Source: Candidatus Falkowbacteria bacterium GW2011_GWF2_43_32 (GTDB taxonomy: Bacteria; Patescibacteriota; Patescibacteriia; Patescibacteriales; UBA12465). From it: a stretch of 64,000 nt of DNA. Of the stretch, positions 1-64,000 are shown in pieces. Within the stretch, counting starts at the first letter, position 1, and every line of letters begins with the position of its first letter. The DNA lies in assembly GCA_000999715.1 (NCBI GenBank), contig LCGL01000001.1, positions 259,139 to 323,138 of the forward strand, given 5' to 3'. The notes under the pieces were generated by a model. It saw nothing but the letters and a program-made list of their open reading frames with translations. It was not told the DNA's origin and made no database searches. Both the position numbers and the translations under genes were made by a program.

Positions 1-931
1 CAGCCTGATTTATAAAATCTTGCGCGACGCCGGCCGACGCGTTTGGCTCGGCGGCAACATCGGCGTCTCGCCTTTATCGTTTCTGACAAAAATAAAATCG
101 ACCGATTATGTCGTCTTGGAATTATCCAGTTTTCAATTGGAAGATCTGGAATATTCTCCGCGACTATCCGTCATCACCAATCTTTTTCCGGAACATCTGG
201 CGCCGGCCGATCCTCATAATCCCAACTTTCATCGATCGCTGCAAATTTACTGGCGAGCCAAACTGAATATCGCCGTCGGTCCGCAAAATAAATATCTCGT
301 CGCCAACAAAACTTTGGCCACACGTCTGAAAACCGCTCGATTAAAAACCCGGCCGATTTATTTTTCCGCTTCTTCCCTGCCGTCCAAATTGATCGGCGAT
401 TTCAATCGCGAAAATGTCGGTGCCGCCGTGGCCGTCGCCAAAATTTTAAAAATAGCGCCGACGCGTTATCAAAAAACTGTCGCCAATTTTGCCAATCTGG
501 AACATCGCCTGGAACCGGTAGCGACCATTCGCGGCATCAAATATTTCGACAACAGTTTTTCCACGACGCCGGAAAGTACCATCTTGGATCTCCGTTCTTT
601 CCGAGCGCCGATTATTTTAATCGCCGGCGGAGCGGACAAAGGCGCGGATTTTCGAGCGCTAGCCAAAACCATTCGGCAAAAAGTAAAATTTTTGATTCTC
701 TTGGCGGGTCAGGCCACGCCGCGAATCAAACGCGAACTCGCGGCGCAAAAGTTTCCCGCCCAAAAAATGATTACGGTCGACAACATGAAAAAAGCGGTGG
801 CGGTGGCGCGCCGGCAGGCGGACAAAGGCGACATCGTTCTCTTATCCGCGGCCTGCGCCAGCTTCGGAATGTTCAAAAATTACAAAGAAAGAGGAAATTT
901 ATTCCAACAATATGTCAAAACTGGCCAATAA
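1..931 (+). CDS. murD: UDP-N-acetylmuramoylalanine--D-glutamate ligase (MurD), 5' end cut by window edge
   Basis: ORF 20..931 remains open to the window start. Mur-ligase motifs are present (GGNIG, LELSSFQLE, NSFSTTPEST, AGGADKG). It is followed by murI. Confidence 0.85.
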   Translation, partial: SLIYKILRDAGRRVWLGGNIGVSPLSFLTKIKSTDYVVLELSSFQLEDLEYSPRLSVITNLFPEHLAPADPHNPNFHRSLQIYWRAKLNIAVGPQNKYLVANKTLATRLKTARLKTRPIYFSASSLPSKLIGDFNRENVGAAVAVAKILKIAPTRYQKTVANFANLEHRLEPVATIRGIKYFDNSFSTTPESTILDLRSFRAPIILIAGGADKGADFRALAKTIRQKVKFLILLAGQATPRIKRELAAQKFPAQKMITVDNMKKAVAVARRQADKGDIVLLSAACASFGMFKNYKERGNLFQQYVKTGQ

Positions 932-1742
932 AATCGGCTTCTTTGATTCCGGCCTGGGCGGACTGACCATTTTAAAAGATGTTTTGGACAGACAACCGAA
1001 TTACAATTACGTTTATCTGGGCGATAACGCTCGCGTGCCTTATGGAGAAAAATCGCCGGAAACGATTTATAATTATACTCGCGAAGCCGCGGATTTTTTG
1101 TTTGCCGCCGGTTGCAATCTGATAATCATCGCTTGCAATACCGCTTCGGCGCAAGCCCTGCATCGCCTGCAGCAAGAATATCTGCCGCAACATTATCCGG
1201 AACGCCGAATTCTGGGTGTGATTCGTCCTTTGGCGGAAGCAATCGCCAACGATAAAAACATAAAAACCGTGGGCGTCATCGGCACTAAAGCGACTATCGG
1301 TTCCCGCGCCTACGAGATAGAATTGCATAAATTAAATCCGGAACTCAAAGTCGAACAATTGGCGACTCCTCTTCTGGTCCCTTTGATCGAGGAGGGCTGG
1401 GCGGACAAACCGGAAACTAAAATGATTTTAAAAAAATATCTGCGACCCTTGAAAAATAAAAAAATCACGGCGCTGATTCTAGGCTGTACGCATTACCCTT
1501 TTCTGTATCCCTTAATCAAGCGACTGTCCGGACAACGCTTAATCGTGCCGCCGCCGGGAGCCATCGTCGCCGCCAGTTTGGAAAATTATCTGGCGCGCCA
1601 TCCGGAATTGAATCTTCGGCCGGTTGAAAAACCGGAATACTTATACTACACTACCGACGACCCCAAACTATTCCGCGTTCTGGGAGAAAAATTTTTAAAA
1701 CAAGCGATTACCAAGCTGGAAAAAGTTAAAATCACGCCATAA
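912..1742 (+). CDS. murI: glutamate racemase
   Basis: 276 aa. Motifs FFDSGLGGLT, IIACNTAS and LGCTHYP carry the two catalytic Cys contexts of MurI. It overlaps the murD stop by 20 nt. Confidence 0.9.
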   Translation: MSKLANKIGFFDSGLGGLTILKDVLDRQPNYNYVYLGDNARVPYGEKSPETIYNYTREAADFLFAAGCNLIIIACNTASAQALHRLQQEYLPQHYPERRILGVIRPLAEAIANDKNIKTVGVIGTKATIGSRAYEIELHKLNPELKVEQLATPLLVPLIEEGWADKPETKMILKKYLRPLKNKKITALILGCTHYPFLYPLIKRLSGQRLIVPPPGAIVAASLENYLARHPELNLRPVEKPEYLYYTTDDPKLFRVLGEKFLKQAITKLEKVKITP

Positions 1743-1746
1743 TAAA

Positions 1747-2715
1747 ATGATTATTTTCGCTCATGGCGCCGACACCTTCCGTTCGCGCCGCTTTCTGCAA
1801 GAATTGAAAAACAAATTTACCGATCGCGTCGACCCCGGAGCGACGAGTTTAAGCGTGGTTGACGGCCAAACCGCCGATTTGAAAGAAATCAGCGACCAAG
1901 CGAACACCGGTTCGCTATTCGTCAAAAAACGACTGATCGTTATCGAGAACATTTTTAAAAACAAAAAAGAAACCTTGTTTACCGCCTTGCCGGATTATCT
2001 GAAAAAATTTTCCGTTGACGAAGACCGGATTATTATTTTCCGCGACGAGGAATTGAATACTCGCGACAAACCTTTAAAGACCGCCGGAAAAAAGTTGTTC
2101 GTTTTTCTGAGCCAACAACCCTATTCTCAAGAATTCAAACCGCTGACCGGTAACCAATTACTGTCTTTCCTTAAAAAAGAAACCGCACAATACAAAAAAG
2201 ATATTAGCGCGCCGGCCGCTTTGCGGTTGATAGAGTTGGCCGACGGCGATTTGTGGACGATCGCCGGCGAACTTAAAAAACTGGCTTTTCGCGTTACCGC
2301 GCCGACCATTGAGCGGGCGGATGTCGACGAAATGGTCGCCGGGTCCTTCAACGAAAATATTTTCGCTTTAACCGATGCGTGGAGCGTCAAAAACAAAAAA
2401 TTGGCCGCCGGATTGCTGGAAGAACAATATGCCGCCGGATTGGGCGACGAATATTTGCTAACCATGCTCATTCGTCAATTTAAAATTCTCCTGCAAATTC
2501 GCTCCGCCCTGGACACGAAAATGAATCCGGGAGAGATGCCCCTCGCGTTGAAACTACACCCCTTTGTCGTAAAAAAAGGAATCGGCCAAGCCGGAAATTT
2601 TTCCCAAGCCGTCTTAAAAGATTATTTGAATCGCTTGATCCGTTTGGACTTTTTAAACAAAACCGGCGGCGGCAACATCAAAACCGAGCTAATATTGCTC
2701 ATTTCCGGCCTATAA
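1747..2715 (+). CDS. holA: DNA polymerase III delta subunit (HolA-like)
   Basis: 322 aa. Length and overall pattern are typical of HolA. This is a family-level recognition only. Confidence 0.55.
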   Translation: MIIFAHGADTFRSRRFLQELKNKFTDRVDPGATSLSVVDGQTADLKEISDQANTGSLFVKKRLIVIENIFKNKKETLFTALPDYLKKFSVDEDRIIIFRDEELNTRDKPLKTAGKKLFVFLSQQPYSQEFKPLTGNQLLSFLKKETAQYKKDISAPAALRLIELADGDLWTIAGELKKLAFRVTAPTIERADVDEMVAGSFNENIFALTDAWSVKNKKLAAGLLEEQYAAGLGDEYLLTMLIRQFKILLQIRSALDTKMNPGEMPLALKLHPFVVKKGIGQAGNFSQAVLKDYLNRLIRLDFLNKTGGGNIKTELILLISGL

Positions 2716-2719
2716 TCTC

Positions 2720-2748
2720 TTGCCTTTTTATTTATTATTTGTTATAGT
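2720..2748 (+). promoter_or_regulatory. putative sigma70-type promoter for the tRNA cluster
   Basis: TTGCCT, 17-nt spacer, then TGtTATAGT (extended -10), about 50 nt upstream of tRNA-Ile. Confidence 0.4.
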
Positions 2749-2798
2749 CTTGGCAGTATTTTTTATTTTGAAAAGAAAAATTTAATTATGGCAATCAC

Positions 2799-2872
2799 GG
2801 GCAATTAGCTCAGTTGGTTAGAGCGCAACACTGATAATGTTGAGGTCGGTGGTTCGAATCCACCATTGCCCA
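2799..2872 (+). tRNA. tRNA-Ile (GAU)
   Basis: Cloverleaf folded by eye: acceptor GGGCAAT/ATTGCCC, anticodon stem CAACA/TGTTG with loop CTGATAA, T arm GGTGG-TTCGAAT-CCACC. CCA is not encoded. Confidence 0.9.
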
Positions 2873-2882
2873 CGTAAATCAT

Positions 2883-2955
2883 AGCGGGGTAGAGCAGTTG
2901 GCAGCTCGCCAGGCCCATAACCTGGAGGTCGTCGGTTCGAGTCCGACCCCCGCAA
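2883..2955 (+). tRNA. tRNA-Met (CAU), initiator-like
   Basis: Aligns almost position for position with E. coli tRNA-fMet as I recall it (xGCGGGG..GAGCAG..GCUCG..CAUAA..AGGUCGUCGGUUCxAxUCCGxCCCCCGCAA). The 1:72 position is unpaired (A1/A72). Anticodon loop is CCCAUAA. Confidence 0.8.
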
Positions 2956-2971
2956 CTTTTTTTAAAAATCT

Positions 2972-3046
2972 GCCTCGGTAGCTCAGTGGTAGAGCAAACG
3001 ACTGAAAATCGTTGTGTCGTCAGTTCGATTCTGACCCGAGGCACCA
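2972..3046 (+). tRNA. tRNA-Phe (GAA)
   Basis: Acceptor GCCTCGG/CCGAGGC, anticodon loop CTGAAAA, T arm GTCAG-TTCGATT-CTGAC. CCA is encoded. Confidence 0.9.
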
Positions 3047-3058
3047 GATGAAGCGCCT

Positions 3059-3133
3059 CGGGGTGTGGCCCAGTTGGTCTAAGGCGTCTGGTTTGGGACC
3101 AGAAGATCGTGAGTTCAAATCTCACCACCCCGA
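3059..3133 (+). tRNA. tRNA-Pro (UGG)
   Basis: Acceptor CGGGGTG/CACCCCG, anticodon stem TCTGG/CCAGA with loop TTTGGGA, T arm GTGAG-TTCAAAT-CTCAC. Confidence 0.9.
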
Positions 3134-3139
3134 CATCAG

Positions 3140-3170
3140 AACTGTCCGGAAAGTACAGTTTTTTTATTTT
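3140..3170 (+). terminator. intrinsic terminator after the tRNA cluster
   Basis: Stem AACTGT/ACAGTT followed by TTTTTATTTT. Confidence 0.6.
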
Positions 3171-3224
3171 AAAGAACAATTTCGGACAAGGGCCGACCGA
3201 AGCGCCGAGCCCCCAAGTCACCCC

Positions 3225-3253
3225 TTGATTTTTATTTATTATTATGTTAATAT
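3225..3253 (+). promoter_or_regulatory. putative promoter of rpsT
   Basis: TTGATT, 17-nt spacer, then TGtTAATAT, about 40 nt upstream of the rpsT ATG. Confidence 0.45.
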
Positions 3254-3292
3254 CAGAATACTTTATTAATAAACTTATTTTAGAAACCGACT

Positions 3293-3553
3293 ATGCCAAA
3301 CAAGAAATCGGCGGCAAAAGAGCTGCGCAAATCAATCAAAAGAAACGCCGCCAATAAAAAAGCGTCCAGCCAGCTGAAAAGTTTGATAAAATCCAATCTC
3401 AAACAACTTAAAGGAGGCGATAAAAAAGTCAAAGAAGACATCGTCAAGACCATTAAAGCCTTGGATAAGGCGGTTAAGAAAGGTATTTTGAAAAAAAATA
3501 CCGCCGGTCGCCGCAAATCGCTTTTAATGAAAAAAATCAACGTTTTGAAATAA
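3293..3553 (+). CDS. rpsT: 30S ribosomal protein S20
   Basis: 86 aa, basic. N-terminus MPNKKSAAKELRKSIKRN is typical of S20. Confidence 0.9.
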   Translation: MPNKKSAAKELRKSIKRNAANKKASSQLKSLIKSNLKQLKGGDKKVKEDIVKTIKALDKAVKKGILKKNTAGRRKSLLMKKINVLK

Positions 3554-3643
3554 ACGTTTCTTATAATTTAACGCACTTCTTCTGGGATACGGCCGCCAAG
3601 CAACAAGAATTTCGGACCGTTTCTCGGACAAAGCGCCAACACT

Positions 3644-4018
3644 ATGTTAGACAAAAAAACCAAAGAAAGAATCATTAAAAAATTCCGGGTCCATGACACC
3701 GACACCGGTTCTCCTCAGGTGCAAATTGCCATTCTGACCGAAGAAATCAAAGAGCTGACCGATCATTTGAAAAATCATAAGCATGACTTCTCTTCTCGTC
3801 GCGGTTTGTTGAAAAAAGTCGGCGAAAGACGCAAGCTGTTGAAATATTTACAAAAAGAAAGCGAAGCGGAATTCCGGGAGCTGGCGGAAAAACTGAAACT
3901 GAAAATCACGAAAAAAATGGAAGAAGACGAGCTGGAGGAAAAGAAAAAAGAAAAAAATTACGTTGAACCGGAAGAAGAGGGCGCGGAAATTAAAGACGGC
4001 CCGGAAGAAGAAAAATAA
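3644..4018 (+). CDS. rpsO: 30S ribosomal protein S15 with acidic C-terminal extension
   Basis: The S15 core ([48 protein letters not shown]) is followed by about 35 extra E/K-rich residues. Confidence 0.9.
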
Positions 4019-4023
4019 TTATT

Positions 4024-4527
4024 ATGATCAAACATAAAGAGCAACGTGTCGGAATTTTGGTGGATGTTTCCAACATGTATCATTCCGCCAAAAACCTATA
4101 CAACAAAAAGGTAAACTTCAAAGAGATTCTCATCAAAGCGGTGGCCGGAAGAAAATTAATTCGCGCGACGGCTTATGCCATTCGCACCGAAAACAAAGAA
4201 GAATCGCCATTTTTGGAGGCGCTGAGCCAGCAAGGTTTTGAAGTCAAAATGAAAGATTTGCAAATTTTTGCCGGTGGCGCCAAGAAGGGCGATTGGGACG
4301 TGGGCATCGCCATTGACGCCATCAAGTTGGCGGACAAATTGGATGTCATTGTTTTGGTTTCCGGCGACGGCGATTATTTGCCGCTGGTTTCCTATCTGCA
4401 AAACAACAAAGGTTGTTTGGTGGAAATAATGGCCTTTGACAAAACCTGTTCCGCCAAATTGATAGAAGAGTCCGATGATTTCACGGATCTCGGCAGCAGC
4501 AAAAAATTCTTAATTTACAATCACTAA
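4024..4527 (+). CDS. NYN-domain (LabA-like) putative RNase
   Basis: 167 aa. The pattern GILVDVSNMYHSAKN ... VLVSGDGDYLPLV is typical of NYN/LabA nucleases. It lies between rpsO and pnp. Confidence 0.7.
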   Translation: MIKHKEQRVGILVDVSNMYHSAKNLYNKKVNFKEILIKAVAGRKLIRATAYAIRTENKEESPFLEALSQQGFEVKMKDLQIFAGGAKKGDWDVGIAIDAIKLADKLDVIVLVSGDGDYLPLVSYLQNNKGCLVEIMAFDKTCSAKLIEESDDFTDLGSSKKFLIYNH

Positions 4528-4565
4528 GATCAATCAAGAACTTTAATTAAACACTAAGATTTTGA

Positions 4566-4614
4566 CCGTTAAATAGATAGCGCTGTATGCTAATACAGTT
4601 CTGTAATTTAACGG
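4566..4614 (+). promoter_or_regulatory. long stem-loop in the pnp 5' leader
   Basis: Outer stem CCGTTAAAT (4566-4574) pairs with ATTTAACGG (4606-4614). Inner stem CTGTAT/ATACAG has loop GCTA. It ends 17 nt before the pnp ATG. Confidence 0.4.
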
Positions 4615-4631
4615 CCAAAGCACACAAAATT

Positions 4632-6905
4632 ATGGAAAAAGTATTTTCGGGAGATTGGCTTGGCCGCCCTCTCACTATTAAAACCGGACATGTCGCCAAA
4701 CAGGCCGATGCGGCCGTTTGGGTTCAATACGGCGAAACTGTGGTACAAGCCACGGTTGTTCAAGCTAAAACCGAACGGGCGGGAATTGAATTTTTTCCGC
4801 TCATGGTTGATTTCGAAGAAAAATTATATGCCGCCGGCATTATCAAAGGTTCTCGCTGGATCAAACGCGAGGGCCGACCGACCGATCAGTCGGTTTTGAC
4901 CGGTCGCATGGTTGACCGCTCCATCCGCCCCTTGTTCACTCCCGGCGACAACCGCGATATCCAGGTGATCATTACTGTTTTAGCAGTCGATCAAGAAAAC
5001 GATTACGACGTCGTCGCCCTGATTGCCGCTTCGGCGGCTTTGTCCATTTCCGGTTTAAACTGGAACGGACCGATCAGTTGCGTGCGCGTCGGCTTGATTG
5101 AAGATAAATTCGTTTTCAATCCGACCTACGAAGAACAATTGAAAAGTTCTTTGGACCTCATCGTAGCCGGTACGGACAAGAAAGTAATCATGATTGAAGC
5201 CGGAGCCAACGAAATTTCGGAGGATATCATGTTGAAGGCGATTATCGCCGGTCAAAAAGAAATGCAAGGAGCGCTTCAAGTCATCAACGAATTGAAAAAG
5301 AATATCACTCCGAAAATCAAAGCGGCCGCGGTTAAACAATCGACGGACGCGGCGATTTTGGAAACCGAAAAGAAAAACAAGGAACTGTTGAAACTGGGCG
5401 AAGATTGGTTGACCGCCAACATCAAGAATATTCTGTTCGATAAAGTTTATTATTCCAAAGGCGAACGCAAGGCCGCCGTTACGGCCATCAAAGAACAATT
5501 GAACGAATATCTGACCGCTCAGAATATTGACGGCGAACAACGTTCCAATATCGTTAAAAAAACCGTCGAAAAGGCAATTGATGCCGAAGTCACTCGCGCG
5601 ATTATAGAAGAAAAGCGTCGCGTTGACGGTCGGGCCCTAGACGAAATTCGGCCTTTATCGGCCGAAGTGGCGGTATTACCGCGCGATCACGGCACTTCAT
5701 TATTTTCTCGCGGCGAAACGCAGGTAATGTGCATCGTCACCTTGGGCGCTCCCGGATTGGAACAATCTTTGGAGGGCATTGAAGGACAAAGCAAAAAAAG
5801 ATACATGCATCATTATAATTTTCCGCCCTATTCCGTCGGCGAAACTTCGCCTTTGCGCGGCACCGGTCGTCGTGAAATCGGCCATGGCGCTTTGGCGGAA
5901 AAGGCTTTATTGCCGATGATCCCCACTAAAGAAGACTTCCCTTACGCCGTCCGTCTGGTCAGCGAAACTCTCGGTTCCAACGGCTCTTCTTCCATGGCCG
6001 CCACCTGCGCCTCCACTTTAGCCTTGATGGACGCCGGCGTACCGATTAAAAAACCGGTTGTCGGCATTGCCATGGGCTTGGCCTCCGATAAGACCTTGAG
6101 CCATTGGGAGGTTTTGACCGATATCCAAGATTTGGAAGACGGCGAAGGCGGTATGGATTTCAAAATTACCGGCACCGATGCCGGCTTGACCGCCATTCAA
6201 TTAGACACTAAAACCGACGGCTTGACCGAAGAGATAATCGCCAAAACCCTGACGCAAGGACGCGACGCTCTCAATCAAATTTTGGCTGTCGTTCTTAAAG
6301 CCCTGCCCGCTCCCCGCGCCGAGCTGTCCAAATACGCACCGCGCCTGGTGAGCTTTACGGTCGATCCGGAAAAAATCGGTGCCATTATCGGTCCCGGCGG
6401 AAAAGTTATCAATCGCATTATTGACGAAACCGGAGTCAGCATTGATATCGAAGACAGCGGTCTGGTGATGATTTGCGGCACGGATGCGGCCAAAGTTGAC
6501 GAGGCTGTCCGCCAAGTCAAAGAAATCGTTCATGTTTTCGCGGCCGGTGAAATCGTTAAAGGCAAAGTTGTCCGGCTCTTGGATTTCGGCGCTTTCGTTT
6601 CCTTGAATGCCAGCCAAGACGGGATGGTTCATGTGAGCGAATTAGCCCCTTATCGCATTGAAAAACCGAGCGACTTCTTGACGGTCGGCGATATGGTAAC
6701 CGTTAAAATCAAAGAAATCGACGATCAGGGACGAGTTAACCTGACCATGAAAGGATTGGAAGAAAATGCCGATTTGTGGAAAGAAGAAAAAGGCAAATCC
6801 AACGGCAGTTCCTTCGGCGGCGCTCGTCCGAGCTTCGGCTCTAACGGACGCGGCGGTGCCGGACACGGTCCCAGTCGACCGAGCCGCTTCGGTGGTCGCC
6901 GTTAA
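4632..6905 (+). CDS. pnp: polynucleotide phosphorylase with Gly/Arg-rich C-terminal tail
   Basis: Two RNase PH domains, a KH domain (IGPGGKVINRI) and an S1 domain. The start is set at the ATG at 4632 (MEKVFSG), because the longer ORF from 4587 begins inside the leader hairpin. The tail reads GSSFGGARPSFGSNGRGGAGHGPSRPSRFGGRR. Confidence 0.95.
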   Translation: MEKVFSGDWLGRPLTIKTGHVAKQADAAVWVQYGETVVQATVVQAKTERAGIEFFPLMVDFEEKLYAAGIIKGSRWIKREGRPTDQSVLTGRMVDRSIRPLFTPGDNRDIQVIITVLAVDQENDYDVVALIAASAALSISGLNWNGPISCVRVGLIEDKFVFNPTYEEQLKSSLDLIVAGTDKKVIMIEAGANEISEDIMLKAIIAGQKEMQGALQVINELKKNITPKIKAAAVKQSTDAAILETEKKNKELLKLGEDWLTANIKNILFDKVYYSKGERKAAVTAIKEQLNEYLTAQNIDGEQRSNIVKKTVEKAIDAEVTRAIIEEKRRVDGRALDEIRPLSAEVAVLPRDHGTSLFSRGETQVMCIVTLGAPGLEQSLEGIEGQSKKRYMHHYNFPPYSVGETSPLRGTGRREIGHGALAEKALLPMIPTKEDFPYAVRLVSETLGSNGSSSMAATCASTLALMDAGVPIKKPVVGIAMGLASDKTLSHWEVLTDIQDLEDGEGGMDFKITGTDAGLTAIQLDTKTDGLTEEIIAKTLTQGRDALNQILAVVLKALPAPRAELSKYAPRLVSFTVDPEKIGAIIGPGGKVINRIIDETGVSIDIEDSGLVMICGTDAAKVDEAVRQVKEIVHVFAAGEIVKGKVVRLLDFGAFVSLNASQDGMVHVSELAPYRIEKPSDFLTVGDMVTVKIKEIDDQGRVNLTMKGLEENADLWKEEKGKSNGSSFGGARPSFGSNGRGGAGHGPSRPSRFGGRR

Positions 6906-6921
6906 GCCGATTAAACCGATA

Positions 6922-6950
6922 TTGACTTCTTGCCGAACTTAAGCTAATAT
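6922..6950 (+). promoter_or_regulatory. putative promoter of the rpsP operon
   Basis: TTGACT, 17-nt spacer, TAATAT, 30 nt upstream of the rpsP ATG. Confidence 0.5.
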
Positions 6951-6979
6951 TTTTCAATATAAATAACCCTGGAAAAACT

Positions 6980-7420
6980 ATGCTAGTAATTAAATTATCA
7001 AAAACAGGAAAAACCAATAAGAAAATGTTTCGTTTGGTTATCCTGGAAAAAGGACGCGATCCGTATGGAGATTTCTTAGAAAACCTCGGTTTTTATAATC
7101 CTCATACCAAAGAATTGAAAACCAAGCCCGAAAGAATAAAATATTGGTTATCCAAAGGGGCGCAAATGACCAAAACCATCAATAATCTTCTGGTCGGAGA
7201 AAAAATCATTGACGGCCAAAAGATAGTGATCGCCAAAGTCAGCAAGCCAAGCGAAAAACGTTTGGCGCAAGCGAAAGCCAAGGCCGACAAAAAGGCCGCG
7301 CCGGTAAGCGCTCCGGCCGAATCCGCCAGTGAAGCGCCGACGGAAGAGACGCCGGAAGCGGCGACGGAAGCTCCGGCTGAAACTCCGGCTGAAACTCCGA
7401 CAGAAACTCCGACAGAATAG
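6980..7420 (+). CDS. rpsP: 30S ribosomal protein S16 with Ala/Glu/Thr/Pro-rich C-terminal extension
   Basis: The S16 core (MLVIKLSKTGKTNKKMFRLVILEKGRDPYGDFLENLGFYNP) is followed by about 55 extra residues. The extension ends in 12-nt tandem repeats encoding AETP AETP TETP TE. Confidence 0.9.
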   Translation: MLVIKLSKTGKTNKKMFRLVILEKGRDPYGDFLENLGFYNPHTKELKTKPERIKYWLSKGAQMTKTINNLLVGEKIIDGQKIVIAKVSKPSEKRLAQAKAKADKKAAPVSAPAESASEAPTEETPEAATEAPAETPAETPTETPTE

Positions 7421-7550
7421 GTTTAAAAGCATCTTGACAAATCAAAGAAAAGTGTTATAATCACTAAATAAGGCTGCTCAAGTGGCAGTTATTTAATAAA
7501 ATTTCTTTCTGTTTTCAACGGTTATAAACCGTTAAAAATTTGAAAGACGA

Positions 7551-7886
7551 ATGAAAACTATGGTAGAACAAGACAAAGAGTTCTTGGAATTCGTGGTAAA
7601 GAGCATCGTCGGCAATCCGAACGATGTCGCGGTAGATCGGACGATTGATGAAAGAGGCGTTCTGTTGACCCTCAAAACCAATCCGGCCGACATGGGTTAC
7701 GTGATCGGTCGCAAAGGACAAACCGCGCAATCTATTCGCACCTTGCTGAAAATTATCGGCGCCAAGAATAACTCCCGTGTCAATTTGAAAATCTATGACC
7801 CGGAAGGCGGCGCTCATCGCAGTGCCCCTCGTCGAGACGAGCGCGAAGATGTGGATACTTCCGCGATTGACGACTTAAAAATCTAA
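7551..7886 (+). CDS. KH-domain RNA-binding protein (YlqC/UPF0109 family)
   Basis: Motif GYVIGRKGQTAQSIRTLLK. The position between rpsP and trmD matches the classical rpsP-ylqC-(rimM)-trmD operon. Confidence 0.8.
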   Translation: MKTMVEQDKEFLEFVVKSIVGNPNDVAVDRTIDERGVLLTLKTNPADMGYVIGRKGQTAQSIRTLLKIIGAKNNSRVNLKIYDPEGGAHRSAPRRDEREDVDTSAIDDLKI

Positions 7887-7900
7887 ATACTTGAATAAAC

Positions 7901-7931
7901 AAAAAAGTCCGTGTCAAAAACGGACTTTTTT
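7901..7931 (+). terminator. intrinsic terminator between the KH-protein gene and trmD
   Basis: AAAAAAGTCCG pairs with CGGACTTTTTT (stem GTCCG/CGGAC flanked by A and T runs). Confidence 0.6.
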
Positions 7932-7939
7932 GATATAAT
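7931..7939 (+). promoter_or_regulatory. extended -10 element (TGATATAAT) ahead of trmD
   Basis: TGaTATAAT lies immediately after the terminator, 7 nt before the trmD ATG. This suggests a very short or absent leader. Confidence 0.35.
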
Positions 7940-7945
7940 AATCTT

Positions 7946-8620
7946 ATGAAATTCCATCTGCTGACCATTTTCCCCGCCATCTTTGACTCTTACCTCAACG
8001 AGAGTATTTTAAAGCGCGCTCAAAACAAAAAAATCGTTAAATTTCAAATCCATAATCTTCGCGACTGGACTAAAGATCGCCACAGAACGGTGGATGACGC
8101 CCCTTATGGCGGCGGTGCCGGCATGCTCATGAAAATTGAACCGCTTTACGACGCTCTGAACGACATCAAAAAACTGAACAAGAAAATCCGGCCGACAAAG
8201 CGCAAAATCATTCTTTTATCTGCCGCCGGAAAAACCTGGACTCAAAAATCGGCGCAGAAACATGCCAACTTGGAAGAAGTCATTTTAATTTGCGGACGTT
8301 ATGAAGGCGTGGACGCGCGGTTGAAAAAATTTATCGATGAAGAAATATCGGTCGGCGATTACGTTCTGACCGGCGGCGAATTGCCGGCGTTGACCGTCAT
8401 TGATTCCATTGTCCGTCTCCTCCCGGGAGTACTGGGCAATGAAAACAGCATTATTGAAGAATCGCACGCCACCGCAGGCGTCACCGAATACCCGCAATAT
8501 ACGCGACCGGCCGTTTTCACGATCGGCCGGAAAAAGTACTCCGTTCCCAAGATACTGCTCTCCGGCGATCCTAAAAAAATTAAAGCCTGGCAAGACAAAC
8601 AACAAAAGAAAGTGAAATAA
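7946..8620 (+). CDS. trmD: tRNA (guanine37-N1)-methyltransferase
   Basis: 224 aa. Motifs PYGGGAGM, ICGRYEGVDAR and LTGGELPA are TrmD hallmarks. Confidence 0.95.
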   Translation: MKFHLLTIFPAIFDSYLNESILKRAQNKKIVKFQIHNLRDWTKDRHRTVDDAPYGGGAGMLMKIEPLYDALNDIKKLNKKIRPTKRKIILLSAAGKTWTQKSAQKHANLEEVILICGRYEGVDARLKKFIDEEISVGDYVLTGGELPALTVIDSIVRLLPGVLGNENSIIEESHATAGVTEYPQYTRPAVFTIGRKKYSVPKILLSGDPKKIKAWQDKQQKKVK

Positions 8621-8622
8621 AT

Positions 8623-8649
8623 AAAAATCGGAATCAATTCCGATTTTTT
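8623..8649. terminator. bidirectional terminator between convergent trmD and the DHH gene
   Basis: AAAAATCGGAAT..ATTCCGATTTTTT, a palindromic stem with an A run and a T run. Confidence 0.6.
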
Positions 8650-8702
8650 ATAACCGCTCTCCGACCGAACAATCAAGCGATTGACGACAAGTAAAATTAT
8701 TT

Positions 8703-9719
8703 TCAAACATTATTGATCACTTTCCAGCCGGTGTCGGTTTTCTGCAAACGACCGGCCAAAGAAAATCCGGCCGCTTTCTTGTGTCCGCCCCCGCCCCACT
8801 TTTGAGCGATTTTGGCGACATCGATTTTCTCGTCATTCGTTCGCAAACTGCCCTTCACCCGATCATTCTCTTCCCGCAAAAACAAAGCGACCCGCACTCC
8901 GGACAAAGAACTTAAAAAAGAAACGATATCGCCGAAAAGATCGGCGTCAAGCTCGGCATTGCCCGGCGATAACAAGGTTTTTATTTCCGCGGACGTTAAC
9001 GCGGAAACGGCCAATCCGGTGTCTTCGTTCAAGCACAAATTCTCCAAAGCGCGTCCCCAAATTTTCAAAGAAGAAAAACTTTTGTTGTGCACCGTATTGT
9101 TGACGATTTTCGGCAAAGAGGCGCCGCGCAATAACATTTCCGAGGCGATCGCCATAGCTTCGCGCGAAGCGTTGGCGTGCAAAAAATGTCCGGTGTCGGT
9201 CATCAGACCGATTAAAATGCAATGCGCCAGCGTTTTGCTTATCTCCAAACCGTTTACTTTTAAAAAATTATAAATAATTTCCGTCGTGGACGCTTTATTT
9301 GACAAGCGAATTTCCAAATCGGCATAGGTCTCACTCGGCTCATGATGATCAAATTCCATCAGATAGGGGCGCCGGGCGATATGACCGTCTTGCTCGGCTT
9401 TAATCAAAGCCCGCAATCGTTTTTCCAGTCCGGTACGAGCGATTGAACCGCAATCCAGGATTAAAATCAAATCAAAAACTTTCAAGTCAACGGGTTCCGC
9501 GGTTGAAACCAGATTATTCCGAGGAATAAAATCATAATAATTATCCGGTTTTTGTCCGGCATAAGCGGAAACTTCCGCCCCGAAACCATCGGCGATTTCC
9601 GCCATCGCACTGATTGAGGCTAGCGCATCGGCGTCCGGCGACACGTGGCCGACCAATAAAACGCGTTTCGCCAACTTTATTCTGGTATAAGCTGTTTGTA
9701 GTTTTTCAGTAAAATTCAT
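8703..9719 (-). CDS. DHH/DHHA1 phosphoesterase (NrnA-like nanoRNase/pAp phosphatase)
   Basis: Motifs GHVSPDADALAS, DHH (EFDHHEP), LMTDTGHF and GGGHKKAAG. Confidence 0.8.
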   Translation of the reverse strand: MNFTEKLQTAYTRIKLAKRVLLVGHVSPDADALASISAMAEIADGFGAEVSAYAGQKPDNYYDFIPRNNLVSTAEPVDLKVFDLILILDCGSIARTGLEKRLRALIKAEQDGHIARRPYLMEFDHHEPSETYADLEIRLSNKASTTEIIYNFLKVNGLEISKTLAHCILIGLMTDTGHFLHANASREAMAIASEMLLRGASLPKIVNNTVHNKSFSSLKIWGRALENLCLNEDTGLAVSALTSAEIKTLLSPGNAELDADLFGDIVSFLSSLSGVRVALFLREENDRVKGSLRTNDEKIDVAKIAQKWGGGGHKKAAGFSLAGRLQKTDTGWKVINNV

Positions 9720-9809
9720 AACCTCTCATTCTACGGGAAAACCGAGAAAATGTCCAGATTTAAAAACAGGCCTCCCGGGCCTGATTTCGTCAATTCCTTT
9801 TCCGCCGAC

Positions 9810-10136
9810 TTATTCTATCTCGGCTATCAATCGTTCAATTTTATCCGCCTCTCTTTCCGTGGCGTCAAACTCCCAAATCAAATGCGGAATTTTTCGCAAT
9901 TTTAAGCGCGTTCTTAAAATCGCCGCCAAAGTTCCGGTGGCCGCCGTCAAGCGTCGCAAAGCCGTACCCGCAAATTTATCCGGCAAAACGGAAAAGCCGA
10001 CTTTCGCCCGTTTCAAATCCGAACTGCACTCCACGTAAGCGACGGTAAGCAAAGCATCGGGAATCGCCACTTCGCGATTGACCGCTTTAGCCAATTCTTC
10101 TAAAATCAATTCGTTTAAGCGCGGAATTTTGGACAT
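9810..10136 (-). CDS. rbfA: ribosome-binding factor A
   Basis: RbfA-like sequence directly downstream of infB. The start is moved to the ATG at 10136 (MSKIPRLNE), which removes the overlap with infB produced by the TTG at 10160. Confidence 0.85.
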   Translation of the reverse strand: MSKIPRLNELILEELAKAVNREVAIPDALLTVAYVECSSDLKRAKVGFSVLPDKFAGTALRRLTAATGTLAAILRTRLKLRKIPHLIWEFDATEREADKIERLIAEIE

Positions 10137-10143
10137 AAGCAAA

Positions 10144-12117
10144 TTAAACTTTATCGACAATTTTCTCTTCGCGATAAACTTCTAAAATATCGCCGACGGC
10201 CACAACCGGTTTTCCTTCATATTTGATTCCCGCTTCTTCGTCTTGATCAACCTGATCGACGTCCTGTTTACCGGACTGCAGACGGGTTAATTTGCCGGAA
10301 ACGACGAAATCGGTGCCGCGTTTCACGTCAATCAAACTGTCATTCTTAATGGCGCCGTCCAGTACTTTGCCGCCGATAATCTGACTGTTCGCTTCCGTGC
10401 GGAATACGGCCAAAACCTTGAGACGACCCAGTTCCACGCGATTGATTTCCGGTTTGATAAGTAACTGCATTTCCTCCTTGACGAATTTGATGAGATCGTA
10501 AATAACGGAAAAAGTTTTAACCGTCACTTGTCTTTCTCGCACCAAAGTTTCAATCGTCGGCGATATGCGAACATTAAAACCGAGAATCTTGGCGCCGGCA
10601 TCTTCGGCGCGTTTGACGTCGCCCTCCGTAATATAGCCCAAGCCTTTGCTGATTATTTTTACTTTGACCTTTTCGCCGTTCAATTTCAACAAAGACTCTT
10701 CAATCGCTTCCGCCGAACCGAGAAAATCGGTTTTAATGACCACATTGACTTTCGGCGTCCGATCTTCCGGACCGTCTTCCAATCCGGCCGGCAAAACATC
10801 GGCCGCTTGCGAACTGCTTTTGATTTTCTTGGTCTTCACTTTTTCTCCTTCACCGACATTCAAAATATCGCCGACCGCCGGAGAAATCTTCAATCCTAAA
10901 ATTTTCACGGGCACGGACGGTCCGGCCTGGCTCATTTCTTCTCCTTTATAATTTTTTAAAGCCTTAACCTTGCCATAAACGATGTCATTGAAACATAATT
11001 GATCGCCAACGCGCAAAGTGCCGTTTTGAACTAAAATTGTCGCCACCGGTCCGGCCGCTTTATCAACATTGGATTCCACGACCGTGCCGGCCGCCGCCGC
11101 TTCCGGATTAGCTTTCAAGCTCGCCGCTTCCGTATCGGCCACCAACAGCACCATGTCCAGCAATTCCTCTATCCCCGTGCCTTCCTTGGCGGAAACCGGC
11201 GCACAAATCGTTTTGCCGCCCCAATCTTCGGGGGTAATATTTAATTTTGAAGATAATTCTTGCTTAGTCTTATTGATATCCGCCGTCGGCTTATCAACCT
11301 TATTCATGGCCACGATAAAAGGAATTTTAGCCGCTTCAATAATACGAAAAGCTTCCACCGTCTGCGGCATCACACCGTCATCGGCGGCCACGACCAAAAT
11401 GGCGATATCGGCCACTTTGGCGCCGCGACTGCGCATCGCCGTAAAAGCTTCATGCCCGGGCGTATCGATAAAAGTAATGGTTCTTTCTTTACGAATAATC
11501 TGATAAGCGCCGATATGCTGGGTGATTCCGCCCGCTTCACCGGCGATAACATCAGTACTGCGGATAGAATCCAATAATTTCGTCTTACCATGATCAACGT
11601 GCCCCATAACAACAATTACCGGCGGACGCTCTTTCAAATCCGCAATCTGTTCTCCGGCCAAAATCGTTTCCAATTTTTTATTTTCCTTCTCATTTTCTTC
11701 TAATTTAACTTCGGCCGCCTGAACATCAAGATTCAGATTTTCTCCGATAATCGCCGCCGTATCAAAATCAATTTTTTCATTGATGGAGGTAAAAACTCCG
11801 TTTTTCATCAATTCCGCCAAAACGCGGTTAACCGGAATCCCGGCCAATTCGGCATAGGCGCGTACGCTGATGACTTTCGGCACGGCAATGGTTCTTTTCT
11901 CTTTCGGCAGAACCTCATCCTGTTTCTTGATTTCCGCGGCCAGCTTTTTTTGCTCCCATTGGCGACGCAAAAACGGCCAATCTTTAATAATTTTTTTGGC
12001 GGTATTGTTATCCACTTTAATCGCTTTTTGTCCGATCGCAAATCCGAGCTCCGGCAACAAATCGCGCAATTCCTGCGGATTGATTCTTAAAATTCTGGCT
12101 AGTTCGGTAATATTCAT
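10144..12117 (-). CDS. infB: translation initiation factor IF-2
   Basis: G-domain motifs GHVDHGKT, DTPGH and NKVD, plus IF-2 C-terminal domains. Confidence 0.95.
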   Translation of the reverse strand: MNITELARILRINPQELRDLLPELGFAIGQKAIKVDNNTAKKIIKDWPFLRRQWEQKKLAAEIKKQDEVLPKEKRTIAVPKVISVRAYAELAGIPVNRVLAELMKNGVFTSINEKIDFDTAAIIGENLNLDVQAAEVKLEENEKENKKLETILAGEQIADLKERPPVIVVMGHVDHGKTKLLDSIRSTDVIAGEAGGITQHIGAYQIIRKERTITFIDTPGHEAFTAMRSRGAKVADIAILVVAADDGVMPQTVEAFRIIEAAKIPFIVAMNKVDKPTADINKTKQELSSKLNITPEDWGGKTICAPVSAKEGTGIEELLDMVLLVADTEAASLKANPEAAAAGTVVESNVDKAAGPVATILVQNGTLRVGDQLCFNDIVYGKVKALKNYKGEEMSQAGPSVPVKILGLKISPAVGDILNVGEGEKVKTKKIKSSSQAADVLPAGLEDGPEDRTPKVNVVIKTDFLGSAEAIEESLLKLNGEKVKVKIISKGLGYITEGDVKRAEDAGAKILGFNVRISPTIETLVRERQVTVKTFSVIYDLIKFVKEEMQLLIKPEINRVELGRLKVLAVFRTEANSQIIGGKVLDGAIKNDSLIDVKRGTDFVVSGKLTRLQSGKQDVDQVDQDEEAGIKYEGKPVVAVGDILEVYREEKIVDKV

Positions 12118-12515
12118 AAATTTTATCTATTTTTTAATATTACTTTAATTTTTGAGTTTAGTCAACCAATAATTTCATACTATCTTATTTAATTTCTGTC
12201 AATATTTTCAAATCCAAATATTAATGCTAAGCTAAAGAAGTAAATTTTATAATTTATTAATCTAAAGTCTGTTTTTAGGGATTATTAGAGAAATTAACTG
12301 CCGCCTCGCCGTCAACTGACGAACTGTCCAGAAATTTATTTTTGAGCGCACAAATCTATGCTTTCCTTGGTTTTTCACTCTAGCTTAACTACAAAAAATC
12401 AAAAATCCACTAGCCCCTCTCTTAAATAAATCGCCTCTGAGGCGTACGGTTATTATTTTTCAAAATTTAATAGTTCCCTTGCCACCCCCAATCCCCAAAG
12501 ACAGGCTCCCTTAAT

Positions 12516-14039
12516 ATGGAATACCTAAACTATGTCTTGTATGTCGTCCTGGCCGCGGGTGGTTTTTTTATTGGTTTTGTCGCTTACAAAAAGAGTGCCG
12601 GCAAAAAAATCTCCAGCGCCAGCGAACGAGCGGAAAAATTGATCAACGAAGCAAAAATCAAAGAAAAGGATTTATTGCTGAAAGCGCAGGATAAAGCCCT
12701 GCACATCATTGAAGAGTCCAAAAAAGAAGAATCGGTCCGACGCAACGAAATGAATAACTTGCAAAAAAGACTGGAACAACGGGAGACCGCTTTTTCTCAA
12801 AAACTTTTGGATTTGCAAGAAAAACAACAAAAACTCTACGACAAGGTCAACGAAGTCCAAGAAATCAAAGAAAAAATAAAAAGCGTCAAAGAGGAACAAG
12901 AGGCTAAGTTGGAAAAAATTTCCAATTTGACTCGAGATGAGGCCAAACAGATCCTGTTGAAAGACGTGGAAGAAAAAAGCGCCGAAGATTTGATGATTCG
13001 CATCAAAAAATTGGAAAACGAAGCCGAAGATAATATTAACGATAAAGCGAAGGACATGATGGCCTTGGCCATGCAACGCTTGGTCTCCGGTTATACGGTG
13101 GAGTTGACGACCACCACGGTCGATTTGCCCAATGACGAAATGAAAGGACGTATTATCGGTCGCGAAGGTCGCAACATTAAAGCGATTGAACAAATGACCG
13201 GAGTGGAAATTATCGTTGACGATATGCCTAACGCCATCACCGTTTCCGGCTTCTCTTTGATTCGCCGCCATATCGCCAAAAAAACTTTGGATTATTTGAT
13301 AAAAGACGGACGCATCCATCCGACCAAGATTGAAGAAGCGGTGGAGAATGCCAAAAAAGATATTTCTTTGGACATCAAAAAAGCCGGCGAAGAAGCGATG
13401 TATGAAGTCGGCGTCACCGGTTTTGACCCGAAATTGGTGCAAATTTTAGGACGTCTAAAATACCGCACCAGTTACGGCCAAAACGCTTTGCGCCATTCCA
13501 TTGAAGTCGCTCATCTGGCCGCCATGTTGGCCGAAGAATTGGGCGCGGACGTCACTCTGGCCAAAAAAGGCGGTCTCTTGCACGACATCGGCAAAGCGGT
13601 TGATCATGAAGTCCAAGGCAATCATACCGAAATCGGTCGCGATATCGCCAAAAAATTCAATTTGCCGCCGGAAATAATCGCGCCGATCGCCACGCATCAC
13701 GATGACCAGCCGGCTTCCTTGATTTCCGTTATCGTTAAAGTTGCCGACGCCATTTCTTCCGCTCGTCCCGGAGCGCGCAAAGACAGCTATGAAAACTACT
13801 TACAGCGCCTGGAAGAGCTGGAAAAGATCGCTTTAACCTTTGAAGGCGTGGAAAAAACCTACGCCATCCAGGCCGGACGCGAAATCAGAGTCTTTGTCCA
13901 ACCGGAAGCGATTAACGATCTGCAGACTCATAATTTGGCTAGAGATATTGCAAAAAAGATAGAAAATGAGTTAAAATACCCAGGAGAGATAAAAGTCAAC
14001 GTTATCCGGGAAATGCGGGTAACCGAATACGCCCGTTAA
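12516..14039 (+). CDS. rny: ribonuclease Y
   Basis: N-terminal TM helix, coiled coil, KH domain (GRIIGREGRNIKAIE) and HD domain (LLHDIGKA ... HH). Confidence 0.95.
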   Translation: MEYLNYVLYVVLAAGGFFIGFVAYKKSAGKKISSASERAEKLINEAKIKEKDLLLKAQDKALHIIEESKKEESVRRNEMNNLQKRLEQRETAFSQKLLDLQEKQQKLYDKVNEVQEIKEKIKSVKEEQEAKLEKISNLTRDEAKQILLKDVEEKSAEDLMIRIKKLENEAEDNINDKAKDMMALAMQRLVSGYTVELTTTTVDLPNDEMKGRIIGREGRNIKAIEQMTGVEIIVDDMPNAITVSGFSLIRRHIAKKTLDYLIKDGRIHPTKIEEAVENAKKDISLDIKKAGEEAMYEVGVTGFDPKLVQILGRLKYRTSYGQNALRHSIEVAHLAAMLAEELGADVTLAKKGGLLHDIGKAVDHEVQGNHTEIGRDIAKKFNLPPEIIAPIATHHDDQPASLISVIVKVADAISSARPGARKDSYENYLQRLEELEKIALTFEGVEKTYAIQAGREIRVFVQPEAINDLQTHNLARDIAKKIENELKYPGEIKVNVIREMRVTEYAR

Positions 14040-14110
14040 GCCGAAAAACGTTTAACATCTTTCCCCCCTGCGCCTGACAACTTTTTATTAAACTAAGCAT
14101 TAATAAACAT

Positions 14111-14398
14111 ATGAACAAAGCGCAACTCATCGACAAAATTAATCATGATGTCGAGGGCTTGAACAAGAAACAAGCCGAAAAGATGATTGATGTCTTGACT
14201 GACACGATCATTGAGGAACTCAAAGCCGATCGCGAAGTGACTATCGCCGGCTTTGGCACTTTCTTGTCCCGGGTTCGTTATTCTCGCGGCGGCGTCAATC
14301 CGCAAAAACCGAACGAGCGAATTACGATCCCGGCCGTGAAAGTTGCGAAGTTTAAAACCGGCTATCACTTGAAACAGGCCCTTAAGGGAAAGCGATAG
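14111..14398 (+). CDS. hup: HU/IHF-family DNA-binding protein
   Basis: 95 aa. The pattern MNKAQLIDKI ... GFGTF ... NPQKP ... KFK is typical of HU. Confidence 0.9.
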   Translation: MNKAQLIDKINHDVEGLNKKQAEKMIDVLTDTIIEELKADREVTIAGFGTFLSRVRYSRGGVNPQKPNERITIPAVKVAKFKTGYHLKQALKGKR

Positions 14399-14483
14399 AA
14401 TCGATGCCCATAAGGACAGTCCCCCAACCTTAATTGAAGGGCGTATTATTTGTGTTCGGAAACCGACCTGACGATAATTAAGA

Positions 14484-14557
14484 GCGCCCGTAGCTCAACT
14501 GGATAGAGTACTTGGCTTCGGACCAAGGGGTTGCAGGTTCAAATCCTGCCGGGCGCA
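14484..14557 (+). tRNA. tRNA-Arg (UCG)
   Basis: Acceptor GCGCCCG/CGGGCGC, anticodon stem CTTGG/CCAAG with loop CTTCGGA, T arm GCAGG-TTCAAAT-CCTGC. Confidence 0.85.
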
Positions 14558-14561
14558 CATT

Positions 14562-14635
14562 GGCTGGGTAGCTCAGTTGGTTAGAGCGTAGCACTCATAA
14601 CGCTAAGGTCGCGGGTTCGATTCCCGCCCCCGCCA
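14562..14635 (+). tRNA. tRNA with CAU anticodon (elongator Met or lysidine-dependent Ile2)
   Basis: D and T arms are canonical and the anticodon loop is CTCATAA. The acceptor GGCTGGG/CCCCGCC carries a U4/C69 mismatch, and the anticodon stem carries an A31/C39 mismatch. Confidence 0.7.
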
Positions 14636-14669
14636 CATTCATTAATGGCGCCCTCACGGTCGCTAAAAG

Positions 14670-14742
14670 GCCTCGTTAGCTCAGTTGGTAGAGCAGCTCC
14701 CTCTTAAGGAGATGGTCGCAGGTTCGAATCCTGCACGGGGCA
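14670..14742 (+). tRNA. tRNA-Lys (CUU)
   Basis: Acceptor GCCTCGT/ACGGGGC (one G-U pair), anticodon loop CTCTTAA, T arm GCAGG-TTCGAAT-CCTGC. Confidence 0.85.
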
Positions 14743-14747
14743 CGAAT

Positions 14748-15347
14748 ATGTTAAATCTAATTATCTTTGGCCCTCCCGGATCCGGCAAAGGAACTCAGGC
14801 GGCGCTAATCGCTAAAAAATATAAACTTGCCCATTTATCCAGCGGGGATATTTTGCGCCAAGAATTAAAAAACGGTTCCTTGGGGGCGAGCATCAAAAAA
14901 TATCAAGAAACCGGCCGACTGGTTCCCGACAATATCATTATCGCCATGATGGAGGCGACCGCCGTTCGCAAGTTAAAAACCAAAGGTTTGGTTTTTGACG
15001 GTTATCCGCGCAATCTGCGTCAAGCTCGACAGCTGGATCGCTTTCTTAAGAAACAACGAACCGCTTTGACTCTGGTGTTAAATTTGAAATTAAGCGAACA
15101 GGACGCTCAAAAACGCATTATCAACCGCGGCAAAACTTCCGGACGCAATGACGACAACCTTAAAACCATTCGCACCCGTTTTCAAATATACCGCGCCCAA
15201 ACGGAACCGATTTTAAAGTATTACCAAGCTCAAAAAAAGATAATCGCCGTTGACGGACGTCCGTCCATCCAAAAAGTAACTCAAAACATTACCGATATTT
15301 TAAAAAAACAACAATCGACGGATATAAAAAAGGGGGCTAAAAAATAG
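14748..15347 (+). CDS. adk: adenylate kinase (short-lid type)
   Basis: P-loop GPPGSGKGTQ. The start is set at the ATG at 14748 (MLNLIIFGPP), because the longer ORF from 14685 lies inside tRNA-Lys. Confidence 0.9.
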   Translation: MLNLIIFGPPGSGKGTQAALIAKKYKLAHLSSGDILRQELKNGSLGASIKKYQETGRLVPDNIIIAMMEATAVRKLKTKGLVFDGYPRNLRQARQLDRFLKKQRTALTLVLNLKLSEQDAQKRIINRGKTSGRNDDNLKTIRTRFQIYRAQTEPILKYYQAQKKIIAVDGRPSIQKVTQNITDILKKQQSTDIKKGAKK

Positions 15348-15359
15348 CTCCCTTTTTTT
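15326..15359. terminator. bidirectional terminator overlapping the adk stop codon
   Basis: Stem GGGGGCT/AGCTCCC with an A run before and TTTTTTT after. The adk TAG sits in the 3' arm. Confidence 0.6.
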
Positions 15360-15369
15360 AACGATTACT

Positions 15370-15612
15370 CTAGCGTTTGGCGGCACCCCAGGCACCGATG
15401 TTCATCATATGAGAATTTTTTTTCTCATCGCTTTGAGCGCGAGCGGTTTGTTCTATAACCGTTCCGTCCGCGTCCGTTGCCGGCGCGTCGCTCTTGTCCG
15501 CAAAACGTGTTTCTTCGTTAAAAACTCCTGATGAATTTTCGCTGAAATCTTCATCAAAATACCTTCCCCGATGCTCGGGGAACACTGATTCGACCATAGA
15601 CTTTTTTTTCAT
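15370..15612 (-). CDS. hypothetical protein (80 aa, acidic)
   Basis: ORF only. No recognisable motif. Confidence 0.35.
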   Translation of the reverse strand: MKKKSMVESVFPEHRGRYFDEDFSENSSGVFNEETRFADKSDAPATDADGTVIEQTARAQSDEKKNSHMMNIGAWGAAKR

Positions 15613-15659
15613 CTTGATTTGAGATTTGGTTTATGAATTAAAAGAACTGCTTTATTAAC

Positions 15660-15687
15660 AAAGACCGAGCCTTAAGGCTCGGTCTTT
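15660..15687. terminator. perfect 12-bp palindromic hairpin
   Basis: AAAGACCGAGCC-TTAA-GGCTCGGTCTTT, located downstream of the pyrH-like/recA unit on the minus strand. There is no long U tract beyond the stem. Confidence 0.4.
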
Positions 15688-15845
15688 AATTTGCTTGATT
15701 TATTATAATCTGATATTAAATATTTTGCGCAAATAAAGACCGGCCTTTCAAAAAGCCCCAAATAATAATATAGGATGTCTTTATTTGTAAATTTCTCATA
15801 TCTAAGGGTTAATGATAGCAAGACGTTCAAAAACCGTCAAGCGTT

Positions 15846-16532
15846 TCACTCGCCAATCCGGGTGCCGACGTATTTTTTACCGGCCAGACAGGCGGATAAA
15901 TTTTTTATTTTCTTTCCGTTGATCACCACGACTTTCAATCCCTTCTCGGCCGCCAATCGCGCCGCGATCGGATCAAAAGGAGCATTAAGACCGGGCCGCC
16001 ATTTATGGCCGACTATCTTCCGAAACTCCGGCCAAGAAATCGCCTCTATCCGGCGCGCCGCGGAAAATCGACGCGGATCTTTATCGTAAACATAATCAAT
16101 ATTTGACAGATTAACGACGGTTTCTATTTTGTACTTTTGCGCCAACAACACCGCGACATAATCCGTTGATCGACCGGGTTGATAACCGGCGACAATAATA
16201 ATTTTCTTGGCGGTTTTCACGGGCTTGGTCGGATCAAAAATAATATTCGGATAGGCCGCCGGTCCAAAAACGGCGCGCACCAACTCGGCATTCAATCGCG
16301 TCGCGGCGATGCCGACCCAATCCTGATCGCTCCGTAAAATCTTCGCGGTGGCCGTGGCGGCCGCAATATAATTTCTGGCGGTCGCTCCGCCGCCGATCAC
16401 CAAATAAAATTTATCGCCCCGTTTGCTCCGACCGAGAATAAAAGCGCAAAACTTTTTTAAAAAGTCCGCTTCAATTTCTTTCTCGGTAACCAAAAGCGAG
16501 CCACCGACCGACAGCACGAAAGATTTAGCCAT
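15846..16532 (-). CDS. amino-acid-kinase family protein, archaeal-type UMP kinase-like
   Basis: 228 aa. Motifs VLSVGGSLL and VIGGGATARNYI. The length and pattern resemble the short archaeal-type PyrH rather than bacterial PyrH. Confidence 0.65.
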   Translation of the reverse strand: MAKSFVLSVGGSLLVTEKEIEADFLKKFCAFILGRSKRGDKFYLVIGGGATARNYIAAATATAKILRSDQDWVGIAATRLNAELVRAVFGPAAYPNIIFDPTKPVKTAKKIIIVAGYQPGRSTDYVAVLLAQKYKIETVVNLSNIDYVYDKDPRRFSAARRIEAISWPEFRKIVGHKWRPGLNAPFDPIAARLAAEKGLKVVVINGKKIKNLSACLAGKKYVGTRIGE

Positions 16533-16537
16533 ATTGA

Positions 16538-17590
16538 TTATTTACTTTCTTCTATCTCTTTGCTTTTAATCTCCGCCAAAATCGCTCGCCTGATATCCGC
16601 CATCATTTTCTTATTGTCTTTGATGGTTTTTTTGGCCGCTTCCCGACCGAGGCCCAATTTAGTTTCGCCGAAAGAAAAGGAGTTGCCGCTCTTTTTGATC
16701 ACTTCGCATTCCACGCCCAAATCCACCAAATCGCCGGCCACGGAAATGCCTTCATTATACATAATGTCAAATTCACAAGTGCGAAACGGCGCGGCCACTT
16801 TATTTTTCACGATTTTCACCTTGACGCGATTGCCGATGATTTTTTCGCCTTGCTTAATCTGAGCGGCGCGCCTCACCTCTACGCGCATCGAGCAATAAAA
16901 TTTCAAAGCATTGCCGCCGGTCGTGGTTTCCGGATTACCGAAAAAAACGCCAATCTTATTTCTGATCTGGTTGATGAAAATAACCACCGTTTTTGTCTTG
17001 GCGATGATGGCCGTTAATTTTCTCAGAGCCTGACTCATCAAGCGCGCTTGCAAGCCCATATGTTGATCACCCATTTCCCCCTCAATTTCTTTCTGCGGCA
17101 CCAAAGCGGCCACGCTGTCCACAACAATCACGTCAACGGCATTGGAGCGCACCAAGGTTTCCACGATTTCCAGCGCTTGCTCGCCGCTGTCCGGTTGGGA
17201 CAACAACATTTCTTTGATGTTTACGCCTATCTTGGCGGCATATTCCGGATCCAAGGCATGCTCGGCGTCAACGAAAGCGGCAATGCCGCCGGTTTTTTGC
17301 ACTTCGGCGACAATATGTTGCGCTAAAGTCGTTTTGCCGGAAGATTCCGGACCATAAACTTCAATCACTCGGCCGCGCGGTACGCCGCCCACGCCGGTGG
17401 CGATATCCAAGGATAAACAACCGGTGGAAATGGCGTCCACATTGGTTTTCGGTAAATCACCGAATTTCATAATCGCCCCTTCGCCGAAACGAGTCTTAAT
17501 TTGCTCAATGGCGTTTAAGGCCGCCCCTTCGCGCTTATCCTTGTCTCCGCTTTTTTCGGAGACACTTTTCTTTTCCTTTTCCTGTCTCAT
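16538..17590 (-). CDS. recA: recombinase RecA
   Basis: Motifs [19 protein letters not shown] and FINQIR, with full-length RecA collinearity. Confidence 0.97.
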
Positions 17591-17736
17591 ATAGATTGAT
17601 TAATAAATTAATAATTTTTATTATAGCATAAACTCCCTGAAATAACCGCTAAAAAATGATAAACTAACGATAATTTTTTATTAAAACGAATCTGACACTC
17701 TCAAGCGATTTTAACGCAAATTACCTGATGTTTTCG

Positions 17737-18243
17737 CTAATTTTGAGAAAACAACCCTAAAGACCGAAACGGCAGAAGCAATTTATGTTCTCGCCCGTCT
17801 TTTCTTCGCAAAATTATTTCACCGCCGTCATCAGTTTTTTGCCAGTCCAAATAAGCACTCGGATTGTCGGAATCATAATTAATTTCCTCGGTTTCGGCGC
17901 TGTTTTCCCATTCCGTTTTGATTTTCTCTATCAAGCGCGACCAAAATCCGTCCTCCTCTGCAACGGATACCTCCGCATCGGCCAACATGTCTTCCACGAA
18001 TTCTCCGCTAACCGGTTCTTCCAAGCCCAAATCAACCAAGCTCTGCGCTACTCCGAAAATTGTCCCCAAGACCATGTTTACTTGTTTATAAACAAGGCTT
18101 TGCTGTCTTTCCGCTCGTTGCGCTTCATCGCCGCCGTAAAGAATGGTCGCCACCGCCACCAAGACTAAAAAAATAACGACAGTCAAAACGCTTTTAATCG
18201 GACGCAATACCGACATAAATTTAAAAATAATTTTTAAAACCAA
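17737..18243 (-). CDS. hypothetical membrane-anchored protein
   Basis: ORF with a single N-terminal hydrophobic helix (VLTVVIFLVLVAVATILY) followed by an acidic domain. Confidence 0.45.
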   Translation of the reverse strand: MVLKIIFKFMSVLRPIKSVLTVVIFLVLVAVATILYGGDEAQRAERQQSLVYKQVNMVLGTIFGVAQSLVDLGLEEPVSGEFVEDMLADAEVSVAEEDGFWSRLIEKIKTEWENSAETEEINYDSDNPSAYLDWQKTDDGGEIILRRKDGREHKLLLPFRSLGLFSQN

Positions 18244-18248
18244 TCGTT

Positions 18249-28202: not shown

Positions 28203-29261
28203 TCAAGCGCCAAGCATGCCGATATCTTCCATATTTCTTTCCGCTACCTCCCGACTGATTTCGCCGGCTTGATATAATTCTTTGAGATGGCGGTCCAAAG
28301 TAATCATGCCGATTGAAGCGTTCGTTTCAATCGTGCTTTTAATCTGGGCGGTCTTCCCTTCCCTAATCAGATTGGCGATCGCCTCGTTGTTTATTAAAAC
28401 TTCCCGCGCCGCTATCCGTCCGCCCTTGATACGCGGTAATAATCTCTGGGAAATAATCGCCGACAAAACGCCGGACAACTGCGATTTGATTTGATTTTGT
28501 TGATGCGGCGGGAAACTGTCAATAATACGATCGACCGTCTGGGCCGCGTTATAAGTATGCAAAGTCGCAAACACTAAATGTCCGGTTTCCGCCAAAGTCA
28601 CGGCCGCGGCCATCGTTTCCGGGTCGCGCATTTCACCGAGCATAATCACGTTCGGGTCTTGGCGCAAAATATGCTTCAAGCCGGCGGCAAAACTCAACAT
28701 ATCTTCTCCCAATTGTCGTTGGGAAATAATGCTTTTGGCCGGCGTAAAAATATATTCTATCGGGTCCTCTAAAGTAATGATGTTAACGCCGCGCGTTTCG
28801 TTGATATAATTGATCATGGCGGCCAGCGTCGTGGACTTGCCGCAACCGGTCGGTCCGGTCACCAAAATAAATCCCTGCGGCAGATTCAAAAGATCTTCCA
28901 CCACCGGCGGCATGCCGATTTCCTGAAGCGAGGGCTTGCGACTGTCAATCACGCGAGCGACAATCCGAGTATTATTTTTTTCAAAAGAAAAATTAATCCG
29001 ATAACGATAGGCTTCAACTTGATAGCCCAAATCCAAATCGCGTTTGTCCGAAAAGCGCGCCCTTTGTTCTTTGGACAACAAAGTCTGAGAAAAGCTTTCC
29101 AAATCGGCGGCCGTTAATTTGGCGAAGGCGCCGTCGGGAACAATTTTATTGATATCCGACAGCTCCCCGTCAATTCGTAAAATCGGCGCTTGATCAAAAA
29201 GCAAATGAATATCCGAAGCTTTTTTTTCCGCCGCCAGTTTTAAGAGATTATTGATATCCAT
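28203..29261 (-). CDS. pilT: type IV pilus retraction ATPase PilT-like
   Basis: Walker A GPTGCGKSTT and PilT signature AIANLIREGK. The start is set at MDINNLL (29261), which avoids overlap with rnc. Confidence 0.85.
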   Translation of the reverse strand: MDINNLLKLAAEKKASDIHLLFDQAPILRIDGELSDINKIVPDGAFAKLTAADLESFSQTLLSKEQRARFSDKRDLDLGYQVEAYRYRINFSFEKNNTRIVARVIDSRKPSLQEIGMPPVVEDLLNLPQGFILVTGPTGCGKSTTLAAMINYINETRGVNIITLEDPIEYIFTPAKSIISQRQLGEDMLSFAAGLKHILRQDPNVIMLGEMRDPETMAAAVTLAETGHLVFATLHTYNAAQTVDRIIDSFPPHQQNQIKSQLSGVLSAIISQRLLPRIKGGRIAAREVLINNEAIANLIREGKTAQIKSTIETNASIGMITLDRHLKELYQAGEISREVAERNMEDIGMLGA

Positions 29262-29265
29262 AAAT

Positions 29266-29958
29266 TTACCACTCCAATTTTTTAATTCCCTTGGCCGCCG
29301 CGTCAACCTGGGCTTCTTGCTTGGACGAGCCTTGACCGGTGGCGATCAAGTCTTCTTCAAAATATAAACCGATGGTAAAAATTTTGGCGTGATCCGGACC
29401 GACCTCGTCCAAAATTTGATAATGCGGCGTAATCCCTTTTATTTCTTGCGCTTTTTCCTGCAAGCGAGATTTCGGGTCCAAATAAGTTTGATTCTCCAGA
29501 ATATCGTCCAATTTGGAAATCACATTTTTCTTGATAAATTTCTTGGCCGTTTCCAATCCTTGATCCAAATAAATCGCGCCGATAATCGCCTCTACGGCAT
29601 TGGCTAAAATAAACTGACGAGATTTTTTATTCTTGTCGCGCGCTTCGCCTCGCGACAAATACAGACAACTCTCGATATCCAACTCTTTAGCTATTTCATA
29701 AAGCATTTTGGCGTTGACCAAAGACGCCCGCCAATTGGTCAAATCCCCTTCGGGCGTGGAAGTGAAACTGAGATACAAATATTCCGTCACGACGATTTCC
29801 AAAACCGCGTCGCCCAAAAACTCCAGTCGCTCGTTATGACCGATTTTAAATTCCGAGTGTTCGTTCAAATAAGAACGATGCACCATCGCTTGTTTGAGCA
29901 AGCTTTCGTCTTGAAACTTCACTCCCAAGCGTTTTTGCAATTTAATCAAATCATTCAT
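29266..29958 (-). CDS. rnc: ribonuclease III
   Basis: Signature NERLEFLGDAVL plus a C-terminal dsRBD. The start is set at MNDLIKLQ (29958). The longer ORF's K/R-rich N-terminus is an out-of-frame read of the nusB 3' end. Confidence 0.9.
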   Translation of the reverse strand: MNDLIKLQKRLGVKFQDESLLKQAMVHRSYLNEHSEFKIGHNERLEFLGDAVLEIVVTEYLYLSFTSTPEGDLTNWRASLVNAKMLYEIAKELDIESCLYLSRGEARDKNKKSRQFILANAVEAIIGAIYLDQGLETAKKFIKKNVISKLDDILENQTYLDPKSRLQEKAQEIKGITPHYQILDEVGPDHAKIFTIGLYFEEDLIATGQGSSKQEAQVDAAAKGIKKLEW

Positions 29959-30013
29959 AAAGCAGATTTTAAACCAATGGCGCCCCGAATGGGGGCGCCG
30001 GTAATTCATAAAA

Positions 30014-30523
30014 TTATTTTTCTGCGACCGCCGCCTCTTTTTCGGCCCCCTCTTTTTCGGCTTCCTCTTTTTTGGCCGCCTCCACCTCTTCTTTATTGTC
30101 TCTCTTTTGAACTTCCGGATCGTCGTTATATAAAGCGCCCAGAACGCCATTGATAAATTTCCCGGAAGCGTCGCCGCCGAAACTTTTGGCCACTTCAATC
30201 GCCTCGTTAATGGCTACGCGCGGCGGAACGGCCGTATACAACAATTCATAAATGCCCAAGCGTAAAATATTGCGATCAACGGTCGTAATCTGATCCAAGG
30301 GCCACTCCGTCGCGTATTTGATAATATATTTGTCAATCGCCTCTATTTGATCGCGAACGCCAATCACCAAATCTTTCACAAAACCGCCATCGTCAAAATT
30401 CGGAGCGAAGTTGGCAAAATTATCGACGATTAATCGCTCGATATCGTCGTCTTTTCTGCCGTTAAAATCCCAGGCAAATAAAGTTTGCAAAGCGATGGTT
30501 CGCGCCAAATGTCTGTTGGACAT
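30014..30523 (-). CDS. nusB: transcription antitermination factor NusB with E/K/A-rich C-terminal tail
   Basis: NusB core (RTIALQTLFAWDF ... INEAIEVAKSFG ... FINGVLG) followed by about 30 charged residues. Confidence 0.85.
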   Translation of the reverse strand: MSNRHLARTIALQTLFAWDFNGRKDDDIERLIVDNFANFAPNFDDGGFVKDLVIGVRDQIEAIDKYIIKYATEWPLDQITTVDRNILRLGIYELLYTAVPPRVAINEAIEVAKSFGGDASGKFINGVLGALYNDDPEVQKRDNKEEVEAAKKEEAEKEGAEKEAAVAEK

Positions 30524-30525
30524 AA

Positions 30526-30723
30526 TTATTTTTTCTTAGCCGCTTTGATTTTGATTTTCAAAATCTCTTTGCCTCGATAAGAGCCGCACAAAGCGCAGGC
30601 CGTATGAGGTTTCACGGCGGCGCCGCATTTCGGACATTTATTCAAGACTATCTTTTTTAAAGCCAGATGCGCCCGGCCTTGATGAGTTTTACTATGGGTT
30701 TTGCGTTTTTTAGGGTTTGCCAT
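30526..30723 (-). CDS. rpmF: 50S ribosomal protein L32
   Basis: 65 aa. N-terminus MANPKKRKTHSK and Zn-ribbon CPKCG...CALCG. Confidence 0.9.
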   Translation of the reverse strand: MANPKKRKTHSKTHQGRAHLALKKIVLNKCPKCGAAVKPHTACALCGSYRGKEILKIKIKAAKKK

Positions 30724-30821
30724 ATTGATTGAAACTTTTAAACATTTTCTTCGCCGTCAGGCGAATTTAATTTATTATTTTTATCTAATTAGCTCAATTT
30801 CAGTATATCTCAAATTCAATA

Positions 30822-32672
30822 TTAGTCAACCGAAACAGCCGCCTCGCGCTTCGCCGGTTTCGGTCCGACCAACTGCTCAAATTCCTCTTTTTCCAGAGTT
30901 TCTTTCTCCAACAGAACCAAAACAATTTTTTCCAATTGTTCTTTTTCCCGATTGATAATCTCGGCCGCTTGCGCTTCGCCTTGTTTGATAAAGCCGCTGA
31001 TTTCTTGATCGATTTGCTCGGCAACTTTTTCGCTATAGTCCCGCTGTTCGTGAATTTCTCTGCCCAAGAAAATCATTTCTTCTTTTTCGCCATAAGTCCG
31101 CGGACCCAAGTGATCGCTCATGCCGAAATCGGTAATCAGGCTACGCGCCAAAGAAGTCGCGCGACGCAAATCCGACGTCGCGCCGGTCGTCACCTCTCCG
31201 AAAATCGTTTTCTCCACCAAATGTCCGGCCAACAAGACGGCAATTTCGGAAATGAATTCCGATTTGGAATGCATATGACGATCCTCAGACGGAACTTTCA
31301 AGGTATAACCGCCGGCCGAACCGCGCGCAATGATGGAAACCTTATGCACCGGATCGGCGTCCGGCAAAAAATGCGCGACTAAAGCGTGTCCCGCTTCGTG
31401 ATAGGCAGTAATCTTCTTTTCTTTGTCGGTAATCACCCGACTTTTCCGTTCCGGTCCGATCATCACTTTTTCAATCGCTTCAAACAAATCTTCATTGACG
31501 ATTTCTTTTTTATTATTTCGCGCCGCCAAGATAGCCGCTTCGTTAAGAATGTTGGCCAAGTCCGCTCCGGAAAATCCCGAGGTCCGCCCGGCCACGACTT
31601 TCAAATCCACTTTCTTGCTTAACGGTTTCTTGCGAGCGTGCACCAACAAAATGTCTTCTCTATCCTTCAAATCCGGCAAATCAATCATCACCCGACGATC
31701 AAAACGACCGGGACGCAAAAGCGCCGGATCCAAAACATCGGGACGATTGGTCGCGGCAATAACGATAATACTTTGCGTCGGCTCAAACCCGTCCATCTCC
31801 ACTAAAATTTGATTCAAAGTCTGCTCTCTTTCATCATGACTCCCTCCCAGGCCGGCACCGCGACGGCGACCGACCGCGTCAATTTCATCGATAAATACGA
31901 TGCAAGGTGCGTTCTTTTTGGCTTTTTCAAACAGCGACCGGACACGCGAAGCGCCGACTCCGACAAACATTTCCACAAATTCCGAACCGGACATATGAAA
32001 AAACGGCACTTGCGCTTCCCCGGCGACCGAACGGGCCAAAAGAGTTTTTCCGGTTCCGGGCGCGCCCAATAACAGAACGCCGCGCGGAATCTTGGCTCCC
32101 AAGTCATGAAACTTTTTCGGAAAACGAAGAAACTCCACGATTTCCTGCAATTCTTCTTTAGCTTCTTTCGCACCGGCGACATCTTTGAAAGTGGCGCGAT
32201 TCTTGGCATCCGGCTTAAAATCCTTAGCGGTTGACTGACCGAAACTCATCGCTCGAGAATTGGCCCCCTGCAAACCGCGCATGGTGAAAAAAATAAAAAT
32301 ACCGACCAAGAGAAGCGGCAAAAGAAAAGGAATGATATTGGCCAACCAATAATCCCACCCGCTCTCGTCTTTAACGGAAATTTTGACTCCGGCCACTTTA
32401 GCCGGATCAACCGCGAAATTGCTCAAAAGAGCGGACAAAGATTCGTTCGGCTCTTTCCGGATACTTTCCGATTTGCCGTCCTTCAAAGTGGCAGTAATTT
32501 TGTCGCCGCTGACGACCAATTCGCCGATTTCATCATTATTGATTCGACTAATCAAGGTTTCCAGGCCAACCGTTTCACTTTTCCCTTTCTGGTCGGTGAA
32601 AGAACTGAAGACCGCCGCGATTACCAAAAAAATAATGAAAAATAGCAAAAAATTTCTAATTAATTTTTTCAT
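30822..32672 (-). CDS. ftsH: ATP-dependent zinc metalloprotease FtsH
   Basis: N-terminal TM helices, AAA motifs [11 protein letters not shown] and DEIDA, SRH, and HEAGH zinc site. Confidence 0.97.
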
Positions 32673-32805
32673 GAATTTAAGATTAATTTTGTATCTATAT
32701 TATAGGCGGAAAAAGCCGTTTTGGCAATGCCGCGCGCCATCGATTTGAATAACAAAAATGCCCTGTTTCAGGACATTCTTGTCTATATTGATTTTCTAAA
32801 ATAAT

Positions 32806-34098
32806 TTATTTTTTCTTTTTGGCCGTCTGGGACTTTTTATCTTTTTTGCCGTCTTGTTCATCGGCCGCCGGCGAATCCTTGTCTTGATCCGCGACCTCTT
32901 TTTTTTCTTTTGTTTCTTTGGCCGTTTCTTTTTCCGTTTCTTCATCGGCTTGGTCGGCTTTTTTCGTCTTAGCCGGTTTTTCTTTGGTCCCCGCCGACTT
33001 AGATTTCGCCCCCTCGTCGGCCAACTTTAAACCCAAGCGATGTTCGCCCGGAGTGATGCTGACGATTTCAAAATTATTTTCTTCTCCCGGTTGATATAAT
33101 TCGGTAATTTTCTCTTTAACCTCCAAATTTAATTGGCTGATATGCGCCAAGCCATGAATGTCATCGTCAAGTTTGACGAATAATCCGAAAGGATTGACTT
33201 TCAAAATCACGCCCGGCACGACTTGGCCGATTTGATATTTGGCGCTGGCCTCCAACCAAGGATCTTTCAGCAATTTCTTGGCGCTCAAAAACACTTTGGC
33301 GCCATCAATGGAAATGATTTCCGCTTTGATCTTATCGCCGACTTTATACATCTCGCTCGGAGAATCGATTCTTTGCCAAGCCAACTCGGAAATATGAATC
33401 AAGCCTTCGATATTTTCGCCGAAAGAAATAAAAACGCCGAAATTGGTGATGGCCGTAATTTTTCCTTCCGCGACCATGCCAATCTGATATTTATCCAAAG
33501 CCGGTTTCTGTTTTCTGTTCCAAACGTCCTTTTCACTGAAAATCACTTTATTGTCTTCTTCGTTTAAAGTAATGACCGTCACTTCAAATTCCTGACCGAC
33601 AAATGATTTCAATTTTTCCAAAATTTTGCTCTTGTCGCCGCCGGAGATGCGCGGATAATTTTCCGGTGCCAACTGCGAAACCGGCAAAAATCCGTCAATC
33701 TGACAATAACGGCTCAACAAACCGCCCTTATTGGCGTCCATGATTTTAACTTTAATCGTGGTCTTGTCTTTAAACGCCTGACGCAATTTATTCCAGGCTT
33801 TTTCCTGCCCGACCAAACGAAAAGACAGCTCCAATTCGCCGTTCTCGTTTTCGGCGTCTATCACCGCCGCCTCGATTTCGTCGCCCGGTTTCAAGCGAGA
33901 AAATTCTTCCACTTCGTTATAAAGTTCCGGACCGCGGATGATACCCATCAACACGCCGTCAACATCCAACTTCACTTCCGATTTGGAAGCGGCTACGACT
34001 TTACCTTTGACAATATCTCCGGTTTGCGGAATTTTAATATTGTCTTTTTTCAATAATTTTTCAAACTCGTCCAATTGTTCTAAATTTTGGTCGTCCAT
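32806..34098 (-). CDS. rpsA: 30S ribosomal protein S1-like (four S1 domains) with Lys/Glu-rich tail
   Basis: Repeated S1 motifs (G.I.G.V, GLIHISEL, GLAHISQL). The start is set at MDDQNLEQ (34098). Confidence 0.8.
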   Translation of the reverse strand: MDDQNLEQLDEFEKLLKKDNIKIPQTGDIVKGKVVAASKSEVKLDVDGVLMGIIRGPELYNEVEEFSRLKPGDEIEAAVIDAENENGELELSFRLVGQEKAWNKLRQAFKDKTTIKVKIMDANKGGLLSRYCQIDGFLPVSQLAPENYPRISGGDKSKILEKLKSFVGQEFEVTVITLNEEDNKVIFSEKDVWNRKQKPALDKYQIGMVAEGKITAITNFGVFISFGENIEGLIHISELAWQRIDSPSEMYKVGDKIKAEIISIDGAKVFLSAKKLLKDPWLEASAKYQIGQVVPGVILKVNPFGLFVKLDDDIHGLAHISQLNLEVKEKITELYQPGEENNFEIVSITPGEHRLGLKLADEGAKSKSAGTKEKPAKTKKADQADEETEKETAKETKEKKEVADQDKDSPAADEQDGKKDKKSQTAKKKK

Positions 34099-34254
34099 AT
34101 AAACAAAAAAAATCTCTAACCCGATCTGACAATCAGGCCCGGCGGTCACTTCCGCTCGTCTCGTCAAAGACAAGCTTATAATCCGCAGGCTTTATTAAAA
34201 GTGATCTTAAATTAACTTCTCACAGTATATAGAAAAACTCGCCGGCTGTCAATC

Positions 34255-35325
34255 CTAAGCGACTTCCCTTTTCAAGCCGGGCTTGAGAGCTTTTTTCAGT
34301 CTAATTGTCTTATTAATTCGTTCCGGTCCGGCCGCTTTCGGCTGGCGCGGCAACAAACCCTCAATCAAATTGACGAAAACATAGGTCAACTGAGGATTAT
34401 TTTTATCCGGCACGATTTTTTGATTCTGACGATCGTAAAAATAATCTCCCGGATCCTCTTCTCCGTCCGCAACATATTTTTCTACGGCGCCGTTCGTCGA
34501 TTTTTTATAATTGACCAATTGTTCGCGTTCGCGAAATTTTTCCGCTTTGAAATAACCCTTGCCCCACGCCCCTTTTTCCACCATATATTCGCCGTACTCG
34601 TTGGCTTGTTCCAAAATATCTTCCGTTTTCAACGGCTCGCCTTGTGCGTCAAAAACATAAATTCCCCGACGCTGTTTAGCCGGCATTCTCAACCAAGCGT
34701 AAGCTCTGGTCATCAAATCTATTTCTCCGGCCGAATATTCCGGCGCCTGCGCTTTAATGCGGGAAAATTCTTTTCTCAAAGCGCCGATTTTCCGTTTGGT
34801 TTCCAATTTTTCTTCCCTGGCCGCTTTATCCCTGGCCACTTTTCTGAAAAATGCCTCGCGTCTGGTTTTCAATAAGTCGGCATCAATTTTGGCATCCAGA
34901 TTTTCTTCTTCGGTATTAAAATATCCTTGACGAGCCGTTTCCAAATCGCGAGCCAATCTGGCTTTTTCAAAATGGGCTTTCTTTTGCCGCTTGTCGTCGT
35001 CGGCAATGTTCCTCAAACGTCGCGCCGTCGCGAAGGACGATTCCAAACGCACATCATCAAGTTTGTCTTCCGCCTCCTGACTGCCCGGAGCGGTCATGGC
35101 ATTGTACTCGTCATTGGAAATATCTTCTCCGGTTTTAAAATTGTTCTTTTTGGCTACCCGCTCTTGATCTTGAAACCAATCTTCATTTTCATGATATTCA
35201 TCCGCAGATTCAATGTTGCGCAAATTACGCCCCTGATCGCCGATACCGGTCGCTCCTTTGGCGCTCATCTTCTCCAAACTTTTGTCTCGTCGCGGTCGAA
35301 ATCCTATTTTTTCAAAAAAACCCAT
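34255..35325 (-). CDS. hypothetical protein (356 aa, highly charged)
   Basis: ORF with backbone-like composition. No recognisable domain. Confidence 0.4.
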   Translation of the reverse strand: MGFFEKIGFRPRRDKSLEKMSAKGATGIGDQGRNLRNIESADEYHENEDWFQDQERVAKKNNFKTGEDISNDEYNAMTAPGSQEAEDKLDDVRLESSFATARRLRNIADDDKRQKKAHFEKARLARDLETARQGYFNTEEENLDAKIDADLLKTRREAFFRKVARDKAAREEKLETKRKIGALRKEFSRIKAQAPEYSAGEIDLMTRAYAWLRMPAKQRRGIYVFDAQGEPLKTEDILEQANEYGEYMVEKGAWGKGYFKAEKFREREQLVNYKKSTNGAVEKYVADGEEDPGDYFYDRQNQKIVPDKNNPQLTYVFVNLIEGLLPRQPKAAGPERINKTIRLKKALKPGLKREVA

Positions 35326-35437
35326 ATATTTAAATCTTTTGGTGAAAATAAATTTTTCACTGCTATATTAAATTGATTATTTTCAAAAATCAACCGGTGA
35401 CTGAATAAAAACAGTTGGCGCCACATTCCTCGCTAAC

Positions 35438-35719
35438 TTAATTCCAGCGCTTTTTAGGATCGTTAACGATGTCTAAATATTCTTTGACTTTTCTGACCGC
35501 CGCCGGATCGGCCATTCTCCGGTCAACCTCGCGAGTGACTTGCTCTATATAACTCTCATCGCTGTCCTGAAGACTGCCCGTTGAGTATTTCTCGTCGGGA
35601 TTACCGCTAAAACTCGCCTCCACTTCCGCCTCCATTTGTTTGCGGATGGCAGCCATTTCTTCTTGAGAAGATCGGGACATTTCCCGCGGTCGCGCCGCTA
35701 AAGCTCCTTCGATGTTCAT
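35438..35719 (-). CDS. hypothetical protein (93 aa, acidic)
   Basis: ORF. The ATG at 35719 (MNIEGAL) is preferred over the TTG at 35740. Confidence 0.4.
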   Translation of the reverse strand: MNIEGALAARPREMSRSSQEEMAAIRKQMEAEVEASFSGNPDEKYSTGSLQDSDESYIEQVTREVDRRMADPAAVRKVKEYLDIVNDPKKRWN

Positions 35720-35751
35720 ATTTTTGTGGTTAATAATCAAAGACTCTTTTA

Positions 35752-35775
35752 TATTATGATAATTATATCATAATA
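35752..35775. repeat. perfect 9-bp inverted repeat with 6-nt spacer (possible operator)
   Basis: TATTATGAT-AATTAT-ATCATAATA, about 35 nt upstream of the minus-strand start at 35719. On the minus strand its centre reads TATAAT. Confidence 0.35.
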
Positions 35776-35832
35776 ACCCCAAAAAATGTAAATGTCCAGA
35801 CGGGACGGCCAATGATTATCGGGGTGTATTCA

Positions 35833-35861
35833 TTGACAAATAATTAAAATAGTTCTAATAT
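35833..35861 (+). promoter_or_regulatory. near-consensus sigma70 promoter
   Basis: TTGACA, 17-nt spacer, TAATAT, 41 nt upstream of the ATG at 35902. Confidence 0.5.
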
Positions 35862-35901
35862 ATAGACTTCTTTTAAAATTAACCAAAAAACTCTCGTCTT
35901 C

Positions 35902-36225
35902 ATGAAGAAACAAGTTAAGCCAAGGTTAGATCAACAAAAATTGAATCTAATTACCAGAATTCTCGGCGAAGGCCCTGTCTCTCCCGTATATAAAGGAAAG
36001 CTCAAAAAAATAGAGCTAATTGACGGGAAAATGATTATTTCTTTTAAATCTTATTCGGAATATATTGAAGGAAAATGGGTAAAAAAACCCTGCCCCTCGG
36101 ATATGGCCATAGATTTGAAAAGTGTGATACCCGTTTGGCGCGATGCCAATCACGGTTCGGCGTTATTCGTTAAAAACACTTTTCACCATCCAACCACGAT
36201 TAAGAATTGGAAGTTCTATATTTAA
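35902..36225 (+). CDS. hypothetical protein (107 aa)
   Basis: ORF bracketed by a consensus promoter and two terminators. AT-rich. No recognisable motif. Confidence 0.45.
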   Translation: MKKQVKPRLDQQKLNLITRILGEGPVSPVYKGKLKKIELIDGKMIISFKSYSEYIEGKWVKKPCPSDMAIDLKSVIPVWRDANHGSALFVKNTFHHPTTIKNWKFYI

Positions 36226-36231
36226 TAAAAT

Positions 36232-36257
36232 AAAACACCGATAAAAAGGTGTTTTTT
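36232..36257 (+). terminator. intrinsic terminator
   Basis: AAAACACC-GATAAAAA-GGTGTTTTTT. Confidence 0.6.
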
Positions 36258-36267
36258 AATTAATCAC

Positions 36268-36295
36268 AAAAAGACGAGATGGTTCTCGTCTTTTT
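36268..36295. terminator. bidirectional terminator
   Basis: AAAAAGACGAG-ATGGTT-CTCGTCTTTTT. Confidence 0.6.
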
Positions 36296-36301
36296 GTTGG
36301 T

Positions 36302-36334
36302 GAGGTCTTGGCGCGGGGTGGTTATGAATTTGAG
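36302..36334. repeat. degenerate third copy of the 33-nt island repeat
   Basis: GAGGTCTTGGCGCGGGGTGGTTATGAATTTGAG. By my count it matches copy A at 21 of 33 positions ungapped, and at 12 of the last 15. Confidence 0.3.
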
Positions 36335-36340
36335 GAAATG

Positions 36341-36366
36341 AAAAAGCCCTTAAAAAATAAGGGCTT
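36341..36366 (-). terminator. terminator overlapping the stop of the 389-aa gene
   Basis: Stem AAGCCCTT/AAGGGCTT. On the minus strand it is followed by UUUCAUUU. Confidence 0.5.
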
Positions 36367-37534
36367 ACTGCTTATTCATAACTAGTTTAATGTTCTTTAT
36401 AACATTATCGACTTCCTCAACTTGCAAATGAGTTAATGTGCGCTCTAAGAACTCATCACCACCATCGAAGTAATCATTTAAAGAAAAAGCATGTATTCCT
36501 TGCAAGGGCAGACATGAAGTTAGTAAAGTTCTACGTAAATAATTATAAAAATTATCGCCTTTTAATAAATCAAAAAGAAAAATACTTCTTTTGATTTTTT
36601 CCCTCATCTCCACGGTAAAATCCCGCCAACCATTATAATCCTCTTCGGCCCAAACCGTCAGCTGAAGACTGTCTAATAGTAAATTTAAAGAAAGAAGATT
36701 GCCTTCTTGCGCGGCAGCGATAAAATCCAAAGCAACCAAATTACGCTTTCTTTTATCTTCCTTGTTAAGGCAGGCGTAAAGAGTATAAAGCTCGTGTTGG
36801 TGTTTTTTAACTAGCCGGCGAAACTCGCTTGTGCCTTTATAGAAATTTACTTCTTTGACTGCGCCCTTATACCTCCATTTGTCATGCCATTTTTTGTCTA
36901 GCCTGGAAATCACTTGATCCCAATCGTTCTTAAAAACAATCCCTATCTGCTTATCCAGGGAACCGTTGTGCCTCTCAATCCAATTAGGAGAAAAAAAGGG
37001 CGGATTTTCCTTTTCTAAAAGATCAGAAAGCCTCTTTATTATCTTATCCTTATCTCCTCCATATTTAATCAGGCGGCGATAAGAGAATTTTTGGATATCA
37101 AATTTATCAAAAACGAATTTCCAATCAATTCCATTATCGGCATTCCGAAAACCCCGTTTAATCGATAAATATAGGGCGTAAGAATTATTTCTAATCCATT
37201 GTGGCATCGGTTTAGAGATTTTCTTTTCTTTCAAAAGATTCGCTAAACGGCTAAACTCTTCTTCATTTAAAAAGTATAAAATTTCTTTCCGAACTTCACG
37301 ACAAATAATATCTGCCTCTTCTTTATACTCAGAGAATGGGGCGAGCGCCTCTTTTACTTTTAAGTTGCACCACTTAGCAATATGACAAGGGTTAGGCTTC
37401 GTAGGAAGCGTAGATAAAATGGAATTAATTATTTTCCATTTTTTTTGATTAAGTACTATTCCCTCTTTAGCGGCCGCTTTAATAATACAACGACTGACAA
37501 AATCAGGCGATAAAGCTTTTCCGGTTCTACTCAT
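36365..37534 (-). CDS. hypothetical protein (389 aa), island gene 3
   Basis: Long AT-rich ORF with no motif I can assign. Confidence 0.5.
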   Translation of the reverse strand: MSRTGKALSPDFVSRCIIKAAAKEGIVLNQKKWKIINSILSTLPTKPNPCHIAKWCNLKVKEALAPFSEYKEEADIICREVRKEILYFLNEEEFSRLANLLKEKKISKPMPQWIRNNSYALYLSIKRGFRNADNGIDWKFVFDKFDIQKFSYRRLIKYGGDKDKIIKRLSDLLEKENPPFFSPNWIERHNGSLDKQIGIVFKNDWDQVISRLDKKWHDKWRYKGAVKEVNFYKGTSEFRRLVKKHQHELYTLYACLNKEDKRKRNLVALDFIAAAQEGNLLSLNLLLDSLQLTVWAEEDYNGWRDFTVEMREKIKRSIFLFDLLKGDNFYNYLRRTLLTSCLPLQGIHAFSLNDYFDGGDEFLERTLTHLQVEEVDNVIKNIKLVMNKQ

Positions 37535-37657
37535 GATATCTAGTTTTAGTTGTTTATATTTTTAAAGTTCTATTTTTACTTAATAGAACAAAATAACATA
37601 TATATCCATAAATATCAAATGATTTATAAGCCCCCGAAAACGTATTCTTAGAGTACC

Positions 37658-37687
37658 AAAAAATGCCCTAAAGTTAAGGCATTTTTT
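37658..37687. terminator. bidirectional terminator downstream of the protease gene
   Basis: AAAAAATGCC-CTAAAGTTAA-GGCATTTTTT. Confidence 0.6.
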
Positions 37688-37691
37688 ATTG

Positions 37692-37724
37692 GAGCTCCTT
37701 TTGCAGTTTGGTTATAAATTCAAT
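37692..37724. repeat. 33-nt island repeat, copy B
   Basis: GAGCTCCTTTTGCAGTTTGGTTATAAATTCAAT, identical to copy A at 31 of 33 positions. Confidence 0.75.
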
Positions 37725-37766
37725 AAAATTTAAAAAATATATTTTTCCAAAATAGCTATCTTTAAA

Positions 37767-38606
37767 CTACCTCTTATAACCTATTAATTCAAAAACTTTA
37801 TCCATTGCAACAACTACTGAATATCCTGAATTTTCAAATTCTGTGTTAACTAGCCTGTTTCTTGTATTAACCCATTTTTGGACGAATGGGATAAATTGAG
37901 ACACAAGCCCTATTATTTTATAATGCAACCCATTAAGACCATCCTGCTCTACCTCCACTACCGGACCACCACTATTTCCGTAATAAACTGGGCAATCAAT
38001 GATAATGGTGCCATGATTTTTATACACGTTCGCCACTATTCCTTTCCTTAATAGAGGTTTATTGTAATCAAATTGTGGAGAATCAGCCATTCCTAAGGAA
38101 GTTGGATAGCCAGACAAAAAAACATTATTAGAAATTAATACCTCTTCTAAAAGTTTAACCTTTCCAGCATCTACTTGAATCATCGTTGTCTTTCCGGAAA
38201 CTTTTTTTGTTACCCCACTATTGGCTATTAACTTGTACCCTTCGCCCGTCTCCGTTTTTTCCAGCTCTCCCATCTCAATCGCAGCAACATCGGAGTTTGG
38301 GTGTGCAATCGGCGCAAGCACTCTCAAATCGACACCATAAACATGGACGCTATCATCATTGATATCTCTAGCAGGAATTATCAAATCAATATTGCTCCCT
38401 CGTATTTTCTTATCATCATCAAATAAAACGTGCTTTGCTGTGATTAAAAATACTTTTTTGTCTGCTCGTAACAAAAACCCTGACCCCTGACTGCCTGTAT
38501 CAAATTTAATTAGTAACGGATAAGCTAAATTGTCTTCTGGTATTGCTCTCATATAATTCAACAAAATAAAGTCTACATATTTATTATACCTTCTTAAAGC
38601 AAACAA
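37767..38606 (-). CDS. trypsin-fold (chymotrypsin-like, Trypsin_2-type) serine protease, island gene 2
   Basis: Catalytic contexts FLITAKHVLF (His), NSDVAAIEM (Asp) and YYGNSGGPVV (Ser). There is no signal peptide or PDZ domain. The TTG at 38606 lies in the U tract of the upstream terminator, so the ATG at 38552 (MRAIPEDN) is a plausible true start. Confidence 0.8.
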   Translation of the reverse strand: MFALRRYNKYVDFILLNYMRAIPEDNLAYPLLIKFDTGSQGSGFLLRADKKVFLITAKHVLFDDDKKIRGSNIDLIIPARDINDDSVHVYGVDLRVLAPIAHPNSDVAAIEMGELEKTETGEGYKLIANSGVTKKVSGKTTMIQVDAGKVKLLEEVLISNNVFLSGYPTSLGMADSPQFDYNKPLLRKGIVANVYKNHGTIIIDCPVYYGNSGGPVVEVEQDGLNGLHYKIIGLVSQFIPFVQKWVNTRNRLVNTEFENSGYSVVVAMDKVFELIGYKR

Positions 38607-38625
38607 AAACAGCCCTTTCGGACTG
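38601..38625 (-). terminator. intrinsic terminator downstream of the ATPase gene
   Basis: The minus strand reads CAGUCC-GAAA-GGGCUG followed by UUUUUGUUU. The G-U pair forms only on the minus-strand RNA. Confidence 0.55.
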
Positions 38626-38637
38626 TCTCTGTTTCGT

Positions 38638-38670
38638 GAGCTCCTTTTGGAGTTTGGTTATAAATTTAAT
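38638..38670. repeat. 33-nt island repeat, copy A
   Basis: GAGCTCCTTTTGGAGTTTGGTTATAAATTTAAT, abutting the ATPase stop codon. Confidence 0.75.
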
Positions 38671-39965
38671 TAATGTGCCAACTCAATGCCTTCTGGAACA
38701 TCAAAGGATTCAAAAATCTCTTGTAAGTCAGCATTTCTAATAAAAAAATAAAACGTAGAATCAATTATCTTTAATGTCCTAATACTTTTATCATAGTCAA
38801 ATAAGGGAGGAACAATTCCTCTTTTAATCTGTGATGCGACAATATTATGTAAAAAATTACTCATATCAGATGGCCTTACGTCATTGGGTCGATGATGAAA
38901 TGATTTTATGCCTGTTTGTATCTCCACTCTCTTAAACCCAGCTACCATCGCATCAAAATCTTGAACAAAAAGGAATTTAATAAAGTAATAAGGGAGAAAG
39001 AGTTGTGTATCTGCGGATCCTCCGCCACGTTGCTCAATAAAAGTTTCAACGCTTCTTAAATGCCTCCCAGAATAATCTTGCCATTTTTTCTCTTTTGCTT
39101 TCCTAAGATTATCAAAACCTAATATAACTTTATCAGCGCCGGTATTCTCGACGCCAGCGGCTAGACAAACTTCTTTGCAAAGTTCCTGAAAAACACCCAC
39201 ACTATCAAAAGATAAATTTACCAGCTCTTCAAATATTTCATCAAATCGAACATTTAGCAACGGGCTACCGCTTTCTATAATTTTTCTAAAATCTTCCTTT
39301 GACCATGGCTCAACCGGTATCTCTATCAACCTATCTTGGAGATCTCCGTTAAATTGAGCTAATCTATTTTTTTCTCTCCATATGCCTAAAATAATAAATA
39401 GAATATTATTATCTTCAAAAACTCTTAAATGATGCGCTAACTGTTTTTGCACTTCCTCTGGTAAATAATGAAAATTTTCTAAAATAATTCTTTTCTTAAA
39501 GCCAATTTTTATTAATATTTCACAAATATCCTGCGGCAATTCTAAATTATACTCAACCGTGCTATATTTTATCTCTTCTGAACTGGTTCCCGCTAACTCT
39601 GACCCAACTTTTGCATCGCCTGAAAAAAATGGTATTAATACCTTTGCTCTTACTTCTCCGGATATGCCGCCTTTTGTTTCCTCTCTCAAAGATTTCTCAA
39701 TTTCAAATTTGATATTTAACTGACGCAAAATAGATCTATATATATCAATAGGTGTAGTTTCCGGAGCACAATTTATTCTGACAAATTCTGTTTCAGCTAA
39801 ATGTCTATTAGTCAAAGCTGATTTCCCTTGCTTTGAGGAACCGAAAACTATAATGTGTTTTCTGGTTTCTATAGCTCTAAGAAATAATAAATCGACACTT
39901 TCTCTTTCTATATAGCTCTTTATGTCACTATTTGAAACGCCAAACACTTCAATGGTTTTGCTCAT
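38670..39965 (-). CDS. orphan P-loop NTPase (AAA/Arch_ATPase-like) with large unassigned C-terminal region, island gene 1
   Basis: Walker A VFGSSKQGKSAL (residues about 40-50) and Walker-B-like KRIILENFHYLPEE (about 165-178). The remaining 250 or so aa are unrecognised. Confidence 0.7.
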   Translation of the reverse strand: MSKTIEVFGVSNSDIKSYIERESVDLLFLRAIETRKHIIVFGSSKQGKSALTNRHLAETEFVRINCAPETTPIDIYRSILRQLNIKFEIEKSLREETKGGISGEVRAKVLIPFFSGDAKVGSELAGTSSEEIKYSTVEYNLELPQDICEILIKIGFKKRIILENFHYLPEEVQKQLAHHLRVFEDNNILFIILGIWREKNRLAQFNGDLQDRLIEIPVEPWSKEDFRKIIESGSPLLNVRFDEIFEELVNLSFDSVGVFQELCKEVCLAAGVENTGADKVILGFDNLRKAKEKKWQDYSGRHLRSVETFIEQRGGGSADTQLFLPYYFIKFLFVQDFDAMVAGFKRVEIQTGIKSFHHRPNDVRPSDMSNFLHNIVASQIKRGIVPPLFDYDKSIRTLKIIDSTFYFFIRNADLQEIFESFDVPEGIELAH

Positions 39966-39996
39966 AAATAATTTTTTTAGTTAAATATTGTATAAC

Positions 39997-40046
39997 AAAA
40001 ACCCCCATTACGAGGGTTTCTGTAATCTGGGGGTTTATAAACCCCC
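39997..40046 (-). promoter_or_regulatory. mutually exclusive hairpins (terminator/anti-terminator-like) between tRNA-Gly and the island ATPase gene
   Basis: The minus-strand RNA reads GGGGGUUU(1)-AU-AAACCCCC(2)-AG-AUUAC-loop-GUAAU-GGGGGUUUUUGUU(3). Segment 2 can pair with 1, or with 3. The 2:3 pairing forms a terminator with a U tract. Confidence 0.45.
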
Positions 40047-40051
40047 GTAAA

Positions 40052-40126
40052 TGGAGCGGGTAACGGGAATCGAACCCGTCTCTCGACCTTGGCAAGGTCG
40101 CATAATAACCACTATACGATACCCGC
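40052..40126 (-). tRNA. tRNA-Gly (GCC)
   Basis: The reverse complement is GCGGGTATCGTATAGTGGTTATTATGCGACCTTGCCAAGGTCGAGAGACGGGTTCGATTCCCGTTACCCGCTCCA. It folds as a canonical cloverleaf. CCA is encoded. Confidence 0.9.
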
Positions 40127-40141
40127 AATATTTTAATCACG

Positions 40142-40224
40142 TGGTCCAGGTGGGACTCGAACCCACACGCCTTTTGGGCACAGCATTTTAAGTGCTGCGT
40201 GTATACCAGTTCCACCACTGGACC
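40142..40224 (-). tRNA. tRNA-Leu (UAA)
   Basis: Class II tRNA: acceptor GGTCCAG/CTGGACC, anticodon stem CAGCA/TGCTG with loop CTTAAAA, variable arm GCC-CAAAA-GGC, T arm GTGGG-TTCGAGT-CCCAC. Confidence 0.85.
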
Positions 40225-40241
40225 TCTCCTGTTTGACTCTG

Positions 40242-40651
40242 TGGAGATGATGGGAGTTGAACCCATGTCCAACCGGTTTCCCTAAATACCTGTACAAAAA
40301 TAGTTCGATTTATTTGTTTTAACCTCAACCATCAATAACCGAACGAAAAGCGATTGAAGCGATCTTCCTGCTTGTTTCGACGTTTTCCGGAAAGCGCGGT
40401 TAAACGTCTATCTCCATACCCGCTTCGCCGAAGCGAGGCGAGCTTATGACACCGGCCGTCGCTTATGAAGACTGGGCGCGACCGATGGCTATGGAACCTT
40501 TATTAGGCCATAACTGGAGCGTAACTCGGGCAAGCCCAAGTGAACGCTTTTGCCGTTTTGGCATTTGTGTTTTTTTAGTCGGTTTTGCGTGACGGCTAAG
40601 CACGTTTTGAGTATTTAAGAAAAGTCCCGGCTGTCGATGCCTGGCATCCCC
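40242..40651 (-). ncRNA. ssrA: tmRNA (SsrA)
   Basis: The 5' end reads GGGGAUGCCAGGCAUCGACAGCCGGGAC and the 3' end reads GGACAUGGGUUCAACUCCCAUCAUCUCCA. The acceptor pairing includes G3-U70. There is an internal ORF-like tag ending in UAAUAA. The gene lies 35 nt downstream of smpB. Confidence 0.85.
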
Positions 40652-40685
40652 TTTAATCGTTAAGCGGCCGCCGAAGCGGCTGAAC

Positions 40686-41144
40686 TCAGCGTCTTTTTGT
40701 CAATGATCGCAAGTGTCTTTCCACTTCCCGTTTCTTGATGGTTTCCCGTTTATCATACTTCTTTTTCCCTTTGGCCACGGCAAATTCCAGCTTCAGAAAA
40801 CTACGATTAGTATATATTTTGAGAGGGATAAGTGTCAAGCCTTCCGTACGAATTTTACCCAACAAATGATTAATTTCCTGGCGCTTCAACAGCAATTTTC
40901 TTTCCCGCCGCTGATTATAATCCGGCATCGTACCGGCGTTCTTGAACGGTGAAATTTGGCAATTGACGAGATACAATTCCGTCTGTCCGTTCTTGGTGCG
41001 CAAAGAAATGAAACTGCCCTTCAAACTGGCCTGACCGGCGCGCACCGCCTTCACTTCGTGTCCGAATAAAACTAAGCCGGCCTCATATTTATTGAGAATT
41101 TCATAATCAAAATTAGCCTTTTTATTTTGTGCCAGCGGGGGCAT
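40686..41144 (-). CDS. smpB: SsrA-binding protein SmpB
   Basis: 152 aa. The pattern NKKANFDYEI ... GLVL.G.EVK is typical of SmpB. Confidence 0.92.
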   Translation of the reverse strand: MPPLAQNKKANFDYEILNKYEAGLVLFGHEVKAVRAGQASLKGSFISLRTKNGQTELYLVNCQISPFKNAGTMPDYNQRRERKLLLKRQEINHLLGKIRTEGLTLIPLKIYTNRSFLKLEFAVAKGKKKYDKRETIKKREVERHLRSLTKRR

Positions 41145-42423
41145 AGTTCCATTCTTTTAATTGGGCGATGACTTTTTCGTTAGTTAAAATATTTCTCAAA
41201 TAATCGGTATAACCGGCTTCTCCCAAAACTTTGGACACCTCTTTATTGTCCGCGTACTGTTTTTTCAGCTCGGCGATTTTATCCGCGATTTCTTTGTCGC
41301 TAACCATAATTTTTTCCAACACGGCGATTTCACGAATCACTAAAGCCGATTTGACGCGCTTCACCGCGTTCGGCAAAAGTTCCAGTTGCAAAGCTTCGCG
41401 AGTTTTTTTCAGATGTCCGAGATAATCTTCAAACTTGCCGCCTTGACGAACGATATTCGTTTCCAGCTCTGTCATGATGTTACGCGATTCGCTCTCCACC
41501 AAAACATCCGGCAAATCGCCGAATTTGGTATCGGCGATAATTTTGGAAATCATCTCCGCCTCGTTTTTTAAATCCGTATTGCGTTTTTTCTCCTGTTCCA
41601 AGCTTTCCTTCAAATTGGTCTTCAGTTCCGCCAAAGTTTTCAAACGAAAAAACCCGGCAAACTCGTCATTCAATTCCGGCAAAGTGCGGCTGTAAATATC
41701 CTTCACGGTTACCGCAAATTCCACCAACTTGCCGGCGATATTTTTTTGATGATGATTATCGGGATACGGCAAGCTAAACTTTTTTTCTTCGCCTTTTTTC
41801 GCGCCCAATAATTGTTTGTCAAAACCCGGAACGAAATAATCCTTGCCGACAATAATCGTCGCCCCTTGATGCTGGCCGTCTTCCAACGGCACTTTGTCTA
41901 AAAACATCTTGATATCCGCGACCACTTTATCGCCGTCGCCGATGGCTCGATCCGCCAACGCCTCTTGCGCCCGCATCTCGCGCAAATCGTGCAAAGATTT
42001 TTCTATCTCTTTATCTTCCACCGATACCGCTTCCGGCTTAAGCCCCAAGTCTTTATATTTTCCCAAAGCGATGCTCGGCAAACAGGAAATCACAATCTTA
42101 TATTCCAAAGGATTATTCGGCGCCAATTTCGTCACGTTAACTTGCGGCTGTCCGATCGCCTGAACGCCAATCGTATTTTGTTCAATGACATCGTCAATCG
42201 TTTTGTGAATGGCCAGATGCGCCGCTTCTTCCAAAATCGTCATCTCGCCGATTTTCTGTTTCAAAATTTCATACGGCACTTTTCCGGGACGAAAACCTTC
42301 AATTTTAATCGTGGCGGCCACTTTTTCCGCTCCTTTGGGAATATAGGGGGCAAATTCTTCAACACTCAATTCTACCGATAATTCCAATTGCGATTTGGGC
42401 AATTCTTTTTTGACAACTTGCAT
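41122..42423 (-). CDS. tig: trigger factor
   Basis: 433 aa. N-terminal ribosome-binding region (GFRPGKVP), a PPIase-like middle and a C-terminal arm. Confidence 0.88.
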   Translation of the reverse strand: MQVVKKELPKSQLELSVELSVEEFAPYIPKGAEKVAATIKIEGFRPGKVPYEILKQKIGEMTILEEAAHLAIHKTIDDVIEQNTIGVQAIGQPQVNVTKLAPNNPLEYKIVISCLPSIALGKYKDLGLKPEAVSVEDKEIEKSLHDLREMRAQEALADRAIGDGDKVVADIKMFLDKVPLEDGQHQGATIIVGKDYFVPGFDKQLLGAKKGEEKKFSLPYPDNHHQKNIAGKLVEFAVTVKDIYSRTLPELNDEFAGFFRLKTLAELKTNLKESLEQEKKRNTDLKNEAEMISKIIADTKFGDLPDVLVESESRNIMTELETNIVRQGGKFEDYLGHLKKTREALQLELLPNAVKRVKSALVIREIAVLEKIMVSDKEIADKIAELKKQYADNKEVSKVLGEAGYTDYLRNILTNEKVIAQLKEWNYAPAGTK

Positions 42424-42453
42424 AAGCGAATAAATAAACGAAATTAAAAATCT

Positions 42454-44463
42454 CTACAACAATAACCCGACGATGAGCAAAGCCACGATGTTCAAAACTT
42501 TGATCATCGGATTGATTGCCGGACCGGCCGTATCCTTATAAGGATCACCGACCGTGTCTCCGGTCACCGCCGCTTTATGAGCATCGGAACCTTTGCCGCC
42601 AAAATGACCGGCTTCAATATATTTCTTGGCGTTATCCCAGGCACCGCCGCCGGAAGTCATGGATACCGCCACAAAAATACCGGTGATGATGGAACCGACC
42701 AACAACCCGCCCAAAGCTTCCACGCCGTGTCCGGCTCCGAATAAATTAAAACCAAAACCGATTAAAATCGGCACGACCACCGGAATCAAGGCCGGAATAA
42801 TCATTTCCCGAATAGCCGCCTTGGTGACGATATCAACCGTGCGCCCGTAATCCGGCTTTTCCGTGCCGTCCATAATGCCGGCCTTTTCTTTAAATTGCGC
42901 CCGCACATCTTCCACTACCGAACCGGCCGCGCGACCGACCGCTTTCATGGCCATCGCTCCGAACAAATAAGGCAACAAACCGCCGATAAACAATCCGACC
43001 AGGACATAAGGATTATCAATCAAAAATTGTATCTGTCCGCCGCCTTCTTTTATCTTAAAAGTAAAATCCGCGAACAAGACCAGGGCCGCCAAAGCCGCCG
43101 AACCGATAGCATAACCTTTGGTAACCGCTTTGGTCGTATTACCGACCGCGTCCAAGGGGTCGGTCACATTGCGCACGTCTTCTCCCAGCTCCGCCATTTC
43201 GGCAATACCGCCGGCGTTATCGGTGATCGGACCGTAAGCGTCAATCGTTACAATGATGCCGGCCATGGATAACATCGCCATCGCGGCCACCGCGATGCCG
43301 TAAAGTCCGGCTAAAGAAAAGGCGCCTAAAATCGCCAAACAAATAATGATAATCGGCCAAGCCGTAGACTTCATGGAAACCGCCAAACCGGCGATGACAT
43401 TCGTGCCGCTGCCGGTGCGCGATGCCTCGGCGATGCCTTTAACCGGACCGAATTTGGTGGAGGTGTAATATTCGGTTACGACCACCAATAAACCGGTAAC
43501 GGCCAAGCCGATTAAACTGGCGAAATAAATTTTCAAACTCAAACCGCCGACAATGAAATATTTGGTCAAGGGATAAAAAGCGATCGCCGATAAGACACCG
43601 GCGGCAATTAAACCTTTATACAAGGCGCGCATGATATTTTGCTTTTTGCCGAGACGAATGAAGAAAATGCCGATGATGGAAGCGATGATGGACACCGCGC
43701 CCAAAACCAACGGATATAAAATGATATTGGCGTTCCCCGCAAAAGTCAGACTGCCCAAAACCATCGCCGCGATGGACGTGACGGCGTAAGTTTCAAACAA
43801 GTCGGCCGCCATGCCGGCGCAGTCACCCACGTTGTCGCCGACGTTATCGGCGATAACCGCCGGATTGCGCGGATCGTCTTCCGGAATATTGGCCTCCACT
43901 TTACCCACCAAATCCGCGCCGACATCCGCCGCTTTGGTATAAATGCCTCCGCCCAAGCGGGCAAAAATGGAAATCAAAGAACCGCCGAAAGCAAAGCCGA
44001 TCAAAGCATGCAAATCATAAGTCAAAAAATAAAAACCGGCCGTGCCCAACAAGGCTAACCCGACAACCAATAAACCGGTTACACTGCCGCCGCGTACCGC
44101 GACATTCAAGGCCTTCTGCAAGCCGCCCCGCGCCGCTTCCGTGGTACGAACATTGGCGCGCACGCTCACGTACATACCGATATATCCAGTTAAAGCCGAA
44201 AAAACCGCGCCGCTAATAAACGCCGCCGCCGTCAGCCAACCTAAAATCGGCACGAAACCGATAATCAAAAATAAAACAATGGCCACGATGGCGACCGATT
44301 TATACTGACGATTCAAGAACGCCTTGGCGCCGGCTTGAATCGCCGCCGCGATAGTTTGCATTTTTTCATTTCCGGCCGGCAACCGCAGAATGGACACGAT
44401 CACCAGAGCGCCGTAAATCAAAGCGATCAACGCACTGCTCAGAATTAAAAGATTGGTTAACAT
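42454..44463 (-). CDS. hppA: membrane-bound proton/sodium-translocating pyrophosphatase
   Basis: 669 aa, polytopic. Motifs [22 protein letters not shown] and [11 protein letters not shown]. Confidence 0.95.
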
Positions 44464-44495
44464 AGATTTAAAAATTCTTATTATTTTTAATAATT

Positions 44496-45860
44496 TTATT
44501 CTTTCTCTTTTTTAACCTTTTTGGTTTTTTTGGGTTTGGCCTTGTCTTTTTCAACGACCTCTGCGGCAACGCTTTCCGCCGTCGTTTCGACTGTCGCTTC
44601 GGTAGTCGTTTCAGCAGTCGCTTCGGCGACCTCTCCCTCCGCGATTTCCATATTGTTCTCGTCCACGCCCAAAACTTTCTTCTCGCCTTCTTCGGACGCC
44701 TCAATAATATCAATTTTCCAACCGGTCAAGCGCGCCGCCAAACGAACATTTTGTCCGGCCTTGCCGATTGCCAACGATAATTTATCGGAACTGACTTTGA
44801 CAATCGCTTTATGCTCGGCTTCGTTTAATTCAATGGAAATCACTTTGGCCGGAGCCAGGGCATTGGCGATAAACTTCGCCGGCTCTTCGTTATACTCGAT
44901 AATATCGATTTTTTCTCCGCCCAATTCGCTGATAATCGTCTGAACGCGACTGCCGCGCTGTCCGACACAAGAGCCGACCGGATCAACATTTTCCGCTTCC
45001 GTCCAAATCGCCACTTTCGAGCGCGATCCGGCTTCACGGGCTACCGCTTTTATTTCCACCAAGCCATTGGCCACTTCCGGAATTTCCAAATAAAAAATCT
45101 TACGCAAAATTTCTTCGGAACGACGCGATAAAATTATTTCCGGACCTTTATGTCCCTCGCGCACTTCTTTGATAAAAACTTTAACGCGGTCATTCGGGTT
45201 ATAACGTTCGCTGTAAATTTGTTCTTCGGCCGGAAGCAAGCCGATCGCTTTGCCCAAATCGACAAAAACGAATCGTCCTTCGCGACGCTGAACGATGCCG
45301 GAAACCACTTCTCTTTCCTTGCCTTTAAACTCGCTGAAAATCATATCGCGTTCCATTTCCCGAAGTTTCTGGATGATAACTTGCTTGGCGGTCTGAGCGG
45401 CCATGCGTCCGTAGCTGTCCGGCACCGGCAATTCGGTAACCAATTCGTCGCCGATATTGGCATTATGCTTTAAAATACCGGCTTCTTTAAGTTGAATGTC
45501 GGTTTTCGGATTAAACTTTTTTCGGCCTTCTTCCCCCGCCTCTTCCTCTTTTCTCAACTCCGGAGCTTTAAAATCATTACGAATTTCTTCTTTATGAAGT
45601 TCTTTCTGATTCGGATTATATAAATTCTGAAGCATTTCCGCCTCTTCTTCTTCCGGCAAATTTTCCACCACGGTCTTCACGTCAAAAACTTCCGTTTTAC
45701 CGGAATTCGGATCGAACTTCACGCGAATGTTTTGATTGCGCTCGCCGTAATCTTTGCGATAAGCGGCCGCCAAAGCTAATTCCACCGCGCCGATAACCGC
45801 CTGATAGTCCAGGTTTTTTTCTTCGCACAATTGCTTGATGGCCGCGCTTATTTCTGACAT
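44496..45860 (-). CDS. nusA: transcription termination/antitermination factor NusA with acidic-then-basic C-terminal tail
   Basis: N-terminal domain, S1 domain and two KH domains ([20 protein letters not shown]). The tail reads [18 protein letters not shown]...[11 protein letters not shown]. Confidence 0.92.
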
Positions 45861-45964
45861 ATTATTGTTGTTATTAAAACGCTTATTTAAGAGAAAAAGC
45901 TAATTGTAAGAACAACTAGCTTTCCGGATATATTATAACATTATTATCATTTTTGTAAAGTCGG

Positions 45965-46408
45965 CTAGTAAGGAGAGTAAAACATGTAACCGGGGGTGCC
46001 AGAGATTGTTCTGGTCATCGTCCAAAATATGTAACGCGTAATCGTCCAGGCCGTCATGATAATCACCAAGCCGATAATGGCGTTTTTCAACAAGCCGACC
46101 GATTTTTTGATTTTCTCTTCATTCCCGCCGGAGGTCATATATTGAAAACCGGCGACAATTATCAGCGCCAGAAAAATCATGCCCAAAAAGGTCAAAACGA
46201 TATTGATTATTTTGACAATCGTAATCCGTAAGTCCTGGGGCTCGCCGGCGCTATTATAGGCAAGACCGCCGATTGTTTGCAAACCGATTTGATTGTTGAT
46301 TAAAGACTCATCCGCCTTGACCGGAACGGCGATAATCGCCAAACTAAAAATAGCTAAAAGCAAAAAAGAAAAAATTCTCCTCCCGATCGCCTTTTTAGTG
46401 ATAACCAT
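45965..46408 (-). CDS. TrbC/VirB2-like (T4SS-pilin-like) small membrane protein
   Basis: 147 aa. Signal/TM helix, then two hydrophobic helices flanking GFQYMTSGGNEEKIKKS. This architecture is typical of the pilin-like family common in CPR genomes. The assignment is from memory. Confidence 0.5.
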   Translation of the reverse strand: MVITKKAIGRRIFSFLLLAIFSLAIIAVPVKADESLINNQIGLQTIGGLAYNSAGEPQDLRITIVKIINIVLTFLGMIFLALIIVAGFQYMTSGGNEEKIKKSVGLLKNAIIGLVIIMTAWTITRYIFWTMTRTISGTPGYMFYSPY

Positions 46409-46471
46409 AAAATATGATATAATTAAATAGATATCATTATTATATAAAAATCCCTCTTAAAACACAAGAAA

Positions 46472-47974
46472 ATGAGCTTGGCTAAAAAAGTGGCCCATAA
46501 TACCCTGATCCAGATTGCCGGAAAAATCGTCTCTACGATCTTGGGTCTTTTCGCTTTGGCACTCATCACCCGTTATTTGGGCCTGAACGATTTCGGCGAA
46601 TATACCACCGTCATGACGTTTCTGACTTTTTTCGCCGTCATTGCCGATTTGGGGCTGATGGTCGTCACGATGCAAATGATCAGCGGCCATCACAATCAAG
46701 AAGAGGAAAATAAAATCATCAATAATCTTTTCGGCTTTCGCTTGGTCACGGCTTTAATCTGTTTTGCTTTCGCGCCCTTGATAATACTTTTATTCCCCTA
46801 CAGCCCCGCCATCAAGCTCGGCGTAATTATTTCTTTGGCCACTTTTTTCTTTCCGTCGCTCAACCAAGTCATTGTCGGCTTGTTTCAAAAAAGACTGAGC
46901 ATGGATCGCGACGTAGTCGCGGAAGTGGTCAGTCGCCTGGTATTAATCGTCGGCATTTTCGCGGCCAAAGAATTGCAAGCCGGATTTAACGGCATTTTAA
47001 TCGCCACGGGCGCTTCCAGTTTCGCCAACTTTATCTGTCACTATTTGCTGGCCGTAAAATTTGTCGCGATTAAGCCGGTTTTTAATTGGACAATTTGGAA
47101 AAAAATAATTTCCAAATCCTGGCCGCTGACCATCACTATCGTTTTCAATTTGATCTACTTGCGCGCCGATATTTTGATTCTGTCTTTATTCCGCGGCGCC
47201 GATGAAGTCGGTTTATACGGCGCGGCCTATAAAATCATTGACGTACTGACCGCTCTGCCTTTTATGTTCGGCGCTTTGATTCTGCCGATTATCACCACCG
47301 CCTGGCTGGACAATAACCCGGCTTATTTCAAAAAAGTCTTGCAAAAATCTTTTGATTTTATGGCCATTGTCGCCATTCCTTTGGTAATCGGCGCGCAATT
47401 TCTCGGCCAACCGTTAATGTCGCTCGTCGCCGGTCGCGATTTTATCGCCGCCGGCGGAATTTTACAAATCCTGATTTTTGCCGTCGCGGCCATCTTTTTG
47501 GGCACGATGTTCTCTTACGCGGTAATTGCCATGGACAAACAAAAAAAGATGATCGGTTTCTATGCCTTTACCAGCGCCACTTCCCTGATCGCCTATTTGA
47601 TTCTGATTCCTCGGTTTTCTTATTTGGGCGCCGCCGCCGTCACTATTTACAGCGAGGTCTTAATCGGCCTCTTCGCCGCTTATTGTCTCTTTAAATACAG
47701 CCGCTGGTTGCCGGGGATAAAAACCTTTTTGAAAGTCCTGTTCAGCGGTGCCGTCATGGGCGGCTTCCTATATTTTCTGGCCATCGGCCGATACCTCGGT
47801 ATTCTGGAATTGATTTTGATCATTAGCGCCGCTAGCTTAATTTATTTTTCTTCTTTATACTTGATAGGCGGCATCAAACCTGAAGATCTCGCCGCCATTT
47901 TCTCTCGTTCCCGAGAAAAAAACACCCCGCCTTACAATCCCGGCGACGAGCTCGGCTCGGGAACCGGACTATAA
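46472..47974 (+). CDS. MOP-superfamily flippase (Wzx/MurJ-like polysaccharide/lipid II transporter)
   Basis: 500 aa with about 12-14 TM helices. The N-terminus MSLAKKVAHNTLIQIAGKI is typical of polysaccharide biosynthesis protein families. Confidence 0.7.
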   Translation: MSLAKKVAHNTLIQIAGKIVSTILGLFALALITRYLGLNDFGEYTTVMTFLTFFAVIADLGLMVVTMQMISGHHNQEEENKIINNLFGFRLVTALICFAFAPLIILLFPYSPAIKLGVIISLATFFFPSLNQVIVGLFQKRLSMDRDVVAEVVSRLVLIVGIFAAKELQAGFNGILIATGASSFANFICHYLLAVKFVAIKPVFNWTIWKKIISKSWPLTITIVFNLIYLRADILILSLFRGADEVGLYGAAYKIIDVLTALPFMFGALILPIITTAWLDNNPAYFKKVLQKSFDFMAIVAIPLVIGAQFLGQPLMSLVAGRDFIAAGGILQILIFAVAAIFLGTMFSYAVIAMDKQKKMIGFYAFTSATSLIAYLILIPRFSYLGAAAVTIYSEVLIGLFAAYCLFKYSRWLPGIKTFLKVLFSGAVMGGFLYFLAIGRYLGILELILIISAASLIYFSSLYLIGGIKPEDLAAIFSRSREKNTPPYNPGDELGSGTGL

Positions 47975-47981
47975 AACAAAT

Positions 47982-48758
47982 ATGACCACTAAACTTTTAT
48001 CCGTTGTCCCGGAAATAATTTCGGACAACGGCGAATATTTGATAATCAACAAACCGGCCGGCCTGGCCGTTCACGGCGGCGGCAATTTGAAAGAGCCGAC
48101 TCTGGCGGATTGGCTGATCGCCAAGTATCCCAAAATCAAAACGGTCGGCGACGATCCCGCGCGCCCCGGCCTGGTTCATCGTTTGGACAAAGATGTCAGC
48201 GGACTGATGGTCATCGCCAAAAACAATAAAAGTTTCGCCAATCTAAAAAATCAATTTAAAAGTCGTGAAATCAACAAAGAATATTTGGCGTTGGTGCACG
48301 GCCGTTTACTGAAAGACGAGGACACGATTGATTTTCCGATCAAACGTTCGGCCGCCGGCTATAAAATGGCCGCCCTGCCCTTGAATTCTTCGCGACTGCT
48401 CACCAGGCGACATCCCCAGGGACGCGATCAAGGCAATATTGACGGTTGGTTTAAGTCTCGGCCAGCCACAACCGAGTTCACGGTCTTAAAAAAATTCGTC
48501 AATTACGCTTTTCTGCGCGTTAAAATCATTACCGGCCGAACACATCAAATTCGTGTTCATTTGTCCGCCTATGGCCATCCCTTGGTCGGCGATGATTTAT
48601 ACGGCACCAAAAAAACCAAAGCAAAAAATAAAAAGTTGGCGCTGGGCCGCATTTTCTTGGTGGCCAATCATCTCAGTTTCCTTGATTTAAAAGGCAAACA
48701 ACAAGATTTTTCCCTGTCTTTGCCCGCTGAATTAGAGGCCGTTTTGCCGAAACATTAA
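47982..48758 (+). CDS. RluA-family pseudouridine synthase
   Basis: Catalytic motif HRLDKDVSGLMV and RTHQIRVH. Confidence 0.88.
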   Translation: MTTKLLSVVPEIISDNGEYLIINKPAGLAVHGGGNLKEPTLADWLIAKYPKIKTVGDDPARPGLVHRLDKDVSGLMVIAKNNKSFANLKNQFKSREINKEYLALVHGRLLKDEDTIDFPIKRSAAGYKMAALPLNSSRLLTRRHPQGRDQGNIDGWFKSRPATTEFTVLKKFVNYAFLRVKIITGRTHQIRVHLSAYGHPLVGDDLYGTKKTKAKNKKLALGRIFLVANHLSFLDLKGKQQDFSLSLPAELEAVLPKH

Positions 48759-48852
48759 AATTAACGCCAAATTCAAGCGCCGTTTTTGACGTTTAAAAGA
48801 ATTTACCGTATAATATAGATGAAAATTTAAAAAAATAATTAAAATAAAAATT

Positions 48853-49860
48853 ATGAAAAAAATCATAAAGAATTTATTTTCTCGGGAAAAGTTTACCCGA
48901 GTCACCTTACCGATCCTGCTCGTGGTCGCTTTGGTGCTAATCGGTTTTTTCTCGTTCTACAAGCCAAGCCAAAACTTGTCTCCGGAACAAGCCAAAACCA
49001 AAACCGAGCAATTCATCAACGACTATTTGATGACCGGCGGCAATAAAGCGACCGTTAAAGAAATCACTCGTCTTTACGGCCTGTATAAATTGCAGGTGGA
49101 TATCACCAGCGATGTCGTGGAGTCTTACGTCTCCAAGGACGGGAAATTATTTTTCCCGCAAGCCCTGGACGTCGATCAAATCAGCACCACTCAAAATAAC
49201 GCCGCCACCACCGGCGCCACCGGCGGAAATGCCGCTCAAGTATCGATTAAAAGCGACCGACCGACCGTGGAATTATTCGTCATGAGTTATTGTCCTTACG
49301 GCACTCAAGTAGAAAAGGGCATGCTGCCGGTTTTGGCGGCTCTGGGCGACACCATTTCTTTTGAGTTGAAATTCTGCGATTACGCCATGCATGGCGAAAC
49401 GGAGTTAGCGGAAAATTTAAATCAATATTGTCTGCAAAAAGAACAATCGGATAAATTCGCTCCTTATTTGCAATGCTTCTTGGAAGCCGGCGATTCCGCT
49501 GCTTGTTTGACTGCCGCCAATGTCAATAAAACCAAATTGAACAATTGCGTCGCTAGTACCGACAAGGAATATAAAGTTACGGCCAACTTCCAAAATCAAA
49601 TCGGTTATCAAGGCAGCTACCCGGGTTTTGACGTCAACAAGGCCGATAATCAAAAATACGGCGTCGGCGGTTCTCCGACCTTGATTATCAACGGTCAGGA
49701 AGTTTCCAGCGGTCGCGACTCCGCCTCCTTGCTGAAAACCATCTGCAGTGCCTTCAATGAAGAGCCGGCCGAATGCGCCACCGTCTTGTCCGGCGCCACT
49801 CCGGCCCCCGGTTTCGGTTCCGGCACGACCGCCAACGCGGCCGCGGCCAACTGCGAATAA
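48853..49860 (+). CDS. membrane-anchored thioredoxin-fold (DsbA-like) protein with CPYG in place of CxxC
   Basis: N-terminal TM helix. The motif VELFVMSYCPYGTQ sits at the position of a thioredoxin-fold active site. The domain is Cys-rich, and the motif GGSPTLIING is present. Confidence 0.5.
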   Translation: MKKIIKNLFSREKFTRVTLPILLVVALVLIGFFSFYKPSQNLSPEQAKTKTEQFINDYLMTGGNKATVKEITRLYGLYKLQVDITSDVVESYVSKDGKLFFPQALDVDQISTTQNNAATTGATGGNAAQVSIKSDRPTVELFVMSYCPYGTQVEKGMLPVLAALGDTISFELKFCDYAMHGETELAENLNQYCLQKEQSDKFAPYLQCFLEAGDSAACLTAANVNKTKLNNCVASTDKEYKVTANFQNQIGYQGSYPGFDVNKADNQKYGVGGSPTLIINGQEVSSGRDSASLLKTICSAFNEEPAECATVLSGATPAPGFGSGTTANAAAANCE

Positions 49861-49989
49861 ATTTAAAGCAGCGAGCCAAACCGTTAAATCATCGGTTAAA
49901 ACTTCAAATAAAAATTGCCAATTAAAAACAAGCTTTGCAAAGCTTGTTTTTAATTATCTCAAATAAATTTAATTACAGCGAACACATTC

Positions 49990-51216
49990 TCAAATCCTTC
50001 CTCGCGCTTTTTCCGCCGCTAAAATTCTCTTGACGGCGATGATATAGGCCGCCTGGCGCAAAGTAATCGCGCCCGGTTTTTCCTGATATTTACCATAAAC
50101 CCGACTCCAGCCGCTCTTCATTTTCTTGTCCAAAAGTTGACGCAAATAATCTTCATCCAAAATTTGTCCGGTTCTGTTTTGCGCCCATTCGAAATAACTG
50201 GTAATGACGCCGCCGGAATTGGCCAAAATATCGGGGACAACGATTTTACCGGCCCCGGCCAAAATTTGCTCCGCTTCGTAATTGACCGGCCCGTTGGCCA
50301 ACTCGACCAGATAATCCGCCTTGATATTGGCCGCATTATCTTTGGTGATTTGGTTCTCCAAAGCGGCCAAAATTAAAATATCCGTTTTTAATTCCAGTAA
50401 TTCCGCATTGCTCACCGACTGTCCGCCCTTATATTCGTTAACGGCTCCGCCGCCGTTCTTTAAAGCGATTAATTCCTTGATATTCAAACCGTCGGCATTG
50501 TAAACGCCACCGCGACTGTCGGAAACACCGATAATCTTATAACCGTCATTGGCCAATTTTTCTGTCATAAACAAGCCGGCGTTTCCAAAACCCTGCACGA
50601 CGATCTTAATGTCCTGACGATCGCTTAAAAAGTTTTTAATCAACTCTTTGGTAATCAAATATCCGCCCTGGGCCGTCGCGTCGCCGCGCATGCTGATGCC
50701 GCCCAATTCTACCGGCTTGCCGGTAATCATGCCCGGCTCGTGCCGTCCTTCCCGTTTTTCAAATTCATCCAACATCCAGGACATAATTTGACCGTTGGTA
50801 TATACGTCCGGCGCCGGCACATCCTTGTCTTGTCCCAGATACTGATGAAATTTACCGATATATTGACGGCTCACTTCCTCCAATTCTTTTTTGTCGGCCG
50901 CTTTCGGATCAAATTTGACGCCGCCTTTCGCGCCGCCGTAAGGAATGTCGGCCAAAGAATTCTTTAAGGCCATCCAAAAAGCCAAAGCTCTCACCTCGTC
51001 TTCGCTGACATCCGGATGAAAGCGGATACCGCCCTTGCCCGGACCGAGCGCTTCGTTAAAAACGATCCGCCAGCTGGGATATTTCCGACCATTAATTTCC
51101 AACTCGGCATAATTTGACTTGACCGGAGCCGAAAAAACGCTCATCTCTTGATCGCTAATACCTTCCAGCGCCTGAATTTCTTTCAAGCGTTTTTGATTAT
51201 CCTCAAAAATACTCAT
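49990..51216 (-). CDS. gdhA: Glu/Leu/Phe/Val dehydrogenase family (glutamate dehydrogenase)
   Basis: Motifs GPGKGGIRFHP, YGGAKGG and Rossmann GFGNAG. Confidence 0.88.
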   Translation of the reverse strand: MSIFEDNQKRLKEIQALEGISDQEMSVFSAPVKSNYAELEINGRKYPSWRIVFNEALGPGKGGIRFHPDVSEDEVRALAFWMALKNSLADIPYGGAKGGVKFDPKAADKKELEEVSRQYIGKFHQYLGQDKDVPAPDVYTNGQIMSWMLDEFEKREGRHEPGMITGKPVELGGISMRGDATAQGGYLITKELIKNFLSDRQDIKIVVQGFGNAGLFMTEKLANDGYKIIGVSDSRGGVYNADGLNIKELIALKNGGGAVNEYKGGQSVSNAELLELKTDILILAALENQITKDNAANIKADYLVELANGPVNYEAEQILAGAGKIVVPDILANSGGVITSYFEWAQNRTGQILDEDYLRQLLDKKMKSGWSRVYGKYQEKPGAITLRQAAYIIAVKRILAAEKARGRI

Positions 51217-51248
51217 ACGATTATTTATTGGACCGACGGAGGCCGATC

Positions 51249-51581
51249 TTATTGCAAGAAAGCTCCGAGGTCCGCTTTTAAGGTTTCTTTGTTTTTTAAG
51301 CCGATAAACTCCGCAATCACTTTTCCGTCTTTAAACAGCTTCATATTGGGAATATTTTGAATCTGATACTCCGCCGCCAATTCTTGATTGGCCGGATTTT
51401 CAATATCCACTTTGGCGATTTTCACTTTATCGGCCATCTCCATGGCCATTTCATCCAAAATCGGGCCCATCATTTTACAGGGCATGCACCAAGGCGCCCA
51501 AAAATCCACTAATACCGGCTGAGCGCTGTTCAAAACCTCGGCCGCGAAATTTTCTTTGTTGACTTCTAAGGGTTTAGACAT
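51249..51581 (-). CDS. trxA: thioredoxin
   Basis: 110 aa with active site WAPWCMPCK. Confidence 0.93.
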   Translation of the reverse strand: MSKPLEVNKENFAAEVLNSAQPVLVDFWAPWCMPCKMMGPILDEMAMEMADKVKIAKVDIENPANQELAAEYQIQNIPNMKLFKDGKVIAEFIGLKNKETLKADLGAFLQ

Positions 51582-51654
51582 AAGTTTATTTCTTAATTTA
51601 TTATTATTTATTAGCCTGTCTGCTATTTTTTATTGTCGTTACTTATTATCGCGA

Positions 51655-51915
51655 TTATTTATTGATTATTTCTTTAAACATTTTTTCCAACCTGATTTTG
51701 TTCGGTTGGCGATAATTCACCAAACAATGACTTAATTCGGCCGTCACAATCTTTTCCATTAAGGCCGCCAGTGCGGAACGCGCCGCCTTCAATTGAATAA
51801 GCGGGGCAAAACAATCCCGGCGTTCGTCGGCCAGCATTTTTTTCACACCTTCCAATTGGCCAATAATATTGTTTATTCTTTGTTCGGCGGTTTTGATCCG
51901 TTTATTCACTTTCAT
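51655..51915 (-). CDS. csoR: CsoR/RcnR-family metal-sensing transcriptional repressor (x-C-H-C fingerprint)
   Basis: Motifs RINNIIGQLEGVKKML, DC (first Cys) and LSHC (His-Cys). The start is set at MKVNKRIK (ATG 51915). Confidence 0.8.
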   Translation of the reverse strand: MKVNKRIKTAEQRINNIIGQLEGVKKMLADERRDCFAPLIQLKAARSALAALMEKIVTAELSHCLVNYRQPNKIRLEKMFKEIINK

Positions 51916-51922
51916 ATATCCT

Positions 51923-51952
51923 ATTATATAACACACCCCTATGGGGTGTCAA
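51923..51952 (-). promoter_or_regulatory. consensus promoter with embedded CsoR-type operator palindrome; probable leaderless start
   Basis: The minus strand reads TTGACA (51952-51947), 18-nt spacer, TATAAT (51928-51923). The palindrome ACACCCC-TAT-GGGGTGT (51933-51949) lies inside. Only 7 nt separate the -10 from the ATG. Confidence 0.55.
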
Positions 51953-51984
51953 GAGGCGAGTCATTTTGGCGGCCAAACCGACGC

Positions 51985-52677
51985 TTATCGGCGCACGACG
52001 CACCAATAAGACCGATTGCGAAAACTCTCGACAACGACGCTGCCGGCCGCGGCCATCGTTTTTTTCAACTCCCGTCCGGTAAACACATGATAATAACGCT
52101 GGCTGACGATTTGACCCGCCGAGTTCTTCCAGGGGAAGATCAGCTCCCGCCAGCCGGCCGTATGTCGACCCATGATTCGCCGCCAAATATTCTTTAACAA
52201 GCGACGGCGATCTTTCGCCTGCGACCATAAATTCCAAACGCTAATCACCAAATATCCTCCGGGTTTCAGTTTTGCCAACATTTCTTCCACGGCTTTAACC
52301 CGCCGCTCTTTTGTCGGCAAATGATGCAGAACCGCCAAACAAAATACCCAATCAAAATCCGTTTCGGGCACGACGCCAAGATCTAAAATGTCGGCAATGA
52401 AAAATTTTCTGTCCGGATAAGCGTGTTGCGCTTGAGCCAACATCTCGGCGCTATTGTCCGTCCCCCGATATTCTATCGGCTTATCGACAAAGGCTTCCAA
52501 AAGTCGTCCGTTGCCGCAACCGACATCCAAAACCCGACTGCCCTCGCACACTCGCTCGGCAAAAAATTTCATTTCCGGCCAAATTTCTTTTTTTCTGGTA
52601 ATATCAAAATCAACGGCAATTTCCCGATAATTGCGCTTCACCAGCTCCATTAGTTTGTCGGCCGTCGTCGTTTTCAT
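51985..52677 (-). CDS. class I SAM-dependent methyltransferase
   Basis: Motif I VLDVGCGNGR. 230 aa. Confidence 0.75.
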   Translation of the reverse strand: MKTTTADKLMELVKRNYREIAVDFDITRKKEIWPEMKFFAERVCEGSRVLDVGCGNGRLLEAFVDKPIEYRGTDNSAEMLAQAQHAYPDRKFFIADILDLGVVPETDFDWVFCLAVLHHLPTKERRVKAVEEMLAKLKPGGYLVISVWNLWSQAKDRRRLLKNIWRRIMGRHTAGWRELIFPWKNSAGQIVSQRYYHVFTGRELKKTMAAAGSVVVESFRNRSYWCVVRR

Positions 52678-52742
52678 GCCGTTAAAATTAAACTTAAATA
52701 TGACTACTTAAATATGGTTACCTATATACCTGTCTCGAATAT

Positions 52743-54524
52743 TTAGCCTAAGTATTCTTTATGAAGATAGTTTTCTCCGCCACGGGAACTGTTCCTGTGA
52801 AGCTTGACGCAACTGTCGCAACGTCCGCAAGGTTTGGCGTTCATATCGCCGAAATATTTCAAAATATATTCTTGCCGACAACCCGGATGATAAGCGTAAT
52901 TTTCCATTTCGGCCAGCTTTTCGTAAGCGCACACCGCCTTGTCTTTCAAAGCTTTAAAATCCAAATTCAAATCTTCCGGCGCGACTATTTTCAAAATCTT
53001 GATTTCCGTGCCGCGATACGGCGGCCGATATTCCACCAAATCTTTTTCCGCCAATTTTTTGACGGCGCGCAACAAAGAGTCTTTTTTAATTTTTAACACC
53101 ACCGCCACCTCCTCCGGACTGAATTGCCAACCGTTTTGCAATTCAACCGAATATTTTTCGCCCAATCCGGCCACTATTTGCGCTTGACTGCGGGCGCGTT
53201 GACCGACGGCGGCCGCCACCTCCGCCCAATCTTTTTTCGCTCTTAAAAAAGAGCTGGCGGTTTTTTCGTTCGGTCGCGCGATATAAGCTTCTCTTTCCAA
53301 AATTTTCAGCGCCGTCCCGATCGCCATTTCCGGCACGGACTCGGACAGGCTCTGCGCTATTTCCGCGTAAGTGATCAAAATTGAAGCGGACGGATCAATC
53401 TCCATTCCGGCGCGATTCAACAAAAAATCATATATTTCCAAAATTATTTTCGGATCGGGATTGTCGCCTTTGATGAAAAACTCCCGCAGATAGCGGTCTT
53501 GTTGATGATAAAATAACAAACAAAAACTGTCTTTTCCGTCCCGACCGGCGCGACCGGCCTCTTGATAATACGCTTCGATTGTCCCCGGCAAATCATGATG
53601 AATAACGAACCGAATATCTTTCTTATTAATCCCTAAACCAAAAGCGTTAGTCGCCACCACGACCGAAGCCTTGTCGGACATGAATTGTTCCTGAACCCAG
53701 TCGCGACTGTCCGCATCCATGCCGGCATGATAGCCAACCGCTTTAACGTCGTTCTCCACCAAAGCTTCCAAAATTTCATCGGCTTTGGCGCGCGTACCGG
53801 CATAAATAATCCCGGAACCGAATTCGGGGTTGGTAGTCAAAAGATTGACTATATTTTCGATTTTTTGTCCGTTAGAAGTCGGCACTACCGCGAATTGCAA
53901 GTTCGGACGAGCAAAACCGGTGACCACCGTATCGGCGTTCTTGATGCCCAATTGTTTAATGATGTCGTCGCGCACTTCCGGCGTGGCCGTCGCGGTCAAA
54001 GCTGCTACCGTCGGCGAACCGACCGATTTGATAACTTCTTTCAATCTGAGATAGCTGGGACGAAAATCATGTCCCCATTGGCTGATGCAATGGGCTTCGT
54101 CAATCGCAAACAAAGAAACTTTAATTTGTCGAAGTTCCGTCAAAAAACTTTGATTATAAAACCGTTCCGGCGCGACATAGACTATCTTATAAACGCCCGC
54201 TCTTATCTGCGCCAAACGCCGAGACGTTTCCAAAAGCGAAATTGAGGAATTGATAAAAACCGCCGGAATGCCGACGCGATCCAAAGAATCCACCTGATCC
54301 TTCATCAAGGCAATCAAGGGCGACACGACTATCGTTATCCCTTCCAAAACTAAAGCCGGCAATTGATAAATCAAAGACTTTCCGCCGCCGGTCGGCAAAA
54401 CCACGACCGTATCGCGGCCGGCCAAAATATTATCAATCGCCCTTTCTTGACCGGGCCAAAAAGATTCATAACCGAAATGAATTTTTAACAATTCCTGAAG
54501 TTGTTTTTTCTGTTTTTGAATCAT
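52743..54524 (-). CDS. recQ: ATP-dependent DNA helicase RecQ
   Basis: Motifs LPTGGGKSL and DEAHCISQWGHDFRPSY, the Zn-binding Cys cluster, and a C-terminal winged-helix/HRDC-like region. Confidence 0.92.
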   Translation of the reverse strand: MIQKQKKQLQELLKIHFGYESFWPGQERAIDNILAGRDTVVVLPTGGGKSLIYQLPALVLEGITIVVSPLIALMKDQVDSLDRVGIPAVFINSSISLLETSRRLAQIRAGVYKIVYVAPERFYNQSFLTELRQIKVSLFAIDEAHCISQWGHDFRPSYLRLKEVIKSVGSPTVAALTATATPEVRDDIIKQLGIKNADTVVTGFARPNLQFAVVPTSNGQKIENIVNLLTTNPEFGSGIIYAGTRAKADEILEALVENDVKAVGYHAGMDADSRDWVQEQFMSDKASVVVATNAFGLGINKKDIRFVIHHDLPGTIEAYYQEAGRAGRDGKDSFCLLFYHQQDRYLREFFIKGDNPDPKIILEIYDFLLNRAGMEIDPSASILITYAEIAQSLSESVPEMAIGTALKILEREAYIARPNEKTASSFLRAKKDWAEVAAAVGQRARSQAQIVAGLGEKYSVELQNGWQFSPEEVAVVLKIKKDSLLRAVKKLAEKDLVEYRPPYRGTEIKILKIVAPEDLNLDFKALKDKAVCAYEKLAEMENYAYHPGCRQEYILKYFGDMNAKPCGRCDSCVKLHRNSSRGGENYLHKEYLG

Positions 54525-54574
54525 TATAGTTAGCAGATAAATTGGCTAATATCAAATAAATTATTATCACAAGC

Positions 54575-54603
54575 TTGACAAAATAATAAAATAATTATAT
54601 AAT
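54575..54603 (+). promoter_or_regulatory. perfect consensus sigma70 promoter
   Basis: TTGACA, 17-nt spacer, TATAAT, 26 nt upstream of the ATG at 54629. Confidence 0.55.
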
Positions 54604-54628
54604 TATTTCATCATCAATACTTTGACAT

Positions 54629-54814
54629 ATGAATGTTTCGCCCACTTCTCCAGTTTTAATTGCCCGGGCTGGTTTTGTTCTTTGCGCAGTCCTGACAGTC
54701 ATATTGTTCTTTTTGTCTATCGGCGGTCGTTTCAACGATCCCGAAATATCAATTTCCGCGACGGGAGTAGCTTTTATTTTAACTATCATTTGCTTATATC
54801 GAAGCGTCAAATGA
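54629..54814 (+). CDS. hypothetical small membrane protein (61 aa, 2 TM)
   Basis: Two clear hydrophobic helices plus the consensus promoter. Preferred over the antisense 82-aa ORF at 54595..54843. Confidence 0.45.
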   Translation: MNVSPTSPVLIARAGFVLCAVLTVILFFLSIGGRFNDPEISISATGVAFILTIICLYRSVK

Positions 54815-54843
54815 AAACGCTCGTGAAAATTTAGACCGTTCAT

Positions 54844-55653
54844 TCAGGCGGTCTTTTTTATTTCCCGATTTCTTTTGTAAATTTCCAAAACATTTTTAAA
54901 TAAAAAAGCAATCGTCATCGGTCCGATTCCTCCCGGTACCGGCGTAATGAAACCGGCTCGATCTTTAATATCTTCAAAATCAACATCGCCCAAAATTTGA
55001 TCGCCCTTTTTCGTAATGCCGATATCGATAATCGTTGCCCCTTCCTTGATCATGTCTTTTTTTATTTTTTGCGGTTCGCCCAAAGCGGTAATCAATAAAT
55101 CGGCGACCACCGATTGGCTTTTCGGGACAATCTGCAAACCGAGTTTTTCCAAGGCCTCTTTAATGCTCAAACCGAATATTTCGGAATTATATAAAACACA
55201 AGCGGTTTTTCCGACGGCCGAAAATTTTATGGATTCCAGGCAAGCCAATACGGAAGCCAGAACCGGAGAAACAACATACTCCGGATGGCGCGGATGAAAA
55301 CCGTCCGCATCTTTTTGAGAATCAATGGCGGCGATGATCTTGTCAGCATCAAATTTGCTCGGCAACGGCAATTGCACCAAAATGGCGTCAATCAAAACAT
55401 CTTTATTCAAAAAATCAAGCACTTCCAAAATTTCTTTTTCCGAGCTGTCGCCGGCCAATTTGTAAATATGAGTGTCAACGCCGACAACTTTACCGACACG
55501 CTCCTTTAAAGACACATATAATTTGGAATCCTCCCGATCGCCCACTAAAACAACGGCCAAGTTCGGTCTTGGTCCGTTAAATTCGTATATTTCTCGCGCG
55601 ATTCGATCTTTAATTTTGTCGGCAAGCTTGGCGCCGTCAATTATTTTTACCAT
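54844..55653 (-). CDS. folD: bifunctional methylenetetrahydrofolate dehydrogenase/cyclohydrolase
   Basis: FolD collinearity with motifs YV..K and PGGIGPMT. The start is set at MVKIIDG (55653). Confidence 0.9.
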   Translation of the reverse strand: MVKIIDGAKLADKIKDRIAREIYEFNGPRPNLAVVLVGDREDSKLYVSLKERVGKVVGVDTHIYKLAGDSSEKEILEVLDFLNKDVLIDAILVQLPLPSKFDADKIIAAIDSQKDADGFHPRHPEYVVSPVLASVLACLESIKFSAVGKTACVLYNSEIFGLSIKEALEKLGLQIVPKSQSVVADLLITALGEPQKIKKDMIKEGATIIDIGITKKGDQILGDVDFEDIKDRAGFITPVPGGIGPMTIAFLFKNVLEIYKRNREIKKTA

Positions 55654-55694
55654 ACTGCTTGATACAATCAAATTAATTTATCGATTGAAATAAT

Positions 55695-56936
55695 TTATTT
55701 GGTCGGAATCGGAAACTTGACACACAAATCTTGAACTCGTTTTTTGATGACATCCAGTGTTTCTTGATCGTCTTTATTGCGCAAAGCTTCATCAATATAT
55801 CCCGCCACCGCCAGAATTTCCTTTTCTTTCAAGCCGCGCGTCGTTACGGCCGGCGTCCCGATTCTGATACCCGAAGGGTTCAAGGGCGGATTCGGATCGT
55901 TCGGAATGGTGGAACGAGAAACCGATAAACCGATTTTTTCCAACACCTGTTCCGCCTCTTTGCCGGCCAAACCTTTATCGCTCAAATCCAAAATAAATAA
56001 ATGATTATCCGTGCCGCCGGAAACAATCCGATAACCGAGCCTGATAAATTCTTCGGCCATCGCTTGCGCGTTCAGAATGATTTGCCGGGCATATTCCTTA
56101 AACTCCGGTCGAAGCGCCTCGCCGAAAGCAATCGCTTTAGCGGCCGTAATATGATCATGCGGCCCGCCTTGCATGCCCGGAAAAACCGCCATATCCACCT
56201 GTTTGGCAAACTTTTCTTTACACATGATGATCGCTCCCCGCGGCCCGCGCAAAGTTTTATGCGTTGTCGTGGACACGACATCAAAAATCGGTACCGGATT
56301 TTTAATTTGCTTCGCCGCGATCAGCCCCGCAATGTGCGCAATGTCCGCAAAAGTATAGGCGCCGATTTCATCGGCGATATCTTTAAATTTTTGCCAATCA
56401 ATTTCCCGCGAATAAGCGCTAAACCCCGCCACAATCATTTTTGGTTTTTCTTTCAAAGCGATGGCGCGAACTTCGTCCATATCAATTCGTCCCGTAACCG
56501 GATTAACTCCATATTGAACGAAATTATATAAACGACCGGAAAAATTAACCTTATGTCCGTGCGAAAGATGACCGCCATGATCCAATCTCAAGCCCAAAAC
56601 CTTATCGCCCGGATTTAAAAAAGCCATATAAACCGCGGCATTGGCCGGCGAGCCGGACAAAGGTTGAACATTGACATGCTCGGCCTCAAATAATTTCTTG
56701 GCTCTTTCAATCGCCAAATTTTCCATTTCGTCAATCACCGCGTTACCGCCATAATAACGTTTTCCGGCATAACCTTCGCTGTATTTATTGGTCAACACCG
56801 TCGCCATGGCCTCCAAAACCGCCGGGGAAACATAATTCTCCGAAGCAATCAGCTCCAGTTCGTGATTTTGCCGCTCTTCTTCTTTTTTCACCACCTCCCA
56901 AACGGCCGAATCCTGTTGTAAACGGCTGTATTTCAT
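55695..56936 (-). CDS. glyA: serine hydroxymethyltransferase
   Basis: PLP site TTTHKTLRGPRG. 413 aa. Confidence 0.95.
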   Translation of the reverse strand: MKYSRLQQDSAVWEVVKKEEERQNHELELIASENYVSPAVLEAMATVLTNKYSEGYAGKRYYGGNAVIDEMENLAIERAKKLFEAEHVNVQPLSGSPANAAVYMAFLNPGDKVLGLRLDHGGHLSHGHKVNFSGRLYNFVQYGVNPVTGRIDMDEVRAIALKEKPKMIVAGFSAYSREIDWQKFKDIADEIGAYTFADIAHIAGLIAAKQIKNPVPIFDVVSTTTHKTLRGPRGAIIMCKEKFAKQVDMAVFPGMQGGPHDHITAAKAIAFGEALRPEFKEYARQIILNAQAMAEEFIRLGYRIVSGGTDNHLFILDLSDKGLAGKEAEQVLEKIGLSVSRSTIPNDPNPPLNPSGIRIGTPAVTTRGLKEKEILAVAGYIDEALRNKDDQETLDVIKKRVQDLCVKFPIPTK

Positions 56937-56965
56937 ATAAATTAAGTTAAACCGACACCTTTATC

Positions 56966-58657
56966 TTAGTTTAGAGAAGGCGGTTTGTCAAAATGCTTGC
57001 CGATAATTTTAACCATGTAATCGCCGCGACGCCGATAACCGAATTTCTTATAATAACCCCTCACGCCGACTCCGGAAATCACGGCTATTTTAAAGCCCGA
57101 CCGACCGTTCGTCCGCTTTTTTATTTTAGATCGATTTTTATCCGGACAAATTAATTCTTGTCCGGCAATTTTTTCCGCCTCATTCAATAATTTTCTGCCC
57201 CAACCGCTATGCTGAGTTTTTTTGTCGGCGCCGACAATTGTTTCTTCTCCGACGGAAGCCAATTCTCCATAAACATGCAGTTCGCGAATGATCGCCGGTG
57301 CAATCGGGCTGGACGAATCAATTCGCAAACGACAAAAGCCATATAAAGTTTTTCCGTCGCGACTGTCAACGCTGATAAAATATTCTGTGCCGGCGGAAGC
57401 CGGATATTTTACCACATTAATTTCGGCTGCGCCGATTTTTCCGTCTTTCACTTCGCGACAACGAATACAAGCGCATTTCACTCCCTGATCCTTCATCATC
57501 TGCCGCAAATTCGTAATTTTATTGCCGGCCACGATAGATTCGCCCGGAATATCGCGAATCAAACGAATAATCCGCACATATCTCGGAACGGCCGTCTTGC
57601 ATTTGACGATCAATTCCCGCAAAACCTTATCCGAATAAGGCTTATATTTTCCTTGTCGATACCAACGATACAATAAGCTCCCTTTCGTCACGACCGTGGG
57701 ATAGAATTTGATTTGATCAGGCTGAAATCTCTCGTCCACAAACAATTTCTTAAACATCGCCAAATCTTTCGCCGGCGTTGCGCCGGGGAGAGCCGGCATC
57801 AAATGATAAGTAACTTTAAAGCCGTATTTTTTTAAAGCGGCGGTCGCGACGGCGATGGCCGCTACGCCATGACCGCGTTTATTAAGTTTGAGAATCTTAT
57901 CATCAATCGCTTGCACTCCTATTTCCACTCGCGTACAGCCCAATTCCCGCATTTCGCGCAATTCCTCTTCATTAATATAATCCGGTCTGGTTTCTAAAGT
58001 CAGTCCGATAATCTTATAACGCGCTGTTTCATTTTTAACTTGTTCTTTTTTCAATTCTCGGCGTAAAATCGCCAAACTTAAGGTCTGCTTCGTTTTTTTT
58101 GTTCGTTCAGTCAATGATTTTTTAATTTTTTCGTAATCATTGGCCGCTTTAAAACAATTTAAAATATACCAATATTTATATTTGACCGGCAAATAACTCC
58201 AAGTACCGCCGATAACGATAATTTCAATCTTGGTCGGCTCGTGTCCATTATTTTCCAAAGCTCGCAACCGCGTCACGACCTGGCTATAAGGATCATAGCC
58301 GCAACGAATGGCTCTCATCACGGCCGGCTCATTGGACAAATAGCTGGTGGGTACGTCTTTTTCATGAGGACAATAAGCACACTGGCCGGGACAAGGATAT
58401 GATTTGGTCAAAACCGCCACCGGCGCGATTCCGGAAAGAGTACGCACCGAACGTTTCCGCAAAATACCCAAAAAAGCAGTCAACGGCGGAATTTTTCCGG
58501 CCGACAATAAAATCCGATATTCTTTTAAAATATCGGCATTAGAAATCGCCAATAAACCGTATTTTTTGCAAATCCTTCTTTTAACGGCTTCCAAATCATC
58601 GCGATTCTTCAAGTTTGGCGCACTATTTTTCAATAATTCGTTTATTGCCTCCGACAT
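56966..58657 (-). CDS. elp3: Elp3-like radical-SAM/GNAT enzyme (tRNA U34 carboxymethylation family)
   Basis: 563 aa. It has the radical-SAM cluster region VAVLTKSYPCPGQCAYCP, a TIM-like core and a C-terminal GNAT domain (TQHSGWGRKLLNEAEKIA). Confidence 0.75.
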   Translation of the reverse strand: MSEAINELLKNSAPNLKNRDDLEAVKRRICKKYGLLAISNADILKEYRILLSAGKIPPLTAFLGILRKRSVRTLSGIAPVAVLTKSYPCPGQCAYCPHEKDVPTSYLSNEPAVMRAIRCGYDPYSQVVTRLRALENNGHEPTKIEIIVIGGTWSYLPVKYKYWYILNCFKAANDYEKIKKSLTERTKKTKQTLSLAILRRELKKEQVKNETARYKIIGLTLETRPDYINEEELREMRELGCTRVEIGVQAIDDKILKLNKRGHGVAAIAVATAALKKYGFKVTYHLMPALPGATPAKDLAMFKKLFVDERFQPDQIKFYPTVVTKGSLLYRWYRQGKYKPYSDKVLRELIVKCKTAVPRYVRIIRLIRDIPGESIVAGNKITNLRQMMKDQGVKCACIRCREVKDGKIGAAEINVVKYPASAGTEYFISVDSRDGKTLYGFCRLRIDSSSPIAPAIIRELHVYGELASVGEETIVGADKKTQHSGWGRKLLNEAEKIAGQELICPDKNRSKIKKRTNGRSGFKIAVISGVGVRGYYKKFGYRRRGDYMVKIIGKHFDKPPSLN

Positions 58658-58751
58658 ACATTTAAGCTATAATTGAACTATCAATTTGAACTGTCAATCG
58701 TTCAATATTCACTTAACAATATAACATTTTTTTAAATTTAACAACACACAC

Positions 58752-59912
58752 TTGATTTCTATGAAAAACAAAATCTCAAAAATTTTTTGGTTATCGGTCT
58801 TGATTCTGGCGCCGGTATTGGCCGTCAACGCCGCCAACACCAAGGCCAGCGATTCCATTTATGTAGCCAAAGAAGAAATCGTCAGCGGCAATCTTTACGC
58901 CGTCGGCCAAACGATAATCATTGACGGCTCCATCAGCGGCGATTTAATCGCCGCGGCACAAACCATCACTGTCAACGGCCGAGTGGAGGGAGACGTTATC
59001 GCCGCCGCCCAAGATATTACGATTAACGGCGAAGTCGGCGGCAATATTCGTATTGCCGGCAATTCTCTGATTATCAACGGCTCGACTGTTCGCAACGTCA
59101 ATGCTTTCGGCAACAATATTGTCTTGGGCGCGGATTCACGCGTCGGCTGGGACGTCTATTTGGCCGGTGCCCGAGCCGAATTGCGCGGCATCGTTGACGG
59201 CGGATTCAGTGGCCATGTCGGACAATCTTTAATCACCGGAAAAATCGGCAAAAACGTTAATTTAAAATTAACCAGAGGACAAGTAAATCAAAATTTGGCC
59301 GTCACCGCCGAAGCGATCATCAACGGCGACCTTATTTATACTTCCAAGGAATCCGCTCAAATATCCGATAAGGCCGACATCGGCGGAAAAATAGAACAGA
59401 AAGAAAACAAACAAACGGAAACCAACCGATTTATCTCCTGGTTGTGGAGCAAATTGTTCGCCATTTTTTCAGCTTTAACGGTAGGCTTATTTCTGATATT
59501 CGTCTGTAAAAAATCCACCCCTAAAATTTTAAGCAAAATAGAAATGGCCCCGGTAAAAATGCTGGCGCCCGGATTGATAATCATGTTTATCCTGCCGCCG
59601 GCGGCCATCGTTTTGGCCTTTACCTTAATCGGTATTCCTTTAGCCGCCATTGTCGGTTTCGGTTGGATTGCGGCCGTTTATCTGGCAAAAATAATTACCG
59701 CCATTCTGGTCGGCCAATTGCTGATTAAAAAAGTTTTTCAAAAAGATGTTTCTTCTTTACTTTGGCCTCTCGTTTTGGGAGTGGTTCTCTGTTGGTTATT
59801 CTTTGCCATCCCTTTCGTCGGTTGGATTTTCGGCCTAATCGCCGTCTGGCTCGGCCTGGGAGGAATTTGGTTTCAACTTTCGGAACGTTCTAAAAATCCG
59901 GAAACGCTTTAA
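58752..59912 (+). CDS. bactofilin-repeat (beta-helix) protein with C-terminal polytopic membrane domain
   Basis: Signal/TM helix, then repeated V.G.V.GDVIAAAQ.ITING units, then 4-5 TM helices. Confidence 0.55.
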   Translation: MISMKNKISKIFWLSVLILAPVLAVNAANTKASDSIYVAKEEIVSGNLYAVGQTIIIDGSISGDLIAAAQTITVNGRVEGDVIAAAQDITINGEVGGNIRIAGNSLIINGSTVRNVNAFGNNIVLGADSRVGWDVYLAGARAELRGIVDGGFSGHVGQSLITGKIGKNVNLKLTRGQVNQNLAVTAEAIINGDLIYTSKESAQISDKADIGGKIEQKENKQTETNRFISWLWSKLFAIFSALTVGLFLIFVCKKSTPKILSKIEMAPVKMLAPGLIIMFILPPAAIVLAFTLIGIPLAAIVGFGWIAAVYLAKIITAILVGQLLIKKVFQKDVSSLLWPLVLGVVLCWLFFAIPFVGWIFGLIAVWLGLGGIWFQLSERSKNPETL

Positions 59913-59932
59913 ATTTTCTAATCGCCAATCTT

Positions 59933-61354
59933 ATGAACATCAATCCCAATATTTTCCGCGGCTACGATTTGCGCGGTCTGGTCAATAAAGATTTAAACCC
60001 CGATATCGTTGAACATTTGGGCAAAGCTTTCGGCACATACCTGAAAAGAAAAAATATTTTTAAGGCGGTCATCGGCCGCGATTGTCGAGCTACCAGTCCC
60101 GCCTACAGTGAAGCGATGATTAAAGGACTGCTCTGGACCGGAATTACGGTGGTAGATATCGGCCAAACCATGGTCGGCACTTTTTATTGGGCACAATATT
60201 ATTTGGATTGCGCTGCCGGAGTTTTTGTAACCGCTTCCCATAATCCGGCCGAGTATAACGGGTTCAAATTCGCCAACGGATTTTCAGAAACGTTGGTTAG
60301 CGACGGCATGCAAGAACTGCGTCACTTGGTAGAAACGGAAGACTATGAAGCCGGTCAAGAACCCGGAAAAATCAGTCAACAAAATATCCAAGATGTTTAT
60401 TTTGCGGATTTAAACAAGCGCCTACCGATTGCCAAAAAATTTAAAGTAGTCGTTGATGCCAGTTGTGCCACCCCCGGAGTCATCGTTCCCGATTTATTGC
60501 GTTACATCGGTTGTGAAGTCGTGGAAAGCAATTGTGAAATTGATGCCAGCTTCCCGATGGGCACTCCCGATCCGACCGAATTAGCTTTAGCCACTCGTTT
60601 AAGTCAGCGCGTCTTGCAAGAGAAAGCCGATATCGGCTTTTCTTACGATGCGGATGGCGATCGTATCGGCGTCGTGGACAATGAAGGAAAAATAATTTGG
60701 AACGATGTTTTGGTCGCGCTTTTCGCCGCTGATGTTTTGGCCCGACATCCGGGCGCCACCATTATGTTTAATACTTTATGTTCTCGAGTAGTAACGGAAA
60801 CGATTTTATCCCAGGGCGGCCATCCCTTTATGTGGCGAACCGGACACTCTTTCTTAAAAAAGAAGAACCAAGAAATCGGCGCCGCTTTCATCGGCGAATT
60901 GTCCGGACACTTCTTCTTTTCAAAAGATTTTTATAACCACGACGACGGCTGTTATTCCACTTTGCGTCTTTTGAGTTATTTGACGCGCACCGAACAATCT
61001 TTGGCGCAAGCCATCGCGGTCCTGCCTCGTTATATTTCCAGTCCGGAAATCAAAGTCGGTGCGGCCGACGATTTAAAAATCAATTTGGTGGAAAAAATTG
61101 CCGCCGTATTGAAAATTGACTGGCCGCAAGCCGAAGTAATTAACGACGAGCGGGCCGGAGACGGTGTCCGCTTGGAAATGCCGGATGCGATGTTCGTTGT
61201 TCGTTATTCTCAAAATGGCCCCTATCTGACAATCAAATTTGAAGCCAAAACCGAAGAACGTTATCAAGAATTAAAAAAATATATTAATACGCTGCTTCAT
61301 AAGTTCCCCGAAATAGACTGGAGTTTCGGGGTCAATACAGAAAGCTTGACCTGA
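59933..61354 (+). CDS. phosphomannomutase/phosphoglucomutase
   Basis: Active site TASHNPAEYNGFKF and Mg site DADGDR. 473 aa. Confidence 0.88.
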   Translation: MNINPNIFRGYDLRGLVNKDLNPDIVEHLGKAFGTYLKRKNIFKAVIGRDCRATSPAYSEAMIKGLLWTGITVVDIGQTMVGTFYWAQYYLDCAAGVFVTASHNPAEYNGFKFANGFSETLVSDGMQELRHLVETEDYEAGQEPGKISQQNIQDVYFADLNKRLPIAKKFKVVVDASCATPGVIVPDLLRYIGCEVVESNCEIDASFPMGTPDPTELALATRLSQRVLQEKADIGFSYDADGDRIGVVDNEGKIIWNDVLVALFAADVLARHPGATIMFNTLCSRVVTETILSQGGHPFMWRTGHSFLKKKNQEIGAAFIGELSGHFFFSKDFYNHDDGCYSTLRLLSYLTRTEQSLAQAIAVLPRYISSPEIKVGAADDLKINLVEKIAAVLKIDWPQAEVINDERAGDGVRLEMPDAMFVVRYSQNGPYLTIKFEAKTEERYQELKKYINTLLHKFPEIDWSFGVNTESLT

Positions 61355-61375
61355 CAAACAAAATTTAACTTGTCC

Positions 61376-61410
61376 AAAAAAACCGCGCTTTAAATCAACG
61401 CGGTTTTTTG
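61376..61410 (+). terminator. intrinsic terminator
   Basis: Stem AACCGCG/CGCGGTT followed by TTTTTG, preceded by an A run. Confidence 0.6.
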
Positions 61411-61523
61411 TTTTAAAAATATCGATTATTCCACCGTCACCGACTTGGTCGGAAGACCCCTTATGAGGTATTCTTTGAGAAGACAGGTGTTGCACTTCGA
61501 GTTTGAATGTACCCCATCTAGTC

Positions 61524-61552
61524 TTGACACATTTATTCAAATATGATATATT
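61524..61552 (+). promoter_or_regulatory. near-consensus promoter with extended -10
   Basis: TTGACA, 17-nt spacer, then TGaTATATT, 48 nt upstream of the ATG at 61600. Confidence 0.5.
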
Positions 61553-61599
61553 AGGAACTCAATAAATGTTCTTTACAACCAAATAAAAACTATAGCAAA

Positions 61600-62523
61600 A
61601 TGAAAAAGATAACAAACCCTATCAATCCCCGCCCCGCCGGGCGAATAAGCTGGAAAAACTTTCTCGGCAAATTATTAATTTCCGGAAAATTTTCTCGGCC
61701 AAGCTCCTCAAAAGAACAAGTAGAAAAACAAAAAATCAGGTACGCTTGGTTAAACGTTAAATATCGGGAGTTGGTCAGAGAACAGCAACGGCAAGCGGAA
61801 ATAATTAATCAACTGACGGAAGAAAACAAAAACTTAAATCAAGAAAAAGAAAATTTAACTTATCTTTTTTCCATGGTTTCCCATGATTTACGCGGCGCTT
61901 TTGGCACCACCCTGGGTATTTCCCGTCATATTGTCGACGGCAGAATGACCGAAACGAAAAAACGGGAATTTCTGAACCTCTTGCTCGTTTCGCAAGAAAA
62001 TAATTTTCAACTTCTGGACGATCTGCTCTCTTTGTCTCTGGTCCAATTAGGCAAACTGCCTTATATGCCCAGAACATTTAACCTGAGAGATAAGCTGACA
62101 AAAGTTATTCGCTTGTTGGATAACCGAAAGCAAATCAAAATAGAAAATACTGTCGGCCCGAAAATAGAAATTTTGGCCGATGAAGCCATGGTCGGAACTA
62201 TTTTGCAAAACTTTCTCACTAACGCGATAAAATTTACCAAGTCTCGCGGAACCGTTCAAATTTCCGTGGAAACTCTGAATAAATTGGCCAAAATTATTAT
62301 TGCCGACAACGGCATCGGTATGAATCAGGATACCCTGAAAAAAATCGCCGTCGCCAAACATCGTTCCACCCCGGGAACCGACAATGAAAAAGGCAGCGGG
62401 TTGGGGCTGTTAATCTGCCAAAAGATGGTTAAGAACTGGCAAGGAGAAATTTTTATTGAAAGCGAACCGAATAAGGGCAGCCGTTTTTCTTTTACGGTCC
62501 CTCTTTCCGAATTCGGAATATAA
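61600..62523 (+). CDS. soluble histidine kinase (HisKA + HATPase_c), no adjacent response regulator
   Basis: H box FSMVSHDLRGAF, N box LQNFLTNAIKF and G boxes DNGIGM / GSGLGL. No TM segment was seen. Confidence 0.8.
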   Translation: MKKITNPINPRPAGRISWKNFLGKLLISGKFSRPSSSKEQVEKQKIRYAWLNVKYRELVREQQRQAEIINQLTEENKNLNQEKENLTYLFSMVSHDLRGAFGTTLGISRHIVDGRMTETKKREFLNLLLVSQENNFQLLDDLLSLSLVQLGKLPYMPRTFNLRDKLTKVIRLLDNRKQIKIENTVGPKIEILADEAMVGTILQNFLTNAIKFTKSRGTVQISVETLNKLAKIIIADNGIGMNQDTLKKIAVAKHRSTPGTDNEKGSGLGLLICQKMVKNWQGEIFIESEPNKGSRFSFTVPLSEFGI

Positions 62524-62560
62524 TATCGGAAGTTTTCAAAAAACAAACAATCTAAACAAC

Positions 62561-62597
62561 AAAGCCTAATCTCTATAAAATATGATTAGGCTTTTTT
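62561..62597. terminator. bidirectional terminator between the kinase and phosphorylase genes
   Basis: Stem AGCCTAATC/GATTAGGCT followed by TTTTTT, preceded by AAA. Confidence 0.6.
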
Positions 62598-62651
62598 ATT
62601 AATTAATCTGATCGCCGCTTGACGATTGTTCTTACCCGTCGACTTGGCTCG

Positions 62652-64000
62652 CTATCGTCCATAGGCCTCCTTGATATACTGTTTCAAAACTCTTTCCGTG
62701 TTGAAAAATGAAGCGTTGCGGCCGATGACGGAACGCATCAGTTTATCCCATTTTTCCGGTTGATTATAATAAAGCGGCAAAATTTCTTTTTCCAATAAAG
62801 CATAAAGATTGTTCCGCCCGTCGGCTTCTTCTTTGATTGTCCAGCCCGTCCGATTTTTAACATAAGCTTCCGGCCACCATCCGTCCGGCGTGCTCAATTG
62901 CGGCACGCCATTGGCCGCCGCTTTCATGCCGCTGGTTCCCGAAGCTTCATGCGGAGGCAGTGGAGTGTTGAGCCATAAATCCACGCCGGCCACCAACAAT
63001 TTAGCCGTACTCATATCATAATCTTCCAAAAAAACCATTTTTATCCGGCCCGATAGTTCATCTTTAAAACGGCGAATTTGCCCGACCAGCTTTTGCCCGG
63101 CCGCATCCCGCGGATGAGCTTGTCCGGCATAAATAATTTGTATCTGCCCGCCTCGTGCTTGCGTCATTAACAATTGTTTAATGTCCCGAAACAACAGACC
63201 CGGTCTTTTATACGTCACCAAACGACGCGCGAACCCGACAGTAAAAACATTCTCCGCCAATTTTTCCGAGGATGTTGTGGCAACATATTTCAACAACCGA
63301 CGCTTGGCCAACCGATGTGCCGTCCGAATTTCCGTCAAAGGAATTTTTCTGGCCCGATGCAATAAATTATTCTTAAAACGCCAACCCGAAAAATATTTAT
63401 CGTATAACTTTTGAAACTCCGGCGCCGTCCAGGTCGGTAAATGCACTCCGTTGGTAATGGCTCTGATACGATAATCGGGCCAAAGCGCCGCAACCGTCGG
63501 CCGATGTTTTCGGGAAACCGTATTGGCGTAAGCGCTGAAGTAAAGAGCGACGCGTGTAAAATTAACTTGATGATTTTTTACCAGCTTATCCGAATCACCG
63601 GGAAAATCCGGTTGATGACGCAACAAATACGCCAACGGAAAAATATCTTGCGCTCCGGGAAGCGAGGTGTGCGTGGTAAAAACACAATGTCGTCGCGTCT
63701 CCCGAAGACGAGCCACAAAAGTCGTCGGAGGAAGATTCAAAAAAAATTCCACGGCAGCCAAAGCGCCGTGTCCCTCGTTGAGATGAATTTTTTTTATTTG
63801 ATTATAGCCCAAGGCTCGCAACATTCGCACTCCCGCCCGACCCAAAATAATTTCTTGTTTCAACCGATATTCCAAATCGCCGCCATATAATTCATCGGTT
63901 AATTTCCGATCGGCCGCTTCATTTTCTGGTCTGTCGGTATCCAAAAAATAAACCGGCGTCGTCGTTCCCGAGCGCGCCGGCAAAGAATATTTCCAAACTC
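62652..64000 (-). CDS. glgP: alpha-glucan (glycogen/maltodextrin) phosphorylase, GT35 family, N-terminus beyond window
   Basis: PLP-site region EASGTSGMKAAANG. The ORF stays open to the window end. Confidence 0.85.
   Translation of the reverse strand, partial: VWKYSLPARSGTTTPVYFLDTDRPENEAADRKLTDELYGGDLEYRLKQEIILGRAGVRMLRALGYNQIKKIHLNEGHGALAAVEFFLNLPPTTFVARLRETRRHCVFTTHTSLPGAQDIFPLAYLLRHQPDFPGDSDKLVKNHQVNFTRVALYFSAYANTVSRKHRPTVAALWPDYRIRAITNGVHLPTWTAPEFQKLYDKYFSGWRFKNNLLHRARKIPLTEIRTAHRLAKRRLLKYVATTSSEKLAENVFTVGFARRLVTYKRPGLLFRDIKQLLMTQARGGQIQIIYAGQAHPRDAAGQKLVGQIRRFKDELSGRIKMVFLEDYDMSTAKLLVAGVDLWLNTPLPPHEASGTSGMKAAANGVPQLSTPDGWWPEAYVKNRTGWTIKEEADGRNNLYALLEKEILPLYYNQPEKWDKLMRSVIGRNASFFNTERVLKQYIKEAYGR

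Follow-up and report, generated by a model that had tools for sequence, protein, structure and literature searches.

A 30-nt repeat as the putative 3' recombination site of gene cassettes stacked behind tRNA-Gly(GCC) in Falkowbacteria-like Patescibacteria

Introduction

The genomes of Patescibacteria (CPR) are tiny and, by the prevailing view, contain few classical mobile elements. How accessory and defence genes reach these bacteria is, to our knowledge, poorly understood. In the 64-kb stretch of DNA analysed here (the window), a 33-nt repeat paired with a terminator hairpin follows each of the three genes of a low-G+C island, which raises the question of what purpose such a repeat serves. 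A first-pass annotation of the window listed three candidates: a cassette boundary or recombination site, a protein or sRNA binding site in the 3' untranslated regions, and an antisense promoter remnant. Arrays of the repeat in related genomes, cassette turnover and swapped neighbours strongly support the first candidate, and on this sequence comparison the repeat appears to be a conserved sequence that marks where small mobile gene cassettes end on their 3' side.

Results

Repeat copies and island organization in the window

Copies A and B of the repeat (Table 1) lie where the first-pass annotation had placed them and are identical at 31 of 33 positions. A search of the window allowing three mismatches returned these two copies only, and dinucleotide shuffles returned none. 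Copy A abuts the ATPase stop, as described, sharing one base with the stop codon (38670-38672); the distance of copy B from the protease stop (37767-37769), given earlier as about 45 nt, measures 42 nt. The terminators reported behind both copies were found as well. No duplicated coding sequence lies beside the copies, in agreement with the earlier reading, and the pair is not a local duplication that takes in coding sequence. Mismatch and position-matrix searches of the 64 kb bore out the claim that the motif is absent elsewhere in the window; it is confined to the island there and does not behave as a genome-wide repeat.

The same annotation described a degenerate third copy (copy C, 21/33) at which the terminator comes first. 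The decayed copy holds up and the reversed order does not: copy C is flanked by terminators both before and after, and with the second of these (36268-36295) the motif-then-terminator order therefore holds for A, B and C. A match of 21/33 is weak evidence by itself, since four other window positions reach 21/33 and about 1.4 are expected. Copy C was not recovered by the nhmmer profile. When all 127,940 window positions were scored with a position matrix derived from 45 motif copies of other genomes, copy C ranked third (10.7 bits; next best 6.1). Its strand and register are correct, and it stands where the third island gene ends. By its sequence and placement it is best read as a decayed copy of the motif.

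The 3.75-kb island (34.6% G+C, compared with 44-47% in its flanks within the window) is three cassettes, which carry a PDC-S59-like ATPase, a trypsin-like protease and a 389-aa protein, and it is closed exactly by copy C. The ATPase is a candidate single-gene defence system. The probable start of the protease is the ATG at 38552, and the alternative TTG at 38606 falls within the terminator. The 389-aa protein had no matches in Pfam, NCBIfam or PADLOC.

Table 1. Features of the cassette island and its tRNA-Gly anchor, in window coordinates.
Feature	Position	Strand	Details
tRNA-Gly(GCC)	40052-40126	-	ARAGORN and Rfam; 3' end ...ACCCGCTC(CA); array anchor
tRNA-Gly/cassette 1 junction	after C at 40054	-	
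G module (cassette 1 5' module)	39996-40053	-	sequence
G module hairpin	40029-40046	-	GGGGGTTTATAAACCCCC
G module terminator hairpin	39996-40019	-	with T-run
Cassette 1 cargo, 431-aa AAA ATPase	38670-39965	-	Pfam AAA_22; PADLOC PDC-S59, E = 7.8e-66
Motif copy A (cassette 1 3' end)	38638-38670	-	position-matrix score 51.7 bits
Copy A 30-nt core	38638-38667	-	junction after C at 38638
Terminator module A (cassette 2 5' end)	38601-38634	-	fold -26.7 kcal/mol, z = -4.8
TATAAT box downstream of terminator module A	38579-38590	-	
Cassette 2 cargo, trypsin-like serine protease	37767-38552	-	Pfam Trypsin_2; PADLOC PDC-S45, E = 1.5e-12
Motif copy B (cassette 2 3' end)	37692-37724	-	position-matrix score 50.7 bits
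Copy B core	37692-37721	-	
Terminator module B (cassette 3 5' end)	37658-37687	-	fold; homologues after motifs in L015, L101 and L090
Cassette 3 cargo, 389-aa protein, no assigned function	36365-37534	-	low-G+C region
Terminator of the cassette 3 gene	36341-36366	-	
Motif copy C (decayed distal array end)	36302-36334	-	21/33 to A and B; 10.7 bits
Copy C core	36302-36331	-	
Terminator hairpin after copy C	36268-36295	-	fold -19.2 kcal/mol, z = -6.7

Recurrence behind tRNA-Gly in related genomes

On the gene strand, the repeat has a 30-nt core, AAATTTATAACCAAACTSCAAAAGGAGCTC. Fifty-seven copies of the core occur at 27 loci (26 contigs) of related Falkowbacteria-like Patescibacteria. They form arrays, the largest with 5-6 copies, and the copies of any one locus all share a strand. 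Copies were recovered with a pattern and a profile built from the motif itself, so diverged variants are under-sampled in these counts. In all 14 loci with the tRNA in view, the array lies 3' of tRNA-Gly(GCC) and on the same strand, and the anchor is seen in two gene contexts, tmRNA-tRNALeu-tRNAGly and tRNAAsp-tRNAGly. Throughout 1.2 Mb of related loci, the motif was found only downstream of tRNA-Gly (tRNA in view in 14 loci). It is not dispersed like REP/BIME elements or uptake sequences, being present only at the island in the 64-kb window and at tRNA-Gly arrays. Searches of viral contigs, GenBank phages and PLSDB plasmids with a stricter motif pattern gave no match. Seven viral-contig matches to a degenerate pattern covering the three window copies were rejected as chance hits, all in coding sequence for ...LGY(E/K)F....

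Sharp boundary and exchangeable terminator modules

Along the motif alignment, positions -30 to -1 have high information content, which drops abruptly at +1, and conservation breaks off sharply at ...GCTC. The same families of terminator modules stand behind the motif, behind the true tRNA-Gly end, and behind partial tRNA-Gly copies. The G module, which follows tRNA-Gly in the window, follows motif copies and not the tRNA in L015, L103 and L106 (88-94% identity), and its homology with these loci begins at the G of GCTC. Modules of the A type lie directly behind tRNA-Gly in L008, L014 and L018. One L106 cassette (2299-2956) is homologous to an L108 cassette from the first base past GCTC, and its left neighbour is a motif in one locus and a tRNA-Gly 3' copy in the other. 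The motif and tRNA-Gly have only GCTC in common (sometimes GCTCCA or GCTCAC); over the last 21 nt of tRNA-Gly, 8 positions match, and 4 of these are the GCTC itself.

Terminator modules are 85-97% identical over 40-90 nt, and they recur within arrays. Between genomes with 66-73% identity in the SmpB-trigger factor region, motif and module together show 85-97% identity; for copy A, the figure is 94-97% to L015 and L089 (core genes about 70%). Simple terminator scans passed either too many sequences (48% of random positions) or too few, and the usable figure is a comparison of folding energies, with medians of -14.7 vs -5.7 kcal/mol.

Cassette cargo and turnover

Each cassette is laid out as a 5' terminator module, often with its own -10 promoter box, followed by the cargo and the 3' motif. 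Cassettes have a median size of about 0.9 kb and usually carry one gene (a single ORF in 31 of 45). Fifty-eight of 68 ORFs are co-oriented and 10 are reversed; five cassettes contain reversed genes only, and the orientation of the motif is unchanged there. Cargo is unrelated from cassette to cassette, with 86 array ORFs matching 50 Pfam families and no family in more than two ORFs. Motif-bounded genes include the PDC-S59-like ATPase, the trypsin-like protease, and OLD/PtuA-like and MADS-like proteins. The only recombinase-like genes among array ORFs are IS200 TnpA copies.

Loci L014 and L107 are 97-99% identical on both sides of an exchanged stretch; between two motif copies, the place of a single cassette in one locus is taken by two different ones in the other. 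Theirs is the only finely mapped breakpoint. It falls inside the motif, with a 7-nt duplication, and has the look of an exchange driven by homology, or of an illegitimate one, and not of a clean site-specific event. Homologous cassettes occupy different array positions with different neighbours, and their homology starts right past GCTC. No circular cassette forms were found among short contigs.

Integrases at the same tRNA-Gly

No recombinase tied to the motif was found in the window or in any motif array. The only trace of a tyrosine recombinase in the window and the motif arrays is an integrase C-terminal remnant in L089, 65 nt from a motif. In sister genomes, the same tRNA-Gly is the attachment site of classical integrase-plus-Xis elements, whose flanking repeats duplicate 17-25 nt of the tRNA-Gly 3' end and are not the motif. 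None of about 20 such integrase-bearing loci has the motif within 10 kb, and no motif was found near any of the homologues of integrases P0001, P0003, P0007, P0009, P0011, P0093, P0100 and P0118. This local integrase family was set aside as the directly linked enzyme, the link being unproven rather than excluded. A 220-aa HTH protein was also considered and rejected; it lies between tRNA-Leu and tRNA-Gly in only two motif loci and has no recombinase domain. The motif lacks the dyad symmetry that is usual in core sites of tyrosine recombinases.

Discussion

Proposed site-specific recombination behind tRNA-Gly

The motif is probably the 3' recombination (att-like) site of integrase-less gene cassettes stacked behind tRNA-Gly(GCC). 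Under this model, cassettes would accumulate head to tail and in one orientation directly behind the tRNA gene in the Falkowbacteria-like clade. We infer that a site-specific recombinase, supplied in trans, would bind the motif and cross over there, joining motif-GCTC to tRNA-Gly-GCTC or to a second motif. The most likely candidate enzyme would be a tyrosine integrase related to those occupying the same tRNA-Gly in sister genomes. The 5' terminator would serve to insulate its cassette, and with each insertion tRNA-Gly would thereby remain properly terminated.

A broader interpretation, which we put forward tentatively, is that these loci form a novel integron-like platform in Patescibacteria. 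The 3' end of tRNA-Gly(GCC) would serve as attI and a linear, non-palindromic 30-bp site as attC, and a recombinase encoded elsewhere would insert and excise single-gene cassettes, each with its own terminator and promoter and many carrying candidate anti-phage genes.

Possible exchange by homologous recombination

Cassettes might instead be exchanged by DNA uptake and RecA-type recombination, without a dedicated recombinase, and the motif would then be a portable homology anchor that persists because motif-keeping cassettes spread. Homologous flanks would be provided by the highly conserved tRNA-Gly, by the 30-nt motif and by the terminator modules of 40-90 nt. The L014/L107 breakpoint, with its misaligned 7-nt duplication inside the motif, is typical of homology-driven exchange. 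High identity of the terminator modules and their recurrence within arrays are consistent with such exchange, as are the 90-99% identity of tRNA-Gly across motif-bearing genomes and the absence of a motif-linked recombinase from the window and the arrays. A length of 30 nt is at the lower limit for efficient homologous recombination. Homologous exchange would leave unexplained how a sharp-edged 30-nt block became attached to unrelated genes, and it gives no reason for conservation to end exactly at GCTC. Nor does it account for the precise swaps between tRNA end and motif before the same module, where only 4-6 nt are common. We consider this explanation unlikely.

Possible function at the RNA or expression level

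An element acting on expression is less probable again. The motif could be a 3'-UTR protein or sRNA site, an RNA-processing signal before the terminator, or an operator or antisense promoter co-regulating the island genes. It is always just upstream of a terminator and so would sit in the transcript 3' end; it contains the word AAGGAG, and its reverse strand has a weak promoter-like match. Its orientation is tied to the tRNA and the array and not to the cargo, as the cassettes with reversed genes only and the 10 reversed ORFs of 68 indicate, and together with the lack of covariation this disfavours the 3'-UTR candidate of the first-pass annotation. An antisense promoter remnant is likewise unsupported as a general function, the sigma-70 match being poor and none being reported for copy A. 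The earlier observation that the CUCC/GGAG pairing is not conserved was extended to all distinct copies: compensatory changes are lacking, 42 of 54 do not form the third pair, and the CTSC/GGAG hairpin is broken in most. RNA structure was rejected on this basis, this mini-hairpin being the only stem that the motif can form, and an Rfam search with the motif gave no match. Regulation of expression would also leave the anchoring at tRNA-Gly and the turnover of cassettes unexplained.

Comparison with integrons and IS200/IS605 elements

Integron attC sites are imperfect palindromes with inverse core sites R'' (RYYYAAC) and R' (GTTRRRY) and little conservation of primary sequence; an adjacent IntI-type integrase is a feature of complete integrons only. 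The tRNA-Gly loci resemble integrons in that one platform site gathers small cassettes of unrelated function. Most have one gene and most are co-oriented, and each ends in a (here putative) recombination site beside a hairpin; the distal site is degraded. The platform, attI in integrons and the tRNA-Gly end here, resembles the cassette site over 3-6 nt only. This layout and the lack of an integrase inside the motif arrays recall a CALIN, a cassette array without integrase, in which motif plus hairpin would be the attC site. Several observations make that identity very improbable. No R''/R' pair starts in the motif in any of 53 junction regions; the motif reads TTATAAC, and the conserved GTTRRRY partner is absent. 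It is conserved as a linear 30-nt sequence, unlike the structure-conserved attC, and the hairpins beside it are perfect terminators with T-runs. The boundary lies between motif and hairpin and not at the 3' end of a palindrome, and no IntI-like gene is present in the window or the motif arrays. Cassettes here have their own terminator and frequently their own promoter boxes, in contrast to the common Pc promoter of integrons.

Another reading, just as improbable, makes the motif the right end of non-autonomous IS200/IS605-type elements, which a Y1 (HUH) transposase would mobilise in single-stranded form and insert 3' of GCTC. A 4-nt target is typical of the IS200/IS605 family, and only 4 nt of target would be common here. 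Cassettes start with hairpins, and genes for IS200-type TnpA (Y1_Tnp, E about 1e-33) immediately precede motif copies in L092 and, in two instances, in L100. TnpA genes with 87-93% identity to them, and with the same end hairpins on left and right, occur at unrelated genomic sites in L125-L130, where the IS ends about 10-12 nt past the right hairpin with no motif behind it; the element simply inserts behind terminator T-runs. IS200 TnpA as the cassette enzyme is largely refuted by these motif-free copies. The 5' hairpins of cassettes are perfect G+C-rich terminators of many unrelated sequences, and so they are not a single TnpA-binding hairpin.

Comparison with Xer-dependent modules and tandem tRNA elements

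Xer-dependent modules include the pdif modules of Acinetobacter plasmids and the IMEX elements at dif. Like the cassettes described here, they are recombinase-less modules bounded by a short simple site of about 28-31 bp, and they can form arrays; they use a host enzyme, as the cassettes would. The motif is within this length range (30 nt, sharp edges). It differs in having, by inspection, no 11-6-11 dyad symmetry, and all its sites are in direct orientation. The arrays are located at a tRNA gene and not at the replication terminus, and GC skew does not switch at the locus. No Xer homologue was found in the window.

Integrative and cis-mobilizable elements can accumulate in tandem at tRNA and tmRNA genes, as in the ssrA genomic islands of Dehalococcoides (PMC3146451), the similar tandem elements of Prochlorococcus tycheposon islands (bioRxiv 10.1101/2020.12.28.424599), and the accretion of CIMEs and IMEs (reviewed in PMC5704250). 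The cassette arrays share with them a hotspot at a tRNA 3' end beside tmRNA, one-directional stacking, many units without their own integrase, and cargo rich in niche and defence functions; stacking downstream of the tRNA 3' end was seen in 14 of 14 loci with the tRNA in view. In tandem tRNA elements the boundary repeat is a copy of about 20-40 nt of the 3' end of the target gene, whereas here it is an unrelated 30-nt sequence (8/21 match to the tRNA-Gly 3' end). Units are much smaller here, with a median of about 0.9 kb, and the motif is conserved across genomes with core genes only about 70% identical.

Significance of the cassette arrays

If the recombination model is correct, a cassette array behind tRNA-Gly would be a concrete mechanism of gene flux for Patescibacteria, with a simple 30-bp boundary site conserved across genera. 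The motif could be used as a marker to harvest accessory and defence genes from metagenomes. The recombinase, if found, would be a candidate tool for gene insertion into these so far genetically intractable organisms.

Two further readings of the motif sequence were considered and rejected. A reverse-strand peptide, ELLLEFGYKFN*, would need a frame that crosses the terminator, and its upstream sequence is not conserved. As a diverged tRNA 3' half, the motif has a misfitting T-arm and lacks the G53-C61 pair and the TTC loop. Placed on the tRNA numbering, the motif agrees with tRNA-Gly at the discriminator U and in two acceptor pairs.

The Island and Its Motif Copies

Three cassettes of a cassette system, arranged as an array, make up the window island. 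On the minus strand, trigger factor, SmpB, tmRNA (40651-40241), tRNA-Leu and tRNA-Gly(GCC) (40126-40052) precede the island, which begins at the end of tRNA-Gly (40053), extends 3.75 kb, and closes with copy C of the 33-nt motif (36302); its G+C content is 34.6% compared to 44-47% on both flanks. Motif copies (ATTAAATTTATAACCAAACTCCAAAAGGAGCTC on the gene strand) split it into three units, and each of its three genes has a terminator of its own. The first-pass annotation reported an association of the motif with terminators; this association is real, and copies A and B were confirmed at their coordinates with 31/33 identity. No other match with three or fewer mismatches was found in the window, and shuffles gave 0.

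The earlier count of 21/33 for copy C was reproduced. This score is not exceptional alone (four other window positions equal it, ~1.4 expected), and an nhmmer profile missed the copy. Among 127,940 window positions, a position matrix trained solely on 45 copies from other genomes placed copy C third, behind A and B (10.7 bits vs 6.1 for the next). Copy C lies on the expected strand, with the terminator on its 3' side in register, and we accept it as a decayed motif copy. The earlier observation that a terminator precedes copy C is correct, but the 3' terminator had been missed; the order "motif, then terminator" is therefore true for 3/3 window copies.

Features in the window and in fetched related loci (L-numbers)
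Feature	Location	Strand	Remarks
Motif copy A	38638-38670	-	
Motif copy B	37692-37724	-	
Motif copy C	36302-36334	-	
Terminator hairpin after copy A	38601-38634	-	strong hairpin + T-run
Terminator hairpin after copy B	37658-37687	-	strong hairpin + T-run
Terminator 3' of copy C	36268-36295	-	
431-aa AAA ATPase	island gene 1	-	PADLOC candidate PDC-S59, E = 8e-66
Trypsin-like protease	island gene 2	-	PDC-S45, E = 1.5e-12
389-aa protein	island gene 3	-	no family match
IS200-type element	L092:2310-2915; L100 (two copies); L125-L130		TnpA 135-143 aa
Inovirus-like prophage	L119:2700-11116; L120		at tRNA-Gly
G+C-rich 140-175-nt element	L108:3839-3993; L010:11108; L012:11103; L020:11113; L021:5897		
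G+C-rich 140-175-nt element, further sites	L026:1464; L107:176; L109:7345; end of L124		
220-aa HTH_23 ORF	L090:7675-8337	-	
220-aa HTH_23 ORF	L108:3054-3722	+	
220-aa HTH_23 ORF	L131:11288-11950	-	

The longest ORF of the protease starts from a TTG at 38606, within terminator A; translation more probably begins at the ATG at 38552 (261 aa), which has a TATAAT box upstream at 38579-38590. None of the fetched loci contains nucleotide relatives of the window cargo genes. Three other 1-kb window bins have low G+C (12001-13000, 24001-25000, and 27001-28000; 0.37-0.38 vs ~0.45) and could represent additional small islands; no motif copy falls within them.

Distribution in Related Genomes

The source organism belongs to the Patescibacteria, near Candidatus Falkowbacteria. 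Using SmpB as an anchor, the same locus was retrieved from 80 GTDB genomes (top SmpB identity 84%), and the tmRNA-tRNALeu-tRNAGly order is conserved among fetched loci. Among the nearest genomes, four (L010, L013, L014, and L015) have the motif at 24-31/33; its arrays comprise 1-5 copies and always lie 3' of tRNA-Gly, sharing the strand of the tRNA. One degenerate-pattern metagenome scan yielded 22 more loci, and with a profile search the total is 57 motif copies in 27 loci. The array starts directly behind tRNA-Gly(GCC) in 14/14 loci with the tRNA in view. In L099 and L104, tRNA-Asp replaces tmRNA/tRNA-Leu upstream of tRNA-Gly and the array is still behind tRNA-Gly, indicating association with tRNA-Gly itself. 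The motif was absent from the remainder of the 1.2 Mb of related loci and from viral contigs, phage collections, and plasmid collections.

Anatomy of the Motif and Cassettes

Motif conservation is high from -30 to -1 relative to the junction (the point directly after GCTC) and drops abruptly past ...GAGCTC in 52 non-identical copies. The chief polymorphism is G or C at -13, and its would-be pairing partner is invariant. By formal count there are no compensatory changes in the motif pairing, and the third pair is unpaired in 42/54 copies. The absence of compensatory changes bears out an earlier suspicion that primary sequence, not structure, is conserved.

The 48 nt past the junction have a median folding energy of -14.7 kcal/mol, compared to -5.7 for random segments of the same loci, and 62% of these segments fall under the random 5th percentile. 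By eye, nearly all are a hairpin with a T-run, and the hairpins belong to a small number of module families that recur. A TATAAT box is located at +25 to +130 in 21/53 cases (random 10%), and 15/53 have an extended -10 box (random 3.5%). Junctions are spaced 274-4559 nt apart (median ~0.9 kb), and 31 of 45 units have a single ORF. Cargo is diverse, with 50 Pfam families among 86 ORFs, each in no more than two; examples are transporters, methyltransferases, a GNAT, NUDIX, isochorismatase, and Peptidase_S51, and defence-type cargo includes OLD/AriA/PtuA-like ATPases, MADS components, and AbiLi.

The Junction as a Probable Recombination Boundary

Modules of shared families occur behind three types of left-hand sequence: the motif, the true tRNA-Gly 3' end (...ACCCGCTC), and partial copies of the tRNA-Gly end. 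The module behind tRNA-Gly in the window recurs behind motif copies in L015, L103, and L106 (88-94% identity, alignment from the G of GCTC), and window module A sits directly behind tRNA-Gly in L008, L014, and L018. An L106 cassette (2299-2956) is homologous to an L108 cassette from the first base past GCTC through the motif; to the left of this cassette, L106 has a motif copy and L108 has 17 nt copied from tRNA-Gly. These homology limits indicate that the unit is module, cargo, and motif. L014 and L107 are 97-99% identical on either side of a variable segment that is enclosed by two motif copies; this segment is a single 487-nt cassette in L014 and a pair of unrelated cassettes (1002 + 526 nt) in L107. 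In several arrays, homologous cassettes have differing positions and neighbours. Motif plus module are 85-97% identical between genomes with 66-73% identity in the SmpB-trigger factor region.

A serious rival explanation is that there is no dedicated recombinase and that cassettes are swapped by homologous recombination, with tRNA-Gly, the motif, and modules as anchors. The single finely mapped breakpoint (L014/L107) is within the motif, has a 7-nt duplication, and looks like a homology-driven exchange; the motif has no dyad symmetry and has only GCTC (plus CA or AC) in common with tRNA-Gly. These features keep the recombinase-free model in contention, but it leaves unexplained the sharp conservation edge at GCTC and the precise tRNA/motif interchange before identical modules. 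No circular cassette forms were seen among short contigs, and assembled contigs are poorly suited to showing them.

Motif orientation follows the tRNA even when cargo is reversed (10/68 ORFs, with five cassettes containing solely reversed genes). This independence from cargo is evidence against a role in 3' UTRs. Module interchange, cassette turnover, and fixed orientation support a cassette boundary or recombination site, which was the first candidate proposed in the first-pass annotation, and the boundary role of the motif is well supported.

Comparison with Known Systems

In Dehalococcoides, ssrA or a 20-bp repeat of it delimits the ssrA islands (PMC3146451); partial tRNAs are a feature of Prochlorococcus tycheposon islands (bioRxiv 10.1101/2020.12.28.424599). 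Motif arrays resemble these tandem tRNA/tmRNA elements in location, stacking, and integrase-less units, but their boundary repeat copies the target gene and the motif does not. Integron arrays likewise have a platform site with minimal identity to the cassette site, and small single-gene cassettes with one site ending each. However, the motif fails all attC criteria tested, and motif-array cassettes bring their own terminators and promoters. Because these shared features are accompanied by failed defining features, motif arrays are filed as a variant of site-specific cassette or island accretion outside each family compared. Full-text literature searches, some of them directed at Patescibacteria, returned no matching description of such a cassette system.

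Candidate Enzymes and Neighbouring Mobile Elements

Tyrosine integrases of ~390 aa (Phage_integrase + SAM_3), often accompanied by an HTH_17 Xis-like partner, are convergent to the same tRNA-Gly in many sister genomes. The elements bearing them are classical: they lie between direct repeats of 17-25 nt that duplicate the tRNA-Gly 3' end from the T-loop to GCTC plus 1-4 nt. No motif was found within 10 kb of integrase-bearing elements at tRNA-Gly; the two meet only in L089, where the remnant of an integrase C-terminus (48-63 aa) lies 65 nt away from a motif copy. There is no recombinase in the window or, apart from IS200-type TnpA, among array ORFs. We infer both the recombination chemistry and the enzyme. 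The latter would be a trans-acting tyrosine recombinase, a proposal based on the hotspot and the GCTC-plus-module side of the sites, which motif arrays and integrase-bearing elements have in common.

IS200-type TnpA genes adjoin motifs in L092 and L100. The element has end hairpins (left CCACCCGC..GCGGGTG, right CCACCGGC..GCCGGTGG), inserts repeatedly just past the T-run of an intrinsic terminator, and in arrays lies between the cargo gene's terminator and the motif. The motif is not an IS200 derivative, as near-identical IS copies elsewhere stop 10-12 nt past their own right hairpin with no motif. Nor is it a dispersed repeat, being confined to the island in the window and to tRNA-Gly arrays in related loci.

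One of the integrase-bearing elements, an inovirus-like prophage, occupies the same tRNA-Gly in a patescibacterial genome and encodes Zot, a REP_ORF2-G2P replication initiator, a LexA/S24-type repressor, and an integrase, with restriction-modification, Vsr, and GmrSD genes downstream. An identical integrase (P0003) is beside tRNA-Gly genes in L131, L132, and L133 whose sequences diverge upstream of the T-loop and match from there on, a pattern that fits a crossover in or past the T-loop for classical elements.

Just behind tRNA-Gly and its terminator, some loci have a G+C-rich element with a long closing stem that starts with GGGAATCGAAC..., finishes with 17-21 nt duplicated from the tRNA-Gly 3' end, and has no Rfam match. 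Because this sequence is directly beside an integrase gene on small contig L124, it may be the attP arm of integrase-bearing elements, persisting as a cargo-less attL-attR remnant. Between tRNA-Leu and tRNA-Gly, some genomes have a 220-aa ORF whose single recognisable domain is an N-terminal HTH_23. Two copies share 38% identity, and the ORF may encode a protein resembling a homing endonuclease or a transposase.
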